Shown one piece after another: positions 1 through 64,000 of a stretch of DNA of 64,000 bases. The stretch spans positions 1 through 64,000 of the forward strand of contig CDRNVI010000052.1 of assembly GCA_977017575.1 (NCBI GenBank). Reading direction: 5' to 3'. Every line of letters begins with the position of its first letter. Within the stretch, counting starts at the first letter, position 1. Source of the DNA: Paramoeba atlantica (taxonomy: Eukaryota > Protista > Discosea). Both the position numbers and the translations under genes were made by a program. The notes beneath the pieces are model-generated. The model saw nothing but the letters and a program-made list of their open reading frames with translations, had not been told where the DNA came from and ran no database searches.

Positions 1-2
1 TT

Positions 3-1370
3 ATCCTCTCCAGCAGTCGGTTTTGGTTCAACTACAGACACACCGCTAACGCGCTCACCTTCCACCGTCTCCTCACCCAGCAAGGCGTCCCGTCCTCCCA
101 CATCCTGCTCCTCCTCGCGGACCCCCTCGCCTGTAACTCACGCAACCCCTACCCTGGCACCATCTACGCCCACCCGTCTCTCACCGACAACCTCTTCGCT
201 CCCCCCCACCCCTGTGGAACACAACCCCCAATGTCTCTTCTCTCCCACAAAGGGTACGACGTCACCCCGGAGTCTCTGTTTCGTGCCCTCCAAGGGCGAC
301 CGTTCTCTCCTCGTGCCTCCTCCTCCTCCCCCTCATCTCCTGCTTCCTCTTCTCCTACGAAGACCGAAAAAGGAAGAAACGCTTCGGCTTCGTCTTCTTT
401 TTTTTCTCTTTTCCCTTTTTCGCTTTTTTCTTCCTCTTCACCCTCTCCCCATAAGAATACAAAAGCAACGCGTAAGAAACGAAGAAGAAGAGACAATGAA
501 AAAGAAGAAGAAAAACAAGAAGAAGAAGGAAAAAAAGAAAAAGAAGAAAAACAAGAAGAAGAAAAAGAAGAAGAAGAAGAAGAAGAAAAACAAGAAGAAA
601 AAGAAGAAGAAGAAGAAAAACCAGAAGAAAATGAAAAAGAAGAAAACACACGTTATTTTTCCTCTTCTTCCCCTAAACACAGAAATACGAAAGACCACGA
701 CCACGAGACCCCCCCCTTCACCCCCCCCTCCCCCTTCACCCCCCCTCCCCACGCCCACCTCCTGCTCTACCTCACCGGCCACGGCGCCCGCGGGCTCCTC
801 AAGTTCCACGACGCCCGCGAGATGCCCTACGCCGCCCTCGCCGCGGAGGTCCACCGGCTGTTCCTCCGGGTGCGGTTCGCGCGGCTGCTGGTGCTCGCGG
901 AGACCTGCGAGGGGGCGTCGCTGTGCGCCGCGCTGCACACCCCGGGGGTCGTGTGCGTGGCCGCGAGCGACGTCGGGGAGCCCTCCAGGTCGTGGGCCCG
1001 GGACCCGCGGGTGGGGCAGCCCGTGGTGGACCGGTTCGCCAGGAGCACGGAGAGGGGGGTGGGGGCGGGGAGGGCGGAGAGGGAGAGAGAGAAAACAGAA
1101 AAGGGGGGAGGGAAGGAAGCGGGGTGTGGCCCTCCGATGTTGCGGAGGTTGATGCGACATTGGAGGGAGGGGAGGGGGGAGATACGCTCGACGGTGCGGG
1201 TGTATGTGTCGGGGAGGGAAGGGGAGGGGGAAGGGGGGAAGGTGGTGAAAATGTACCCTGTGGAGTCGTTTTCGGGGGAGGAAGAGGAGGGGTTGGATGG
1301 TTTGTTGGAGAGTATATGGGATGTGGAGGAGGAGACGGTGTCGTTTCCGGATTTGCAGGACGTGGAGTGA
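3..1370 (+). CDS. GPI8: GPI transamidase catalytic subunit (peptidase C13), 5' end outside window, with a long low-complexity insertion
   Basis: Frame open from nt 3: ILSSSRFWFNYRHTANAL...ADPLACNSRNPYPG...KGYDVTPESLFRALQGR, then LLLYLTGHGARGLLKFHD (catalytic His-Gly) and VLAETCEG (catalytic Cys), then GQPVVDRF. No C-terminal TM helix, as in trypanosomatid GPI8. Confidence 0.9.
   Translation: MLSSSRFWFNYRHTANALTFHRLLTQQGVPSSHILLLLADPLACNSRNPYPGTIYAHPSLTDNLFAPPHPCGTQPPMSLLSHKGYDVTPESLFRALQGRPFSPRASSSSPSSPASSSPTKTEKGRNASASSSFFSLFPFSLFSSSSPSPHKNTKATRKKRRRRDNEKEEEKQEEEGKKEKEEKQEEEKEEEEEEEKQEEKEEEEEKPEENEKEENTRYFSSSSPKHRNTKDHDHETPPFTPPSPFTPPPHAHLLLYLTGHGARGLLKFHDAREMPYAALAAEVHRLFLRVRFARLLVLAETCEGASLCAALHTPGVVCVAASDVGEPSRSWARDPRVGQPVVDRFARSTERGVGAGRAEREREKTEKGGGKEAGCGPPMLRRLMRHWREGRGEIRSTVRVYVSGREGEGEGGKVVKMYPVESFSGEEEEGLDGLLESIWDVEEETVSFPDLQDVE
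381..648 (+). repeat. Low-complexity tract (CT-rich, then GAA/AAA-rich) encoding an S/F-rich then E/K-rich insert in GPI8
   Basis: Long (GAA)n/AAAGAA runs at about 470-648, in frame, no stops. Confidence 0.9.
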
Positions 1371-1816
1371 GGTCTTTTTTTCCTGGAGGCGCGTAACGTG
1401 TATCCCTTTTTTACCATAAAGGAGAGTATATCAGAACGATGCGTGAGAGAAAATTTGTCTTCCCCTACAAGCTTCAAAGGTGATACATGCTGACGGTTTG
1501 TCCATGAATTAGGAGAACAGCGAGAAACGACCCTTCGGTCTGTCTTCTTAGGCTTGCTGATCTGCACGACGTAGAAAATTACTCCAGTAGAAAGGTGTAA
1601 GGGAAACGTTGTGTGCAGACGCCCATCGTACTGCACACGAAATATGCGCGGGGTGAATGGGATTGGGTTCACGGAGCTTCAGCGATAATGCTTTTTTCAC
1701 CATCGAATTTCTTTCTCCTTGGAGGACTTTAATATGGATATACCCAGAAGAAGATTTGTGAATACGAATGTACTCTAAACGTATTTATTTTTCCTTTTTT
1801 GCACTTTTTCCGCATA

Positions 1817-2482
1817 ATGGCCGTCACCCCATGGCTCGGGCCTCTGTGCTCTCCCGCAGAGGTAGAAACCTATCTTAATGACGGGGACCCTAACTCCTCT
1901 CCCCCTATGTCCTGTCTCACCTGGATCAAATGGCTGCGTGAGGCCGAAGATGACGAAGACACCCGCATTCAGTGGGACCGACTTTTTGCAGAGCTCAATT
2001 GGATTCGACACGAAAAACAGCAACGGCAGAACCGTGCAAACCATAAAAGTACAGCAAAAGATTCAATTCCATTGGGTTCAGAGACACCTCTTGTTCCACC
2101 TCCACCCGTTGATGTCTCTAGTTCGGAAAAGAATCCCATTTCCGGTCCAACCTCAAACGAGGAACCGCGGGGCAAGAAGCGGCCTGCGGCTTCTACAGTT
2201 CCGGATAAGGTGGAGCCCATACCTGAACCAGTGGCAATGCAACACCCGCCTCATACCACTGGTTCATGCACGGCTGATTCGCTGCCGCAAAGCTCTGAGA
2301 TCACACAAGGGCCGCCGTCAGAGGAGAGGAAGCCTTTGCCGGAGGAAAGTTTGGTGGGGAAGGAAACTATAGTCTATGCGGAAACTGCCAGAGCGGGAAC
2401 CAACGTGACAGTCCCACGTCCAGCGCCTTCTCGAGCCGTTCGTATGAAGTTACGGACGAAGCCCCCACGAACAGTGAAGTAG
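1817..2482 (+). CDS. Hypothetical protein (Trp-rich N-terminal region, Pro/Ser-rich tail)
   Basis: 221-codon ATG ORF on the coding strand; no recognised domain. Confidence 0.5.
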   Translation: MAVTPWLGPLCSPAEVETYLNDGDPNSSPPMSCLTWIKWLREAEDDEDTRIQWDRLFAELNWIRHEKQQRQNRANHKSTAKDSIPLGSETPLVPPPPVDVSSSEKNPISGPTSNEEPRGKKRPAASTVPDKVEPIPEPVAMQHPPHTTGSCTADSLPQSSEITQGPPSEERKPLPEESLVGKETIVYAETARAGTNVTVPRPAPSRAVRMKLRTKPPRTVK

Positions 2483-2814
2483 GGAAGGTTAAACGGTTCG
2501 TTCGTTAGGAGAGAAAGAAATATTGGCGTTGCGGGAGGTGTGTGGATAGGATGAAACCCTGTAGATGGTTAGGTTTCGGATGTGAGGTACGTAGTGATAC
2601 ACAAAGGACTTGTAAAATAAGTTTCTTCCTCTTTACTAAATACATACAAATATACACATACATATAATGTATGTGGACTTTCGATTAGATGTTTTAGTGC
2701 ACTCCGTTTTGGCTACCACTCAGAATTAGAAAGTCGTCATGACGTCAACAGTCTTTAGCACAACGATGGGCCGGATTGAACGAATAATGTACGAATTTTC
2801 TTCTTCGTAATTTT

Positions 2815-3817
2815 TTATAAAACTTTTCCATAATGCAGCCTTTTGGCTTCCTTCATTAACGATTGGGGGCTGCATAATAGGTAGTAATATAGTGCGCGCA
2901 ATACATGCGCAGATCGTCTAAAACTCGCTTCTGTGTACTTGTCCCATTCACCTGCAGATATCCGTTGCACTTTTCTGCTAGGGTGCGTAGACGCTCTTGG
3001 GTCAATTCCTAAAAGCAATTTGCACCAATTCACCGATAGGGTGTTGTACTCAGAAGGAAATGTAAGAGTGTCTTCCTCACGTTCTTTGCGCGCCTTGTGT
3101 CGGTTAGGTTCTGCGGATCATTAAAAAAGACTCGCACCATACCCTCAAGTAGGTCGTCAGAAAGATGTCTCTTCTTGTTTTCTATGTGCAGCATGTGACC
3201 AAATTCGCGTTCCGTGTGTGTTTCGGAAAAGTGAATCCGGTTTATTGCTTGTCTAAACACTCGGATGTGCTTGTATTTTTGAGAAATAGAACTTCGCCAA
3301 TAGCTCTCCACAACTTGTCGCTATGCATCATCAACCAGGCGATCAAATTCCGACTCCAACACTTCTCGTGACACATTATTTTCGAAGATACGCGTTACCC
3401 TACTCTTTTTACCGTAATCTTTTGGCATTGCGTCTACGACAATTTTTTCATGTGTTTCACTATTGTATTAGAAGGGAAATCCGCCTCTGGGATTACACGT
3501 GTATTCAAGTATGTTTGACTCAAGGAAGCCTCAGCAACTGTCCCAGTTACCTCCACCACCTCATTATTTCTCTCAAGCGATCGCTTACGCACCGGTTGTT
3601 CATGGCGTCGAATAATATTCGCTCTCGCGGCAACAAACTCTTCTTTGTGGGCAGTAGTTGACATAACGTCCTTCCAGTTGCCGTGCATCGATTTCATGTG
3701 TTCGATAAGAACAGAATGAGATCGTTCTGCAGACTTCTTCGCTTTGTAGCCATATTTTTCATTGGCTCTTGGGCACTTCGTACACAACCAATAAATAGCA
3801 TTCCCAGGGTCCCGCAC
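2815..3817 (-). mobile_element. Decayed, internally deleted hAT-like transposase
   Basis: BED-finger-like YWLCTKC...LIEHMKSMH (about 3683-3793) and hAT C-terminal dimerisation-like HFSETHTEREFGHMLHIENKKRHLSDDLLEGMVRVFFN (about 3118-3240), separated by a frameshift and a TAG. No catalytic core between them; TIRs not found. Confidence 0.6.
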
Positions 3818-4045
3818 AAATCACCACTCCATTAACTGATCACCATTGCTTTTTGACCACCAATGCTTTTTGGCATGTGAAAAGATTGAAATTAAAATGA
3901 CTGAAAATATGAACCGTGATCCCTAAAAAAGTTTGATTATCAGTAGTAAGAAAAGTGTGTTGTGTGGGGGGGGGTTATTATTTCTATAAAAACGGGATGT
4001 CGGCTCTATTTGCTGCTTACTCCACCTTTTTCCCGTAATCAATCT

Positions 4046-4749
4046 TCAATTGATCGTTTCCTTCCAGTACCGGCCGTACTCCCGCCCGAACTTATTCTTA
4101 TACCGCAGGTAATGGAGGGTCTCGAAAGCAGGCTCAACCGAAATGGCGGACTTCAGGGCTTTCGCTCCGATTGCGGGACTAATTCGATTTTTTACAGGAA
4201 CGCGCGGTGGCAGACGAGGGACCTGGTTTGGTTCAAGAGATTCCTCGGCAATGCTCAGTTGTGATACATGTGAAGTGATGGCTGATGCATCCACCATTGA
4301 CTCCGTGATAACGCTTGAGGAGCGTCTGAGCTCGGCTCTGGATTCTATGGGATCCCAACATTGTCGGTTTCGTGACTGCCGAAAGAGCCTCGCGTAGCAA
4401 AAGCAGTTGTGTCAACCCTATTTCATAAATAATTATAATTCTTTATTTGATCGAGGGGGATGATACTGAAACAATTTCCCAAAGCCAAGTTGGGTAAATT
4501 TGTGCCAATTTTCTTTTTTTAGTTTATCTTCCGATAAACTCTACGTGCCGTGCTTACCTCGACCTTGTAATCTCGGGCGGCGGCGCTTACAGACTTGCCA
4601 GCATCCATACTGGCACATAGGTTATTTTTTAGTTGTATGGTAAGATCTACTCGAACCTTCTGCGGCTGCTCAGCGAGCTGGTAAGATGCATTTAATATTA
4701 GTGCGGTGGATGAAGTAGATGAAGTATCATCGGGAAAGGGCAGTTTCAT
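4046..4749 (-). mobile_element. Possible pogo/CENP-B-type transposase remnant
   Basis: RVDLTIQLKNNLCASMDAGKSVSAAARDYKVEVSTARRVYRK resembles a psq/CENP-B N-terminal HTH; downstream sequence is broken and no DDE motif was seen. Confidence 0.35.
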
Positions 4750-4863
4750 GTGGCAACGGTGAGGATAGAGTCAGTTGGCTCGCGTTAAAGAATAGAAGTG
4801 GTTGGGCCATCGGGTATTAAACGAATATTGAAATCAATGAAACTCTACAATTTCTGACCTGGG

Positions 4864-5331
4864 TTAGTTATCATCACAGAGTAGGGATGGGGGGGAATCT
4901 GATACCTCCCTTACTTCGCCGCAGACGGAGTGGCTAAGTGTGGTGAAGTAAGGGGGGGGAGTAAGGGGGGGTAACGGTACGCTCTTTAAGAAGACGATGT
5001 GTACCCATCTAGGCTCAAAAACATGCAAAAAGAGCCCATGATTAACACTTATCCCCAACCGAGCCATCACCCCCTCCACCTCATACCATCTCTGATTCCT
5101 GGCGCAGTTTTCTTGGGCCATCTTTTGGGGCGATGTAAAATTGTAAAGACCCGTACACACCGCACTCGAATAATTTCTGATCGGTCCAAGAGGAATGCGC
5201 TTCAACTTGTGTGCCTCAGTTAGGTTACAGCTGGGCCCCTTGGATAACCTGCTGCATCCTTCATTGTTTAAAATGCTCGTCACTTTATTAAGAGAACAAG
5301 TGCGCCCCTTGTTTTTAACCATTTTATGCAC
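4864..5331 (-). mobile_element. Highly decayed Tc1/mariner-like transposase remnant
   Basis: KVTSILNNEG...NLTEAHKLKR resembles the Tc1 ..TVRRIL..P.LT..HK..R region; DGP and GGG-VM-like fragments follow in shifted frames. Confidence 0.3.
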
Positions 5332-5679
5332 CCAAGAATACGTGGGGCATCCATCAGGGCTCTCATTCTCTTCGTTACCTATGTTTTTTACTGGGGAGAT
5401 AAATCTTTTTTATGTTTTTTTTCTTTATGGTGATTTTAGAGGGGACAAATCTTTTTCTTTCCACAAGTTGATAAATTTTCGTGCTGTGCGGCGGTCACGC
5501 CCAAAAGTCGACGCTAATTTGTGAATCGACGTACCGCTTTTCTATTGTTTAATTATTTGCAGTCTCTCAAACAGAGGGACAGAGAAAGTAGTTTTATGTG
5601 ATATGGGGGGGTGTCTTATCTTTCGCCGCTCCATCCCTCAACGTATTCACCACACTTGGGGTTGCTTCGTCTTGTTTTC

Positions 5680-5888
5680 CTAACGAAAAACAATGGATGT
5701 GTTCCAGAAAATGAGTCCAGGGGTCCCCACAAAAAACGTGCGGCAAAGCACTTCGCCAGGGGAACGAGCTCTATCCAATGCTGAAAAAGGAGAAAATTCA
5801 CGTAGTCTTTTTAGATATCAAAAAAAATGAGAAAAAACGGACAAAAAAAGTCAAATTTCTGCGGGGGGGAGATATCTTGAAACCACTG
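5680..5888. mobile_element. MITE family A (CAGTGGTTTCAA termini), truncated copy
   Basis: Ends ...GATATCTTGAAACCACTG followed by TA; aligns by eye with the copies at 31337-31702 and 35739-36100; other end missing. Confidence 0.7.
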
Positions 5889-6036
5889 TAAGTACGGGGG
5901 TGAATTTACTATCTTTTCCTAGAACTTACAAACAAGTAGGGAGATAGTACCTAAAACATTTATAGCATCTAAAAAAACTTCCCTCTTCCCCCTTCTTCCC
6001 TCTTATCTACCTCTCCAACCCCCCCCCGCCTTCCCC

Positions 6037-6976
6037 ATGTTCCCCCTCCGCTACCGTCACCCCGACCACCCCGGTCTCCACCCCCTCCCCCTCCCCCCCC
6101 TCCACCCCCCTCTCCACCCTCCACGCCACCCTCTCCACCCGCGCCAGCATCCCCCTCCACGACCTCCAACTCCTCTACGGTTTCCCCCCCACCCCCCTCT
6201 CCCCCTCCCTCCCCCCCTCCACCCCCCTCGACCGCTCCCCCCTCCCCCCCTCCGGCACCACCCTCACCCTACGTCGTCTCTCCCGTGCCCCTCGAGCGAC
6301 CCAACCCACGGGCCCCTCCCCCTGCGGTACCCCCTATCTCCCCCCCTGCGGCCCCACACGCCTTCCCGTGGTCCGACACGTCCCCCCCGACCACTCCTGT
6401 CTCTTCCACGCGATGGCCTACGTGCTCCACCGTAGCCGCCGTCGTCGTGACCCGGCGGGGATGCGATCACAGGTCGCCGCTGTGATCGAAGCCAACCCCC
6501 GGGAGTTTCATCAAGGGGTGCTGGGGAGGGGGAATGGGGAATATGTGGCGTGGATACAGGGGAGGGGGGCGTGGGGAGGGGGGGTGGAGGTGGAGGTGCT
6601 GGGGGTGTTGTATGGGGTGGAGGTGGTGGTGGTGGTGGTGGAGGAGGACGGGGAGATAGGGGGGACAGAGGAGATCAAGGGGACAGAGGAGATCAAGGGG
6701 ACAGGGGAGATCAAGGGGACGGTGGTCCGGTTTTGTCAAAACCGGGGGTACAATACCCGGGTTTTTTTAAAATTGGAAAAAGGGCATTATGATGCGTTAG
6801 CAATGGCGGTGGGGGGGGGAGGGGAGGAAAGGGATGACCAGGTGGTGTTTAGTGTAACGGACGAGGAGGTGATGAGGAAGATGAGGGGGTTGGTGGGATT
6901 GGGGCGTGAAGGAGAGGGCGGGAGGAAAAGAGGGAGGGTGGAGTGGGGGAGAGGAGTGAGGGTGGGGAGTGGGTGA
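6037..6976 (+). CDS. OTU1: OTU1/YOD1-type deubiquitinase with one apparent frameshift near 6082-6100
   Basis: ATG 6037 (MFPLRYRHP) is in one frame. The UBL-like ...IPLHDLQLLYGFPP...SGTTLTL and the OTU core PDHSCLFHAM...WGGGVE...GHYDAL are in the next frame, open 6101-6976 with no upstream in-frame ATG. Confidence 0.85.
6653..6721 (+). repeat. 18-bp tandem repeat x~4 (GAGATCAAGGGGACAGAG) encoding (EIKGTE)n within the OTU domain
   Basis: Direct reading: units at 6653, 6671, 6689, 6707. Confidence 0.9.
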
Positions 6977-7164
6977 AGCGATTAGTTGCGTTCAACACCC
7001 CCCACCTGTATGTGAGTAAGATAGTTCTGTACATGAAGAAACCGTGATGGAGGGTAATTGGTATGCAATTTTTTGTGTTATCATTGTAACCTACATCCTT
7101 TCCTGTTTCTTTTCTTCCGACACCCCATAAAAGTACATGTCTGATCTACGCAACACCGTCTAAA

Positions 7165-8526
7165 ATGGAAAAACTTCACTCTGAGTATGAAACCGGCACG
7201 TTCTGCGTCGAGCTCGCCATTCTAAGCCTACATTGTGCTTCGCTGCAGCGCAACAAGGTATACCGTGTGTGCTGGGTGCGTGGCTCCAACGGGGGCAAGA
7301 CCCCATATATCGAGTGCATGGACCGTGGCGTGCTACAACTCTCTCCTACCCCCTTGTTCCGCTTCACTACACATCTCAAAAACGCCCCCAAACAGCTCAA
7401 ATTTAAAATCGAGGAATATCTCTCCCCCAAAGATACAGAAAAGCCCGCCAGAGTCTATGTGGTGCAGTATAACTTGCAGAATGCTCACCCTCGGGCACAG
7501 CGCCCAACCCACCCCAACGTCGCGGAGCTACGGTTCTACATGGGAGCCTCCGATGCCGTGCTGCGGTTTTACTGTCTGTTGTACCGAGAGAAGCACGGCC
7601 GTCCCCCACAGCGGCTGTTTACGGACTCTGGAAACGGCGTAGAGACTCAGCGCAATCAGGGGAGTCGTTCTCCAATTTCTCCGGAACAAGAATTGCCGCA
7701 AACAAATTACAACGGGGGTCGTTCAGAGGGTTCGCCAAACAACCATGTGGAAAATTTATCGCGTCGATTGGATCATCTGCAGCACGCGTTTGCGGAACTG
7801 CGTCAGGAGGTTCGTGGGTTGAAATCGGAGCTGGAAGTTCTTCGCGGCGGGAGAGCGCAGGGTCCAGTAGTCTTAGAAAAAATGAGTGACCTGGCCACTT
7901 CGCAAGCTCCGTTTGGTGTGACATCCAAGAAAACAGAGGTAATGTCGGGGAATACGGCCACTCAACAAAGTAATACAAAACCCGTTGTCGAAGGCCGGTG
8001 GCGTTCCTTGTCCTTTGGGGAGCCCAGCAAGAGCATGTCAAGCATACCGAGTAATCTGAGCTTTAGCTCGACTCACACCGCACCGCCGAAAACGTCGTTC
8101 GACCTTGTTGACGCGGACGAGTTCAAGTTTGGTAGCTCAGATGAGTCCTCTGAAAATGGAGACAAACCAAATAGCAGAGCAGGATCCGTTGAGCGGATGG
8201 TTGGGTCGGATAACACGTTCACAATACAGCCTGCTAAGGAGATCAAAACTAGTGAAATTTTAGCTACATCGAAATCATACGATACAGAGAGCTCCAAACT
8301 GCAGCAGAGGGAAGCCAGCGACAGCAACATCAATCTTCATGAAGATATGTTTTCATCGTTGGCCTCACTTGCAGTGAATGTTCAAAGTGTTTCACGGACG
8401 TCGAAGCCGAATTCGGAGGGTGATCAAGCACCAACAGTTGGAAAGAGCAGCTCCGGACTTTCGAAGCAGAACGGCACGGAACAGAAAAGCCCGCAGGATT
8501 GGGCTCGTTTTCTTGACTCTGTGTAG
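7165..8526 (+). CDS. Hypothetical protein, possible N-terminal NT-C2 (EEIG1/EHBP1-like) domain, coiled coil, Ser-rich tail
   Basis: 453-aa ORF; FCVELAILSL...VYRVCWVRGSNGGKT resembles NT-C2; LSRRLDHLQHAFAELRQEVRGLKSELEVL is a coiled coil. Confidence 0.6.
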   Translation: MEKLHSEYETGTFCVELAILSLHCASLQRNKVYRVCWVRGSNGGKTPYIECMDRGVLQLSPTPLFRFTTHLKNAPKQLKFKIEEYLSPKDTEKPARVYVVQYNLQNAHPRAQRPTHPNVAELRFYMGASDAVLRFYCLLYREKHGRPPQRLFTDSGNGVETQRNQGSRSPISPEQELPQTNYNGGRSEGSPNNHVENLSRRLDHLQHAFAELRQEVRGLKSELEVLRGGRAQGPVVLEKMSDLATSQAPFGVTSKKTEVMSGNTATQQSNTKPVVEGRWRSLSFGEPSKSMSSIPSNLSFSSTHTAPPKTSFDLVDADEFKFGSSDESSENGDKPNSRAGSVERMVGSDNTFTIQPAKEIKTSEILATSKSYDTESSKLQQREASDSNINLHEDMFSSLASLAVNVQSVSRTSKPNSEGDQAPTVGKSSSGLSKQNGTEQKSPQDWARFLDSV

Positions 8527-8776
8527 ATCACCAGCCAATACTGCCTGTGAGAATCTTGAGAAAATGCTCATCTACAGAGTTGAGTCTATACATTGTCATA
8601 CATTGTAGTTCCTCTTATGCAACACAAATCCAAAGACCATAGCACGTAATTCATGTCCTTTTTCGTTATGATCATGCTTTTTTATGGCTAGGTATGATTT
8701 TGCGATTCATCTCCATTATCGATCCTCACATTTTTTTTCTTATCTTGACCCCTACCTCCTTATTTCCCACCTCCCC

Positions 8777-11700
8777 ATGCGTCGACTCTACCCCAAACTC
8801 CCCTCCCCCCTCTCCACTACCCCTTTCCTCCTACGACACTTCACCGATGCCACGCAATCCCGCAAACCTCACCCCCACGAATCCTTCGTCAACGGACTCC
8901 AAACCGAGTTCCTTGACAACCTTCTCACCACGTGGCAAACCACCCCAGCGGCCGTCGACCCCTCCTGGCACCCCATCCTGGAAAAACTCACCCATGCCCG
9001 TCCAGAGGATCCCTTAGTGAAATCCTTTGACCGCTCCCAGGCTCTTGCTCAAGGCTCTGCGCTCGAGGACACGCTCTCTTCCACTTCTGAAACATCTTGT
9101 GCTGCTGCTGCGGCTGCGGCTTTAGCCTCTCGCAAGGACATCATGGATCACTTCAAGGTGACCTGGATGATACGTGCCTATGAGGTCCGTGGACACCGCA
9201 TCGCGGATGTGGACCCGCTGGCCCCCGTGGGAGATCGGGACACGACCCGGGCCCATGAGCTCCAGCTGCAACACTTTGGGTTTCAGGAGAGTGATTTGAG
9301 CCGTGAGTTCCATATGGGGGTAATCCCCGCTCTTGGGGGGATACACGCCGCGAATCAAAAAATGACCTTGCGTGCGATTGTGGAGAAGCTCCACAAAACG
9401 TACTGTCAGAAGGTAGGCTATGAGTTTACCCATATTGTGGATGCGCGTCGGGCACGGTGGATGCGGGAGCGTATTGCGGCACCGCAGCCCCCGACGGTGG
9501 CGGAGAGAAAGGCGTGTTTGCATGATCTTGTGCGTACGTTCTCGTTTGAGCGCACGTTGCTTTCGGAGTTTGCGGACGCGACACGGTATGGGATTTCCGG
9601 TGTAGAGGTACTGATTCCGGTAATGAAACTGCTGGTGCGCCACGCCGCCGCGAGTGGGGTGCGGGAGATTGTGATTGGCGGCACCCACCGGGGGCGGTTC
9701 AACATGCTCGCCCACGTACTGAGCACCGACATGGGGTTTGTACTGCAGCAGCTGTACGATCACAAAAACGGCACCCCCCACCGCACCGAGTCCCGCGACA
9801 TCCTCGCCAACCAAGGCTACGGCCTCGAACGTGCCACCCTTAACGGTGACCGCATCCGTCTCACCCTCCTCCCCAACGCCACCCACGCCGAGAGCGTAAG
9901 CCCCCTCGTCGCGGGCTACGTCCGTGCCCGACAACACTACGACCAAGCCGACCCCCACCGCACCCGTACCCTCGCCGTCCTCCTCCACGGCGACGGCGGT
10001 TTCGCCTCCCAGGGGGTCGCCTACGAGACCACCGGCCTCTCCGACCTCCAGTTCCACAACATCGGCGGCACCCTCCACCTGGTCCTCAACAACCGTCTCG
10101 CCCACACCGCCTCCCCCTCCCAGTACCGCGGCCCCACCGCTGCTGCCGCCTGCACCAACCTCGCCCTCCCCGTCCAGGCCCCCGTGTTCCACGTCAACGC
10201 GGACGACCCCGACGGGGCCCTGCGGGTCGTGCGGCTCGCGCTGGACTACCGCGGGGCGTTCCACCAGGACGCGATCGTGGACCTGGTGTGCTACCGGGCC
10301 CACGGCCACAGCGAGACGGACGACCCGACGGTGGCCCACCCGCAGCTGTACCGCACCGTCGCGCGGCACCCCGACGTGCTGTCGCAGTACGCGGGGCGGC
10401 TGGTGGGGGAGGGGGTGGTGGGGGCGGGGGAGGTCGGGGGGGTGGAGGCGGGGGTGAACCGGGAGCTGCGGGGGGCGCTGGCGAATGTGAAGAGGGGGAG
10501 CGTGAGTGGGTGGGAGAGGGGGGCGAGGGCAGGGGGTACGGGGGCGGGGACGACGGCGACAACGGTGGTGGGGGGGAGTTGTGTGGCGTTGCCGGGGGTG
10601 ACGGGGGTGGGGAGGGAGGGGTTGCGGGATTTGGGGAAAAGGTTGGCAAAGCTGCCGGAGGGGTTTGATCCGCACCCGACGTTGCGGCGGATTTTGGAGG
10701 AGAGGGCCAAGCATTATGATTCTGGGGAGGGGTTGGATTGGGGAGCGGCGGAGGCGTTGGCGTTTGCGTCGTTGCTGCAGGAAGGGGTTCATGTACGGGT
10801 CAGTGGGCAAGATGTCGAGCGTGGGACGTTTTCTCACCGGCACGCGCTGTTGGTGGATGTGAACACTGCGAAGGTGACCATTCCGCTGGCGAATTTCCTG
10901 CCTGGGGTCCAGGCCCCGTTTCGGATTGTCAACTCCTCGTTGTCGGAGTATGCCGTCTGTGGATATGAGTTAGGGTATAGCACGGCGAATCCGAATGCGG
11001 TCGTGATCTGGGAAGCGCAATTTGGAGATTTTGCAAACGGTGCCCAGGTGATTTTCGACCAGTATCTGAGCTCCATGGAGTGGAAATGGGGTACCGCTGT
11101 GACTGGGTTGGTGGTGAATCTCCCCCATGGGTACGACGGCATGGGCCCGGAGCACTCCAGCGGGCGAATTGAGCGGTTTCTACAAGGTAGTGATGATGAC
11201 GAGGAGCTCCCGATGGCGTTGCTGCGCAAGAACCGCGTCTTGCTGCGTCAAGTCTCTGAGAATCGTGACCTGAACTTGCTTTACCCCGTGTTGGAGGACA
11301 TGATTCGCACGTACAACTGGCAGGTGTGCTTCCCCTCGACGCCTGCGAATTACTTCCACGTGCTACGAAGACAGGTGCACCGTGCTTTCCGTAAGCCGTT
11401 GATTAATTTTTACAGCAAAGCGTTTCTCCGAGCCCCAAACATTTCCAGCTACGCCGAGATGGGGACCGGTACGCTCTTCCAGCCGATCATCGATGACCCA
11501 AGCGTGACGCACTACGACAAAGTTAAGAAGGTGATCTTGTGCACGGGGCAAATCTATTTCCATCTAAGAAAGCACCGCGACAGCAGCAAAAAAGCGTGTA
11601 AATTGGCTTTGGTACGATTGGAACAACTCTCCCCCTTTCCGTGGCTACACGTAGATGCCGTGCTCTCTCGCTACCCGAACAAAGTGGCTATCTCGTGGGC

Positions 11701-11896
11701 CCAGGAGGAGCCCATGAACATGGGAGCGTGGAACTACGTAGAGCCCCGGCTACATAATCTCCTCTCTTTCCATCACAGGAAAACTACTGTTCGCTACGTG
11801 GGACGACCGCCCGCGGCAGCCAGCGCAGTGGGAGCGAAATCCATGCACGATGCCGAGATCGCGCGGTACTTAGAAGAGGCTATGAGCGGTATTTAG
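8777..11896 (+). CDS. OGDH: 2-oxoglutarate dehydrogenase E1 paralog 1 (N-half motifs degenerate, C-half intact)
   Basis: AYEVRGHRIADVDPL, HRGR, HGDGGFASQG, SGQDVERGTFSHRH, NSSLSEY, WEAQFGDFANGAQ, PHGYDGMGPEHSS, WAQEEPMNMGAW. ORF open from 8684; 8777 (MRRLYPKL, presequence-like) is the likelier start. Confidence 0.95.
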   Translation: MRRLYPKLPSPLSTTPFLLRHFTDATQSRKPHPHESFVNGLQTEFLDNLLTTWQTTPAAVDPSWHPILEKLTHARPEDPLVKSFDRSQALAQGSALEDTLSSTSETSCAAAAAAALASRKDIMDHFKVTWMIRAYEVRGHRIADVDPLAPVGDRDTTRAHELQLQHFGFQESDLSREFHMGVIPALGGIHAANQKMTLRAIVEKLHKTYCQKVGYEFTHIVDARRARWMRERIAAPQPPTVAERKACLHDLVRTFSFERTLLSEFADATRYGISGVEVLIPVMKLLVRHAAASGVREIVIGGTHRGRFNMLAHVLSTDMGFVLQQLYDHKNGTPHRTESRDILANQGYGLERATLNGDRIRLTLLPNATHAESVSPLVAGYVRARQHYDQADPHRTRTLAVLLHGDGGFASQGVAYETTGLSDLQFHNIGGTLHLVLNNRLAHTASPSQYRGPTAAAACTNLALPVQAPVFHVNADDPDGALRVVRLALDYRGAFHQDAIVDLVCYRAHGHSETDDPTVAHPQLYRTVARHPDVLSQYAGRLVGEGVVGAGEVGGVEAGVNRELRGALANVKRGSVSGWERGARAGGTGAGTTATTVVGGSCVALPGVTGVGREGLRDLGKRLAKLPEGFDPHPTLRRILEERAKHYDSGEGLDWGAAEALAFASLLQEGVHVRVSGQDVERGTFSHRHALLVDVNTAKVTIPLANFLPGVQAPFRIVNSSLSEYAVCGYELGYSTANPNAVVIWEAQFGDFANGAQVIFDQYLSSMEWKWGTAVTGLVVNLPHGYDGMGPEHSSGRIERFLQGSDDDEELPMALLRKNRVLLRQVSENRDLNLLYPVLEDMIRTYNWQVCFPSTPANYFHVLRRQVHRAFRKPLINFYSKAFLRAPNISSYAEMGTGTLFQPIIDDPSVTHYDKVKKVILCTGQIYFHLRKHRDSSKKACKLALVRLEQLSPFPWLHVDAVLSRYPNKVAISWAQEEPMNMGAWNYVEPRLHNLLSFHHRKTTVRYVGRPPAAASAVGAKSMHDAEIARYLEEAMSGI

Positions 11897-12077
11897 GGTT
11901 CGCTGTGTCTTCAGCAGGGAAGTGCTAATTTTAGATTGAGAATTCTGAACCATTTTTTCATGTAATTCAATGCATTTTTTTCGTTTCTTACGTTCCCTTA
12001 ATAATTAAATTTTGTGCTGATAATCTGTTTCTTCCAACTGTCCTATTGAAGCGCTTTGTGATACAATGTATACACCA

Positions 12078-12126
12078 ATGACACGTTACATCACTAGGCA
12101 CTATGACACGTTACATCACTAGGCAC
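12078..12126. repeat. 25-bp direct tandem duplication between the two E1 genes
   Basis: ATGACACGTTACATCACTAGGCAC(T) x2. Confidence 0.9.
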
Positions 12127-12252
12127 AAATAAAATGCGCTTTTCATCAGCCCTTCTGACGACTCTCCATTATTTTTACCACAAAACAGTATTTTTCTTCT
12201 TTCTCTTCCACACTTCCTCTTCCATTCTTCCTCCCCCCTCTCCCTTCCTTTC

Positions 12253-15234
12253 ATGATGCGACGCGTCACTCCCCGTCTCCACACCGCCACTCCCCGACGC
12301 TACCCCCTCCACCCGTGCGACAACTTCCTTACCCCAGAAAACGCCTCCTATCTCGACACCCTCCCCCCAGACACCGCCCCTCCCCCACCCCACCCTACCC
12401 CCAGCCTCGATCCCCCCACCTGGGCCTCTCTCCTTCACAAAGCCGATGACCTCCCACGAGAGCAGCCGTTGCTACGCTCCACCTTTCGACCGCTCTCTTC
12501 TTCTTCATCTTCTTCTCATCCCCACAAATCTTCTTCCCCTTCTTCTCTTCACAACGTTTCTGTGAACTACTCTATGAGCGAGGCGGCACGGCTAGCCTGG
12601 ATGTGTCGCGCCTGGCAAGTCCACGGTCACCTCACCGCCACCCTTGACCCGTTGAATTTACACCAAGGCATGCTGCGGATGCCCGACTCCTTTGGGGTGC
12701 GCGTGGAGGAACTCGAGCCCGCGTACTTTGGATTCACCGAGGCCGACCTCGAGCGCTCGTTTTATCTCGGCATGTCCTCCACGAAAGGGGGACTGCTCGG
12801 GGAGGACACCACCATGACCCTACGGGAGCTCCATGCGAAGTTAAAAAGTATTTATGGACAGAAAATTGGGTACCAGTTTATGCATCTCGCGGAGCCGGAG
12901 TGTGCAAAATGGTTCCGGGATCGGATCGAGACCCCGGAGCACTATCCGGAGTATTTGGGGTTCTCCACGGAGGAGAAGCTGGATGTGCTGCATCACCTGG
13001 CGCGTGGGGAACTCTTCGAGCAGTTTCTCCACACGAAATTTGTCGGGAGTAAACGGTTTGGGCTGGATGGTGGGGAGTCGCTGATTCCGGGGATGATGGA
13101 AATGATCCAACGCGCGGCCTCTCATGGGGTGGAGCACATTGTGTTGGGGATGCCCCACCGTGGGAGGCTATCGGTACTCACCAATGTGTGTGGGAAATCC
13201 ATGGAGGCGCTTTTTAAGGAATTTAAGGGACTCACGCTGGATGATATGCAGGGTGAGGGTTCCGGAGATGTGAAGTATCACTTGGGGATGACTAACCGAC
13301 GGGTGTTGAAGAATGGCAGCGCCATCCAGCTCAGTCTGCTTGCGAATCCAAGTCACCTTGAGGCGGTGAACCCGTTAGTGGAGGGTAAGGCACGGGCGAA
13401 GCAACACTGTCTTGGGGACACCTCCCGGGACCGGGTGATGGCCGTCCAGCTGCACGGCGATGCGGCGTTTGCGGGCCAGGGCGTGTGCTACGAGACCATG
13501 GGTCTCGGCGAGTTGGAGTCATTTAGCACTGGGGGAACCATTCATATTGTGGTGAACAACCAGATCGGGTTCACCACGGACCCGAAAAAGTCACGCTCCT
13601 CCCCGTATTGCACCGATCTCGGGCGTGTGTTTGGGTGTCCGGTGCTGCACGTGAACGGGGATAGCCCAGAGGACGTTGCCCGGGTGTTTCGCCTGGCCGC
13701 AGATTTCCGTAAAGAGTTCAAAAAATCCATCATCGTCGACCTCGTGTGCTACCGCCGCTTCGGCCACAACGAGACCGACGAACCCATGTTCACCCAACCC
13801 CTCATGTACCGCGCCATCAAAAACCACCCCACCATTCTCACCCAATACACCCAAAAACTCATCTCCGAGAACTGCATCACCCCGGAAGAAACCCAAACCC
13901 TCCACCACACCATCACCCAAGCCCTCCGCGCCTCCCTCACCCACCTCGACGCCTACACCCTTACCAAATCCGAGTGGTACGACTCCTACTGGAAAAACTT
14001 CCGCAAGGCCTCCCATGTCTTTGCCAAGCTCTACCCCACCCAAGTCTCCGGGGAGGTCCTCCGCGAGCTCTCCACTCTGGTCATCCAAGTCCCCCCGCGT
14101 ATTGCGCTTCACCCGAAGTTAGCCTCCCTGTTCAAGGCCCGGCAGCACACGCTGGACACCGGCAAGGGGATCGGCTGGGCCACGGCAGAGGCCCTGGCCT
14201 TTGGGAGTCTCCTGCAGGAGGGGATCCACGTGCGGCTCAGTGGGCAGGACGTCGCGAAGGGGAGCTACCACCAGCGGCACGCGGTGGTGCGGGACGCGCT
14301 GACGGGGGTGGAGTACAGCCCGCTGAAGAACATGTCGAGTGGACGGTTCGTGCTGTGCGACAGCCCCGGGGGGAACTACGGGGTGCTGGGGTACGAGCTG
14401 GGGTACTCCATGGAGAGCCCACAGGCGCTGGTGATCTGGGAGGCCCCGGAGGGGGAGTTGGTGAACAGTGCACAGATTGTGGTGGATCAGTTTATTGCGT
14501 CCGGGGAGGCGAAGTGGGGTCGGCAGTGTGGGTTGGTGGTGGCGTTGCCGGTGGGGTGTGAGGGGGAGGGACCGGATTTGTCGGGGGCTCGGGTGGAGAG
14601 GTTTTTGCAGGCGGTGGATGAGGAGGTGGCGGAGGATGCGGAGGGGTATGGGCCGAATTCTCATGCGAGGGTGAATATGGAGGTGGTGAGCCCGACGACG
14701 CCGGCGAATTACTTTCATTTGTTACGGCGCCAAATTCATCGGAATTTTCGTAAGCCGTTGGTGTTGTTCCTGCCGAAGACCACCGTAGGTAGTGCAAAGG
14801 AGGAGTTGGTGGATTCTGAGTTCGCCCCGGTGATCGCGGACGAGGCACGCTGTTCGCCGGATGCCGTGACAAAGGTGGTGCTGTGCTGTGGTCCGTTTTA
14901 TTACCGTCTGTGTGAGGCCTTGTCAGACCTCTCGAAAAAGGACGTCGTACTGGTTCGTGTCGAACAGCTTGCACCGTTTCCCGACCGCCTTGTGAAGAAA
15001 CAGCTTGAGCGATTTCCTAAGGCAAAGGTGGTGTGGGCTCAGGAGGAGCCGCGGAATATGGGCGCCTGGAGTTATGTCCGTCCGCGAATTAACGCCGCAC
15101 TACGCTGTGGGAAAAGGAAACATTCCGAGTTACAGTATCGAGGACCCCGGGCATGCTCCGTGGTGTGTACCGGGGACAAGCACATATTCGCACAGCAGCA
15201 AAAACAGCTTGTTAAATCAGTGTTCGACGAGTAG
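12253..15234 (+). CDS. OGDH: 2-oxoglutarate dehydrogenase E1 paralog 2 (N-half intact, C-half motifs degenerate)
   Basis: KRFGLDGGESLIPG, GMPHRGRL, SGDVKYHLG, ANPSHLE, HGDAAFAGQG, NNQIGFTT, YRRFGHNETDEP are canonical; the C-half has DSPGGNY, WEAPEGEL, PVGCEGEGPDLSG. Confidence 0.95.
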   Translation: MMRRVTPRLHTATPRRYPLHPCDNFLTPENASYLDTLPPDTAPPPPHPTPSLDPPTWASLLHKADDLPREQPLLRSTFRPLSSSSSSSHPHKSSSPSSLHNVSVNYSMSEAARLAWMCRAWQVHGHLTATLDPLNLHQGMLRMPDSFGVRVEELEPAYFGFTEADLERSFYLGMSSTKGGLLGEDTTMTLRELHAKLKSIYGQKIGYQFMHLAEPECAKWFRDRIETPEHYPEYLGFSTEEKLDVLHHLARGELFEQFLHTKFVGSKRFGLDGGESLIPGMMEMIQRAASHGVEHIVLGMPHRGRLSVLTNVCGKSMEALFKEFKGLTLDDMQGEGSGDVKYHLGMTNRRVLKNGSAIQLSLLANPSHLEAVNPLVEGKARAKQHCLGDTSRDRVMAVQLHGDAAFAGQGVCYETMGLGELESFSTGGTIHIVVNNQIGFTTDPKKSRSSPYCTDLGRVFGCPVLHVNGDSPEDVARVFRLAADFRKEFKKSIIVDLVCYRRFGHNETDEPMFTQPLMYRAIKNHPTILTQYTQKLISENCITPEETQTLHHTITQALRASLTHLDAYTLTKSEWYDSYWKNFRKASHVFAKLYPTQVSGEVLRELSTLVIQVPPRIALHPKLASLFKARQHTLDTGKGIGWATAEALAFGSLLQEGIHVRLSGQDVAKGSYHQRHAVVRDALTGVEYSPLKNMSSGRFVLCDSPGGNYGVLGYELGYSMESPQALVIWEAPEGELVNSAQIVVDQFIASGEAKWGRQCGLVVALPVGCEGEGPDLSGARVERFLQAVDEEVAEDAEGYGPNSHARVNMEVVSPTTPANYFHLLRRQIHRNFRKPLVLFLPKTTVGSAKEELVDSEFAPVIADEARCSPDAVTKVVLCCGPFYYRLCEALSDLSKKDVVLVRVEQLAPFPDRLVKKQLERFPKAKVVWAQEEPRNMGAWSYVRPRINAALRCGKRKHSELQYRGPRACSVVCTGDKHIFAQQQKQLVKSVFDE

Positions 15235-15425
15235 GTTCATTTTTTCTTGAGATTTTACAGGTATGAGATGATAAATAATGCGCAGGAGGTTTCTTAAGAA
15301 GTGTATGTGGAGCTAAGACTCCAATTATGGGTTTTGACTTGTAAGAGCTTATGTAATGAAGTATGTTGCCCCTCTTGTTTCTAATGCTTTTCTTTCTTCC
15401 GTTACATTGATTACATTTCGGTATC

Positions 15426-17078
15426 TTGGACAAACATTTTCATCCGAATTTTCGGATTCTTGTTCAGAATACGCATGCAATTATTCTTTGTTTTGGTTGT
15501 CTTAGGGATACGCTTGCCTACGTTTTTTGTATCACTAATTTTGCCCTTTTGCATGTTCACCAGTGGGTCACGGCGGGCCACGGTGGGTCCAGCATATTAT
15601 GCTTTTGCACCGAGCAAAACTGCGAGCTGTGCCTGTCAGGAACACTTCTCCGGTTGTGCATTTGCTGCCGTCATCTGTGGTACCCTTTGCTCCATCAAGT
15701 AGACTTCGCTGCTGAAACACTGGATTCACTTGTCAGCTCACAAATTTGCTCTCGCCAAAAAACGTATTTTGAGTATGTGACCAAGACAGTAGTCCCGTAC
15801 TTACGTTCTTTAGGAACACCCTCCGATGTTTTCCTCTCACTGGAACTGCTGGAATTAAGGGTTAAAGAGTGTTTAGGTCATCGAGAACTTTTTATCCCGG
15901 AATCGGGAGCTTATAGCGGTTGTACAAAACGTTTCTCGTATTCAGATCGAGCATGTGGCGATGCTTCTATGCGGTACTCCGGGTGGAAGTTATTTGCTGT
16001 TCGATTGCCTAATGCTTTTGTAGCGAAGAGCAGTCGAATGTTATCTTCACAAAGAGCCATACGGCGTAAGAAAAAATGGCCAATTAAGATTGACTGCAGC
16101 TTTCCTCCTTCAAACTCTGCACCACTTTTCATAGAGTGGAAACTTAAAAATGCCACCTTACCTGTTTGGAATACACGCGTCAAAACGCTTAAATTTCTAC
16201 GATCGGGGTATTGCAACAACGACAACGTCGCGTTACTCTACCGTGTTTGTCACTACTGTCTGAAATATGGAGCGCCTAGCAACGTATACTGTCCGCTGGA
16301 AATCTTTTCGTTAGATTTTTCTCGCGCATGTCGAGCAGTCGCATCGCTTCTGCTGGATTATTTATCCTATTCTCGCGCGGTACCGTGTCAGTCCATGAAC
16401 AGCAGAGAGAGACTAAGAGCAAGACAAGATTTTTCTGATACACTAACTGAAACAAATGTCGGTAGGTGGCCTATCACACTGCACACTCCTATCCCATCAA
16501 GCTACGAAATACTTCACACTATTCCGAGGATCATTGAAATACTGTTTCAAAGTCGCATCCTGCCTTCTCTACGGCTTGCACAACAACGAAACCGATTTAC
16601 CGCACACGGCTTGCTGTGTCTAGAAAAAACGTTAGAAAATCTTATTTTGGTCGAAGGCAGAGAATCCGAAAATTACTTGCGTTTCATGCATGATTGTCTT
16701 ACGCACGTTCTCGAATCGCCTACCGAATTCCCTATTTGTCACCGCACACCAAATAAAAAAATATTGTGCGAAGAACTGATAAATGAAGAAACTAATAAAT
16801 GTGAGACTAGTGCAAAAGCCGTTATGTCAAAGTCCAATGCAAGGAGTTCCAAAGAGTTGCTTCAAAACCTGCAGGCGCTAATCTACAAGGCTAGAGAAAT
16901 TTATTTCCTTGCCACTTCTGTACGTGACTGCAGTGTTCTCATGGTGGTCCCTTCCTTTTCCCAGGCTGTTTCCCTTCCGACTGTGTCACTCATCGATTTC
17001 GATGACAAAAGCCACAAAGGACTATTACATTATGTCAAGCAAGAGATCGCACTATGTAAAGAGTATCAGAACGCTTAG
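15426..17078 (+). CDS. Hypothetical protein, start uncertain
   Basis: 550-codon open frame in AT-rich sequence on the coding strand; track start is TTG and the first in-frame ATG is far downstream. Confidence 0.5.
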   Translation: MDKHFHPNFRILVQNTHAIILCFGCLRDTLAYVFCITNFALLHVHQWVTAGHGGSSILCFCTEQNCELCLSGTLLRLCICCRHLWYPLLHQVDFAAETLDSLVSSQICSRQKTYFEYVTKTVVPYLRSLGTPSDVFLSLELLELRVKECLGHRELFIPESGAYSGCTKRFSYSDRACGDASMRYSGWKLFAVRLPNAFVAKSSRMLSSQRAIRRKKKWPIKIDCSFPPSNSAPLFIEWKLKNATLPVWNTRVKTLKFLRSGYCNNDNVALLYRVCHYCLKYGAPSNVYCPLEIFSLDFSRACRAVASLLLDYLSYSRAVPCQSMNSRERLRARQDFSDTLTETNVGRWPITLHTPIPSSYEILHTIPRIIEILFQSRILPSLRLAQQRNRFTAHGLLCLEKTLENLILVEGRESENYLRFMHDCLTHVLESPTEFPICHRTPNKKILCEELINEETNKCETSAKAVMSKSNARSSKELLQNLQALIYKAREIYFLATSVRDCSVLMVVPSFSQAVSLPTVSLIDFDDKSHKGLLHYVKQEIALCKEYQNA

Positions 17079-17179
17079 AAAGCGGTGTGGTCGTCTTTTT
17101 AAAAGTCTTTATCGTATTCTCTTTTTTTAGCTCGAAATAACGTACTGAACCAGCAACAACGAATCATTGTCTATTTTAA

Positions 17180-17812
17180 CAATTATGAAGGACATATTCG
17201 GTCGTAGCTGTGGCCGCTGTCAATATCTGAGCGTTGTCACGCTGGATCGCTACCTCGATGGCCATTAGGGCGTGCTTTATAAAGCCTCTTGGATTTGGAG
17301 TTTATCTCCCCAATTTCCTCAAAAAGGAGAGTGTCGCATTTCCCTGTACTCCGAAAACCGTAAATGCTAACGGGAAGAGGGTCATCCCCTCTCACTTGCC
17401 AACCCTCCATACTTCTTGAGTATGTCAGCTTCAGCTTTTTGGGCCGTGCTGCCCGGATATTTGACTTTAACCTCTACGTAGAAAGCAGCAAATGGTTGAC
17501 GATGGTTACGTCGACGAGAACAACTTGATTCCCGACTAGCAAGCACACGTCTGGCCCGCTTCCATCCTCGAAACGCGGTTCGTGAGGGTCTGGACGGAAG
17601 CCATGTTGACGGAGTATGCGCAGGAAGCACTCTTTAACAAGTGCGTGGCGTGTTGCTGCTATCTTGCCTCGGACTCGGCGGCCCATGTATCGCAAATTTA
17701 TCACTTGGGTAGGATTCACCGCAGGTGCATTGAATTTCTTGCCTGAATGATGGCGGAAGGAGGTAACAACGTCGGAGAGCTGTCTGCCACTCTGAGTTCG
17801 ACATCATGTATT
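17180..17812 (-). mobile_element. 3' fragment of a CRE/SLACS/CZAR-like non-LTR retrotransposon (Zn-knuckle remnant plus restriction-like endonuclease)
   Basis: Across frameshifts: MSNSEWQTALRRCYLLP...QCTCGE...FAIH; RHALVKECFLRILRQHGFRPDPHEPRFEDGSGPDVCLLVGNQVVLVDVTIV; AQKAEADILKKY. This is the RH...EP...PD...DV...K.KY pattern of REL endonucleases. Confidence 0.75.
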
Positions 17813-17913
17813 CTCTTTTTAAAATTTCAGCTGTAAAAATCTTTTTACGTTCAATACGGGTTACAATACTCTAAACAGAAAAAAGAATAGTTTTGAGTTT
17901 TCGCTGTTTCTCA

Positions 17914-18867
17914 ATGGTATCAGCAGAGTCTCTGTTTCACCAAATCGACTCACAACAATTCATAACCACTCGGCTAGCTGAGATATGCTGGGAGAGATTG
18001 CAGGAGAGTATTGAGGACAAAGTAGCTACGCTCGTCAGCCAGTACGTAAAGAAGCATGCCGTTCCCTCCAACCGTGGGCTTCTTCGAGATATTTACATTG
18101 CACGAGCCACAGATGCTCTGATGTCCTCCATTTGCGATTTCTCGCTGAACAATAGCGCGAAGCAAAATTCTCCATCTGTAAACTCAGCAAACTCCAAAGC
18201 AAATGAGCCGAATCGGCTAAGAGAGTATGTTGTACGAGAGTCGTGCGAACTATTATGTGCGCCTGGGCCATCTGGAATGGAATACTTGCAAAATGAAACT
18301 CAGTTTTCGGAGACCGTCTACAAGGCAATGGAACAGAGCTTACGAGAGTTGCAAAGAAAAGAACAGGAAGACTATCTTAAGCTCTGGACGGAGCTTGATG
18401 AGGTTTCTTCACGTCGAGGGCACGTTCACTCAACGCGCGAAAATGAAAAAGTATCTGAAAGAAGCAAAGCTGTTTACTCAAAGAAAAAATCTCGTCCAGA
18501 TTTGTCGATGAAGAAACGTGTGCTGCAAAAACCAACGTCTATCAAAGAGGAAACGGTGGAAATCTTAAAAAGGGAACATCCTTTATCTCCTCAAAAAGTT
18601 TCAGAAGCGAAGGCACACAAAAATAGAGAAACGGGAAACTCTAGGAACGTGAGTACGAAGAGTGTATCTTCAAAAAGCTCTAGCACTGATGAAAGAGTCG
18701 CTATGAAAGAGGCACAAAGAACTGATGCAGCTGTCCCTACCAAATCGCGTCGCGTTCGCGTGCTTCTCCGAAGCTCACACGAAGCACCATATGAAAGGTC
18801 GCCTCCTGAAAACAAAATTTTTATCAAACGAGGTGTAAAAATAGTTCCTCCTTCAATAGGAAACTAG
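17914..18867 (+). CDS. Hypothetical protein, basic/Ser-rich C-terminus
   Basis: 317-codon ATG ORF on the coding strand. Confidence 0.6.
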   Translation: MVSAESLFHQIDSQQFITTRLAEICWERLQESIEDKVATLVSQYVKKHAVPSNRGLLRDIYIARATDALMSSICDFSLNNSAKQNSPSVNSANSKANEPNRLREYVVRESCELLCAPGPSGMEYLQNETQFSETVYKAMEQSLRELQRKEQEDYLKLWTELDEVSSRRGHVHSTRENEKVSERSKAVYSKKKSRPDLSMKKRVLQKPTSIKEETVEILKREHPLSPQKVSEAKAHKNRETGNSRNVSTKSVSSKSSSTDERVAMKEAQRTDAAVPTKSRRVRVLLRSSHEAPYERSPPENKIFIKRGVKIVPPSIGN

Positions 18868-19044
18868 TGTGCGATTTCGGATTGCATTCACCTTTTTTTG
18901 TATTGCACAAACATAATGTATATGCTCTTTTTCCTCATTTTCTCCATTACTTCACCAACGCTTTTCCCTTCCCCATTATCACCCTATTTTGATAAAAACA
19001 AAAACGATAGTTTTCCTTCCCTACCCATTCTACCCCACCACAAC

Positions 19045-19644
19045 ATGTGCATCCTCGCTCACCGCCGCAAACTGCGTAAATCCAGCCGTCGTCAACCCAC
19101 CCACTTGGACGACGAGATCGCAAAAGCCCTCTACGACCTGGAGCTTCACCATCGTAAACTTAAAAACGCCCTCACCCCGCTTCACATCACCGGGGTCAAA
19201 GAGTTCCCCGTGGGGCGCACCCACCGCTGTGTGGTCGTTTACTACCCGCTGCGATTCATGCGAAAGATGCATAAAATCCAGTCCGCACTCATCGCCGAGC
19301 TCGAGAAGAAGTTCAGCGGGAAGCAGTTTGTGCTGCTGGCCTCACGCAAGGTGATCCAGCGCCCCAAGTGTGTGTATAAGGCCCAGGAGGTGCCACGCTC
19401 GCACACGATGACCGCCGTGCACGAGTCGCTGCTCAGTGACCTGGTCTACCCGTTAGATGTGGTCGCCCAGCGTACCCGGCACAGTGTCGACGGGACGAAA
19501 CAGCTGAAGGTGTTTCTCGATGCCAAGGAGAAGGAGAAGGTGGAGAACCGGATCGAGACCTACGCGGCGGTGTACAAAAAATTGACCGGGAAGGATACCG
19601 CGTTCGGGTTTATGACCAACGCTGCGCTGCAGCAGGTGCTGTAG
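19045..19644 (+). CDS. RPS7: 40S ribosomal protein eS7
   Basis: DEIAKALYDLE...VVVYYPLRFM...LIAELEKKFSGK...LLSDLVYPLDVV...DGTKQLKVFLD...YKKLTGK; C-terminal FGFMTNAALQQV is of kinetoplastid type. Confidence 0.95.
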   Translation: MCILAHRRKLRKSSRRQPTHLDDEIAKALYDLELHHRKLKNALTPLHITGVKEFPVGRTHRCVVVYYPLRFMRKMHKIQSALIAELEKKFSGKQFVLLASRKVIQRPKCVYKAQEVPRSHTMTAVHESLLSDLVYPLDVVAQRTRHSVDGTKQLKVFLDAKEKEKVENRIETYAAVYKKLTGKDTAFGFMTNAALQQVL

Positions 19645-19916
19645 CAAGGTGGCGGTCGTGTATGAATGAGAAAAAAAGAGGAAGAGAGTAGAAAGAGGAT
19701 AAGGTGATGATAAGGAGGAAAAGGAAGTGTGGTGATTTAAGTTAGAAAATAGCTGAACAAAAGTTTTAAATGTGAAATGTAAAAGTCTATCGTAGAAAAT
19801 GATTTCTAAGAAAAAAATGCCGAACCTCATACGCATCATGGTTTTACATCAATTACGGTATTTCCCTGGAAAAAACAATCCTTAGTCGTATTTTTTTGTA
19901 TTCTCATCTCCAAATT

Positions 19917-20291
19917 ATGCCACCTCAACCGTTTCGTTCCTTTGGGGTACCCCCCGGCTATGGCCGAGGAGATCTACTTGGCAACACTAATCCTACAGAA
20001 GGGAACACTAATCTTATGGGAATGCCCAGGAATGCTTTACCCCGCACAAACACTCCCGGCATGGAGGTCACCGGTACGGTGCCTCGATACGATCCCATAG
20101 GATACGGTTCCATCACTGATGCTCCGCCCACATTTACTCCATCGTTTCCTATGGCAGAAGGCAATCCTGTGCCTCGTGAGGAGCAATTTGAGCCAGACAC
20201 ACACAGACGTATCGATACAATTGATCCTCGTCCGCGGGAGGAGAAAGACCCAGATGCCTATCATGATATGTTCCCCACCCCTCCACAATGA
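19917..20291 (+). CDS. Small Pro-rich protein resembling the C-terminal region of proteasome inhibitor PI31
   Basis: GYGRGDLLG...LMGMP...VPRYDPIG...EPD...HDMF parallels PI31 G..DL.P / GM / P.ARFDP.G / DMF motifs; no N-terminal FP domain. Confidence 0.45.
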   Translation: MPPQPFRSFGVPPGYGRGDLLGNTNPTEGNTNLMGMPRNALPRTNTPGMEVTGTVPRYDPIGYGSITDAPPTFTPSFPMAEGNPVPREEQFEPDTHRRIDTIDPRPREEKDPDAYHDMFPTPPQ

Positions 20292-20654
20292 CCTGAATAG
20301 TTGTGGGTCGTTAAATAAAATGAGAAAACAGAGTCATTGATGTCAGTCATGCCGTCTAGCTAAGCAAAATTCGTGATTTCGAAAAAAGGTCCATAGAATT
20401 AGTCTTCGCATACATGAACGGCGATTTGTTCTCTTATGTAAATGTGTTCATAGGATTTCGAGTGAATTTACTTTGTCCTTTGTCCTTCAATCTCGTTTTA
20501 GTTGTACAGAGTTGTAGGTGCCATAGTCCGTATACGAATTTCTTTTGAAGTTTTTCGTGTGGTCGATATCTTGGATAGGTAGATAATCTACCTACGTGTA
20601 GCTTGTTTTGGTTGACGGTTTTATGCAGTCTCATCGATGAGGGTGTGATCTTGT

Positions 20655-20730
20655 GTGATTTTACGGGTCAAAAGTGTCCCTTAATTAAATGTCCCGTAAT
20701 TGATTTGTCCTGTGATTTAATCCCACACTG
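20655..20730. mobile_element. Solo Tc1/pogo-type terminus with subterminal repeats
   Basis: Ends ...TAATCCCACACTG followed by TA; preceded by ~17-bp TAATT..TGTCC units; partner end not found. Confidence 0.4.
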
Positions 20731-20733
20731 TAC

Positions 20734-20817
20734 ATGATGAAACATTGCTTGTACGAGAGCTAATCCTTGAGATATAGCTACCATGATCTCCAAACGATTT
20801 CGATTCTGCAATGCTGA
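20734..20817 (+). ncRNA. Box C/D snoRNA, probable double guide (5.8S Gm75-equivalent; LSU Um in AAGGAUUGGCUCU)
   Basis: C box ATGATGA 20734-40, D' TTGA 20767-70, C' ATGATCT 20783-89, D CTGA 20814-17. D guide GATTCTGCAAT complements 5.8S AUUGCAGAAUC with the D+5 rule on the G. D' guide AGAGCTAATCC complements LSU GGAUUGGCUCU (one G-U pair). rRNA targets recalled, not aligned. Confidence 0.8.
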
Positions 20818-21017
20818 ATATACAATGTACATGTATGCCTCGATACTGAATTTTGAAAGTGAAAATTCGTGTATTTACAGGGTATACAAGGTTTACATTG
20901 TTTTGCGCAAGAATATTTGGACCGTTTTATTCCCTACGAATTGTCATCTTGCGTTTAAATAGCAAGTAATCAGTAGCATTTCTTACCGCTTTTTCTCTTC
21001 TCTTTTTTTTCTTACAC

Positions 21018-21389
21018 ATGCTTCGTCGAGTACTTACTCCGGGATCTGCACATCGCTACGCGGGATCCTCATTGAAACCAGTACAGGCAGTAGGACTTCC
21101 ATTGTCCTTGGCGGTTTCGAATCCTCTACATCAACAATCTCTTCGCGCGGCTTCGACCGTGACAGTCTCTATTCAAGGATTGCACTACATCGGCACTGGG
21201 CTTGCGGCGATTGCTCTGGCGGGCGTTGGTCTGGGAATTGGGACCATTTTTGGCAACCTTTTGGTGGCATGTGCCCGACAGCCCAACATGGCAAAGGCTC
21301 TGTTCAATTATGCGATTTTGGGATTCGCTCTCACCGAGGCCATTGGACTTTTTGCGCTCATGTTGGCCTTTTTGATGTTGTTCTCTTAG
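21018..21389 (+). CDS. ATP9: Mitochondrial ATP synthase subunit c (nuclear-encoded, with presequence)
   Basis: [35 protein letters not shown]...[29 protein letters not shown]. Confidence 0.97.
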
Positions 21390-21846
21390 GAGGCTCAAGA
21401 TGTCACGATATGAAAAAAGAACCAATGACACATAAAGATGAAATAAAAAAAACTTATTTTTTACGGGTAGGTATTATTTCTTTAAAGTACTATTAGATTG
21501 TGAGTATACTCGAATGTGTGCCATGATAATTTTGATATGGAAGAATGATTAGCAAAATTTGTAGAAATACATATTGCACACATTTTTCAAGAATCATGTA
21601 TTTACGTTCGTGATCCGAAACCATATTTTTTTACAGCTGACTGCAAAAGCGTTTTACGTTGAACCAAATACTAATAGCTTCAGCAAAATTTCTGTGTTAC
21701 ACTGAAGTGACGTGCCTTATGTAGATAATTTATTTGAAAAAGTTATTTACATGTTACACGCATGTGATATGGAAAACGGATAGAACTTCGCTTGGAGCTT
21801 TTAGAAGTAAACATTTTACCCCATGTTTGTCTTTTTCTAGGTCTTC

Positions 21847-23577
21847 ATGTCAGATCTTTCGGTACCTGCCTCTTCTCCTGCATCACCATTTGATTCCGAA
21901 GATGAAAATGCTTCGAGTAGAAAGGAACACGGATTACAGCACGAGTCTTTATCCAACGGCATGCAAGATGAGGTCAGGTCAGATTCAGTTGATGTACAGC
22001 GTGGAACATCTACCAATGAACCAGGTAAGGCCACTGTGTCGCACGAATCAGGACGATCTGAAATATCATTCTTGGAAGTTGAATCGATGCAGTGCTCCTC
22101 TGTTTACACTATGATGCAACGAAATGGGGAAGCGGTACAAGAGTTGGAGGAAGATCTCTTAACTGAATGTGAAAGCTTTTCTTCGGAAATGGACCCGGAT
22201 GTAGTAGAAAATGTGGAGGAATCTCAAAATAGCGATAAGGCACCTAAGGAGCGGCGAACGCTATCGGAATTGGAGGCACCTCCCTCGGACTCCGAGGAAA
22301 TTGACAAGGACCAGTTCTCAGAAGACATTTTTCAAGAATGTTTCGGAATACGCTTTCAAGATTTGGCTGTAGATCCTGAGAATGAGCAAATTGCAAACTC
22401 GAAACAGTACATTGCAGCGCTACAAGCCATGCGCGATATCTTTGGAGACGACGACGGACTGGAACAAGCATTGGCACTTGAGAGAACGGCATCAGGAGAT
22501 GGTATGGAGAAGCAATCGTTGCGGTCCGTGGTGGAGGCTGCAAGGGCGCAGCAAAGCAAGGAAGAGTTTGCTGAGATTTTTGGCGCGGGCTACTCCTATG
22601 ATCCCTCTCTTGATGCTTACTACGGTATGAAACCGCTACTCCTCAGACGTGAGACAGCCCGTGCGCCACCTTGTCCTACAGGCAAAGTTGCCGTGGTTCG
22701 ACTTCCCTCCACTTACCCCCACCGGCACATTCTACATCTAAGCGCTAATCGATACGTTCCCTCTGAGGAGACTCTTTGGAAAAGTAATTTTCGAAATGTC
22801 TACACCCCAGAGAACATCATACGCTGCGCGCGCAAAGAAAACCGTGTACTCAGCAACGCCCGTTATGTGACCTGGGACAACGGTGACGTGACGCTCCACA
22901 TTGGTCGTGAGACTCACCTACTGCGTCGTAAAACACGTCAGGAGGATCCTCACCTCCTTATGACCCGAGCACAGTTTTCTACACCCAGCGAAAGGCTCGA
23001 TAAAGGAGAGATCTCCTCTCAAGATCCCTCCTCTCATCTGTTACGTGGAGGTCTTAGCCTCTCGGGTGTACAGAACCCGATCTCAGTAGAGTATTCTCAT
23101 GGCACGTCCTCATATTCGGGTGTGGCCTGTGTTCTCGCACATGAAGCTCGACAACGGAGCCATAAAATGCCTGCCTTAGTTCGTCCAACTATTCCTCCAG
23201 AGCAGCGCCCTGCCGTGGATGAACGCCCGAGACGTCCTCCTCGTCCCAACACGCTCGTCCCTGCAGGAATTGCGGAGATTGTGGATCCGTTGCAGGAGAT
23301 GGTCAGTGAGAGCATCTATGAGGAAGGGTTGCGTGAGCAGCGACACAGTAATGTAGAAAATGATGAGGAAATCTCTCCTATCTTACGTAATCGTCTGCGA
23401 GAAGCGCTGAAACAAATTACCGTTGTGATGGAGAGCGTTGGGGTCGCGGAGCGAACTCAGTTGGAAATTTACTGTGCTCCTCTTTATCAAATTTTGGAAA
23501 ATAGTGAGGCAACTTCTCATGTGCTTCGTAAAGGGCTTCAATCTTGCGAGGAAATTTCTTCACTGTATCACTTGTGA
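21847..23577 (+). CDS. LEO1: PAF1 complex subunit Leo1-like
   Basis: Acidic N-terminus, then ENIIR...SNARYVTWDNGDVTLHIGRE matching the Leo1 ENTIRW...SNAR.V.WSDGS.SL.IG.E motif. Confidence 0.8.
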   Translation: MSDLSVPASSPASPFDSEDENASSRKEHGLQHESLSNGMQDEVRSDSVDVQRGTSTNEPGKATVSHESGRSEISFLEVESMQCSSVYTMMQRNGEAVQELEEDLLTECESFSSEMDPDVVENVEESQNSDKAPKERRTLSELEAPPSDSEEIDKDQFSEDIFQECFGIRFQDLAVDPENEQIANSKQYIAALQAMRDIFGDDDGLEQALALERTASGDGMEKQSLRSVVEAARAQQSKEEFAEIFGAGYSYDPSLDAYYGMKPLLLRRETARAPPCPTGKVAVVRLPSTYPHRHILHLSANRYVPSEETLWKSNFRNVYTPENIIRCARKENRVLSNARYVTWDNGDVTLHIGRETHLLRRKTRQEDPHLLMTRAQFSTPSERLDKGEISSQDPSSHLLRGGLSLSGVQNPISVEYSHGTSSYSGVACVLAHEARQRSHKMPALVRPTIPPEQRPAVDERPRRPPRPNTLVPAGIAEIVDPLQEMVSESIYEEGLREQRHSNVENDEEISPILRNRLREALKQITVVMESVGVAERTQLEIYCAPLYQILENSEATSHVLRKGLQSCEEISSLYHL

Positions 23578-24042
23578 TGGTTGTGTTGGCTGTCAATGCT
23601 TCATTTTAGTCATACATTTTTCTGGATTCAATACATAGCAGAGCATCCCGTGTGCAAGTTAAATACTCGACGATTTTTTACATATCTAATATCAGTACAC
23701 TGGCGGCATATCCGTACACTGGTGTTCGAAATGAAGATATGATCAAATGCGTGATTATCTTTCGCATCTTGCTTTGCGGTGAAAGTTTTCAGGAAGCGTT
23801 CTACCAACGGATTGTTAGTACTCACTTTATTAGGCAGCAAAGATTTCTTGAGCTGTGAACATGCCTCAGAAGATGTGTGATCAAGACAGCTTGAAGACCA
23901 ACAGTTTACTTTTACTAACGTAAATTTTGAAAAAATTAAATACAATCTAAAGTGTTTGGGATTCATGTGATTCAGTCTGTGATTTTATCTACTTTGAAAC
24001 GGCTCTCAAAGTTCACTAAAATTCCTTTCCTTTTCTATTGAC

Positions 24043-24570
24043 ATGATTCGCAATCCTCCGGAAGGGTACAGTCGTCATTTTTGGATGGGTCCATACCGCT
24101 CCCAGGCCGTGTTGCAGCCCGACTGCTTTCTACGAGAGCCGCTTGCGCAACGCCATCGATCGCGTCAGCAGCGAAGGCAAAACACACAACGCCTGCAGCA
24201 ATTCGTTCACAAAACACGATTTCAAAACCTTAGTTTGGACGACGCAGCTACTTTGGTGAACAGTGCCGTACGAGGCCATCGTGCTCGACAGTCGAATGCG
24301 GTAATTTCATGGCTGAACGGTTCTCTTGTACCGTTAGAAGACATCCGTTCTCATAACGAGACCACACATGAAAAGCTAAGTGAGCTACTCCGAAGTCAAG
24401 GCCTTGATCCCACGGAAGCACTTGTGGCACCTCTTTCGGAAGTGCCCCTTCCCGGTTGCACGGATGAGGAAATCACTGCTTACAACGATGAGGCTTTGGC
24501 ATGTGCAAAGCAAATCGCTGCAAAGTATGGGCCCATTCGAGAGATCCTTTTTATCACTGGTACAGAATAA
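24043..24570 (+). CDS. Hypothetical protein
   Basis: 175-aa ATG ORF preceded by a pyrimidine-rich tract; no recognised domain. Confidence 0.6.
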   Translation: MIRNPPEGYSRHFWMGPYRSQAVLQPDCFLREPLAQRHRSRQQRRQNTQRLQQFVHKTRFQNLSLDDAATLVNSAVRGHRARQSNAVISWLNGSLVPLEDIRSHNETTHEKLSELLRSQGLDPTEALVAPLSEVPLPGCTDEEITAYNDEALACAKQIAAKYGPIREILFITGTE

Positions 24571-25202
24571 AAAATATTTGAGCCTTTATTTTTCTGTAAT
24601 GGTGTTTTCCTATCCCCTATGAGTTACCTTTTACTATGCAGCGTAGAATACTTTTACAAGTATTACAACTTGAAGTGTGTGTCTATTCTATGGAACAAGA
24701 AAATTAATCTATAGGGCCTATTTTTCGTAACCATGTTGTTAGAACGTTGTTGATGCTCCAAGGTGGTAGTCCTTGTCAGAACAGCTAGTCATATTTTCGA
24801 TAACACATTTAGATTCATTATACAGGCGTCTTTTTTTAGAAATCCTATATTCATTGTATTTAATCAACAATCAAACTGTCCTATTCGTAGAAGCGAACAC
24901 CTATACCCTAGTTCGTTAAAACTCGAAACCCTCGTTAGATGATTCTTCAAAAAAAGAATCCGATACGGGTCAATCTCTACATTCCGAGCATTACCCCAGA
25001 ACACACACACAACCTCCTCTATACACACATTCCATCCAAGTCCAAGCCAAACTTTTCTACCCTTCCCCCCTCTGCTCTTTCTTCACACCCCCCCATGTTC
25101 CCCCCCTTCCACCCCTAACCCCCCCTCCACCCCCTACCCTTCCCCTCACAGCCTCCCCCCCTCCCTCCCATCCCCTACCCTTCCCCCCTCCCCATCCCCC
25201 CC

Positions 25203-26582
25203 ATGTCCCTCCCCCTCCCCCCCCTCCCCCTCCGCTCCATGACCCGTCACGCCCTCACCGGCACCCCGCCCCCCACCCGCTCCACCCTCCTCTCCACGGT
25301 CACCAACAAAATGGACCAAGCCGCCCACCTCCTCCCCACCACCCTCTCCCTCCACACCCCCCTCCTCCCCGGCCCCCCCCGTCGCACCGCCTTCGTCCGC
25401 ACCCCCACCACCGAGCTCGGTCTCTCCCCCTCCATCGTCTCCTGGCTCTCCGCCCATGGCATCCACGCCTTCACCCCCACCCAGGCCGCGGTCCTCGGGG
25501 CCATGCTCCGGGGGACCAGCGTGGTGGCCCAGGCGGAGACGGCCTCGGGGAAGTCCCTCGCGGCGGCGCTCGGGGCCGCGCACCGGCTCCTCCACGGGCT
25601 CGTCGCGGCGTCCCGCGTGCACACCGTCGTGGTGGTCCCCAGCGAGGGGGTGGGGCGGCAGTACGTGCGGTGGGTGTCCGCGGTCGCGGGGGGGTCGCGG
25701 CACGTGGTGGGGTGGGTGGGGGAGGGGGAGGGGGGGAGGGGGGTGGAGGAGAGGCTGATGGGGTTACGGGGGGTGGCCCCGCATGTGCTGGTGGGGACGG
25801 TGGGGGGGGTTGCGATGGTGCGGAAGTATGCGCCGGAGTTGTGGGGGGTGAAACTGCGAAAGGTGGTGGATACGTTGGTGGTGGATGAGGTGGATGCGGT
25901 GTTGGCACAGGATGGGGGGGTGGAGCTGGTGGAGAGGTTGTATCGGAGACAACGGGATGAGATTCCGGCGCAGCTGGTGGCGTTGTCCGCGACGATGGAT
26001 ACCCGGACGCGACGACAGGTGAATCGGTGGGTGCGGGATGAGAGTAATGTGTTGCGGGTGTGTAGCTCCGCGATGGAGCATGCCCTGCCGGAGAATTTGT
26101 CGTATTTTTTGTACTGTGACCCGACACGGCGTGGGGCCGCGCTGCTCGCCAATGTGCTGTTGTACAGTCAATATGTGAAGGAGGGGGGGTTTCGTCCGTT
26201 GGTGTGTGTTCCCACGTCCGAGCACAAGGCGGAGTTGCGGCAGACAATGCAGGAAATAGTCCGTCCGAAACTACAGTCCACGTCTTGTGTGCCCAAGGAC
26301 GATTCCTGTGGCTTTCTCCAGACCTCCCCGATTGAAATTTCTTCAAAGATACTGGTGTCGGATTTCGAGGAGACGCGCGGGTTAAACTATGAGGGCATCT
26401 CGGATGTTATTATTTACGGAGGCGTTCCCTCACCCGCGCAGTTTGTGCACTTAGCGGGATGTGCTGCGCGCAACGGGGGCAAGGGGGAAGTGAGTCTAAT
26501 TTTTTCCCCATACGACTCGAGGAGTGTGCAACGTCTTTGTAGTGTTTATGATATTCCGTACAAATTATCAGTTTGTAGATGA
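25203..26582 (+). CDS. DEAD-box helicase-like protein with degenerate motifs I and VI
   Basis: Q-motif FTPTQ, motif I AETASGKS, II VDEVD, III SAT, V RGLNYEGI, VI HLAGCAARNG. Confidence 0.85.
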   Translation: MSLPLPPLPLRSMTRHALTGTPPPTRSTLLSTVTNKMDQAAHLLPTTLSLHTPLLPGPPRRTAFVRTPTTELGLSPSIVSWLSAHGIHAFTPTQAAVLGAMLRGTSVVAQAETASGKSLAAALGAAHRLLHGLVAASRVHTVVVVPSEGVGRQYVRWVSAVAGGSRHVVGWVGEGEGGRGVEERLMGLRGVAPHVLVGTVGGVAMVRKYAPELWGVKLRKVVDTLVVDEVDAVLAQDGGVELVERLYRRQRDEIPAQLVALSATMDTRTRRQVNRWVRDESNVLRVCSSAMEHALPENLSYFLYCDPTRRGAALLANVLLYSQYVKEGGFRPLVCVPTSEHKAELRQTMQEIVRPKLQSTSCVPKDDSCGFLQTSPIEISSKILVSDFEETRGLNYEGISDVIIYGGVPSPAQFVHLAGCAARNGGKGEVSLIFSPYDSRSVQRLCSVYDIPYKLSVCR

Positions 26583-27335
26583 AGATTTGCTTAAGTGTGT
26601 GATCTCTTAGGGAAATTATTTACCTAAGAGATCATTTCAAATGATAACACTTGAAATATGGAATCCAACGCTTTAAATACGGTAAAGCGCATACGTACAG
26701 CCTTGCATGAACAGCGAAGAATGACAAAGATGTCCCGCAAATCCCACGAACCCGAAAAACATGCGGGAGGTGTGTTCTAGAGAGACTCGAAATTAGTCCA
26801 TCTTAAGGAGTTTTGACGTTGAAAAAGTGAAAATACCAGTGGAGTCTTCGTTTCCACTACATATTCGCTTTGCTGAATGTCACCAGCGTGTATTCGCTTT
26901 GCTGAACTTCACCAGCGATGGGTATGGAATCATACAGCGCGCATGCAAATCCTTTTCCTGAAGTCTTTACTATTCCTGGTGCTTTTTCACTCTTAAACAG
27001 CTCATGAGTAATATTGAGAAAATCGTTTTGTACTTGAGAGTGCAAGATTATAGCCCATCGGGAGTACTCTAAGGCGAAATACGTATTCCCCAATTCGTAC
27101 GCAACATGCAAGAGCTGTTAGAGAAAGCATATGCTGTCATTTTGTAACATTTTCTCTATTTCTGCATTCTGTTTATTACACTGTAGCTACGATTGGTTGC
27201 TGTACAAACTGCAGTTTGCATACTTTATGGGTTTTTAACATCAATTTTGAAGAATAAATTCTCCCAGTGTTTATGGCATATGCTTCTTTGCGTATCACAC
27301 ATTCGTAAGCTTCGATTTTCTTTAGCAACTCGATC

Positions 27336-27677
27336 ATGTGTATCAATCCAGTAGAATTTTGCACAACGGAAAAGCACTTCGATGCCGAAGAGAAGCAAAC
27401 GGAAAGAGAAGTGCCTCCAAATGTTTTCTTTGATTTAAATTTAGAAAATGATTCAGCAAGCGAAACACTTTCTGTGATCAATCAGCAGCCCAGAAGTGGT
27501 CTCACTTTAGAAAGGATTTGTAGCATGCATGTAAACGCTTTGAAATATCAAGACGTTGGAGAACGACATCTTTTTCATATCGGTTTGCGAGATGCAAAGA
27601 CACAAATGCTGCTTGAAGAAACCACTGATATACTACACTGGCTGCAATACTTTTGCCTCGAAAACATTGAAGCTTGA
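27336..27677 (+). CDS. Short hypothetical ORF or remnant of a decayed gene
   Basis: 113-aa ATG ORF; the upstream 26660-27330 region has only interrupted frames. Confidence 0.3.
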   Translation: MCINPVEFCTTEKHFDAEEKQTEREVPPNVFFDLNLENDSASETLSVINQQPRSGLTLERICSMHVNALKYQDVGERHLFHIGLRDAKTQMLLEETTDILHWLQYFCLENIEA

Positions 27678-27955
27678 ATATGCAAGTTTTCTTTTCTTTG
27701 CTGTTTTAACTCATGGAGCGGATAGAAATTTACATTAAAAAAATATTTTTTTTCTTTCTTGCTGTGTTTTTCCTTGCTTTCATTTAGTAAGTTCTTGTTA
27801 TTGTGAACAAGTTACTGATTTTGTCGGTGGTAAGAAACTGAGTGAGATACAAACTGAGATAGGAAAATTGAAGTAAGATTAATTAAAAAAGGAGAGTCAC
27901 GTTTTTTATCCTATAAATTTTCATACATATTTTTTAGCTCATACGCCTACCCATC

Positions 27956-28714
27956 ATGTCCTCTGACGATTCGGATGAAGATTTCCGCACGCTTCGCCGG
28001 CGACCACGAAAGAATCGCGAGGCCCAGTACGCCCAGGAGGATGCCGCTGCGGAAGGTATTGTAAATCTCGCCACCACAGACCTTGACGCACTCTCTCTTG
28101 GTGATTTCCTAAAAGCCTACGAACGACGTCCTAGACCTCAGCAGATATGTCGCACAGGTGCAGCTCACCCAAACGCCAGGACGCGCATTCCATCCTGGTC
28201 CGAGTTGGAGACCAATACGGCCCCCTACCCCTACATTCGCATGTTACAACGCGCAAGTCACTGCGCTCGAGAGCGAAACCCGGAGGCCATTCGGGCCGGA
28301 GAGGGGACGATTCAAATTCTGGGCCCGAAAATGCAAAAAGACGGGCCTCGGAAAACTGTGATTACAAACTTCCGAGATGTCTGTGCCTCCATGGCCCGCA
28401 CCGAGGAGAACGTCATGGACTTTTTAACCAAGGAACTTAGCACGACGGGAAATTTGGATTCTAATCTGTGCCTGGTGTTGAAAGGGAGCTACCGCGACCA
28501 CAACTTGGAGAAAGCCCTGCGTAAATACGCCGATGAGTTTATCGTGTGCTATGCCTGTGGCTCTGGCCAGACCACACTCTCGCGCGACCCCGTATCTCGT
28601 CTTTTTGAGCTTAAATGTGAAAAATGCAATGCGTCGCGAAATGTGTCGTCCGCGACAGCCGGATTTGCCGCCCAGACCACACGGCGTGCCATTCAAAGAA
28701 TGAAGCAAGGCTAG
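27956..28714 (+). CDS. EIF2S2: Translation initiation factor eIF2 beta
   Basis: PYPYIRMLQR...KTVITNFRDVC..MAR...VMDFLTKELSTTGNLD...LVLKG...KYADEFIVCYACGSGQTTL...LFELKCEKCNASRNV (C4 zinc finger). Confidence 0.92.
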   Translation: MSSDDSDEDFRTLRRRPRKNREAQYAQEDAAAEGIVNLATTDLDALSLGDFLKAYERRPRPQQICRTGAAHPNARTRIPSWSELETNTAPYPYIRMLQRASHCARERNPEAIRAGEGTIQILGPKMQKDGPRKTVITNFRDVCASMARTEENVMDFLTKELSTTGNLDSNLCLVLKGSYRDHNLEKALRKYADEFIVCYACGSGQTTLSRDPVSRLFELKCEKCNASRNVSSATAGFAAQTTRRAIQRMKQG

Positions 28715-28846
28715 ATAATGGGAAACGGATGGGAATTTTGAGAAACAAGTGGGCATGGAAGAAAACAGATCATGTTCCTTTTTGTTGATTTTATAGTCAT
28801 GCAATTTGATATGAAATTTTCGTAAACTTTGCAGTTTTTTCTGGCC

Positions 28847-28900
28847 ATTCTTACTTATCGACTATGATTCTTACTTATCGACTACGATCCTTACTTATCG
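28847..28900. repeat. 20-bp tandem repeat x2.7
   Basis: ATTCTTACTTATCGACTATG / ATTCTTACTTATCGACTACG / ATCCTTACTTATCG. Confidence 0.85.
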
Positions 28901-29244
28901 AGTTGTGCTGTTCATTTTTTTCGGAATAACGCTTCAATAGAAAGAAAACTCGCTTTAAATTTAAATAGCTTCGCTCGGTCTGCTTAAAAGATTTTTAATT
29001 TGAAAAGAATATGGAAGATGTACCGTACAAACATCGGTTCACGCAGCATGCAGTATTGTCAATATTATTGACGTCAATTATTGAATAATTGACGTTAAAG
29101 TAAATATACCAAGACGGCGAAAAAATATGAATCGATTTCAAATTAAATTTTAAGTAGTTGAACTGCAGTAATTCTATGTTATTTGAAAATAAATGAAACG
29201 TTTTTTGCTCTAAGATAAAATAAAACTTTGTTTCATTTGACATT

Positions 29245-30312
29245 ATGATTACGTATCGCTTTGACACTCTGAGCACAAGTGCCTTAGGTATATGTGGCTA
29301 TACTATCACGGCTGGTTATGCATGTGTAGCATTATGGAAATGGAGGCGGAGAAATGCAACTTCGAGCCTCGACTCTTCACAAGCACCAGACGATCTTGAA
29401 AAAGAAAGGACCATTTTTGCTTTTGTACGAGGCAGGCGAATTTTGCCAGTATGTGCCAAATCTCTATATGCTTTCGGGGTGTCCTTTATTGGTACCTTAC
29501 TGTTTTACCTCGAGCCACGAATTCCGCTAGCACTACCCGCGGCGCTCACTTTTATTTGTGGTTTGCTTAATTTGACTTCTCCAAGCGAAGCTCTGTCTCC
29601 TCGCGGAAGAAATGGAATGTTGACTCTTCTTTCGCTTTCTTGTGGATACGCCATGGGTCCAATTAATGTCACTTTTCCTAGTATGATTGCACTACCATTC
29701 TACTCATGTGTGTTCTCCACTTTATTGAGTCACATGGTGGCAAGTAAAGTTTGTCAAACGTCCTCGTGGTATTTGATACACGCGTTGATCTGCAGCTTAA
29801 CCTTCGGAAATTCGTTGTTGGAAAGTATATTCAAGCACCCAGGGCGCGCCCTCCCCTTTCATATATGGCAAATAGTCCAGAGCGGTATTTGCGTAGGGAT
29901 GACTGTATACGGCTGGTATGCCTGCATTGGTTCTCGACAACGAAGGTCGGGGACAGTAAAAGAGGTGTATGTTGCAATGGACGATCCTGCCAAACAGGAT
30001 TGTATGATTCATCGAGACACAACAATTATTTTTGGTGCTACAGCCTCCATTTTGTTTATTATTACGCGTCAACTCATGCGAAAAGTATTCAGGAGACGAG
30101 GTCCACCTCAGTCTTCTCATAATACTGCCTCCTCGACTATTATATGGCCGGGTTATCCCACCATCGGTCTCCACGTGGGGTTCTCAGATATAAGCTCGGC
30201 TTTGATCTGTGTCGCAGGGTACATATTAGCTGTCAGCAAATTGCAACATACATATGGCACAACGTGTGGTCATCGCATGAGCGAACTGGGGCGTGGCATT
30301 ATGGGTTCGTAA
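29245..30312 (+). CDS. Multi-pass membrane protein, weak resemblance to the Bax inhibitor-1/GHITM family
   Basis: 355 aa with about 7-8 hydrophobic segments; RNGMLTLLSLSCGYAMGPI resembles the BI-1 R...L...G..LGP segment (family call weak). Confidence 0.6.
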   Translation: MITYRFDTLSTSALGICGYTITAGYACVALWKWRRRNATSSLDSSQAPDDLEKERTIFAFVRGRRILPVCAKSLYAFGVSFIGTLLFYLEPRIPLALPAALTFICGLLNLTSPSEALSPRGRNGMLTLLSLSCGYAMGPINVTFPSMIALPFYSCVFSTLLSHMVASKVCQTSSWYLIHALICSLTFGNSLLESIFKHPGRALPFHIWQIVQSGICVGMTVYGWYACIGSRQRRSGTVKEVYVAMDDPAKQDCMIHRDTTIIFGATASILFIITRQLMRKVFRRRGPPQSSHNTASSTIIWPGYPTIGLHVGFSDISSALICVAGYILAVSKLQHTYGTTCGHRMSELGRGIMGS

Positions 30313-30355
30313 GCATTCTAGGACCGTTAATCTTTTTTCAGACCTTACTGAACTA

Positions 30356-30669
30356 CCGTATACCCCCCCCCCCAGTACGATACCCCCCCAGTGAGAGAGA
30401 TTTGGCCCTTTTTGGGCTGACACCCAGTAAGAGAGATTTGGCTCGGGGGTATAGGGAGTAGGGGATGGGTGTCTGCATGTTGGGGGCCTCGGGGGTAACC
30501 CAAATAAGCGTCTTAACACGTTTTCCGAAGAAACAATACAAAAAAATAGTCAAAAAAGTCGGGAGAAAAGAGGAAACTTGCCAAAAAAGCATACCCCCCC
30601 AGTAAGAGAGATTTGGCCATTTCTACCCAAAACCCATTCTCTTACTGGGGGGGGGGGGGGGGTATACGG
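30356..30669. mobile_element. MITE family B (CCGTATAC-C(n)-AGTA termini), 314 bp
   Basis: TA|CCGTATACCCCCCCCCCCAGTA ... TACTGGGG(n)TATACGG|TA; internal CCAGTAAGAGAGATTTGGC repeats; second copy at 54964-55316. Confidence 0.9.
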
Positions 30670-30745
30670 TATACAATATTCACATAGAGTTTCCTTTTCT
30701 TAATTTTCTTCCAATTCCAAGAACAAAACTTCCAATTAATTTGAA

Positions 30746-31189
30746 TTGCTACGATGCCTTTGTTTGTCATTTCAGTTGAATACCAACGGCCTCAGGCAGC
30801 ACGAATCCGTGGTGCTTCGTTACGTGGACTGTAGTACACGTACTGTTGACTTGCTTCGCGAAACTCAACTCTCTTCTCCTATTGATTTTAGGTCTATGCC
30901 CCTTAGTCTAGAATGTATTGTGCTTTCGGGTGTGGGGCTTCGTGGCGCTCTCGATTTAACGTACCTTCCATGTAATTTACGCGAGCTGATGCTGTCTTAC
31001 AACCTCTTTGAAGGAACCATTGATGTTTCAATGCTTCCGAAAGGTATGACAGATCTTGACTTGACGCTTTGCGATCTTACTGGCGAGGTAGATTTCTTCC
31101 ACCTTCCTGAAAGCATGGAGAGGCTCATCATTTTCGGTACCGGTCTCGTTGGAAAAGATAACTACCTACCGGATTGTGTTATAAAGTAG
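30746..31189 (+). pseudogene. 5'-truncated leucine-rich repeat gene fragment
   Basis: LDLTYLPCNLRELMLSYNLFEGTIDVSMLPKGMTDLDL...FHLPESMERL; no upstream in-frame ATG (track start TTG). Confidence 0.7.
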
Positions 31190-31336
31190 TTTCAGTTCTC
31201 CGGCTGTTTCTCCGGTCTAGGTTTGTTTGGGACACCGGACACGAGGTACAGTAACTAGCAAAAGTGTTCAAATGTTTTCACAAATTTTAATGTTTCTATA
31301 TTTTACAAAAGAGATGCAGAGGATAATTCAGTAGTA

Positions 31337-31702
31337 CAGTGGTTTCAATTGAACTTCACCCCCGCGGAATTTTGAGTTTTTTTGTCCGTTTTTGCTCATT
31401 TTTGTTGCAAACGAGAGATCTCGTTCCCCTAGTGAAGCGCTTTGGCACCTGTTTTTCATAGGGACCCCCTAGTGCTCATATGATGACCCGAAAAACAGCC
31501 AAAACATATTTTGATAAATACGAACGTTGGAAGGAAGTCTAAAACTATGTATTTTTGACCCAGGGGGTACCAGGGGGTCAGCACCAGGGGGCAGCAAAGC
31601 GCTTCACCAGAGAAACGAGATCTATCCAATGCTGCGGAAATGAGAAAAAACAGATAAAAAAACTCAAACTTCCGCAGGGGGGAAGATATCTTGAAACCAC
31701 TG
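31337..31702. mobile_element. MITE family A, complete 366-bp copy nested in the Tc1 element
   Basis: TA|CAGTGGTTTCAA ... TTGAAACCACTG|TA, with imperfect inverted similarity extending about 115 bp. Confidence 0.9.
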
Positions 31703-31795
31703 TATATTACAGTAGTGTAGGCTGGAGTAGTGCTTACATTCCCACGTACTTAGACTTCATCAACGATCTTACGGTAAAAAACTATGAAAGATATA

Positions 31796-32241
31796 CCGGT
31801 CTAAACTTAATCACGCCCAAACTGAATTAAGCCCGAAATCTCCCTTTGGGCTTAATTAAGTTTGGGCGTAATAAACGTTATGTTCGACAAACTGTTTTCT
31901 AAATCTTTTGAAAAAGAATTTTCCATTTTTTATGGATAACTTTACGATTCCGAAGGTAGTGCTTGATGAGGTTTCGTCAAGACGAAACACTGACTGAAAG
32001 TTAAGAAGAGATTGATGTCCAGACGCTATTTAATTTATTATTGGAATGAGAGGATTTTTCAGAAATCCTATAGATTTTTTCTAAAATATTCTTTACCCAC
32101 ATATTTTCCGCGATCCCCCTCCAGGGTGATGGCATCGGGGGGGGATCGCCCGCAGCCTGACCAACCCATTTGGGCTTAATTAAGTTTGTGCGTAATTAAG
32201 TTGGGCGTAATTATGTACGGGCGTAAGTATGTTCGGCACGG
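31796..32241. mobile_element. MITE family C, 446 bp, CCG termini with 16-bp subterminal repeats
   Basis: TA|CCGGTCTAAAC... and ...GTTCGGCACGG|TA; unit TTAATTACGCCCAAAC x2 left and x4 (inverted) right; extra inverted arm at about 31846-31891. Confidence 0.75.
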
Positions 32242-32337
32242 TAATGCGAGTCCAACACGTGAGCACTTTTTTTCACTTTTTTGAGATTACTTTTTGTTGG
32301 CCAAAATTTTGCCTTACCAAACCCAAATGACCAAAAC

Positions 32338-33250
32338 TTAATACTTCGTAAGTCTCCCCTTCCCCTTAATTACTGCCCTTAAACGACGGGGCATGCTGCG
32401 GACAAGAAGAAGACATGCACTCGGAGGATGGTCTGCCCACGCTTTTTGGGCGCGTTCCCAAAGTTCCAACGTTCCTACGGGAGGATCTGGATGATCCGCA
32501 GTTGACTTTTTGAGCTCGCCCCATAGGTGCTCTATGGGATTTAAATCGGGAGACTGCGGGGGGCAGTCTAGGACACACAATTCTTGTAAACGAAGGAATT
32601 CCCGAGCCTTCTTACTCGTGTGCTTTGGATCATTATCTTGTTGCAAGATGATCCGGGTTCATGACATCCAACTTGTGGAGGGAAGGAGACAAATGCTGTT
32701 GAAGTATTTGAACATACTATTCAGCATTCATGTTGCCATGAACCAGAGCAATGGAGCCCACACCGTGAGCCATCATACACCCCCATACCATGATGGATCC
32801 CCCACCGTACTTCACGGTGCTGTGAGTATTTCGCTCTGAAAGTGCTTCCCCAAAGCTCACCCACGCCCACCGTCTGCCATTCGACTCGAAACAGCAGATC
32901 TTACTTTCATCAGTAAAAAGCACACGGCTCCAGTCGGCGTGCGTCCAATGCTCATACTTCTTTGCAAAAGCAAGATGTAGAGCTTTGTGACGCTTCGTGA
33001 GGTGGGGTTTCCGTAATTTCTTCTTCCCCTTCAAACCACGCTTCCGAAGGGAAACCCGAATGGTTTGAAGTGAAACATCTGCAACCCCGTCATCTCTCAA
33101 CCGTTTGCTGGTCGCGACTGCATCCTTAGTTGCACCGCTCGTGATAAGGCGGCGGACGCGATTGGAGCATGTCTCGGTAAGCTTGCGAGGGCGACCTTTT
33201 TTCGGTTTGTTAACTAAGTTGGGTAGGTACTTTTTCTTATCCTCTGCATA
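32338..33250 (-). pseudogene. Tc1 DD34E transposase pseudogene
   Basis: KGRPRKLT...KPHLTKRHK...VLFTDESK...KYGGGSIMVWGC...NAE*YVQIL, then a frameshift to QQDNDPKH-(34 aa)-PQSPDLNPIEHLW...SMPRRLRAVIKGKGRLTKY; no ATG, first HTH missing. Confidence 0.95.
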
Positions 33251-33467
33251 TCTTTTGTAAAATATTAAAACATTAAAATTTGTGAGAACATTCGAACACT
33301 TTTGTTAGTTACTGTAGAACGCGGTACGAACTTCAATACGCTTTTCTCCGATTTTTCGACATGTGGGTCTGTTCCTAAAGATTTTTGTGAGCCCCCCTCC
33401 ACTAACAGAGCAAATGTGCTTCATATTGGGGTAGTAGTGGTTGTGGGAGTAGTGCCCTATCCATGGA

Positions 33468-33930
33468 CAGTTACTCCCCCCCCCCTATCCTAGCGTTGCC
33501 TGGTTTTGGTGAAAAGCAACGCTAGGAGGGGGGGAGGGGGGTAAAAACCCCCACCAATGGGGGATTTCGAATAATGTGCTTGCTCATCGGGCCACGATTT
33601 TCAAGTGAATCTTTAGACAGTTGTTTTGTTCATGCACTTATAGTGCAGAGATTAGATACAGTTTCTGTACCTTGTTGAATTATTTTCAATTTTGTACTAA
33701 CTTTATCTTCCGGAGCATGGCCTCCAATGTCACCTCACCGGCTCCCATCGCGCACGACGGCCTCCCTCGAGGACCTGTCAGCGCGCAGCGACATCCCCAG
33801 AGCTTTCACTTTATCCAAAGTCGAGCGATGCCGGATTAGTCATCCTCAGCGGCAGGATTAGTCATCCTCAAAAGCAACGCTAGGAGGTGGGGTTACCGGG
33901 ACAACGCTAGGATAGGGGGGGAGAGTAATG
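33468..33930. mobile_element. TIR element D, 463 bp, with captured internal sequence
   Basis: CAGTTACTCCCCCCCCCCTATCCTAGCGTTGCCTGGT (33468-33504) vs inverted ACCGGGACAACGCTAGGATAGGGGGGGAGAGTAATG (33895-33930)|TA; internal AAAAGCAACGCTAGGAGG twice. Confidence 0.75.
33651..33677 (+). other. Spliced-leader (mini-exon) relic, 3' 27 nt
   Basis: ATTAGATACAGTTTCTGTACCTTGTTG vs kinetoplastid SL 3' end ..ACAGTTTCTGTACT(A/T)TATTG; followed by a 39-nt U-rich spacer and ATG at 33717, not by a GT donor. Confidence 0.75.
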
Positions 33931-34435
33931 TATTTCAAGTGTGTATATTGTCCCATTGCATTCATGAGGTAAGGGCAAGGATGGCGTGTTTCATTTGGAG
34001 ACAATTTCGTAGAAGATCTTCTATCGCTTCTTGTGATACATACAGGTTCCTTGAGCGGCAAGCCGCTGAAAATAAATGCCCGACCCCAATTTGCAAGATA
34101 AAGTCCAATACAACACACGCACTTGCTCGACTCGTACTATTGGAAGTTGGACCTCTGGGGCTAGTTTCACCATAGTTTGAATGCACATGATTTTATCCGT
34201 GTCAGTTGCTATCTGGCTTTGGACATACGGGGGGACATTTGTCTGTGTAATACTAATCTGGAGAACATAAATCTGTGTGATATTAGTATGTGTTAACTCC
34301 AAAATATTTGGTCGGACAGAAAACTGTGTTAAATCAAAAATGCACCGCAGGCGAAATTCTTCTTTTTTAGTAAATTTATGTATTTTTCTCTGAAAATTTC
34401 ATTCTTCTTGATTTATATTTGTAAAAATCACTGTA

Positions 34436-34795
34436 GAACCGCCGAAAGTGGTCACACCAATAGAAATCACACCAATGGAAAATTATCCGACCGTCACTGT
34501 CGATAGCCCCCCATATCATCACCTTTTTTGGATGATGAGAACGGCTTTTCGGAACGCGATCTTCGGGACTTTGCCAAGCGCCTCGAGACAGGTCTTCAGC
34601 GTGTCGTCATCACATATGATACCGACGAAGGCGATCTAGGCTCTTTTTGATAGCTTCAAGGGACGTTTCTTGCATGGCCATTTCTTCCTGCAGCCACTGT
34701 AAGGGTAGGAAAAACCTGCAACACAGTCGGAGTTGAAGTCGAAGTTGACTTGAAAAACGAGACAAGGCTTCGTACAGCGTAGCAGTTTCGGAGAG
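34436..34795 (-). mobile_element. Tc1/mariner transposase remnant
   Basis: ...SRSHHPKKVMIWGAIDSDGRIIFHW is the HP.KVMVWG.I...G motif; upstream KKRPLKLSKR fragment; broken by stops and cut by a CACTG|TA terminus at about 34433. Confidence 0.6.
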
Positions 34796-34801
34796 AAAAT
34801 A

Positions 34802-35035
34802 CATTGGTTAAATCTCCCTTTTTTCCCCCAAATTCCCCCGGTGTGCTACAATCTGAGCCGTACAGCTCTTATTTTCTATAAATCCCCCTGAATGGCTTGG
34901 TGTAAATAAGTCTATGTCTTCTCTTTCGTCAATACCAATCTAGAAGGATTGTTCGCTGAACTCGAAAAAACTTTGAAGTATTTTTTTTGAAAAATAGTTA
35001 AAATAGGGGAAAAAAGGGGAGATTCCACCAATATG
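34802..35035. mobile_element. Putative MITE E, 234 bp
   Basis: TA|CATTGGTTAAATCTCCCTTTTTTCCCC vs inverted GGGGAAAAAAGGGGAGATTCCACCAATATG|TA (imperfect ~28-bp TIR). Confidence 0.5.
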
Positions 35036-35738
35036 TAGCGTGTCTGACTATTAAATTATTCGATTCTTCTTCCTTTAGTATACTGTAGTTTAGTATACTG
35101 TAACAGTGTTTGATAGAATGAGGTGCCGCCCTGCCTTTCTTACAAATTTCTGCAACAAACCTCGCGAGAGTAGGTACTTTTTGCCCCAATTACTTGATGC
35201 ATTAGAATTTATCCTGAATCCACCGAGTTATGCGTTTTCAAAGCCTTCAGTGAACTCACAAGTGTATCGAGTACTTTCCTTTTCTCATCTGGACCCAGGC
35301 TTCTATCCAGAGGCAAGCTATGAAAGCATTCCGAGTTTTTGGCTGCTTTGTTGGCGTGGCTATTATATTCTTCATGTCGCCGGTCAAGAGCAATACCTTT
35401 GTATTGACCCTTTCGTGTCGACAGAATACACCCTCCACCATGGAAAGTGTTTATGTAGGCTTTTCGCCATTTGAAAATTTCAGTATAGATCCACTTAGCA
35501 AGTGAAATTTTTGCGACATTGTTCAAAAAAATACCCAAAGCATAGGATTAAAACGATCTTCGGAAGTGTATGCACTGCATTCTTCCATCTCTTGCACCGA
35601 GCTTCATAGCGAATTCGTGAGATCAGTCCAATCATGTTCGTCCAGCACACACAAGCGCGGAAAAAAAATCTTCTAGCTCACTTTCTGCCTCTCGCCGAGC
35701 TACATGATCTACTGCCGCTCTATCGTCCAGCATACATA

Positions 35739-36100
35739 CAGTGTTTTCAAGATGTGCAGTGTTTTCAAGATGTCTTCTCCCCTGCGGAAATTTGACTCTT
35801 TTTATCTGTTTTTTTCTCATTTTTACAGCATTGGATAGATCTCGTTCCCCTGATGAAGAGTTTTGTCGCCCTTTTTTTGTAGGGACCCCCTGGGTCCAAA
35901 ACACATGGTTTTTTGGGTCATTTTTCTGGAACACATACATTTTTTTCATTTTTTTATGCTTTGTTAAAATATTTTCTTTCGCATTTTGGCTTGTTTTCAT
36001 TTTCTTTGATCTCGTTAGCAAATGCCTTTGTTACTTTTTCTTCCCAGTGATCCCCTAGGGCTCTCGTGAGATTAAAAACACAGTTCATTTGAAACCACTG
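35739..36100. mobile_element. MITE family A, 362-bp copy with an 18-bp terminal duplication
   Basis: TA|CAGTGTTTTCAAGATGTG CAGTGTTTTCAAGATGTC... ...TTGAAACCACTG|TA. Confidence 0.88.
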
Positions 36101-36161
36101 TACATGTGGCGCATGTGCCCATTTACATAATCGATCGAATCCAAGATGTCGGCGAAGATCA

Positions 36162-36222
36162 TCGACAAAACCTTGGTGGTGGCTCGACAAAACCTTGGTG
36201 GAATCTCGACAAAACAATGGTG
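36162..36222. repeat. 22-bp tandem repeat x3
   Basis: TCGACAAAACCTTGGTGG units at 36162, 36184, 36206 (third diverged). Confidence 0.8.
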
Positions 36223-36618
36223 AAACCTCGCCACCCTCGGCCCTTCAATTGTTTTGAGAGAAAACGTTTATTCGTCTTCAAAAGACGTATAACGTTTTTA
36301 TACGTCTTTGAAGACGTATAACGTAAAAGACTTTTACGTTATCAAGACTTGCAATGTATGTTCTCATTATTTTTGTTTCTGCGCAAGAAGACAAAGATTT
36401 TGCTCTCAGTAACAGCACCAAAAGGAATTTTTTAATTGAAATATAGAAAATCTGTAGAACGCAAATTTTCCTTGTTAGATTTTTTTCCAACAATGGCCGT
36501 ACTTTCAATCGAAACCATGAAACGCTATTCCTCGCTGCATCAGAGCTCGTCATCACCAAACCCCTCCCCGACATAACACACTCCCTCCCCCTTTCCCTTG
36601 CACACATAACCGACACGC

Positions 36619-38460
36619 ATGAACCATACCCTCACTCAGGTCACCAAACACACCCCCACCCCCACCGTTGTCGAGGCCATGCTCCACGGCACCGGGGTCG
36701 TCGCCATGGACTTTGGTCCCCACCTCATGCACTGGACCCTCGCATGCCGCGCCGCCCTCACCCACGGCCACCCCCCCACATCCCCCTCCCCCCTCCCCGG
36801 ACCCGGCCACCGTCTCCTCTCCAACCTCCACCTCGCCCGCGAACACGCCCGTCTCACCCGGGACAAACTCCGTCGTCTCTACGTCGACCCCCACGCCTGG
36901 GTCCCCGCCTACACCTCCACCCTGGTGGACTGGATCAACACCAACACCGACCCCCCCGGCGCCCTTCTCCCCCCCTCCCCCCACGGACCCCTCCCCGCCC
37001 TCCCCTTTGCCGCGGACGCCACCCAACGCGTGCTGCCCTTCCCCCAGCTCCTGGCCTACGAACACAGCCTCGCGCGGTACAGCCACGGGGTACGGCCCCT
37101 CGCCCACCTCCCCGCGCTCCACCCCCTCCACGGGGTCTACGCCCCGGGGGTCGTGGAGGGCCGCCTGTACCGCAGTCTGATCGGCTGGTTCCGCTCCACG
37201 GTGCGCACGGAGAGGTGCTGGCACGCGCTGGACTGGTGCAGCCAAAGTGGGGTGCTGAGTTGGGGGCTGCTGGTGAATGGGGTACGGCACCTGGTGTGTG
37301 TGGACCACGGGGTGAGGGGACTGCGCTCGACGAAGGGACAGGTGAGACGGTGCGCGGGGGAGGAGAAGTTTCAGAGGTGGGAGGGGGCGGGGAGGGTGAC
37401 GTTGGTGCCGTTTGAGTATGAGAGTGCGGAGGGGGGAGGGAAGGGGGGTGGGAGGAGAGGGGGGGAAGGGGGGTCGACGGTTTCGTTTGAGGCGTTGGAG
37501 TACCAGTGTCCGGAGGCGTTGAAGGGGATGAAGTTTGATTTGATTGTCACGCATGTGGGATTGCCTGAGGTATCGATGACCCCTCTTACGGAGATGGGCC
37601 CTTTTCGCGCCCAGGTGCAACAGTCTCGTAAGAATACCATTCTGTCATTTTTGGAAATGTGTGAAAAGCACTTACTAAGGTGTGGAGGGCGCTACGTTGC
37701 AATCATATCCCACAATTACCATTGGCTTCTCTCAGGGGAGGTTCTTCCGTTGCCTTTAACCCCGCCTACGCATTGGGAAACGATTCTCGACGAGAGTTGT
37801 TCTCTTGGTGAGTGTGAGGGTATTCTTGGTGGCATTGAAACCGATATAACCGCTATGGCCACCGCTTCGAGTGCGATGCAAAAAACGCAGTCTCAGGACA
37901 CGGACAATCCACTCAAAGTTACGCGCACAACACACAAGAAGCGCTCACAACTATGTGATTCCTTGTGGGTTCGAGATTATTTGCGTGATGTCACGGGTCA
38001 CCTATGGGTTCTACGGCTGAAAGGGGCCAATGAGCGATATCTTAAATCGAAGCCTTCTAGCTATGAGGCCGGGGAGCCTTCGACGGACGTACAACCTTGT
38101 GCTTGGAAAGAAACGCGTGATTATCAATACTACCAACCAAAGTCTGGTCCTCTTGATGCCGCTCTTGGAGCTAATGTGCCCACACTTTCATTTCTAGAAG
38201 ACGCTTCATCTCAACGCCGCACTGACCTTGATGTTTTGCATTCCTCACCTGAACCGCCAATTGCAGAACTCAACAAAAATGATCAATGCTCTAATAAAGA
38301 AATTGACTCACAGTCTTCTTTATCCAGTACGCCTCCTAGAACACGTGCTACCGTGTCTCAGAACAAAGAAGATAAATATACAAGAGCAATTCGACAGCAA
38401 AAAGCAGCATTGAAAACACAAATTGACTTGCTGAATTTTCTTTCCAGCAAGCGTCTTTAA
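36619..38460 (+). CDS. Class I SAM-dependent methyltransferase-like protein (MTS/PrmC-like), degenerate motifs
   Basis: ALHPLHGVYAP resembles the IHPHYGVFSP motif; motif I-like LDWCSQSGVLS; FDLIVTHVGLP at the FDLIVCNPPW position. Confidence 0.55.
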   Translation: MNHTLTQVTKHTPTPTVVEAMLHGTGVVAMDFGPHLMHWTLACRAALTHGHPPTSPSPLPGPGHRLLSNLHLAREHARLTRDKLRRLYVDPHAWVPAYTSTLVDWINTNTDPPGALLPPSPHGPLPALPFAADATQRVLPFPQLLAYEHSLARYSHGVRPLAHLPALHPLHGVYAPGVVEGRLYRSLIGWFRSTVRTERCWHALDWCSQSGVLSWGLLVNGVRHLVCVDHGVRGLRSTKGQVRRCAGEEKFQRWEGAGRVTLVPFEYESAEGGGKGGGRRGGEGGSTVSFEALEYQCPEALKGMKFDLIVTHVGLPEVSMTPLTEMGPFRAQVQQSRKNTILSFLEMCEKHLLRCGGRYVAIISHNYHWLLSGEVLPLPLTPPTHWETILDESCSLGECEGILGGIETDITAMATASSAMQKTQSQDTDNPLKVTRTTHKKRSQLCDSLWVRDYLRDVTGHLWVLRLKGANERYLKSKPSSYEAGEPSTDVQPCAWKETRDYQYYQPKSGPLDAALGANVPTLSFLEDASSQRRTDLDVLHSSPEPPIAELNKNDQCSNKEIDSQSSLSSTPPRTRATVSQNKEDKYTRAIRQQKAALKTQIDLLNFLSSKRL

Positions 38461-38678
38461 GCGCTTGAAGTGGTCCCTGGGTCTACTTCATATCTTGGAG
38501 CATATCACACTTAATGCTAAAGATTCTATAATATCTTTTCTTTTATATCTTTTTGCAGGTTCAAACCGAGGAATCGAACCAAAGGTATATTGGCCCAACA
38601 TATATTTGGGCTGATCTGAAGCAACCAAAAGTGTAAATTCATCTCAATTTTGATTATCAATTTTATTGGAGGTCTCTA

Positions 38679-39821
38679 ATGTTCTCTGTGATAACGTCGT
38701 TTCCTCTTGCGGTGTTGTACATCCCATGCACTTTGGTTCGTGCTAATAACCTTCAGTACTCTACTCCGGGGTTCTCGTGCGCAGATGCAGCGGTCAAACT
38801 TACTACCCAGCAGTGCACAGGATTTTTAACGTCTGATGAATCACACGCACGTGTGGCGACTCGAAAGGTCCATAGCAGCGTTCTCCCAATAGAATATGAC
38901 CTTGCCAGAATGGTATCTAAAGTGAAGAATCTCTCTCCTAGCTGGCGTGTAGAACGATCTGCGAACACGTGGGACGGAATTGTTTGCGACGTAGACGGTA
39001 GTGTAACACGAATTCATTGGAGCGATCGGAATATGGCAGGTGAACTCCTATTTTCCTATCTACCTAGAACTTTGGAAGAGTTGAGAATGAACACTAATAC
39101 TCTCATTGGTCGCTGTGATATTCCCCATGATTGTCGCGGTCTTACTAGTGTAGATGTCAGTCACAATGAGTTGTCGGAGATCGACATTTCTTTATTACCA
39201 GGCTCTGTAGCATACTTGGAGTTATCTTCTAATCTATTTCACGGCCTGGTTGATTTCGAAGCTTTGCCTGAAATGCTTCGAAATATACATTTAGCGAACA
39301 ACAAATTCGTAGGTCCCGTCTCACTTGTATCTCTTCCAAATAACACCAGGTATATTTATCTTGATTTTAATTCTTTCGAAGGCCCGCTTGACCTGACTTG
39401 TCTCCCGTCAAAATTTAACACTATTTCAGCTTACGACAATCGTCTGAACGGAGAATTAAACATATCACAATTGCCGCGATCAACGCGACAGCTTGCTCTT
39501 GCGAAGAATCAGTTTCAAGGTACCATTGATCTTTCATATTTACCACCCCTGGTGTACTATGTTTCTTTTTTCGGGAATAACCTTACGGTATACATGGACA
39601 CTTCGAAATTTTCAGAAAATTTCAGAGAATTCTGTATCAGCTATCCTCCACGAAGATACGCGAAAGTCACGTCTTTACCGGGCATGAAACTAAAATGGCA
39701 CGGAAATAATAACACTTTTTACGGCCTCCAATCGGCCGACATCAAAAGGACTAAAGCTGCTTCGTTAGATGAACAGGAACTTGAATGGAAGCCAATTGAG
39801 ATAAAAATCGCTACAGAATAA
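38679..39821 (+). CDS. Leucine-rich repeat protein with signal-peptide-like N-terminus and LRR N-cap
   Basis: SW....ANTWDGIVCD...VTRIHW cap, then about 9 repeats LP..L..L.L..N.F.G.(V/I)DL. Confidence 0.85.
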   Translation: MFSVITSFPLAVLYIPCTLVRANNLQYSTPGFSCADAAVKLTTQQCTGFLTSDESHARVATRKVHSSVLPIEYDLARMVSKVKNLSPSWRVERSANTWDGIVCDVDGSVTRIHWSDRNMAGELLFSYLPRTLEELRMNTNTLIGRCDIPHDCRGLTSVDVSHNELSEIDISLLPGSVAYLELSSNLFHGLVDFEALPEMLRNIHLANNKFVGPVSLVSLPNNTRYIYLDFNSFEGPLDLTCLPSKFNTISAYDNRLNGELNISQLPRSTRQLALAKNQFQGTIDLSYLPPLVYYVSFFGNNLTVYMDTSKFSENFREFCISYPPRRYAKVTSLPGMKLKWHGNNNTFYGLQSADIKRTKAASLDEQELEWKPIEIKIATE

Positions 39822-40232
39822 TATTGGATGGGATTGGCAAGGAATACGCAAATACGCACACTTATGAATACTCCTTATTAGATTATATACACAAATGCTA
39901 ATGCAAAGAAGTGGTATAGGAGTGTTTATAAAGAAGTGACATAGGAGGATGTAGAAATATTGTGAAACATACGTACAACGTGGATCAAGCTAAATTTGCA
40001 TCAGTTTCGCCAGGATTTCATACTGATCACTGTAGTATAAATTAGGAATTACATGAATACAATTTCTCCTTTGGAATACATGAGCAATTTTAAACTACTT
40101 CATATCATCGTCAAATAATTAGTCGCATTTTTTCGGTTACAGAATTCCTTTTCCGAGCGTTCGGGTACTCGAGATTTTCTTTTGCTTGAAATTTGGTTTT
40201 TATTTTTGAGTTTGCACACAATTCTCTTATTA

Positions 40233-42158
40233 ATGGAAGTTTCAGAAACATCGCTTCAAGAATTTGTACATAGTTTAGAGTACGAAGAGTCAGTAGACCT
40301 TGCTCAGTTGTTGTACGCTTCGATTAGAAGTTCCGATTTTTTTCACTTGACTTGCCCTGCTTTTCCGTTCGGTGTGGTAGAATACTTCCTAGGGACAATT
40401 CTGCGCAATTTTGATCGAGTAAGTGAGGATAACGCATATCAAAAACGCATCGAGGTCTTCAAGCTGCTTATCTTTCACCCTTGGTTTTGCATTGGTCATT
40501 GGAAAATCGGGCCCTCTATTGATTTATGTAATAATTTGGGTCACATCCATCTCTATCACGCTCTTCTTCATTGGAGAGGATTAATGGAATACAGCATCCA
40601 TTGTTGCACGAACAAGAGATGTCCTCATCGCTCTTCCGTTGTAGGTCAAGCTTCCGTATCAGTCCGAGAGGACACATTACCTTTGTGGACTACCCTCGCC
40701 TTCCCACTTTATCCAATTTCTCATAGACTAGCCGTGCGGGTTTTGTTTTATGCCACTATAAACGAAATTCTGTCTGATCGTGCAGCTTATGAGATAGCGA
40801 CATTTATGTCACCCTTGATTCTTCCCAACTCCTTTGTGTTTGAATCTTTGTCGAAGTCTTCACCAGAAATTTCTAGAACCAATCGGGAATATGGCACCTC
40901 TCCCCTACTCCCGAAGGGTTCTGTCCTTCCAACACCAATCGCAGAAGGAAGATCTGCTCAAACAAACCCACTTCTACACCAAAACTTGCTTGAGGAAAAA
41001 GTTGAGGGAATTGATATCTCTCAATCCTATGGTACACCTCTTCCAATACGACATATGGAGGGCAGCAGACGGAGTCTTCTTCCCTCGGGTGTAACAACGG
41101 TAAACAATTCTTCGGAATCAACGGAGATGCACTCCTTTGACAGGTCTAATATGGAAATCTCTGAAGAACCCCTCAAATCTCATGCGACACGTTCGTTTCA
41201 CTTGGATCACCCGTCTCTGGTGGAGTACGGAATAGAAAGCTTAGGTGACAATACGTCGAGTATTGAGGTTCGCTGCCGAAAAACGAATACACTTGTAGAC
41301 AAAGGAAAGCTTCTGGGGGTGAAGAACAAAAAACTCTATTGGGTACCAAATACGCTCCAGCACTTGAATAGTCACGCCGAACTTGGAACTCCACAATTCG
41401 TCCGAAGTAAACTTGTTATTCAACATATCACAGATGAAGATTGTCGCCAATCAAGGAATTTTAATAATAGTACAGAGCGCGTTCTTTCTGGAGCTACTCC
41501 CTATACGCAATCAGATATATCTGGAGGAGCAATGCAGTTCAAAAGTGTTGAAGACGTTAACGAGACAGTGTCGGAACTCATCACTCCTAATGACAGCTCA
41601 GTAGGGCATTCCCCTTTATCTGCTTATGAATCCAATTCGTACCTTGAAGTCACCCAGTTCACTGATTATTCACAAAGTGTCGATCGTAATTTTACTCCCT
41701 TGCCGAATGAAAGAGTAAAAACGGACAGGAAGACATCGCCATGGGAAAGACTTCACGAAGGTCGTGCGGAGACCCTTTCTTCATTTCTTTCTCACCGTAT
41801 GGTAAAAGGGAAAGAGTTGCGGTCCCTTTCGGAGGCTCTCGAAGAAGTGGCTGAATACAACGCTCCACTCAGTTTTCGTTGTAGGCTGGCGGCTGACGGC
41901 TTAGAGTCTCGATTGTTGGATGTGTCCGGAAAGGCAACTATGCCATACGGACTGTACTTTGGCCAACGTATCTGTCGCCCGTGGGGTTCGGCCACCGAAG
42001 CAGGGACAATACTCGGATTAGGGGAAGACAAGGCTCTTTGGTGGCTACCAGATTACAGTATCGGTATGGCTCGGCTTGCTCTTTCTCCGGAGCAAATTTC
42101 TCTATTAGTTAAGCCAAAAATTATCGGAGCCGCGATTCCTCGTGAATACGAAGAGTGA
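40233..42158 (+). CDS. Hypothetical protein
   Basis: 641-codon ATG ORF; Ser-rich middle; C-terminal LDVS...PYGLYFGQRI...GTILG...LWW segment may be a small conserved domain. Confidence 0.65.
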   Translation: MEVSETSLQEFVHSLEYEESVDLAQLLYASIRSSDFFHLTCPAFPFGVVEYFLGTILRNFDRVSEDNAYQKRIEVFKLLIFHPWFCIGHWKIGPSIDLCNNLGHIHLYHALLHWRGLMEYSIHCCTNKRCPHRSSVVGQASVSVREDTLPLWTTLAFPLYPISHRLAVRVLFYATINEILSDRAAYEIATFMSPLILPNSFVFESLSKSSPEISRTNREYGTSPLLPKGSVLPTPIAEGRSAQTNPLLHQNLLEEKVEGIDISQSYGTPLPIRHMEGSRRSLLPSGVTTVNNSSESTEMHSFDRSNMEISEEPLKSHATRSFHLDHPSLVEYGIESLGDNTSSIEVRCRKTNTLVDKGKLLGVKNKKLYWVPNTLQHLNSHAELGTPQFVRSKLVIQHITDEDCRQSRNFNNSTERVLSGATPYTQSDISGGAMQFKSVEDVNETVSELITPNDSSVGHSPLSAYESNSYLEVTQFTDYSQSVDRNFTPLPNERVKTDRKTSPWERLHEGRAETLSSFLSHRMVKGKELRSLSEALEEVAEYNAPLSFRCRLAADGLESRLLDVSGKATMPYGLYFGQRICRPWGSATEAGTILGLGEDKALWWLPDYSIGMARLALSPEQISLLVKPKIIGAAIPREYEE

Positions 42159-42316
42159 TGCAAAGTATCATTGTGCACACATAACCAATCACAATTCCAT
42201 TTTTCGTCTGTATTCCTTTACTACTTTTCCGTTCACAAAAAAAAATGCAACAAAAACTTTTTACAAGCATAAAAAGATTTTTTTCTTCATGTAAAGCACT
42301 ATTCTCTCTCGTGTAC

Positions 42317-43633
42317 ATGCTACTCCGCATCTCCTCCTTCCGTACCCCCCTACGTATCGGTCATCCCTTTCACACCCAACCCACACCACCCAACAAACCA
42401 CATCCCCCAAAGCCCGCCCCATTCCATCCCAAACGACAGCAACAACAACAACCCCCTAACACCACAACCACCACAACAACAACAACTCCTCCCCCTCCCC
42501 CCGAACCCCCACTGGCCTTCCTCACCCAACTCCAACACGGTGTCGAGGAACACACTGAACCCTACCCTTCCCTCTCGCTCCACAATTTCCTCTTCCCCAA
42601 AACCCTTTTCTCTACTTCTACAAGTACATCTCCTAGGTCCACAAGCACATCTACGAGCACATCTCCTAGGTCCACAAGTACATCTACAAGCACATCTCCT
42701 AGGTCCACAAGCACATCCACAAGTACATCTACAAGCACATCTACAAGCACATCTACAAGCACACCTACAAGCAGCACATTTACAAGTACGTCTCCTAGAT
42801 CCACAAGTACATCCACAAGTGCACCTCCAAGTGCATCCACAAGCACATCTACCCGTACATCCACGAGCCCCCCCACAAGCCCCCCTCCCCCTCCACCCCC
42901 TAGATCCACACCCCCCTCCCCCCCTCCCCCCGACTTCCCCGTGATGCTCCCCCCACGCTGGTGCACCGCCCTCACCCACGCCGTGCACACCACCTTCCCC
43001 GGGCTCACCTTCACCCACAACCGCACCCTCCTGCAGGCCTTCATCCACCCCTCCTACTGCGGGCTGTCCGCAGCCCACACCGCCGCGGGTCTCGCCCCCG
43101 TGGGACGGGACCTGCTGCGGCTGCTGTACACCGCCTGGGTGGTACGGGCCAACCCGCACGGGGGTCTCGGGGAGGGGAGGGGGGGGGAGGGGGGACCCGA
43201 GCAGGTGGTGCGGGACCTGATGGGGACCGCGGTGCTGTGTGAGACCTGTGTGCGGGGGTGGGGGGGGTTGGGGGGGTGGGTGTTAAGTAATGAGGGGTTG
43301 TTTCGGCTGCCGAGGGCGTTTGAGCCGGGGAGTTGGAAGAAAGGGGAGGGGGGGGTGGGGGGGTGGAGACGGGGGAGGGAGGGGACGGTGTGGCATTATG
43401 TGAGGAGGAGGAGGAGGAGGGGGGGTGGGGGTGGGGGGTTGGAGAAGGGGGTGGAGGGGAGGGGGGAGAGTGGGGAAGAGGAGGAAGAGGATCCGGTACC
43501 TGTGGAGGAAACGTTGGTCCTGGCCTTTCTGGGTGGGTTGTATTACGATCAAGGTCTCCCAGCTGTTGTTGATTTTGTGCAAAAGTACATGCAAAAGCAC
43601 GCGCTTGCGTTCTTGTTAGAGAGGGACGCATAG
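42317..43633 (+). CDS. RNase III-like domain protein lacking the catalytic signature (possible mitoribosomal mL44/mL57-type)
   Basis: FTHNRTLLQAFIHPSY and LAFLGGLYYDQGLPAVVDFV flank an RNase III fold; NERLEFLGD is replaced by AAGLAPVGRD; presequence-like start MLLRISSFR. Confidence 0.6.
   Translation: MLLRISSFRTPLRIGHPFHTQPTPPNKPHPPKPAPFHPKRQQQQQPPNTTTTTTTTTPPPPPEPPLAFLTQLQHGVEEHTEPYPSLSLHNFLFPKTLFSTSTSTSPRSTSTSTSTSPRSTSTSTSTSPRSTSTSTSTSTSTSTSTSTSTPTSSTFTSTSPRSTSTSTSAPPSASTSTSTRTSTSPPTSPPPPPPPRSTPPSPPPPDFPVMLPPRWCTALTHAVHTTFPGLTFTHNRTLLQAFIHPSYCGLSAAHTAAGLAPVGRDLLRLLYTAWVVRANPHGGLGEGRGGEGGPEQVVRDLMGTAVLCETCVRGWGGLGGWVLSNEGLFRLPRAFEPGSWKKGEGGVGGWRRGREGTVWHYVRRRRRRGGGGGGLEKGVEGRGESGEEEEEDPVPVEETLVLAFLGGLYYDQGLPAVVDFVQKYMQKHALAFLLERDA
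42610..42870 (+). repeat. 12-bp-based coding minisatellite encoding (TS)n with SPR variants
   Basis: ACATCTACAAGC units interleaved with ACATCTCCTAGGTCCACAAG. Confidence 0.9.
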
Positions 43634-43982
43634 GCGAAGCTCATCAAGTGAGTGGATATCTTTGGTATGATTGGTCCGAAAGCGACGAAGAGATGGTTGG
43701 ACTTCGACACGAATACGACACGTAGAGTGAGCCGCTTTTGTGATTTACTGGCGTCAGTCGTATCAGGGCAGAGGTTTTTCCTCCAAAGCACTCGTGTACA
43801 TAGCAATGTTTAGCGTGGGCATGTGCCTGCATTTTCTCGATGTCAGCTTTCTTGTACGTCTGCATGCACTATGCACTGGATGGAATCTCAAACGATGCAT
43901 TCATTCGCCAATATGCTCCTCTATCGAAGTAGAAGGTGTTCTTTTCTTTTCTCACAAGGTGTAGATTTATCATGAATAAAAA

Positions 43983-46319
43983 ATGTACCCCGACGTACAC
44001 AATTTTTTCTTTGTCCATCAACTCTCTTTTTACAGAAAATCATTCATGCAACAACCGGGTGCTCAACTGTCGTCCAGTCCCGGGCACCCCTATCTCTCCC
44101 GTGTTCGCTATTCCTTCCTCGTTTACCTCCTGTGGTTTCTCTTCCAACGGCGCCAGTTACGGTCCTATGCCGCGGCCCACCTCGGTAGCATGGGTCTCTC
44201 CGCCGACAAGCTCTTCACCCCCAACTTTCTCCCCTCCCTCCGTCGCATCGCCTCCATTGCCCTCCCCACCTGGCGCAGCCGCGAGGGTTTCAGCACCGCA
44301 ACCTTCATCGCTCTCTTCTTCCTCAAAGCCTACCTCGTCGTCCAACGCAGTGTCATGGACGGGGCCGTCCTGGAAGCCTTCCTGGCCGGCACCCACCGTC
44401 TCGTCGCCGTACTCAACTACGTCGGGTTCAGTCTCCTCGGGGCCGTCGTGAACGGGGCCATCCAGCACGTCCGCTACACCCTGATCGCGGCCTACCGTCT
44501 TCGCCTCACCACACACTTCCACGCGCGTTACCTCAACCACTCCATCTTCTACTACGGCACCGTCCTGGACGACCGCATCCGTTCCCCCGATGTGGTCCTT
44601 ACGAAATACTGCCATGAGTTTGCCGAGCACTTTGCCGAGCTCCCGTATTATTTTCTCATGCCGCTGTTAGAGGCCACCTCCTCGTTGTACATTGTGGGGC
44701 GGGAGCTCGGGGTGGGCACCGCGGCAGCGATTACCGCAATGGTGCTGGTCTCGCTACGCACGCTGCGGGTGCTTACCCCACCGTTTGGGAAGATTCACTC
44801 CGGACTGCTGCATGCCGAGGAGACGTTTAGACGGCACCACACGGAGCTGGCTGTGAATACGGAGCAGATTGCGTTGCAGCATGGTGGGGGGTTTCTTCGT
44901 CGGCGGCTGGACCAGGCTTGTGGGAAGGTGTGCGGGATGATGCGGCATATGGCACTCGCCCGGGGGTATTTTGTCGGGGTCGAGATGGCTATGATTACGT
45001 TGTGGAATACCGTGGGGTTTCTGGCGTGTGGGCTAACGTGGGGAGGAGAAGGGAAGATTACCCAACAGGATTCGGCGAATGCGTTGCGTACGTTTGTGGT
45101 GCATCGACATTTGATACGTAATTTTCACTCCGCGGTGAAGAAGTTGGCACTGAATTTGAAGGAGATTTCGCATTTAACGGAGTTCACCAATAAACTTGCG
45201 GAGTTTGACACCGTGTTGTCGAGTCTCGCTCGTGGGGAATTTCACAAGCATGTCACGACGCCGGTACAACAGGAATCGGAAGAGACCGGTGGGGACTTGC
45301 CGTACAATTGGTCGCAATCCCTGCCTGATCTCACTTCCCCATCGGAGATCACGGAGCCGAAAATCGGGCAATCCACCTTTGAGACGGACATGGAGCCCGA
45401 CGAACTTATTTGCGCTTATGACATTGATGTTGTCACTCCGGCCCGAAACATTCTCGTACATGACCTTACGTTACACATCCGTAGAGGAGAGAACTGGGTT
45501 ATTACCGGGCCGAACGGGGCAGGAAAGAGCTCCTTGGTACGCATGCTTGCTGGTCTATGGTTCCCCGCGAAAGGGGCGATTCGCGTGCACCCCTTGGTCG
45601 ACTTTTTTGTTCTCCCCCAGCAAGCTCTTATGGTCGCCGGATGCACACTTTTGGACCAAGTTATCTTTCCAGATTATATTGTGCCCCAAGGGGAGGAGCA
45701 TAGCTCGACGGAGCCGTGCGCGGTGGTGCATCCACCTGGAGCATTTGAGCTCGCAAGCCCTTCCCTCTCCCCCTCCGCTTCGGATCCCACCACATATAGC
45801 CCCGCAAGTTCCCCCATCGTACTCCGGGAGGATACAATGGAGAGTCGTGGGGCCCGAGGCGTGCGTCTGGACGAGGATCTCGTCTCCCGTGTGAAGCAGG
45901 CACTGGAAATTTCCACCGGAATGTCGATTGTTCCAGAGGTGTTCGGAAACTGGACTCATCCAAGTGCGGGTCTCGCTGCCTCACCGGACCTCAACTTCGA
46001 GTGGTCATCCCTGAGTGGAGGACAGCAACAAAAAGTGGCCCTCGCTCGTATGTTTTATCACGGCAGGAGGTCTGTGGACCATGGTCGAATTCCTGTGGTG
46101 GTGATGGATGAGTCCACCTCTCAAATGGATTTCGATGCCGAAGAGAAGCTATTCAAAAACCTTGCGACCTCAAATATACAACTTATTTCCTTAACACACC
46201 GTCCGGAGGTAATGAAATATCATGAGCGTGTGCTAATTTTGGATCGTGAATCTCACGGATGGAAAGTACGACACATGTCCGCAGACAATCGATCCATTTC
46301 ACCTGCGCGAGCTAAATAA
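43983..46319 (+). CDS. ABCD-family (peroxisomal/glycosomal, GAT-type) half transporter
   Basis: YLNHSIFYY...RIRSPDVVLT, EAA-like EETFRRHH.EL..N.EQIA, Walker A GPNGAGKSS, signature LSGGQQQK, Walker B VVMDESTS. Confidence 0.92.
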   Translation: MYPDVHNFFFVHQLSFYRKSFMQQPGAQLSSSPGHPYLSRVRYSFLVYLLWFLFQRRQLRSYAAAHLGSMGLSADKLFTPNFLPSLRRIASIALPTWRSREGFSTATFIALFFLKAYLVVQRSVMDGAVLEAFLAGTHRLVAVLNYVGFSLLGAVVNGAIQHVRYTLIAAYRLRLTTHFHARYLNHSIFYYGTVLDDRIRSPDVVLTKYCHEFAEHFAELPYYFLMPLLEATSSLYIVGRELGVGTAAAITAMVLVSLRTLRVLTPPFGKIHSGLLHAEETFRRHHTELAVNTEQIALQHGGGFLRRRLDQACGKVCGMMRHMALARGYFVGVEMAMITLWNTVGFLACGLTWGGEGKITQQDSANALRTFVVHRHLIRNFHSAVKKLALNLKEISHLTEFTNKLAEFDTVLSSLARGEFHKHVTTPVQQESEETGGDLPYNWSQSLPDLTSPSEITEPKIGQSTFETDMEPDELICAYDIDVVTPARNILVHDLTLHIRRGENWVITGPNGAGKSSLVRMLAGLWFPAKGAIRVHPLVDFFVLPQQALMVAGCTLLDQVIFPDYIVPQGEEHSSTEPCAVVHPPGAFELASPSLSPSASDPTTYSPASSPIVLREDTMESRGARGVRLDEDLVSRVKQALEISTGMSIVPEVFGNWTHPSAGLAASPDLNFEWSSLSGGQQQKVALARMFYHGRRSVDHGRIPVVVMDESTSQMDFDAEEKLFKNLATSNIQLISLTHRPEVMKYHERVLILDRESHGWKVRHMSADNRSISPARAK

Positions 46320-46619
46320 ATAGTTTGTGTCATTCATACAAATTCGCTTTTTATCAATTTGACTGCACGTAGGCAGGTGTAAATTTCTTATGTTAATTGT
46401 TAACAAACCTAATAATAATTGGGCGTGTCAAGTTCTTGCTTGCAGATATCTGTTTTTAAAATCAGTTTTCAACTAATACAGTGTTCTATAGAATTTGAAC
46501 GTACTTCTCGTTGAAGCGTCTGTACTAATTTTTTTATTAAAATATCATTGAAAATACAATTAAAGAAAAATAGGACCTGAAAATAGCACGTGCGCAAATT
46601 GTTAATGTGTTACATGTAG

Positions 46620-47753
46620 ATGAAAACTGGAGTTAATTTCAATTCTTCGAGCGGAGCCTCTCGCTCTTCTGGGCGTATTACTCCGCTTTCAAGGTCTGTG
46701 GGGCCAACGAATCTTTCTTCTTCGAGAAAGGAATTTCCCTATATTTGCAGAAGATCACCAAATACTGAACACACCAATTTACTGAGTTCGAACAATAAGA
46801 TTTCCAATTTTGAGACTAAAGGTGAGATGAGATCTGTAAGATCAGCTGATACGTTGATTGCCACTCAAGCTACTAGAGTTAGAGTGCAAGAAAATAGACT
46901 TTCTTCGGATAACGTCATTCGTGTCCGCGTTGGTTTAGGAGCAGAATCGATTCATAAGAGTCCTAGAGTTTCCCTCAAGCGGTCGAGTAGCAGCTCTTTT
47001 GGAACTCCATATCTTCAAAGCCCAGTCTATTCATCAACGCCAAAGAGTACACTCTCGTCCCCGAACAGTGATTACGGCAATCCACCTTCTCCATGGATTC
47101 GAGAAGGTCTTCCTGCGCATCGTACCAAGATGCGAATGTCACTTCTTTCTGCATTGCAGAAATCGCGATCATGCGATTCTTTAAACACGCCAGAGGGGAC
47201 GAATACTGATCGCATTCAAACCCCCATATTGCGTGGGAATATGGACGAGTCTCCGAATTCCGAAACTCTAAGCACTGATTCTCTCCGTACTCCAATAAAT
47301 CGTTTGTCGCAGCTCACAACGGCCAGCACTCCTCCAAATTCACACCTTCATGTTGTAGTGGCTCAAATAGAAATGGCATTGCAGTCGCTTCCTTCAGGCA
47401 GAGTTCTATCCCAATTTCGAACCCTTCATTTTAATCTAAACGATGACAAAAACGAAGACTTGCGCACGGCTGTGCTGGATAGAACACTTGATTCAGAAAA
47501 ACTGGTACGCATGACAAGTGCTGAGCTAGCCAACCCCGATCTCCGCGTGGCTCGCAAGGCGAACGTCGAGGCGCACTTAGATCGTATTAATACAAAAAAT
47601 CACAAGGTGGGGACTAGAACAACTTTTTTTACATGCAGCAAGTGCCACGGTAATGATACAACGTTTTACGAAATGCAAACTGCTAGCGCAGATGAGCCAA
47701 GCACTAAGTTCGTGACGTGCCTAAATTGCGGAAAGTCGTGGAAGTTTCGTTAG
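46620..47753 (+). CDS. TFIIS: Transcription elongation factor TFIIS-like (domains II-III)
   Basis: FRTLHFNLND.KNEDLR...LVRMTSAELAN and zinc ribbon FTCSKC...FYEMQTASADEPSTKFVTCLNCGKSWKF. Confidence 0.9.
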   Translation: MKTGVNFNSSSGASRSSGRITPLSRSVGPTNLSSSRKEFPYICRRSPNTEHTNLLSSNNKISNFETKGEMRSVRSADTLIATQATRVRVQENRLSSDNVIRVRVGLGAESIHKSPRVSLKRSSSSSFGTPYLQSPVYSSTPKSTLSSPNSDYGNPPSPWIREGLPAHRTKMRMSLLSALQKSRSCDSLNTPEGTNTDRIQTPILRGNMDESPNSETLSTDSLRTPINRLSQLTTASTPPNSHLHVVVAQIEMALQSLPSGRVLSQFRTLHFNLNDDKNEDLRTAVLDRTLDSEKLVRMTSAELANPDLRVARKANVEAHLDRINTKNHKVGTRTTFFTCSKCHGNDTTFYEMQTASADEPSTKFVTCLNCGKSWKFR

Positions 47754-48189
47754 GGTTCCGTTAAGCACTATTGAGAATCTAAAAAAATGATCTCTTGAAC
47801 TTCCTTTAGAGAGTAACATCTTGATCTTCCGCGCGAACACTCGTGTTTGGGCATATTTCATAGAACGTCAAGATGTGTATATGATTTGAAATGCGTGAAA
47901 CATACCTGATACTTTGTACATGATATTTTTCCTTACGAATTTGAATGGGAGAACTAAATGACCTCTGTAGTACTCTTGTGTCCCAATATTTCTTAAGTAA
48001 TACAGTAAGATTCGCATAGTAAGATAAGTCGGAAACTGTAAGAAACTTCTGTGGATGAAAACTTAAAATTTAGCAGGAATTTTATTTATTTTGAAGCAAA
48101 TAGTTTTAAATCGGAGCATAATATATTTTGAAAGGAAAAGAGGTTGATATGCTCACAGCACTTCAGACAGCGCAATTTAAATAAATCGA

Positions 48190-50883
48190 ATGGAAGGCTC
48201 AGAAACCTTGGATAAAAGTTTAGAAAAAGTTCCGCTGCGACCCTCGAGAATCATCAAGGAGCCTATAAGGTGTTGTGCATCTAGGAAATGCATTGGGCGG
48301 CATCAGCTTGACGAATCCACTGTTTTCCGTCGGCCGCGTTCGAAAACATGGGCGCTTCTCCGAGCTCCGGGACAAGCCGGTTGTCTGCTTCCTGTGCGTG
48401 AGGTCTCACGGCAAGCCGAGACGCCGTGCTCCACGCTCTATTTCGATTCCACGCGAAATTTCGCCTCCTTGTCGCTCCGTACGCCTTCTCCGGAGATGCA
48501 ATCCACAGAGGTTAGCTCCCCACAGTTCTCTCCGTTCCCGTGTGATCCGGAAAACGACAGCCATGCACGTTCTTCTCGTAAGGCTGTAGTCTCCTACAGC
48601 TACCGCCGGAGTTGTCGTTTAGGTCGAGCCCTGGTACACACCTTAGGGTCTCCTCGTGAGACATGCACCTCCTCGTTGTCACAATCGAATCCCAGTGGGA
48701 TTAGTCCAATACGAAGTGGGGGGACGCAGCCGCAACGATTGGAGTCCTGCTCTCATACAGCAGCGGTTAGATCAAAGAAGCCTTTTATCCCCTCGCTGGC
48801 GACTTCCTCGGGGTTGAGTGGTTCCGTGGTCTCCTCTTCGGGTTATGATCCCGGTCAGTTTTCCTCTCCCGAGTGTAAAGGGCTTACACTACGCAGTACG
48901 CGTAGTAGCGCAACCACGACAGAACGTGAAACACGAAAATCGAGAGAGAAATCTGATACACAATCCGGAACTGAACACACGGTGGCCCATCGGCTATTTC
49001 CCTCTGATATGAATGGTGTGGAATCTCCCATAAAGGTAAAGAGTACCGATGGAGAATCGTCGGCCATAACCCTTCATTGCGCACAATCGAAGAGGGAATT
49101 GTTAGTTGTGGGAAAAGAGGTGGCCTCAGTGGCGCACCATAGCAAGATTTCGAATCTATTTTTAGACACAACTTCACATGAGGATGACACAGAAGTGCCA
49201 GGTCAGAGTGATTTGAGTCTTTGCACTAATTTTGTCAAAGAACTCGTGGACACGTTTGGAGAAAAGACACAACCTGAAGAAAAGATAGTAGAGAACTCGC
49301 CTTCTCAGAAATCATTGAAAACAGTAATCACGACGCAGCAGGGCTGCGAATCAGCAGAATATAGCTTTTCTGACTGTCGTGATACAGTGCGACCGTTAGA
49401 GGCAAGGAGCATTGGGGGATCATCTGCCGCCTCGAAAAATTGGCGAGATATTTCTTTGGAGCCGAACTTGAATTCTTCCTCTTTACACACTACTTACCCT
49501 CTACCTGACAGCTTTTCGTTGGCATTACGACATCACATGTGGAACACGCTTGCAATCATACCGTGCGGAGCACATGTGTATTTTACCGCATTTTCTCATC
49601 TTCTTACACTCATGCGAGACGTACGTTGGCTCGCAGTAAACTGTCCTAGAGGAATTTCGAATGCCTTGACACGCGCCACCAATGGAGTCATATTCCTAAC
49701 TGTAAAATGTGCTTCTTCGGAGGTTTGGAAAGATGTCATGTCTCGGGTTTGCCACGTCAGTGACGCACACTCGCGCCACACACTTTTTCGCACAGAACAC
49801 TATGTAATTAGTGTCCTAGGGTGGAATCTTAGACCACGAACTTTACTTAGCAGTTACGAGGTTGTGCGTGATCGCTATCTTGAGACGCGCTGCTTTCACT
49901 CCCCTTTGCAATGTAAGGCATCTCTGAGAAGCAACGAGGTAAGTTCTGTACCGCAAGATCTCTCAACCGCAATAGAAGATAGAGATGCAGCTTGCGAGGA
50001 AACAAGCAATGAATCTGGTGAAAGAACTGTTGAAAGCATAAAACTTTGTCCGTGCCACACGGCAAAGGAAACTATTTGCGAGGCTGATTGGATGAGGATC
50101 TTTATTTTATCTGAAACGGTTATGGCGTTTTGTCCCCACAGCATCCTGATGCATGATATTGACGGGGGATACGAGCGCCTCTTGCAAGTAAGTGCCGAAA
50201 CATTCTCGAACGTGATGCTGCACAAAGAAGGCTTTGCAGAGCGGGTACAAGATAATTTTACATTGGAATCGTATACTTTACACGGTGTCACGAAATTATG
50301 TCTGGTCTTCCTGCAAATATTGACTGGACAACGCATGGATCACTCGATATTAAATCATGAATCAACAATGCCAGTGTCGCTCGCTTCGTCCGAAACAAAG
50401 CTCTCAATGGATCATTTTGAATCCATGGCCTCACACAGCATTTGTGTCGGCGGACTTTCCATGCACGATTTTCCCTCCCTTATGTCGTGGCTCTTTAAAG
50501 AACTCAAAGTATGTCTAGCGTTTCCTCCTACAGGAAATGTTCAGTCGGCAGCTTCGATCTCTCCGGGACGAGAGTCAGGAAGCGCCGCTTCACCATTGAC
50601 TTGTAGAATTGTGCATTCACCAATGCACAGCGCACAGCCCCAGGATGTGGACCCTTTGAACAATGAAATTACCAAGCCAGTGACAAGACTGAACGAAACT
50701 CAATTTCAGACTCCACCACTGCGAGCGCAGGTAGCGAATAATATACAGGTGGGCTTGCACGCCGAATACCCCATGCCAGTATGTATCACGTGGCTTTCAT
50801 TTTGCCAATACGCTGCCGTATCATGGATGGATGCAACCCGAGTGGCCTCTCAAACCAAGCGCTCGTCGACTGTGTGCCCATAA
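48190..50883 (+). CDS. Hypothetical protein, Ser-rich N-half
   Basis: 897-aa ATG ORF on the coding strand, no recognised domain. Confidence 0.65.
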   Translation: MEGSETLDKSLEKVPLRPSRIIKEPIRCCASRKCIGRHQLDESTVFRRPRSKTWALLRAPGQAGCLLPVREVSRQAETPCSTLYFDSTRNFASLSLRTPSPEMQSTEVSSPQFSPFPCDPENDSHARSSRKAVVSYSYRRSCRLGRALVHTLGSPRETCTSSLSQSNPSGISPIRSGGTQPQRLESCSHTAAVRSKKPFIPSLATSSGLSGSVVSSSGYDPGQFSSPECKGLTLRSTRSSATTTERETRKSREKSDTQSGTEHTVAHRLFPSDMNGVESPIKVKSTDGESSAITLHCAQSKRELLVVGKEVASVAHHSKISNLFLDTTSHEDDTEVPGQSDLSLCTNFVKELVDTFGEKTQPEEKIVENSPSQKSLKTVITTQQGCESAEYSFSDCRDTVRPLEARSIGGSSAASKNWRDISLEPNLNSSSLHTTYPLPDSFSLALRHHMWNTLAIIPCGAHVYFTAFSHLLTLMRDVRWLAVNCPRGISNALTRATNGVIFLTVKCASSEVWKDVMSRVCHVSDAHSRHTLFRTEHYVISVLGWNLRPRTLLSSYEVVRDRYLETRCFHSPLQCKASLRSNEVSSVPQDLSTAIEDRDAACEETSNESGERTVESIKLCPCHTAKETICEADWMRIFILSETVMAFCPHSILMHDIDGGYERLLQVSAETFSNVMLHKEGFAERVQDNFTLESYTLHGVTKLCLVFLQILTGQRMDHSILNHESTMPVSLASSETKLSMDHFESMASHSICVGGLSMHDFPSLMSWLFKELKVCLAFPPTGNVQSAASISPGRESGSAASPLTCRIVHSPMHSAQPQDVDPLNNEITKPVTRLNETQFQTPPLRAQVANNIQVGLHAEYPMPVCITWLSFCQYAAVSWMDATRVASQTKRSSTVCP

Positions 50884-51282
50884 TTCCGTGTCACATACAG
50901 AGCACATATAGTTAAAGGTGGTCCTTTTATCTAATGTAAGAAACATTAAGTTGGAACACGAACGTGCATATTCAAAAAACTGAAAGGCGCATTCTTTCTT
51001 TGTAAACAGCATCTATTTATGAAGGTGTAACGCATTTGAGCCCCTGTTCTTAAACACTTTCTACTATTCTTTGTGGTTCTTCTGTATACTGATACAATTT
51101 TGAGTTGAACAAAGCTTTTTTTTCGAACCTTCTGAGATTAATTTTGTCTTTTAGGTATTAAAGTTCTTCATAGGCATTTTTGTTTTTACTTTGTACTTCA
51201 AAGAACTTGGCGCACTCGCTGCTTCACAGCGGAGTTATGCGTTATACGTGGTGAATCCCTACATCTGAAATGATCGCAAAGC

Positions 51283-52491
51283 ATGAATGAAGAGCTCCCC
51301 TTGTCGGACAGTGGCATGCATCGTACCTCGTCAGTTCGAGAGCGAGCTTGGAGACATAGGCTTTCGCACCTTGTTGCTCAGGCGGACATGTTTCTTAAAC
51401 CCCGAGAAGATTTCAAGTCTCACACCTCTTCTCCGTACGGTCTAGCAATTCATCTTATCACGTTTCTTTTCTTATTGTCTCTCACAGGGTATGAGATATG
51501 GGCAACACGCATCTCCCCTCCCTTTTTTTCAAAATATGTTCGAGTGGATGGAACTGTTGATGGAATGGTTCCACTGCATTTCAACATTACGTTACCCCAC
51601 GTACAATGCCTTGATGCGACGCTCGACGTGATGGATGCTGTAGGACTGCAGCAAAATGACCTACAACAAAATGTGCAAAAAATACCCGTCGATCGCGGTG
51701 GTAAACTCCTTTGGGAGGGCTTCTACGAAGAGGGTAAGAATCCAAACTCACGACAGGGAAGCACTGCGTACGACCCTCGTAATGACCCGCTTTCTCCACT
51801 TTATTGTGGATCATGTGATCTCCCAGAACTCGTCTCTGAACAGCGCCTCTCCGACTCCTCTTCCTTTTTTTCTTCTGCTTTTTGTTGCAATACTTGTGAG
51901 AGTATTCTGAGTCTGTACGATAGGCATCAAATACCACGTCCCGCGCTCCCCACCATACCACAATGTCATCATGAGCTCTCCCTGTTCCACCCCGGTTGTA
52001 ATCTCCAGGGCACCATACTTTTACACAAAGTCCGAGGGAGTATGCACGTGATCCCAGGAACGCGCACAGAGCTGTCGAGTCTTCTCTTCGAGCCTGGCCG
52101 CATCTGTCCGCTAAATTCTTCCCATCGAATTCACCATATATGGTTTGGGACCGATCGAACCGCTAGTGAACCGATGCCACTCAAGGAGTACACGCATATC
52201 TCGGAGCAATCACAATTTGTAAAATACTTTTTGCAAATCATGCCCGCATCAAGGGAGACACACGACGGGTTTACCTACACAGCCAGTGCACAGCACTATG
52301 ATGCCGAAACGGGCTTACAACCAGGTGTGTTCTTTTCGTTTGATTTTACCCCGATGCACCTGCTCAGTTTGGATGACAAGGAGGATCTCAGCCGCCTTTG
52401 TATTCGTCTATGCGGTATTTTTGGCGGTCTATTTTTGTTTCATCGACTTGCCTTGTATTTTACAACATCAATGACGAAAGAAACCATGTAG
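51283..52491 (+). CDS. ERV46: ER-Golgi intermediate compartment protein (ERGIC3/Erv46 family)
   Basis: DMFLKPREDF...G..I.L, FNITLPHVQC..LDVMD, YCGSC, CCNTCE, GCNLQG...KVRGSMH, NSSHRIHHIWFG, KYFLQIMP, PGVFFSFDFTPM, C-terminal TM. Confidence 0.9.
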   Translation: MNEELPLSDSGMHRTSSVRERAWRHRLSHLVAQADMFLKPREDFKSHTSSPYGLAIHLITFLFLLSLTGYEIWATRISPPFFSKYVRVDGTVDGMVPLHFNITLPHVQCLDATLDVMDAVGLQQNDLQQNVQKIPVDRGGKLLWEGFYEEGKNPNSRQGSTAYDPRNDPLSPLYCGSCDLPELVSEQRLSDSSSFFSSAFCCNTCESILSLYDRHQIPRPALPTIPQCHHELSLFHPGCNLQGTILLHKVRGSMHVIPGTRTELSSLLFEPGRICPLNSSHRIHHIWFGTDRTASEPMPLKEYTHISEQSQFVKYFLQIMPASRETHDGFTYTASAQHYDAETGLQPGVFFSFDFTPMHLLSLDDKEDLSRLCIRLCGIFGGLFLFHRLALYFTTSMTKETM

Positions 52492-52668
52492 CGCAGACGA
52501 AAATTTAGAATGCAGAAAACGAATAGTTTGAGAGCTATATTTTGCATGGTGATAGCTTCGTGGGATATTACGTCAGTTTTTTTCATCCGGTTTGATGGTC
52601 AATATGAAAAACGCATGACATATTCTACACCCATAAGTTAGCACTAGTAAATAAATTTACATTGGCAT

Positions 52669-53560
52669 ATGCTACGTTCGCATTTGATTAAAGTTTCTTG
52701 TCATATTGTTATTTGCTTATTCGCAATGCTATCTTTTTTTGAAACTGCAGATGTACGAAATACGGTGGGACGAGTGCGCGGCGCCTTCCTTCCACAAGCA
52801 TATAAACTCAGTCGCGTACTACGGAATACTACAAAACTGCATTCGAGTTGGAGTACGGAAACGACAGCATGTCGATGGACGGGCGTGGGTTGTGATGCGT
52901 AGAAACAAGTCAGTGATATCCGGTGGGGCACGCAGGGACTGAGAGGAACAATTTTTTGGATTGATTTTCCACAAACCGTGAAACTGATTATTCATGGAGT
53001 TTATAGTTTTAAAGGAGGTATAAATCAAATTGAAGGCGTTCTTCCCACATCGGACTTACCATCAGCGCTAAACATGTTCATACTTGACAGCAACAAGTTG
53101 AGTGAAGTAATACGCTTCGATCAGCTTCCCATGAGTTTGGTATCATTGGAAGTGGCTGATAGTCAGTTTGAGGGAGTCGTGACCCTTCATACGCTTCCGC
53201 CTATCTTACTTAACCTGGACTTACGACAAAATCGATTCTCGGGGGACTTAACTATAATTTGCCTCCAGAGTTGGAATGTCTCAACATTTCCGAAAACTTT
53301 ATTAGCGGGCATCTAAATCTCCCAAAAAAATTGGATTCAATTGATTTAGATGAAAATTCAGCGGGAATCTTGATTTTTCTTCCCTTTCACCATTTCTCAA
53401 ACTCCTGTATCTACTAGGCAATTGTCTTGATGGAAATCTAGACCTCAGTAACGCCGTTTCTTTATGTGCATTGGACGTACGTTGAAATAATTTTTCATCC
53501 ATCGTGTCAAGCCCTCCACAGGTTTATTTGCGCTACGACCCATAATAGCTTTGAAAGTCC
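52669..53560 (+). pseudogene. LRR gene pseudogene (same family as 38679-39821)
   Basis: SSWSTETTACRWTGVGCDA, in-frame TAG at 52900-52902, then KQVSDIRW...LPSALNMFILDSNKL...LPPILLNLDLRQNRFSG, frameshifts after about 53250; cut by a TIR at 53571. Confidence 0.85.
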
Positions 53561-53570
53561 CTTTCATATA

Positions 53571-54675
53571 CTCCCCCCTTCATTAATTTCTATAAATGCC
53601 TTACCGAAGTTTTTGAAAAAAAAGTTATAGATTTGTGAAAAATTATATTTTCGCTCGGAGGTCAACTTTTGCGACAGTTCTTTTCGGAACTATACCTATC
53701 TTGGATCAAGACGAGGACGAAGCTCATGAAACTTTCGCTTCGGAAAGTGCTGATCAACCTTTTGCACTCTGAAATTATAACCAGTGCACATTTTTCCGTC
53801 CACAGCAACGGTTTTCTATTTGTCGTATCTAAGTTTTTTCTGTGGTTTTGCTCTTTTTTTAAGTTTTTTGGAATCGCCGAGTCTCTATCCCAATATACCC
53901 TGAATATTCCTGTTTCCTCATCGCTTTTTTAACACCTACGCTGGTCGATAATACTTTCTTTCTGACCGGCGACCTACCGGACCTTCCTTCTTGAACTTCC
54001 TGACAAAACGTCAGCGACGATTGCAGGATGGCAAATACTTTCCTCGACTGGATGCAAGTGCGTGCAGCGAATTCTTTGCAAGAACTCAAGGCTCCGCCCG
54101 AGCTGAACATGTTTAGGCGCTCTAGATTGTGTCTTTCCGTTCCTTAAAATTCGACATGCAGATGCCCCCAATGAAACGCTATCCAATCCGTCAAACGAAC
54201 CGTCTTCATGGTTAGCTGAAATCGCCCGCAGACTACTTCGCGCATGAAATTAGCTGAACGACGTCTTGGAGGAAACGACCGAGCTGAAAGGGTTTTTAGG
54301 GCGCTCTAGAGCTTTTCCCTCTTTTCGAAGGACAATCAAGTTTTCACGAACGAAGGCTTTCTTTTTTCTACTCAGTTTTCGCGGACTGCGGCGATTGGGG
54401 GACACGATCAGCGAAGACCTACGGTCAACACTTGGGGCTACCCAACCCCTCCATATTAAAGTCAGAAAACTTTTAGGTTTTGCTTAGTGTCGTGTAAAGT
54501 GAGAGTAGCCCGCACCCGGGAGGCCCACAAAAGTATGTTCGAACGTCCACCCACCAAAGTAACCGACCAAAGAGAATACCCCACTTCATTAATTTCTATA
54601 AATATTTATATTTTATAAATATAAATTTGATTTTTTGTTATAATCTATATTTATAGAAATTAATGGAGGGGGGAG
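53571..54675. mobile_element. TIR element F, 1105 bp, CTCCC (Stowaway/mariner-like) termini
   Basis: TA|CTCCCCCCTTCATTAATTTCTATAAAT ... ATTTATAGAAATTAATGGAGGGGGGAG|TA (27 bp, 1 mismatch); a third, internal left-type arm starts at 54579. Confidence 0.8.
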
Positions 54676-54963
54676 TACAGGTGTACGTCCTACACAGTTT
54701 TTATTATTTTATTTTACATGTAGCGTCGCGTACTAATAAAGCGATCCAGGCATAAGGGGGCGAAGGAGATACGAAGCAACAGATGTAGCAGATTCCCACT
54801 GAAAAGATATTGTATCTCCCTGCACGAGAAATGCTTGCCTTTGCGGTGGCTTGATCGGAGACGAGCTCGTCCAGGGACTTTATACCTGGATTCTACACTG
54901 CATAACCCCACGAAAAACTTGCCAGCTGGCCACCCACTCAAAAAGTGGCCAGCTGTCCAACTA

Positions 54964-55316
54964 CTGTATACCCCCCCAGTAAGAGAATGGGTTTGGGGTC
55001 GAAATGGCCAAATCTCTCTTACTGGGGGGTATGCTTTTTTCGCCAGTTTCCTCTTTTCTCCCAACTTTTTTGACTATTTTTTTCTATTTTTTCTTCTGAA
55101 CACGTGTTAAAACGCTTCTTTGGGTTACCCCCGAGGCCTCCAACATGCAGACACCCACCCCCTACCCCCTATACGCCCCCTGTGGGGCTCCCGAGCCAAA
55201 TCTCTCTTACTGGTGGTCAGCCCAAAAAGGGCCAAATCTCTCTTACTGGTGGTCAGCCCAAAAAAGGGCCAAATCTCTCTTACTGCGGGGGTATCTTACT
55301 GGAGGGGGGTATACGG
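54964..55316. mobile_element. MITE family B, 353-bp copy in opposite orientation
   Basis: TA|CTGTATACCCCCCCAGTAAGAG ... TACTGGAGGGGGGTATACGG|TA; internal GCCAAATCTCTCTTACTGGTGGTCAGCCCAAAAAGG unit expanded relative to 30356-30669. Confidence 0.9.
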
Positions 55317-55936
55317 TATTTCAGAAGGTGATCAGCTGGCTACGTTTTCAAGAGGTGGCCAGCTGACCATAAAAAATCGTGCTTTTTTTCGTTCATTCGT
55401 TATGCCACCGGCCACTGAAATGTATTTTGAGAAAAAAAGTATTTCTGGAACTTAGTTTGGGAGCTGAAAAATCTTCCCCGAGCTTGGAAAGAGATGTAGT
55501 TTATGAATTCGGGGATGAATATCAATCCTCTTCGCGATTTTTAGTCACATTTTTAGTAAACAGGTTCTAAAAACTGCGTACTGTGCTCGATTTCTTTCAT
55601 GTTTAATGCAATGCTGAGATTCTGTAATGAAAAAGACCTGTGCTTTGAAATTTTTGAAAAATCATTTTTATACCAATTTCTCTTATACGCGCATCTTATG
55701 CTCGTCGAATTAACCTTAGTAAGCGAGTTAGATGCTCACCGTATCTCCCTCAATACACTTTATTCTGACTGACTGCACTGTGTCCATTGTGTAGTTACTC
55801 CATTGCATTCTGGTTAATAAAAGGGCAGTAGAATTCTTTACAAACTTCTAATGTTCACAATCATTTTCAATGGCTCTTAGAAAAGAGTTTTTTGCATGAT
55901 CTCTGGAAAAGCGCTCTCCTCGGAATCCTGGAGCGT

Positions 55937-56353
55937 ATGATTACGTTATCTTTCTACTATTGGCATACAACTTCTATTGCATACTTTTTCCTCTGTCTTT
56001 TCTGCACAAAGCCCAATTCAATACGTAGGATAGGTTGCAGCATAGCATTCGGGAAAGAAGAGTTTGTTAGTACTAGTGACGGTTATATTTGTTTGAAGTT
56101 GGTAAACAATTCGTATACGAATGGAAGCTTTGCACCATCTCCTAACTTAAATAACTTTTCTGTCCCATCTTTTCCTGAATCGGGCACCAATACTTCTCGA
56201 AAAAAAGTAGATTATGAAGTGGCGCCACGAACTGGTATTCAGTTAGTTCCGGAATTTGTTCAGTGGATTATTGGATCTATTATTGTGCTGCTAGCGTTAG
56301 TAATTGGTCGGTACTTTGATCCTCCTCCATACGGAACAGATCAGAGACCGTAA
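55937..56353 (+). CDS. Small hypothetical membrane protein
   Basis: 138-codon ATG ORF with a C-terminal hydrophobic segment FVQWIIGSIIVLLALVIG. Confidence 0.4.
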   Translation: MITLSFYYWHTTSIAYFFLCLFCTKPNSIRRIGCSIAFGKEEFVSTSDGYICLKLVNNSYTNGSFAPSPNLNNFSVPSFPESGTNTSRKKVDYEVAPRTGIQLVPEFVQWIIGSIIVLLALVIGRYFDPPPYGTDQRP

Positions 56354-56540
56354 TTTGTTTTTGAATTTGCGCCTGGGAACACTCCCAGTGAAAGTCTATC
56401 AATTCATGCAGTCATGGGTCTCATATTCAAATTATTTTGTTTAGATGCCTACGTGATCCTATCGCAAACTATGTACCTTGTTTAACACGAAAATTGATTT
56501 CATTTCTTCAATTACGTTCTTCATGAGACACTTGTAATTA

Positions 56541-57497
56541 ATGTCATTCTCAGAGTGTCTGCTGGGTGTGCCCAAAGACGCCACTATCGATTTTGAAAAG
56601 TACCTGAGTCACAAAATTGGTCCTATAAAAAAGCGAGAGGAAGTCTGCGTTGACTTCCAGGATGGCAAATGTCACAAAGAAGAATGTACGTTCCGCCATG
56701 CCTTGGTGAATGATGAGATGTTTCTTCGCAAAGCGCGAAAAGAGGTTTGCAAATATTGGCTACGGGGTCTGTGCTGCGCTGGGGAGGACTGTCTCTGGCT
56801 TCACGAGTACGACGTGGACAAAATTCCTCCTTGTATTTATGTCGAAAAATTAGGCGAGTGTGGGAACCCGGAGTGTATTTACCAACACCCGGAGGAGAAC
56901 AGCCGCATCCCGCGGTGCGCGGCCTATGACAGGGGCTTTTGCAGTTTCGGTCCAAACTGCTCCTTGCGTCATGTCAAGGGAATGTCCTGTCCAAGTTATC
57001 TGGCCGGGTTCTGTCCGTTTGGTCCTCGATGTACGTTACAACATCCTAAGATGGTGTTTTTTGATGAGGAGAGTGTGCGGGAGCGAATTCGTCATGATCT
57101 TGCGGTAAGTCCAGGCTCTCCTAACCTAAAAGTGGTGTGTGATCGCTGTCGCGATCCTGGACACATTGCCCCTCAGTGCCCTGGAAAAGAGGAGGGAAAA
57201 GTGTTTAAGGCGTTGCAGCAGCGTCAGGAGCCCGGAGCCCCTCCGATTCGGGAAGGTTGTTACTATTGCGGGGAGAGGGATCATGTGGCTCGTACGTGTC
57301 CGAAGCGCACGGACGATTTTCAAAAATCGAACCGTGTTCGCTCAACTCGGTATCAAGAGCGCTCTCATTTTCAACGTGGAGGAACGGAGGGCAGGTTTCC
57401 GTCTGATGGGAATTCAAACGAAATGCGCTACAAAGAGCCGGGATGGGGGTCCAATTTCCGATTGCAAACTACGTCCGTTCAAGAAAATTCTAGATAG
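56541..57497 (+). CDS. CPSF30: Cleavage and polyadenylation specificity factor 30 kDa
   Basis: Five CCCH fingers (VCKYWLRGLC...CLWLHEYD; CAAYDRGFC..GPNC..RH; CPSYLAGFCPFGPRC..QHPK) plus two CCHC knuckles. Confidence 0.95.
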   Translation: MSFSECLLGVPKDATIDFEKYLSHKIGPIKKREEVCVDFQDGKCHKEECTFRHALVNDEMFLRKARKEVCKYWLRGLCCAGEDCLWLHEYDVDKIPPCIYVEKLGECGNPECIYQHPEENSRIPRCAAYDRGFCSFGPNCSLRHVKGMSCPSYLAGFCPFGPRCTLQHPKMVFFDEESVRERIRHDLAVSPGSPNLKVVCDRCRDPGHIAPQCPGKEEGKVFKALQQRQEPGAPPIREGCYYCGERDHVARTCPKRTDDFQKSNRVRSTRYQERSHFQRGGTEGRFPSDGNSNEMRYKEPGWGSNFRLQTTSVQENSR

Positions 57498-57771
57498 AAG
57501 TTGAACATGTTTTGTTTCGTAAACTTATGCTGGAATACAGGGTCCGCGGCGCAGTATCGTACACTGTATGGTATGGTATTTCCGTTCATTTTTCAGTGAG
57601 ATACAGTGTATGTAAATTATATCGTTGGGATTTATTCGCTTATTGTACATGTAAACTTATCGTTGTAAGCTTTATCATATTGAACACCACGTAATATTTA
57701 TTTCGCTTTTTCTACTTTTGAAGAGTAGGTACACGTTCTATAATTTTGTTTCTGATGTGTTGTATCAAATA

Positions 57772-59136
57772 ATGAAAAACATCAACTTTCTTCTCAACGA
57801 ACTAAAACGTTTACGAAGGCGGTTGCCATCGGTTGGAGACTTAGCTGTGGGAGAGAATTCACAAGTTACTTCATGTGCAACAGATATTCGAACAGAGGCT
57901 TGCAAAGCTTGGAACGGAACGCTTCCTCTTTCTTCTCATGACCTCCAAAGCTTCCTTCAACACAACGGTATTACAATCAAATGTGATAACGTAGATGAAC
58001 TTGGCGCAGCAACGCAGCAACACAATGTACGAGCAGAAACAAGATCTGATTATATAGGTTGTTCAAAAGTTTTCATAGATTTGTGGCGCGAGGCCGGGTA
58101 TTTGGGTCTAGATTTACCGAAACAACACTGGGATGAATTACTCTGTCCAATTTTGAGGGAAAGTAGCACACTCCCTCTCTTGTACCAGGTTTTGCTTTAT
58201 TCTGTTCTCCTGCTTCATCGCAGAGACGATTATTTAGAACTACTTTCAACTCAAATATCTTCTTTAATACCTTGTGGTGGACTACCAGAACTCCTTACTC
58301 TTGCACGCACTCTAAGCTCTAACCTGAACAGAACCCATAGCACTAGACTTGAGGTAGCCTTAATGAGACGAGTGCATGCATTAGCTTTGTCCTTACCATC
58401 CGAAAGCATGGTGGAAGTGTTGCTCTCGACGGCGAATGTACGTACAAACACGTTTCCTTGGATAGACCTTCTTCCTCTTTTTCTGAAACGTCATCTCCCA
58501 CGATGCGGAGAGGACGAAAGCTACAGCGTACTACATACTGCTTTAACAACTCACAATTTTCGCAATGAGGCTAAAATTCGAAATATATTGGACCATCTCA
58601 TCCTTCTTTCTCAATTGCGTATTGAAAAGAGTCTCAGTGGTGGAAAGCTCCGAAGTAGTAACTGTGAGCATGATGAATTACAGAACCCTCACATTGTTTC
58701 TTCGCGGAGGCTGAGTTTAACGGAGCATCACGCATCAGAGTTTTGTACGCTAATTTCTCGAGACTCTTTTTTACAGCATATCATGCTCTCTTCAAGTCAA
58801 TACCGGCGCTATCTACTCGAATATCTTTTGCCTGTCTGCTTTTTCGGGTCTCCAAATTTAAACGAAAAATTCTCGAACAAAATGAAAGAGTCCAAACGCT
58901 CCAAAGTTAAGGATATACCTGCGAAGCATATTATCGGTGTTGCTAAAGTACTACTACTGCTACACAATGCTCTCTGCTCTTCCAATACAACCGAAATGTC
59001 ACACGACAATATGAGTCCGTACAGGTCGAAAACTCTGCTTCGATACTTTGCTGGTGAAGTAGGGCCGGAACTCGCTTCTCGTTCTCCTCCTTATCTACGT
59101 AGGGAATTGGAGCACACGTTTCGGATTGGTAACTGA
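57772..59136 (+). CDS. Hypothetical protein (helical, Leu-rich)
   Basis: 454-codon ATG ORF, coding strand. Confidence 0.6.
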   Translation: MKNINFLLNELKRLRRRLPSVGDLAVGENSQVTSCATDIRTEACKAWNGTLPLSSHDLQSFLQHNGITIKCDNVDELGAATQQHNVRAETRSDYIGCSKVFIDLWREAGYLGLDLPKQHWDELLCPILRESSTLPLLYQVLLYSVLLLHRRDDYLELLSTQISSLIPCGGLPELLTLARTLSSNLNRTHSTRLEVALMRRVHALALSLPSESMVEVLLSTANVRTNTFPWIDLLPLFLKRHLPRCGEDESYSVLHTALTTHNFRNEAKIRNILDHLILLSQLRIEKSLSGGKLRSSNCEHDELQNPHIVSSRRLSLTEHHASEFCTLISRDSFLQHIMLSSSQYRRYLLEYLLPVCFFGSPNLNEKFSNKMKESKRSKVKDIPAKHIIGVAKVLLLLHNALCSSNTTEMSHDNMSPYRSKTLLRYFAGEVGPELASRSPPYLRRELEHTFRIGN

Positions 59137-59383
59137 ACCTTCGCATGACCTTTCGATAAGCTTTGCTACAGTTAATGTCACCGTACGACGAGCGTTGTTA
59201 GCGCAATGGTCATTCATAACGGTCTTCATATGACATACAGTTCTCAATGAATGGAGGTCAAAACTGTCCATATTTTCACTTTTTGTTTATCATAAATTAC
59301 GGTGTCTATTAAAACTTCAATCTAAATAGAAACAGGAGCTTCTCAATTATCATCATTATTTAAAATATGGATTACGGAATTAA

Positions 59384-61645
59384 ATGAATGTATCGTTGAG
59401 TTATTGTGTTCGTGAATTAGAACGCAGAGCTCACACATGGGGATCCGCTTGGATATTGCTCTGTGTTCAAGATCTTCGCCGAATTCAATTTCAGCCTTGT
59501 GTACAAGGCACGAATGCTCTACTAAAAGCACAAAACGTAGTTTACAATCATTTACACTCAACCTCAGAGCGTTCAACACGTGACTCAGATACGCCAGAAA
59601 GAGATATTAGTTGCTGCGAAATAATCTCTAGTCTTCGGGAAATGAGTGAGCTTTCTCTCCTTGATTTCGAACTGACAAAAACTGCATGCGGTGTTTTACG
59701 CCCGATGCTCTGCAAACGAATGGAAATGAAATTACTAAGTGTCAATGATCTTGTTTTTTCGGCAGAAGTATCTCTTTCATGCGAAGCCTTCTATGCCAAT
59801 TCTCTTGCTCGGCGCATTATAGAGTATCTTGTTGAACATCGAGGACACCAACTTACTTTGTCTCATTTCGCGTCTATTTTAAGCGTATACAGGAAAACGA
59901 ATCTAGAACGCGAAGAATCTCCTTCAAATGTTGGAACACTTCCAAATCGTTTCGTCCATTTGCTAAGTAGGTCTCTGAAGACAGAAAAGGCAGTTTGCGC
60001 ACTGGATTACTGCAAACTTCTTATTAACGCAACTGCCTTTCCTGAATTGTCCGAAAATTTAAGCGAAGGTCCCGCTATGCAGCTTTTGTGTCGTTATTGT
60101 GTTGACGGAATAAATGAAATGAGCAATATAGACATATGGGTCGAGTTTTTATTAACCGCAGTACCACGTTTTCCTTATTTATACGTCAGCTCTGAAATTG
60201 GAAATGCCATGATACGAAATTTTCCTAACCTAAAAATTTCTGAGCTTTCACTCGCCCAAGCAACAAATATCTTAGAAGGTATTCTGCGTTTAGAATGGGA
60301 CGAAAAGACACCCGCAAATAGTCGATCAATGCAAATCTTGAAAGCTTTTGTTCAAGATGTTCGTGACGCAAGTGAAAATGGGATTGTCATGAATTCGAAA
60401 AGTGGAAAGAAGGAAGACAAACGAAAAACATCTCGTCGTGACAAGACTACTCTTTCCGAATCTCGTTTTACTGCTATCACTTTAGCTTTTGGGGTTCGAG
60501 TGTTTGCCGCCCCGGATGAAGTTCTCTGCAATGAGTTGTTTGATTTTTTAATCAACCGTAATATTGAGGAACTAAGTGCCTTCGAATTCATTACCTTATT
60601 TAGGGAAGCTCGACGCTTTCCTCTTTTTTCTCAAACCCGCATGGTGAGGTTATTTGACAATCTCTTAGGCGCTCGTTTTTATAGGTTACAGAAAGAAAAA
60701 ATGGACGTACACTCTTTGCTACTTCTTATTGAACTTGCAGGTTTGTACAAGACAGTTAATCTAGCTGTTATCAGATGTGCAGCAATCCATTTTCAGAAAC
60801 TTATCCCTACTATGAGTCCAACTATTCTTTTACGTGGAGGAACGTCACTTCTGCGGTTTCGTGTGAACGTTCCGGAGCTATGGGCCGATTTCTCAAGGCG
60901 GCTTTGGGATTTCGTTTTGCACCCAGACACCGAAGGGGGTGGATGGGCCTTCGATACGTTTACTTTGGCTTCCGCAAGTAGACTTGGAGTTGAATTACAT
61001 GAAATGCAGCTAGGGGTGGCGAACAGGCAAGCACTTTCCCTCTTAGAGGAAGCCTATTATTCACGTTTCTCGACACTCACTCTTGAAGGAATGCCACAAG
61101 CGTGGGACACACTTCGATATGGACAGCTTGGTACAGTAAAACGGCAACAAGCCGGTGTGCAGCTTTTGGCCACATTGCACAATCATTTAGGGATTCCTTG
61201 GAGGGAAAGCGTGAGGTCGTCTCTATCCAGAACATCGACTCACGCAGAGCTTCCAATTGCGTCTTCTTCCGAATCGCACGATAAATATAAATTTTCTTTG
61301 GATGCGGATACAGATATTCTTTTATGTTTGCGGATTATTCATGGAATTGTGGGCTGCTCTAAGCTTCTTGAGTCATCACACGTAAAGGACTCCATTTTGC
61401 ATCTTCTTAAAAACAATGTACAACCAAAGCTGAAGCTCGTTCTTGCTCCTCTTTTTGTCACACTCATGCGCGATGTACAATTTCTAGAAAAAGTGGAAGA
61501 GACCTTTCCTTATTTAGAAGACTTTCAGGACAACTCTCTTCGATTATGGGAACGCTTGTCTCCTCCAAGTAGGAAAGACGTCATTCGAGGCCTGTTGGTT
61601 CTCGGCGCTTCAAGCACTGAACTTGCCTCCAGATTCCAGAGTTGA
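59384..61645 (+). CDS. Hypothetical helical-repeat-like protein
   Basis: 753-aa ATG ORF with repeated amphipathic helices; no motif recognised with confidence. Confidence 0.65.
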   Translation: MNVSLSYCVRELERRAHTWGSAWILLCVQDLRRIQFQPCVQGTNALLKAQNVVYNHLHSTSERSTRDSDTPERDISCCEIISSLREMSELSLLDFELTKTACGVLRPMLCKRMEMKLLSVNDLVFSAEVSLSCEAFYANSLARRIIEYLVEHRGHQLTLSHFASILSVYRKTNLEREESPSNVGTLPNRFVHLLSRSLKTEKAVCALDYCKLLINATAFPELSENLSEGPAMQLLCRYCVDGINEMSNIDIWVEFLLTAVPRFPYLYVSSEIGNAMIRNFPNLKISELSLAQATNILEGILRLEWDEKTPANSRSMQILKAFVQDVRDASENGIVMNSKSGKKEDKRKTSRRDKTTLSESRFTAITLAFGVRVFAAPDEVLCNELFDFLINRNIEELSAFEFITLFREARRFPLFSQTRMVRLFDNLLGARFYRLQKEKMDVHSLLLLIELAGLYKTVNLAVIRCAAIHFQKLIPTMSPTILLRGGTSLLRFRVNVPELWADFSRRLWDFVLHPDTEGGGWAFDTFTLASASRLGVELHEMQLGVANRQALSLLEEAYYSRFSTLTLEGMPQAWDTLRYGQLGTVKRQQAGVQLLATLHNHLGIPWRESVRSSLSRTSTHAELPIASSSESHDKYKFSLDADTDILLCLRIIHGIVGCSKLLESSHVKDSILHLLKNNVQPKLKLVLAPLFVTLMRDVQFLEKVEETFPYLEDFQDNSLRLWERLSPPSRKDVIRGLLVLGASSTELASRFQS

Positions 61646-61872
61646 AGGATTGTGTTCCATTCTCTTCGTTTTCATGATTCATTTGTTGTCTTGTCGCTTT
61701 CATCATCACATTTTCTATACTTCAGTTGCCTAGACTACCAATTCTGAAACAATTGTTTTGTACTCTTATTTGTTTTGGGTGAGATATCGATTGCCATATC
61801 ACAAACTGAACATGTATTCTTTACATTCTTTATATCCAGAGAAATTGTTGCACTACTTTTTCATATAAAAAA

Positions 61873-62277
61873 ATGGTAAAGCCTACCGTACGACAGACCG
61901 TGGTAAAGAAGCGCAATAAGAAATTCTTCCGCGCACACGCCGATCGCTTCAACCGTCTTGCCAAGACCGGCTGGCGCCGCCCTCGAGGTATTGACTCCAA
62001 CGTCCGTCGTCACTTCAAAGGGGTCCCGCTGACCCCTCGGATTGGGTACGGCAGTGCGAAGGCCACCCGACACGTGTGCCCGGATGGATTTCGCCGGTTT
62101 GTGATTCGCAACGTAGGGGAGCTGAACATGTTGACGATGCAGAATCGAAAATACTCGTGTGAGGTAGCGGCATGCATTGGGGCAAAGAAGCGCAAACAGA
62201 TTGTGCAGCGCGCGAAAGAGTTGGATATTAAAGTAACCCGACCGAAGGCTCGTCTGAGAGAGGAGGAGAAGAACTAA
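61873..62277 (+). CDS. RPL32: 60S ribosomal protein eL32
   Basis: VVKKRNKKFFRAHADRFNRL...WRRPRGIDSNVRRHFKG..LTPRIGYGS. Confidence 0.97.
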   Translation: MVKPTVRQTVVKKRNKKFFRAHADRFNRLAKTGWRRPRGIDSNVRRHFKGVPLTPRIGYGSAKATRHVCPDGFRRFVIRNVGELNMLTMQNRKYSCEVAACIGAKKRKQIVQRAKELDIKVTRPKARLREEEKN

Positions 62278-62535
62278 GGCAAGGGAGTGTTGTAAAACGA
62301 AAGAAGCTAAGGAAAATCTCATGTATGCTACGTGATACAAGGGAAATTTAAAAAACAGATTTGAAGTCGATAAGTAACAATACATGTACGTTTTGTAAAT
62401 TATTCGTTGTTCCATTTCTTTGCGTGGTTTCCTTTCTTTAAGTAGTAAAAAAATCCCCTTTATCTCATCTTTCACACCTTATTTCCCTTCATAAAATTAT
62501 ATTTCCTTTCTCTCCCCTCCCCTCCTCCTCCTCTT

Positions 62536-63876
62536 ATGTCCACCGCTAAACTCGTCGACCTTGAAGACTTCGAGGACGACCAGCAGATCGTCCCCCCCTC
62601 CCTCCCCCTCTCCTCCGACGGCCCCTCCGTCCCTGCCCCCTCCTACGCCGTCGCGCTCGGCGGGTTCAAGGACTTTTGTTTAAAGCCCGAACTCACCCGG
62701 GCCATCGCCGAGAACGGTTTCGAGCACCCCAGTGAGGTCCAGCACAAGGCCTTGCCTCAGGCTCTCCTCGGGAATGACATTTTAGCCCAGGCGAAATCCG
62801 GGATGGGCAAAACCGCAGTGTTTGTATTTGCGCTGTTAGAACACATTGAAAAGCCCCCGGCGGATTCCGACAAGTACGTGCAAGCCCTGGTGCTGGTCCA
62901 CACCCGGGAGTTGGCGTACCAAATCGATCATGAGTTTACGCGGTTTAACCGAGCCCTGCCGCACTGTACCACCTGTGTGGTGTTTGGGGGGGTACCGGAG
63001 GAGGAGAACGCGAAGCTGTTTAAGGACAAGAAGAAGACCCCGTTGATTGTGGTCGGGACTCCGGGACGGACCCTGGCGCTCGCGACGAGGCTGAAAGTGA
63101 TGGATTTGAATCATGTGAAGTATTTTGTGTTGGATGAGTTTGATCGGTGTTTGGAGGATCTTTCGATGCGTGCGGATGTGCAGGCGATTTTTATGAAGAC
63201 TCCAAAGACGAAACAGGTGATGATGTTCTCGGCGACAATGTCGGAGGAGATGCGTAACCTCGCAAAAAAGTTTATGAACAACCCGTTGGAGATTTATGTC
63301 GATCAGCAGAGTAAACTCACGTTGCATGGTTTGCTGCAGTATTATGTGAGTTTGGAGGAGAAGGTCAAGGCACGGAAGCTTCTGGATATTCTCGATGCCG
63401 TCGACTTCCATCAGTGTATTATCTTTGTCAACAGCGTGATGCGCTGCGAGGCTCTAAGCACGCTGTTGAAAAAATGCGCTTTTCCCTGTGTCGCGGTGCA
63501 CGGCCAAATGGAGCAAAGCGAGCGATTGAAGACTTACGATCAGTGTAAGGCGCAGAGCTCTAAAATTGTCGTCGCAACGGATCTGTTCGGCCGTGGAATT
63601 GATATTAATCGGGTGAACTTGGTGATTCAATATGACATGGCGCACGATGCGGATACATATCTGCACCGCGTGGGGCGTGCCGGTCGGTTTGGGAACAAGG
63701 GTTTGACGATTTGTTTCATTACTGACACAATGCACCGCACGAAGGTGGACTCCGGGGAGTGGAAGTCTGTGGAGGATAAGGATGTGTTGAAGGATGTACA
63801 GTCCCGGTTTGAGATTCAGATGGCGGAGCTTACCGATCTCGCGACCTTGGACAAAGGGAAGTACATGTTGTCTTAG
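62536..63876 (+). CDS. SUB2: DEAD-box helicase UAP56/Sub2 (mRNA export)
   Basis: GFKDFCLKPELTRAIAENGFEHPSEVQH, AKSGMGKTAVF, LDEFD (kinetoplastid-type motif II), FSATM, LTLHGLLQYY, YLHRVGRAGRFG. Confidence 0.96.
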   Translation: MSTAKLVDLEDFEDDQQIVPPSLPLSSDGPSVPAPSYAVALGGFKDFCLKPELTRAIAENGFEHPSEVQHKALPQALLGNDILAQAKSGMGKTAVFVFALLEHIEKPPADSDKYVQALVLVHTRELAYQIDHEFTRFNRALPHCTTCVVFGGVPEEENAKLFKDKKKTPLIVVGTPGRTLALATRLKVMDLNHVKYFVLDEFDRCLEDLSMRADVQAIFMKTPKTKQVMMFSATMSEEMRNLAKKFMNNPLEIYVDQQSKLTLHGLLQYYVSLEEKVKARKLLDILDAVDFHQCIIFVNSVMRCEALSTLLKKCAFPCVAVHGQMEQSERLKTYDQCKAQSSKIVVATDLFGRGIDINRVNLVIQYDMAHDADTYLHRVGRAGRFGNKGLTICFITDTMHRTKVDSGEWKSVEDKDVLKDVQSRFEIQMAELTDLATLDKGKYMLS

Positions 63877-64000
63877 TTAAAGCAAAAAGCGGGTCTGCGG
63901 TATTTTTAAAAGTGGGTCTTTAATTTGCATATGAGTTGTAAGGTCAAATTAGGAACGATAGAAAAGCTTTAGCCATACGATTTCAAGCCACACGGTGTTC

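Follow-up and report, generated by a model that had tools for sequence, protein, structure and literature searches.

The window, by which we mean the whole 64,000-nucleotide stretch of DNA analysed here, carries two adjacent genes for E1o, the E1 of 2-oxoglutarate dehydrogenase, each of which has lost conserved active-site residues in the half of the protein where the other has kept them. We propose that these are the two E1o paralogues of kinetoplastids, that they degenerated reciprocally in an ancestor shared by the window's organism and Perkinsela, and that the functional E1o is a heterodimer of paralogue 1 and paralogue 2, a reading to which we give a probability of roughly 0.75 and in which both the formation and the activity of the heterodimer are inferred. 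Specifically, the enzyme probably works only as the mixed pair, with one working active site instead of two.

The two open reading frames (8684-11896 and 12253-15234, both on the plus strand) have intact, stop-free translations, and by Pfam each protein has the complete E1o architecture of E1_dh, Transket_pyr, and OxoGdeHyase_C domains. In a sequence search of the PDB, both match human OGDH with E-values of about 1e-190, those of paralogue 1 against the chains of human OGDH, E. coli SucA, M. smegmatis KGD, and DHTKD1 running from 1e-145 to 1e-190. The initial annotation had described two adjacent E1o paralogues, and this is confirmed, as is the presence of all the motifs that it quoted in both. 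The first frame opens at 8684, but the ATG at 8777 is the likelier start of paralogue 1 because the N-terminus read from there aligns with that of paralogue 1 in Perkinsela and a pyrimidine tract with an AG lies just upstream. In the spacer between the genes (Table 1), a long pyrimidine tract with an AG precedes the ATG of paralogue 2 and looks like a kinetoplastid trans-splice signal, a function that is inferred. The same spacer contains a short tandem repeat. Nearly all of the long open reading frames of the window lie on the plus strand, as in a kinetoplastid polycistron, and an Rfam scan of the whole window returned no matches.

Table 1. Positions in the window of the two E1o paralogues, their domains, their drifted motifs, and the spacer between them.
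Feature	Positions	Strand	Remarks
Paralogue 1 of E1o	8777..11896	+	1039 aa counted from the ATG at 8777; PP drifted, PYR and C-terminal domains canonical
Paralogue 1, PP (E1_dh) domain, decayed	9545..10495	+	Pfam match and conserved-column counts
Paralogue 1, motif TRYGISG	9581-9601		Drifted
Paralogue 1, motif RDILANQG	9794-9817		Drifted; His of KYH lost (to Asn)
Paralogue 1, motif NATHAE	9875-9892		Drifted; His of the motif retained
Paralogue 1, motif NNRLAHTA	10088-10111		Drifted
Paralogue 1, PYR (Transket_pyr) domain, wholly canonical	10730..11428	+	Pfam match; 0/15 named positions and 1/54 columns changed
Paralogue 1, OxoGdeHyase_C domain, canonical	11444..11884	+	0/17 conserved columns changed
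Intergenic spacer	11897..12252	+	Read straight from the sequence; function inferred
Tandem 25-nt repeat in the spacer	~12078-12126
Paralogue 2 of E1o	12253..15234	+	993 aa; PP canonical, PYR decayed
Paralogue 2, PP (E1_dh) domain, wholly canonical	13015..13932	+	0/17 named positions and 1/58 columns changed
Paralogue 2, PYR (Transket_pyr) domain, decayed	14167..14784	+	12/15 named positions and 14/54 columns changed
Paralogue 2, motif AKGSYHQRH	14254-14280		Drifted; ERGTFS to AKGSYH
Paralogue 2, motif PGGNY	14365-14379		Drifted; ThDP-activating Glu to Asn
Paralogue 2, motif WEAPEGEL	14437-14460		Drifted; QFGDF to PEGEL
Paralogue 2, motif PVGCEGEGPDLSG	14548-14586		Drifted
Paralogue 2, OxoGdeHyase_C domain, moderately drifted	14791..15225	+	3/17 conserved columns changed

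In the homodimers of the E1o family each ThDP site is built from both subunits, one chain's alpha/beta1 (PP) domain holding the diphosphate and its partner's alpha/beta2 (PYR) domain the pyrimidine (PMC7340257), so that the initial annotation was right to place the site across the subunit interface. Ylide formation requires a Glu from the pyrimidine side, and acyl transfer involves a loop-3 His on the pyrimidine side and a loop-2 His on the diphosphate side (PMC7340257). Against this layout, the motifs of the two proteins are mirror images. Paralogue 1 is canonical in ERGTFSHRH, SLSEY (which holds the activating Glu), WEAQFGDF, and PHGYDGMGPEHSS, and paralogue 2 is canonical in the PP motifs KRFGLDG, PHRGR, GDVKYHLG, NPSHLE, HGDAAF...NNQIGFTT, and RFGHNE. 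Hence the activating Glu and the QFGDF pyrimidine pocket are present in paralogue 1 (SLSEY, WEAQFGDF) and absent from paralogue 2 (PGGNY, WEAPEGEL), where PHG has also become PVG and GPEHSS has become GPDLSG. The substrate and transfer residues of the PP side (RFGLEG, the His of GDVKYH, NNQIGFT, and GHNE) are complete in paralogue 2 and incomplete in paralogue 1. Both proteins keep the ThDP/Mg anchor GDG-x(n)-NN together with HRGR, as HGDGGF...NN and THRGR in paralogue 1 and as HGDAAF...NN and PHRGR in paralogue 2. We take the active-site His residues to be H260, H298, and H729 in E. coli numbering, which was not used as evidence. Judged by its sequence, paralogue 2 is a member of the E1o family by descent without being self-sufficient as an enzyme, the statement on activity being an inference.

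The reciprocal pattern was quantified in an alignment of 383 full-length E1o homologues at 32 named active-site positions (17 PP and 15 PYR), all of which, save one with a looser consensus, are invariant in 96% or more of the sequences. Paralogue 1 is changed at 6 of 17 PP and none of 15 PYR positions, and paralogue 2 at none of the PP and 12 of the PYR positions. The three Perkinsela pairs behave likewise, with 7-10 PP and no PYR changes in the orthologues of paralogue 1 and no PP and 10-11 PYR changes in those of paralogue 2; nothing near this pattern occurs in any other sequence among the 383 homologues. A concern that the motifs had been picked to give the result is answered by a motif-free test over every alignment column, 135 in total, for which conservation among 375 other E1o proteins reaches at least 95%. 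Paralogue 1 deviates at 18/58 PP against 1/54 PYR columns (Fisher p = 2e-5) and paralogue 2 at 1/58 against 14/54 (p = 1e-4), which bears out the mirror-image decay described in the initial annotation; the single PP change of paralogue 2 is also present in PhF-6 and T. melophagium. The corresponding counts are 21-25/58 PP and 1-3/54 PYR for the Perkinsela orthologues of paralogue 1, and 1/58 PP and 18-23/54 PYR for those of paralogue 2, giving Fisher p values of 1e-4 to 5e-8 across the eight proteins of the window and Perkinsela. Eight controls (free-living prokinetoplastids, trypanosomatids, a diplonemid, and Dictyostelium) have only 0-3 deviating columns per domain. The reciprocal pattern is far beyond chance.

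Based on these data and the published geometry, our proposed mechanism is as follows. Before the window's organism and Perkinsela diverged, the two genes, still in tandem, would have degenerated reciprocally. In a mixed dimer, the PP domain of paralogue 2 and the PYR domain of paralogue 1 would form a site (site A) in which every canonical residue is present, covering ThDP and Mg binding, ylide formation by the Glu, 2-oxoglutarate binding by the His residues, and reductive succinyl transfer to lipoyl-E2 via the loop-2 and loop-3 His. The opposite site (site B), from the PP domain of paralogue 1 and the PYR domain of paralogue 2, would be without the activating Glu, the pyrimidine pocket, and several substrate and transfer His residues, and is predicted to have no catalytic activity; ThDP-Mg may still be held there by the GDG...NN and HRGR anchors of paralogue 1, which is speculation. 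Paralogues that lack different residues of one interface site and would be complementary in trans are found in four lineages, as judged from sequence and literature geometry.

The reasoning that leads from this pattern to a heterodimer rests mainly on paralogue 2. Its homodimer is expected to be dead because it is without the activating Glu, and that all of its PP residues are nevertheless kept makes sense only if its partner brings an intact PYR domain, for which paralogue 1 is the sole candidate. The initial annotation had concluded that neither homodimer is active and that only the mixed pair rebuilds a complete site. The second part stands, in that over the 32 named positions the PP domain of paralogue 2 with the PYR domain of paralogue 1 is the only complete combination; the first is narrower for paralogue 1, whose homodimer could still bind ThDP and whose inactivity is inferred for 2-oxoglutarate only. 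Residual or altered activity of that homodimer is not excluded because the ThDP/Mg anchors and its own Glu are retained. It should be noted that heterodimer formation, activity from a single site, and the deadness of the homodimers are all inferred, there being no direct evidence of interaction between the two paralogues or of activity.

The residues kept by paralogue 1 also give some room to a different outcome, in which the two proteins form separate homodimers with new functions, paralogue 1 being active on another 2-oxo acid and paralogue 2 serving as a non-catalytic scaffold or moonlighting protein. Paralogue 1 retains HRGR, GDG...NN, the His of the PSHLE type, the activating Glu, QFGDF, and both transfer His residues, so that the substrate-side residues alone are changed, and one T. 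brucei E1 reportedly resides in two compartments and may have a moonlighting role (PMC9512073). Pockets under new selection, however, ought to converge, and those of the window and Perkinsela do not: K-Y-H has become L-A-N in the window and A-Y-Q in Perkinsela, NNQ has become NNR and NNE, respectively, and F has become H and N. These differences argue for loss of constraint over new specificity. Such an outcome also leaves unexplained why paralogue 2, without its own Glu, keeps 17/17 catalytic PP residues and 57/58 PP columns, and we regard it as unlikely. It is considerably harder still to maintain that neither protein takes part in OGDH chemistry and that both have another role, for example a structural, kDNA-related, or glycosome-related one, of the kind that has been suggested for other OGDH subunits of trypanosomes. 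Moonlighting of a T. brucei OGDH subunit has been reported (PMC9512073), but a non-catalytic role does not explain why exactly one full set of catalytic residues is kept across the pair in four lineages.

Purifying selection acts on both genes, and it extends to their decayed halves. All eight open reading frames from the four lineages are intact despite saturated synonymous divergence, and omega is 0.08-0.13 in each domain, decayed ones included, between the two closest Perkinsela lineages; dN/dS between the window and Perkinsela could not be used because dS is saturated. Independent runs of sequencing on the window's organism gave contigs that extend across both genes with no frame breaks and with a single in-frame 3-nt indel, located in a Ser repeat, and the 26 coding differences among its assemblies comprise 21 synonymous and 5 non-synonymous changes. 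The RNA evidence consists of two short contigs over paralogue 2 from one probable RNA run and is too thin to establish expression of both genes. In the tables of the Perkinsela genome paper, E2o and both the alpha and beta subunits of succinyl-CoA synthetase (SCS) are present, and its supplement lists only this pair, on two allelic contigs, under K00164; a third E1o is absent from that supplement, a result documented for Perkinsela only. The pathway is therefore needed in Perkinsela, and there is no spare E1o. That a reduced endosymbiont or parasite is shedding the OGDH complex, with both genes turning into pseudogenes, as the reduced endosymbiotic state of Perkinsela and the many near-invariant residues missing from both genes might suggest, is ruled out by an omega of about 0.1 in all domains and the 21 to 5 polymorphism, and it is also at odds with the eight intact frames, the perfect conservation of the complementary halves at the named active-site positions, and the E2o and SCS retained in Perkinsela.

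Both proteins are also predicted to retain the full E1o fold. Single-chain AlphaFold2 models have a mean pLDDT of 83.8 for paralogue 1 and 84.9 for paralogue 2, with values mostly of 87-97 in the decayed PP domain of paralogue 1, dipping at two active-site loops, and of about 85-96 in the decayed PYR domain of paralogue 2, whose model superimposes on the solved E1o structures (SucA, OGDH, and KGD) with TM scores of 0.92-0.94. The R/R-D salt bridge that spans the twofold axis is defined in the DHTKD1 structure paper (PMC7340257), and the equivalents of its residues (R712/R715-D677) are kept in 8/8 window and Perkinsela proteins. Purifying selection, the retained fold, the salt-bridge residues, the presence of E2o and SCS, and the lack of a third E1o in Perkinsela all fit an obligate heterodimer.

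The nearest relatives of the window's organism are prokinetoplastids, namely Perkinsela sp. CCAP 1560/4, two more assemblies in ENA that are Perkinsela-like, and two free-living forms represented by transcriptomes, PhM-4 and PhF-6. In Perkinsela sp. CCAP 1560/4 the pair is KNH03825/KNH03824. A tandem pair with paralogue 1 before paralogue 2 and the same reciprocal pattern is found in 3/3 Perkinsela lineages, so that this order in one transcription unit is kept in all four lineages, and the next gene encodes an Ins_P5_2-kinase in the window and in 2/3 Perkinsela lineages; the Leishmania orthologue of paralogue 1 has no adjoining second E1. In a maximum-likelihood tree, a euglenozoan clade contains two well-supported clades of kinetoplastid paralogues. 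That of paralogue 1 comprises Leishmania with two related metagenomic or assembled sequences, PhM-4 with a metagenomic sequence, and the window with Perkinsela, and that of paralogue 2 comprises PhF-6 with the window and Perkinsela, plus eight others including Trypanosoma melophagium. The duplication is therefore older than the split between prokinetoplastids and metakinetoplastids. The two trypanosomatid E1 genes to which the initial annotation alluded are Tb927.11.9980 and Tb927.11.1450, which by the tree are orthologues of paralogues 1 and 2. The annotation had also asked whether the split itself extends across kinetoplastids. The duplication does so, as far as the sampled sequences go, and the decay is on the same basis confined to the window and Perkinsela: the sampled members of both clades outside these, trypanosomatid and free-living prokinetoplastid, are canonical in both halves, which rules out a kinetoplastid-wide split, and no reciprocal decay was found among the sampled proteins of free-living prokinetoplastids, trypanosomatids, and diplonemids.

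Trees built from only the intact half of each paralogue place the window as sister to Perkinsela (SH-aLRT 92 and 87, with 99 for the sister clades), which rules out a long-branch artefact as the cause of this grouping. Half-specific trees put a burst of change on the stem of the decayed half only, with short tips thereafter; the stems measure 0.71+1.13 for the decayed against 0.08+0.23 for the intact protein in the N-half tree, and 0.59+0.74 against 0.12+0.30 in the C-half tree. The window and Perkinsela share derived states in paralogue 2 (F to Y in TFS, S to G in HSS, and a C-terminal H to F) and in paralogue 1 (F to L, and N to S in GHNE), and such identical states at otherwise conserved columns point to a single origin in their common ancestor.

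The closest parallel to the proposed heterodimer is the deoxyhypusine synthase (DHS) of trypanosomatids, a DHSc/DHSp heterotetramer (Afanador et al. 2018, via PMC10820115). It likewise involves two impaired paralogues of a kinetoplastid that gain activity by mutual complementation at interface sites, and each of its heterodimer interfaces has one catalytic and one dead site, as we propose for E1o (PMC10820115). DHS uses NAD where E1o uses ThDP, belongs to another enzyme family, and has been demonstrated biochemically and structurally, whereas the E1o pair is inferred; the division in E1o, moreover, runs along entire domains (PP versus PYR) of a fused protein. In the trypanosomatid AdoMetDC/prozyme system a dead paralogue is similarly needed for activity, but it acts by allosteric activation that relieves autoinhibition and contributes no half-site (PMC10820115). 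The 'hybrid' OGDH/OADH complexes contain different E1 homodimers on one E2 core and not mixed E1 dimers (PMC8146983). The canonical E1o/E1a enzymes (E. coli SucA, M. smegmatis KGD, human OGDH, and DHTKD1) share with the two paralogues the three-domain architecture, the predicted fold, the cross-subunit ThDP site, and the twofold salt bridge, yet they are homodimers with two identical complete sites, whereas the full residue set is found in neither paralogue alone. In the heterotetrameric alpha2beta2 E1 of PDH and BCKDH, the PP-type and PYR-type functions come from different polypeptides. These are separate short chains forming two active sites, whereas the proposed pair consists of full-length fused E1o proteins with one complete site. 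No prior description was found in the literature on Perkinsela and OGDH, on E1 heterodimers or pseudoenzymes, or on the metabolism of Perkinsela and euglenozoans.

If correct, the heterodimer would be the first 2-oxoacid dehydrogenase E1 to have become obligately heterodimeric with a single complete active site and, as far as is known, the first such case in a fused ThDP enzyme of the homodimer type. It would provide a clean case, open to dating, in which two copies degenerate reciprocally and complement each other within a single shared active site, with a burst on the stem followed by purifying selection, and a natural tool with which to ask whether a lone ThDP site suffices and what the second contributes. 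The anchors left in the dead site could mean that it is a non-catalytic, structural or regulatory cofactor site, in which case this would be a natural single-site ThDP enzyme with a bearing on the debate over half-of-the-sites behaviour and active-site communication. The analysis also corrects the annotation of the Perkinsela genes, both labelled merely 'E1 component' in the genome paper.

There is now reason to ask whether the E1o paralogues of Trypanosoma and Leishmania, canonical as both sampled proteins are in both halves, likewise work only as a heterodimer, which if true would change how a drug-relevant complex is modelled. We raise, as a tentative idea that we at present doubt, that in every kinetoplastid, pathogenic trypanosomatids included, E1o takes the heterodimeric form and has done so ancestrally, and that the window and Perkinsela expose it through the decay of one site by constructive neutral evolution. 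A lead in this direction is a T. brucei 'KDH-E2' knockout, which abolished KDH flux and for which the gene named is Tb927.11.9980, annotated elsewhere as an E1; the identifier in that paper may be a typo. A further lead is that both paralogues persist across kinetoplastids, each with paralogue-specific N-terminal motifs.

Each clade of kinetoplastid paralogues of the 2-oxoglutarate dehydrogenase E1 component (E1o) has its own conserved N-terminal motif following the presequence, which reads ...FTDA-T-(V/I)RKPH..E in the clade of par1, the first gene of the tandem pair in the window, and ...VP(P)RRPLH..DSFL in that of the second gene, par2. Both paralogue-specific motifs are conserved from prokinetoplastids to trypanosomatids, and they lie in the region with which human E1o binds E2 and E3.

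The T. brucei mutant named delta-kdh-e2 is described in the methods section as a deletion of Tb927.11.9980 (PMC7951978), and this gene is listed elsewhere as an E1 component, with E2 given as Tb927.11.11680 (PMC12589498, PMC8648117). Should the identifier Tb927.11.9980 be correct, deleting a single E1 paralogue is enough to abolish flux through 2-oxoglutarate dehydrogenase in T. brucei.

In the window, as in two Perkinsela-like assemblies (L001 and L005), the gene directly 3' of the E1o pair is an Ins_P5_2-kinase gene, and the synteny is therefore conserved; the gene was not called at the corresponding place in Perkinsela CCAP 1560/4. The ORF on the other side of the pair has no Pfam match.

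Features in and around the E1o pair
Feature	Position	Remark
453-aa ORF	window 7165-8526	directly upstream of par1
par1 linker insert	window 10500-10600	par1 residues ~581-605; Gly/Ala/Thr-rich
25-nt tandem repeat	window 12078-12126	par1-par2 spacer
par2 3-nt length difference	window ~12505	par2 codons ~80-100; run X2
Ins_P5_2-kinase gene	window 15426-17078; L001:13031-14308; L005:9008-10168	

The inter-domain linker of par1 holds a low-complexity insert, modeled by AlphaFold2 at a confidence score (pLDDT) <50, that accounts for the extra length of par1 and is absent from the Perkinsela par1 orthologues. Near its N-terminus par2 has a Ser-rich low-complexity stretch, likewise modeled at pLDDT <50, within which one sequencing run of the organism has an in-frame length difference. 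Spacers are about four times longer in the window than in Perkinsela (357 bp versus ~90-100 bp). The spacer between par1 and par2 contains two copies of a directly repeated sequence, ...atgacacgttacatcactaggcac, located 5' of the pyrimidine tract that stands before the start codon of par2.
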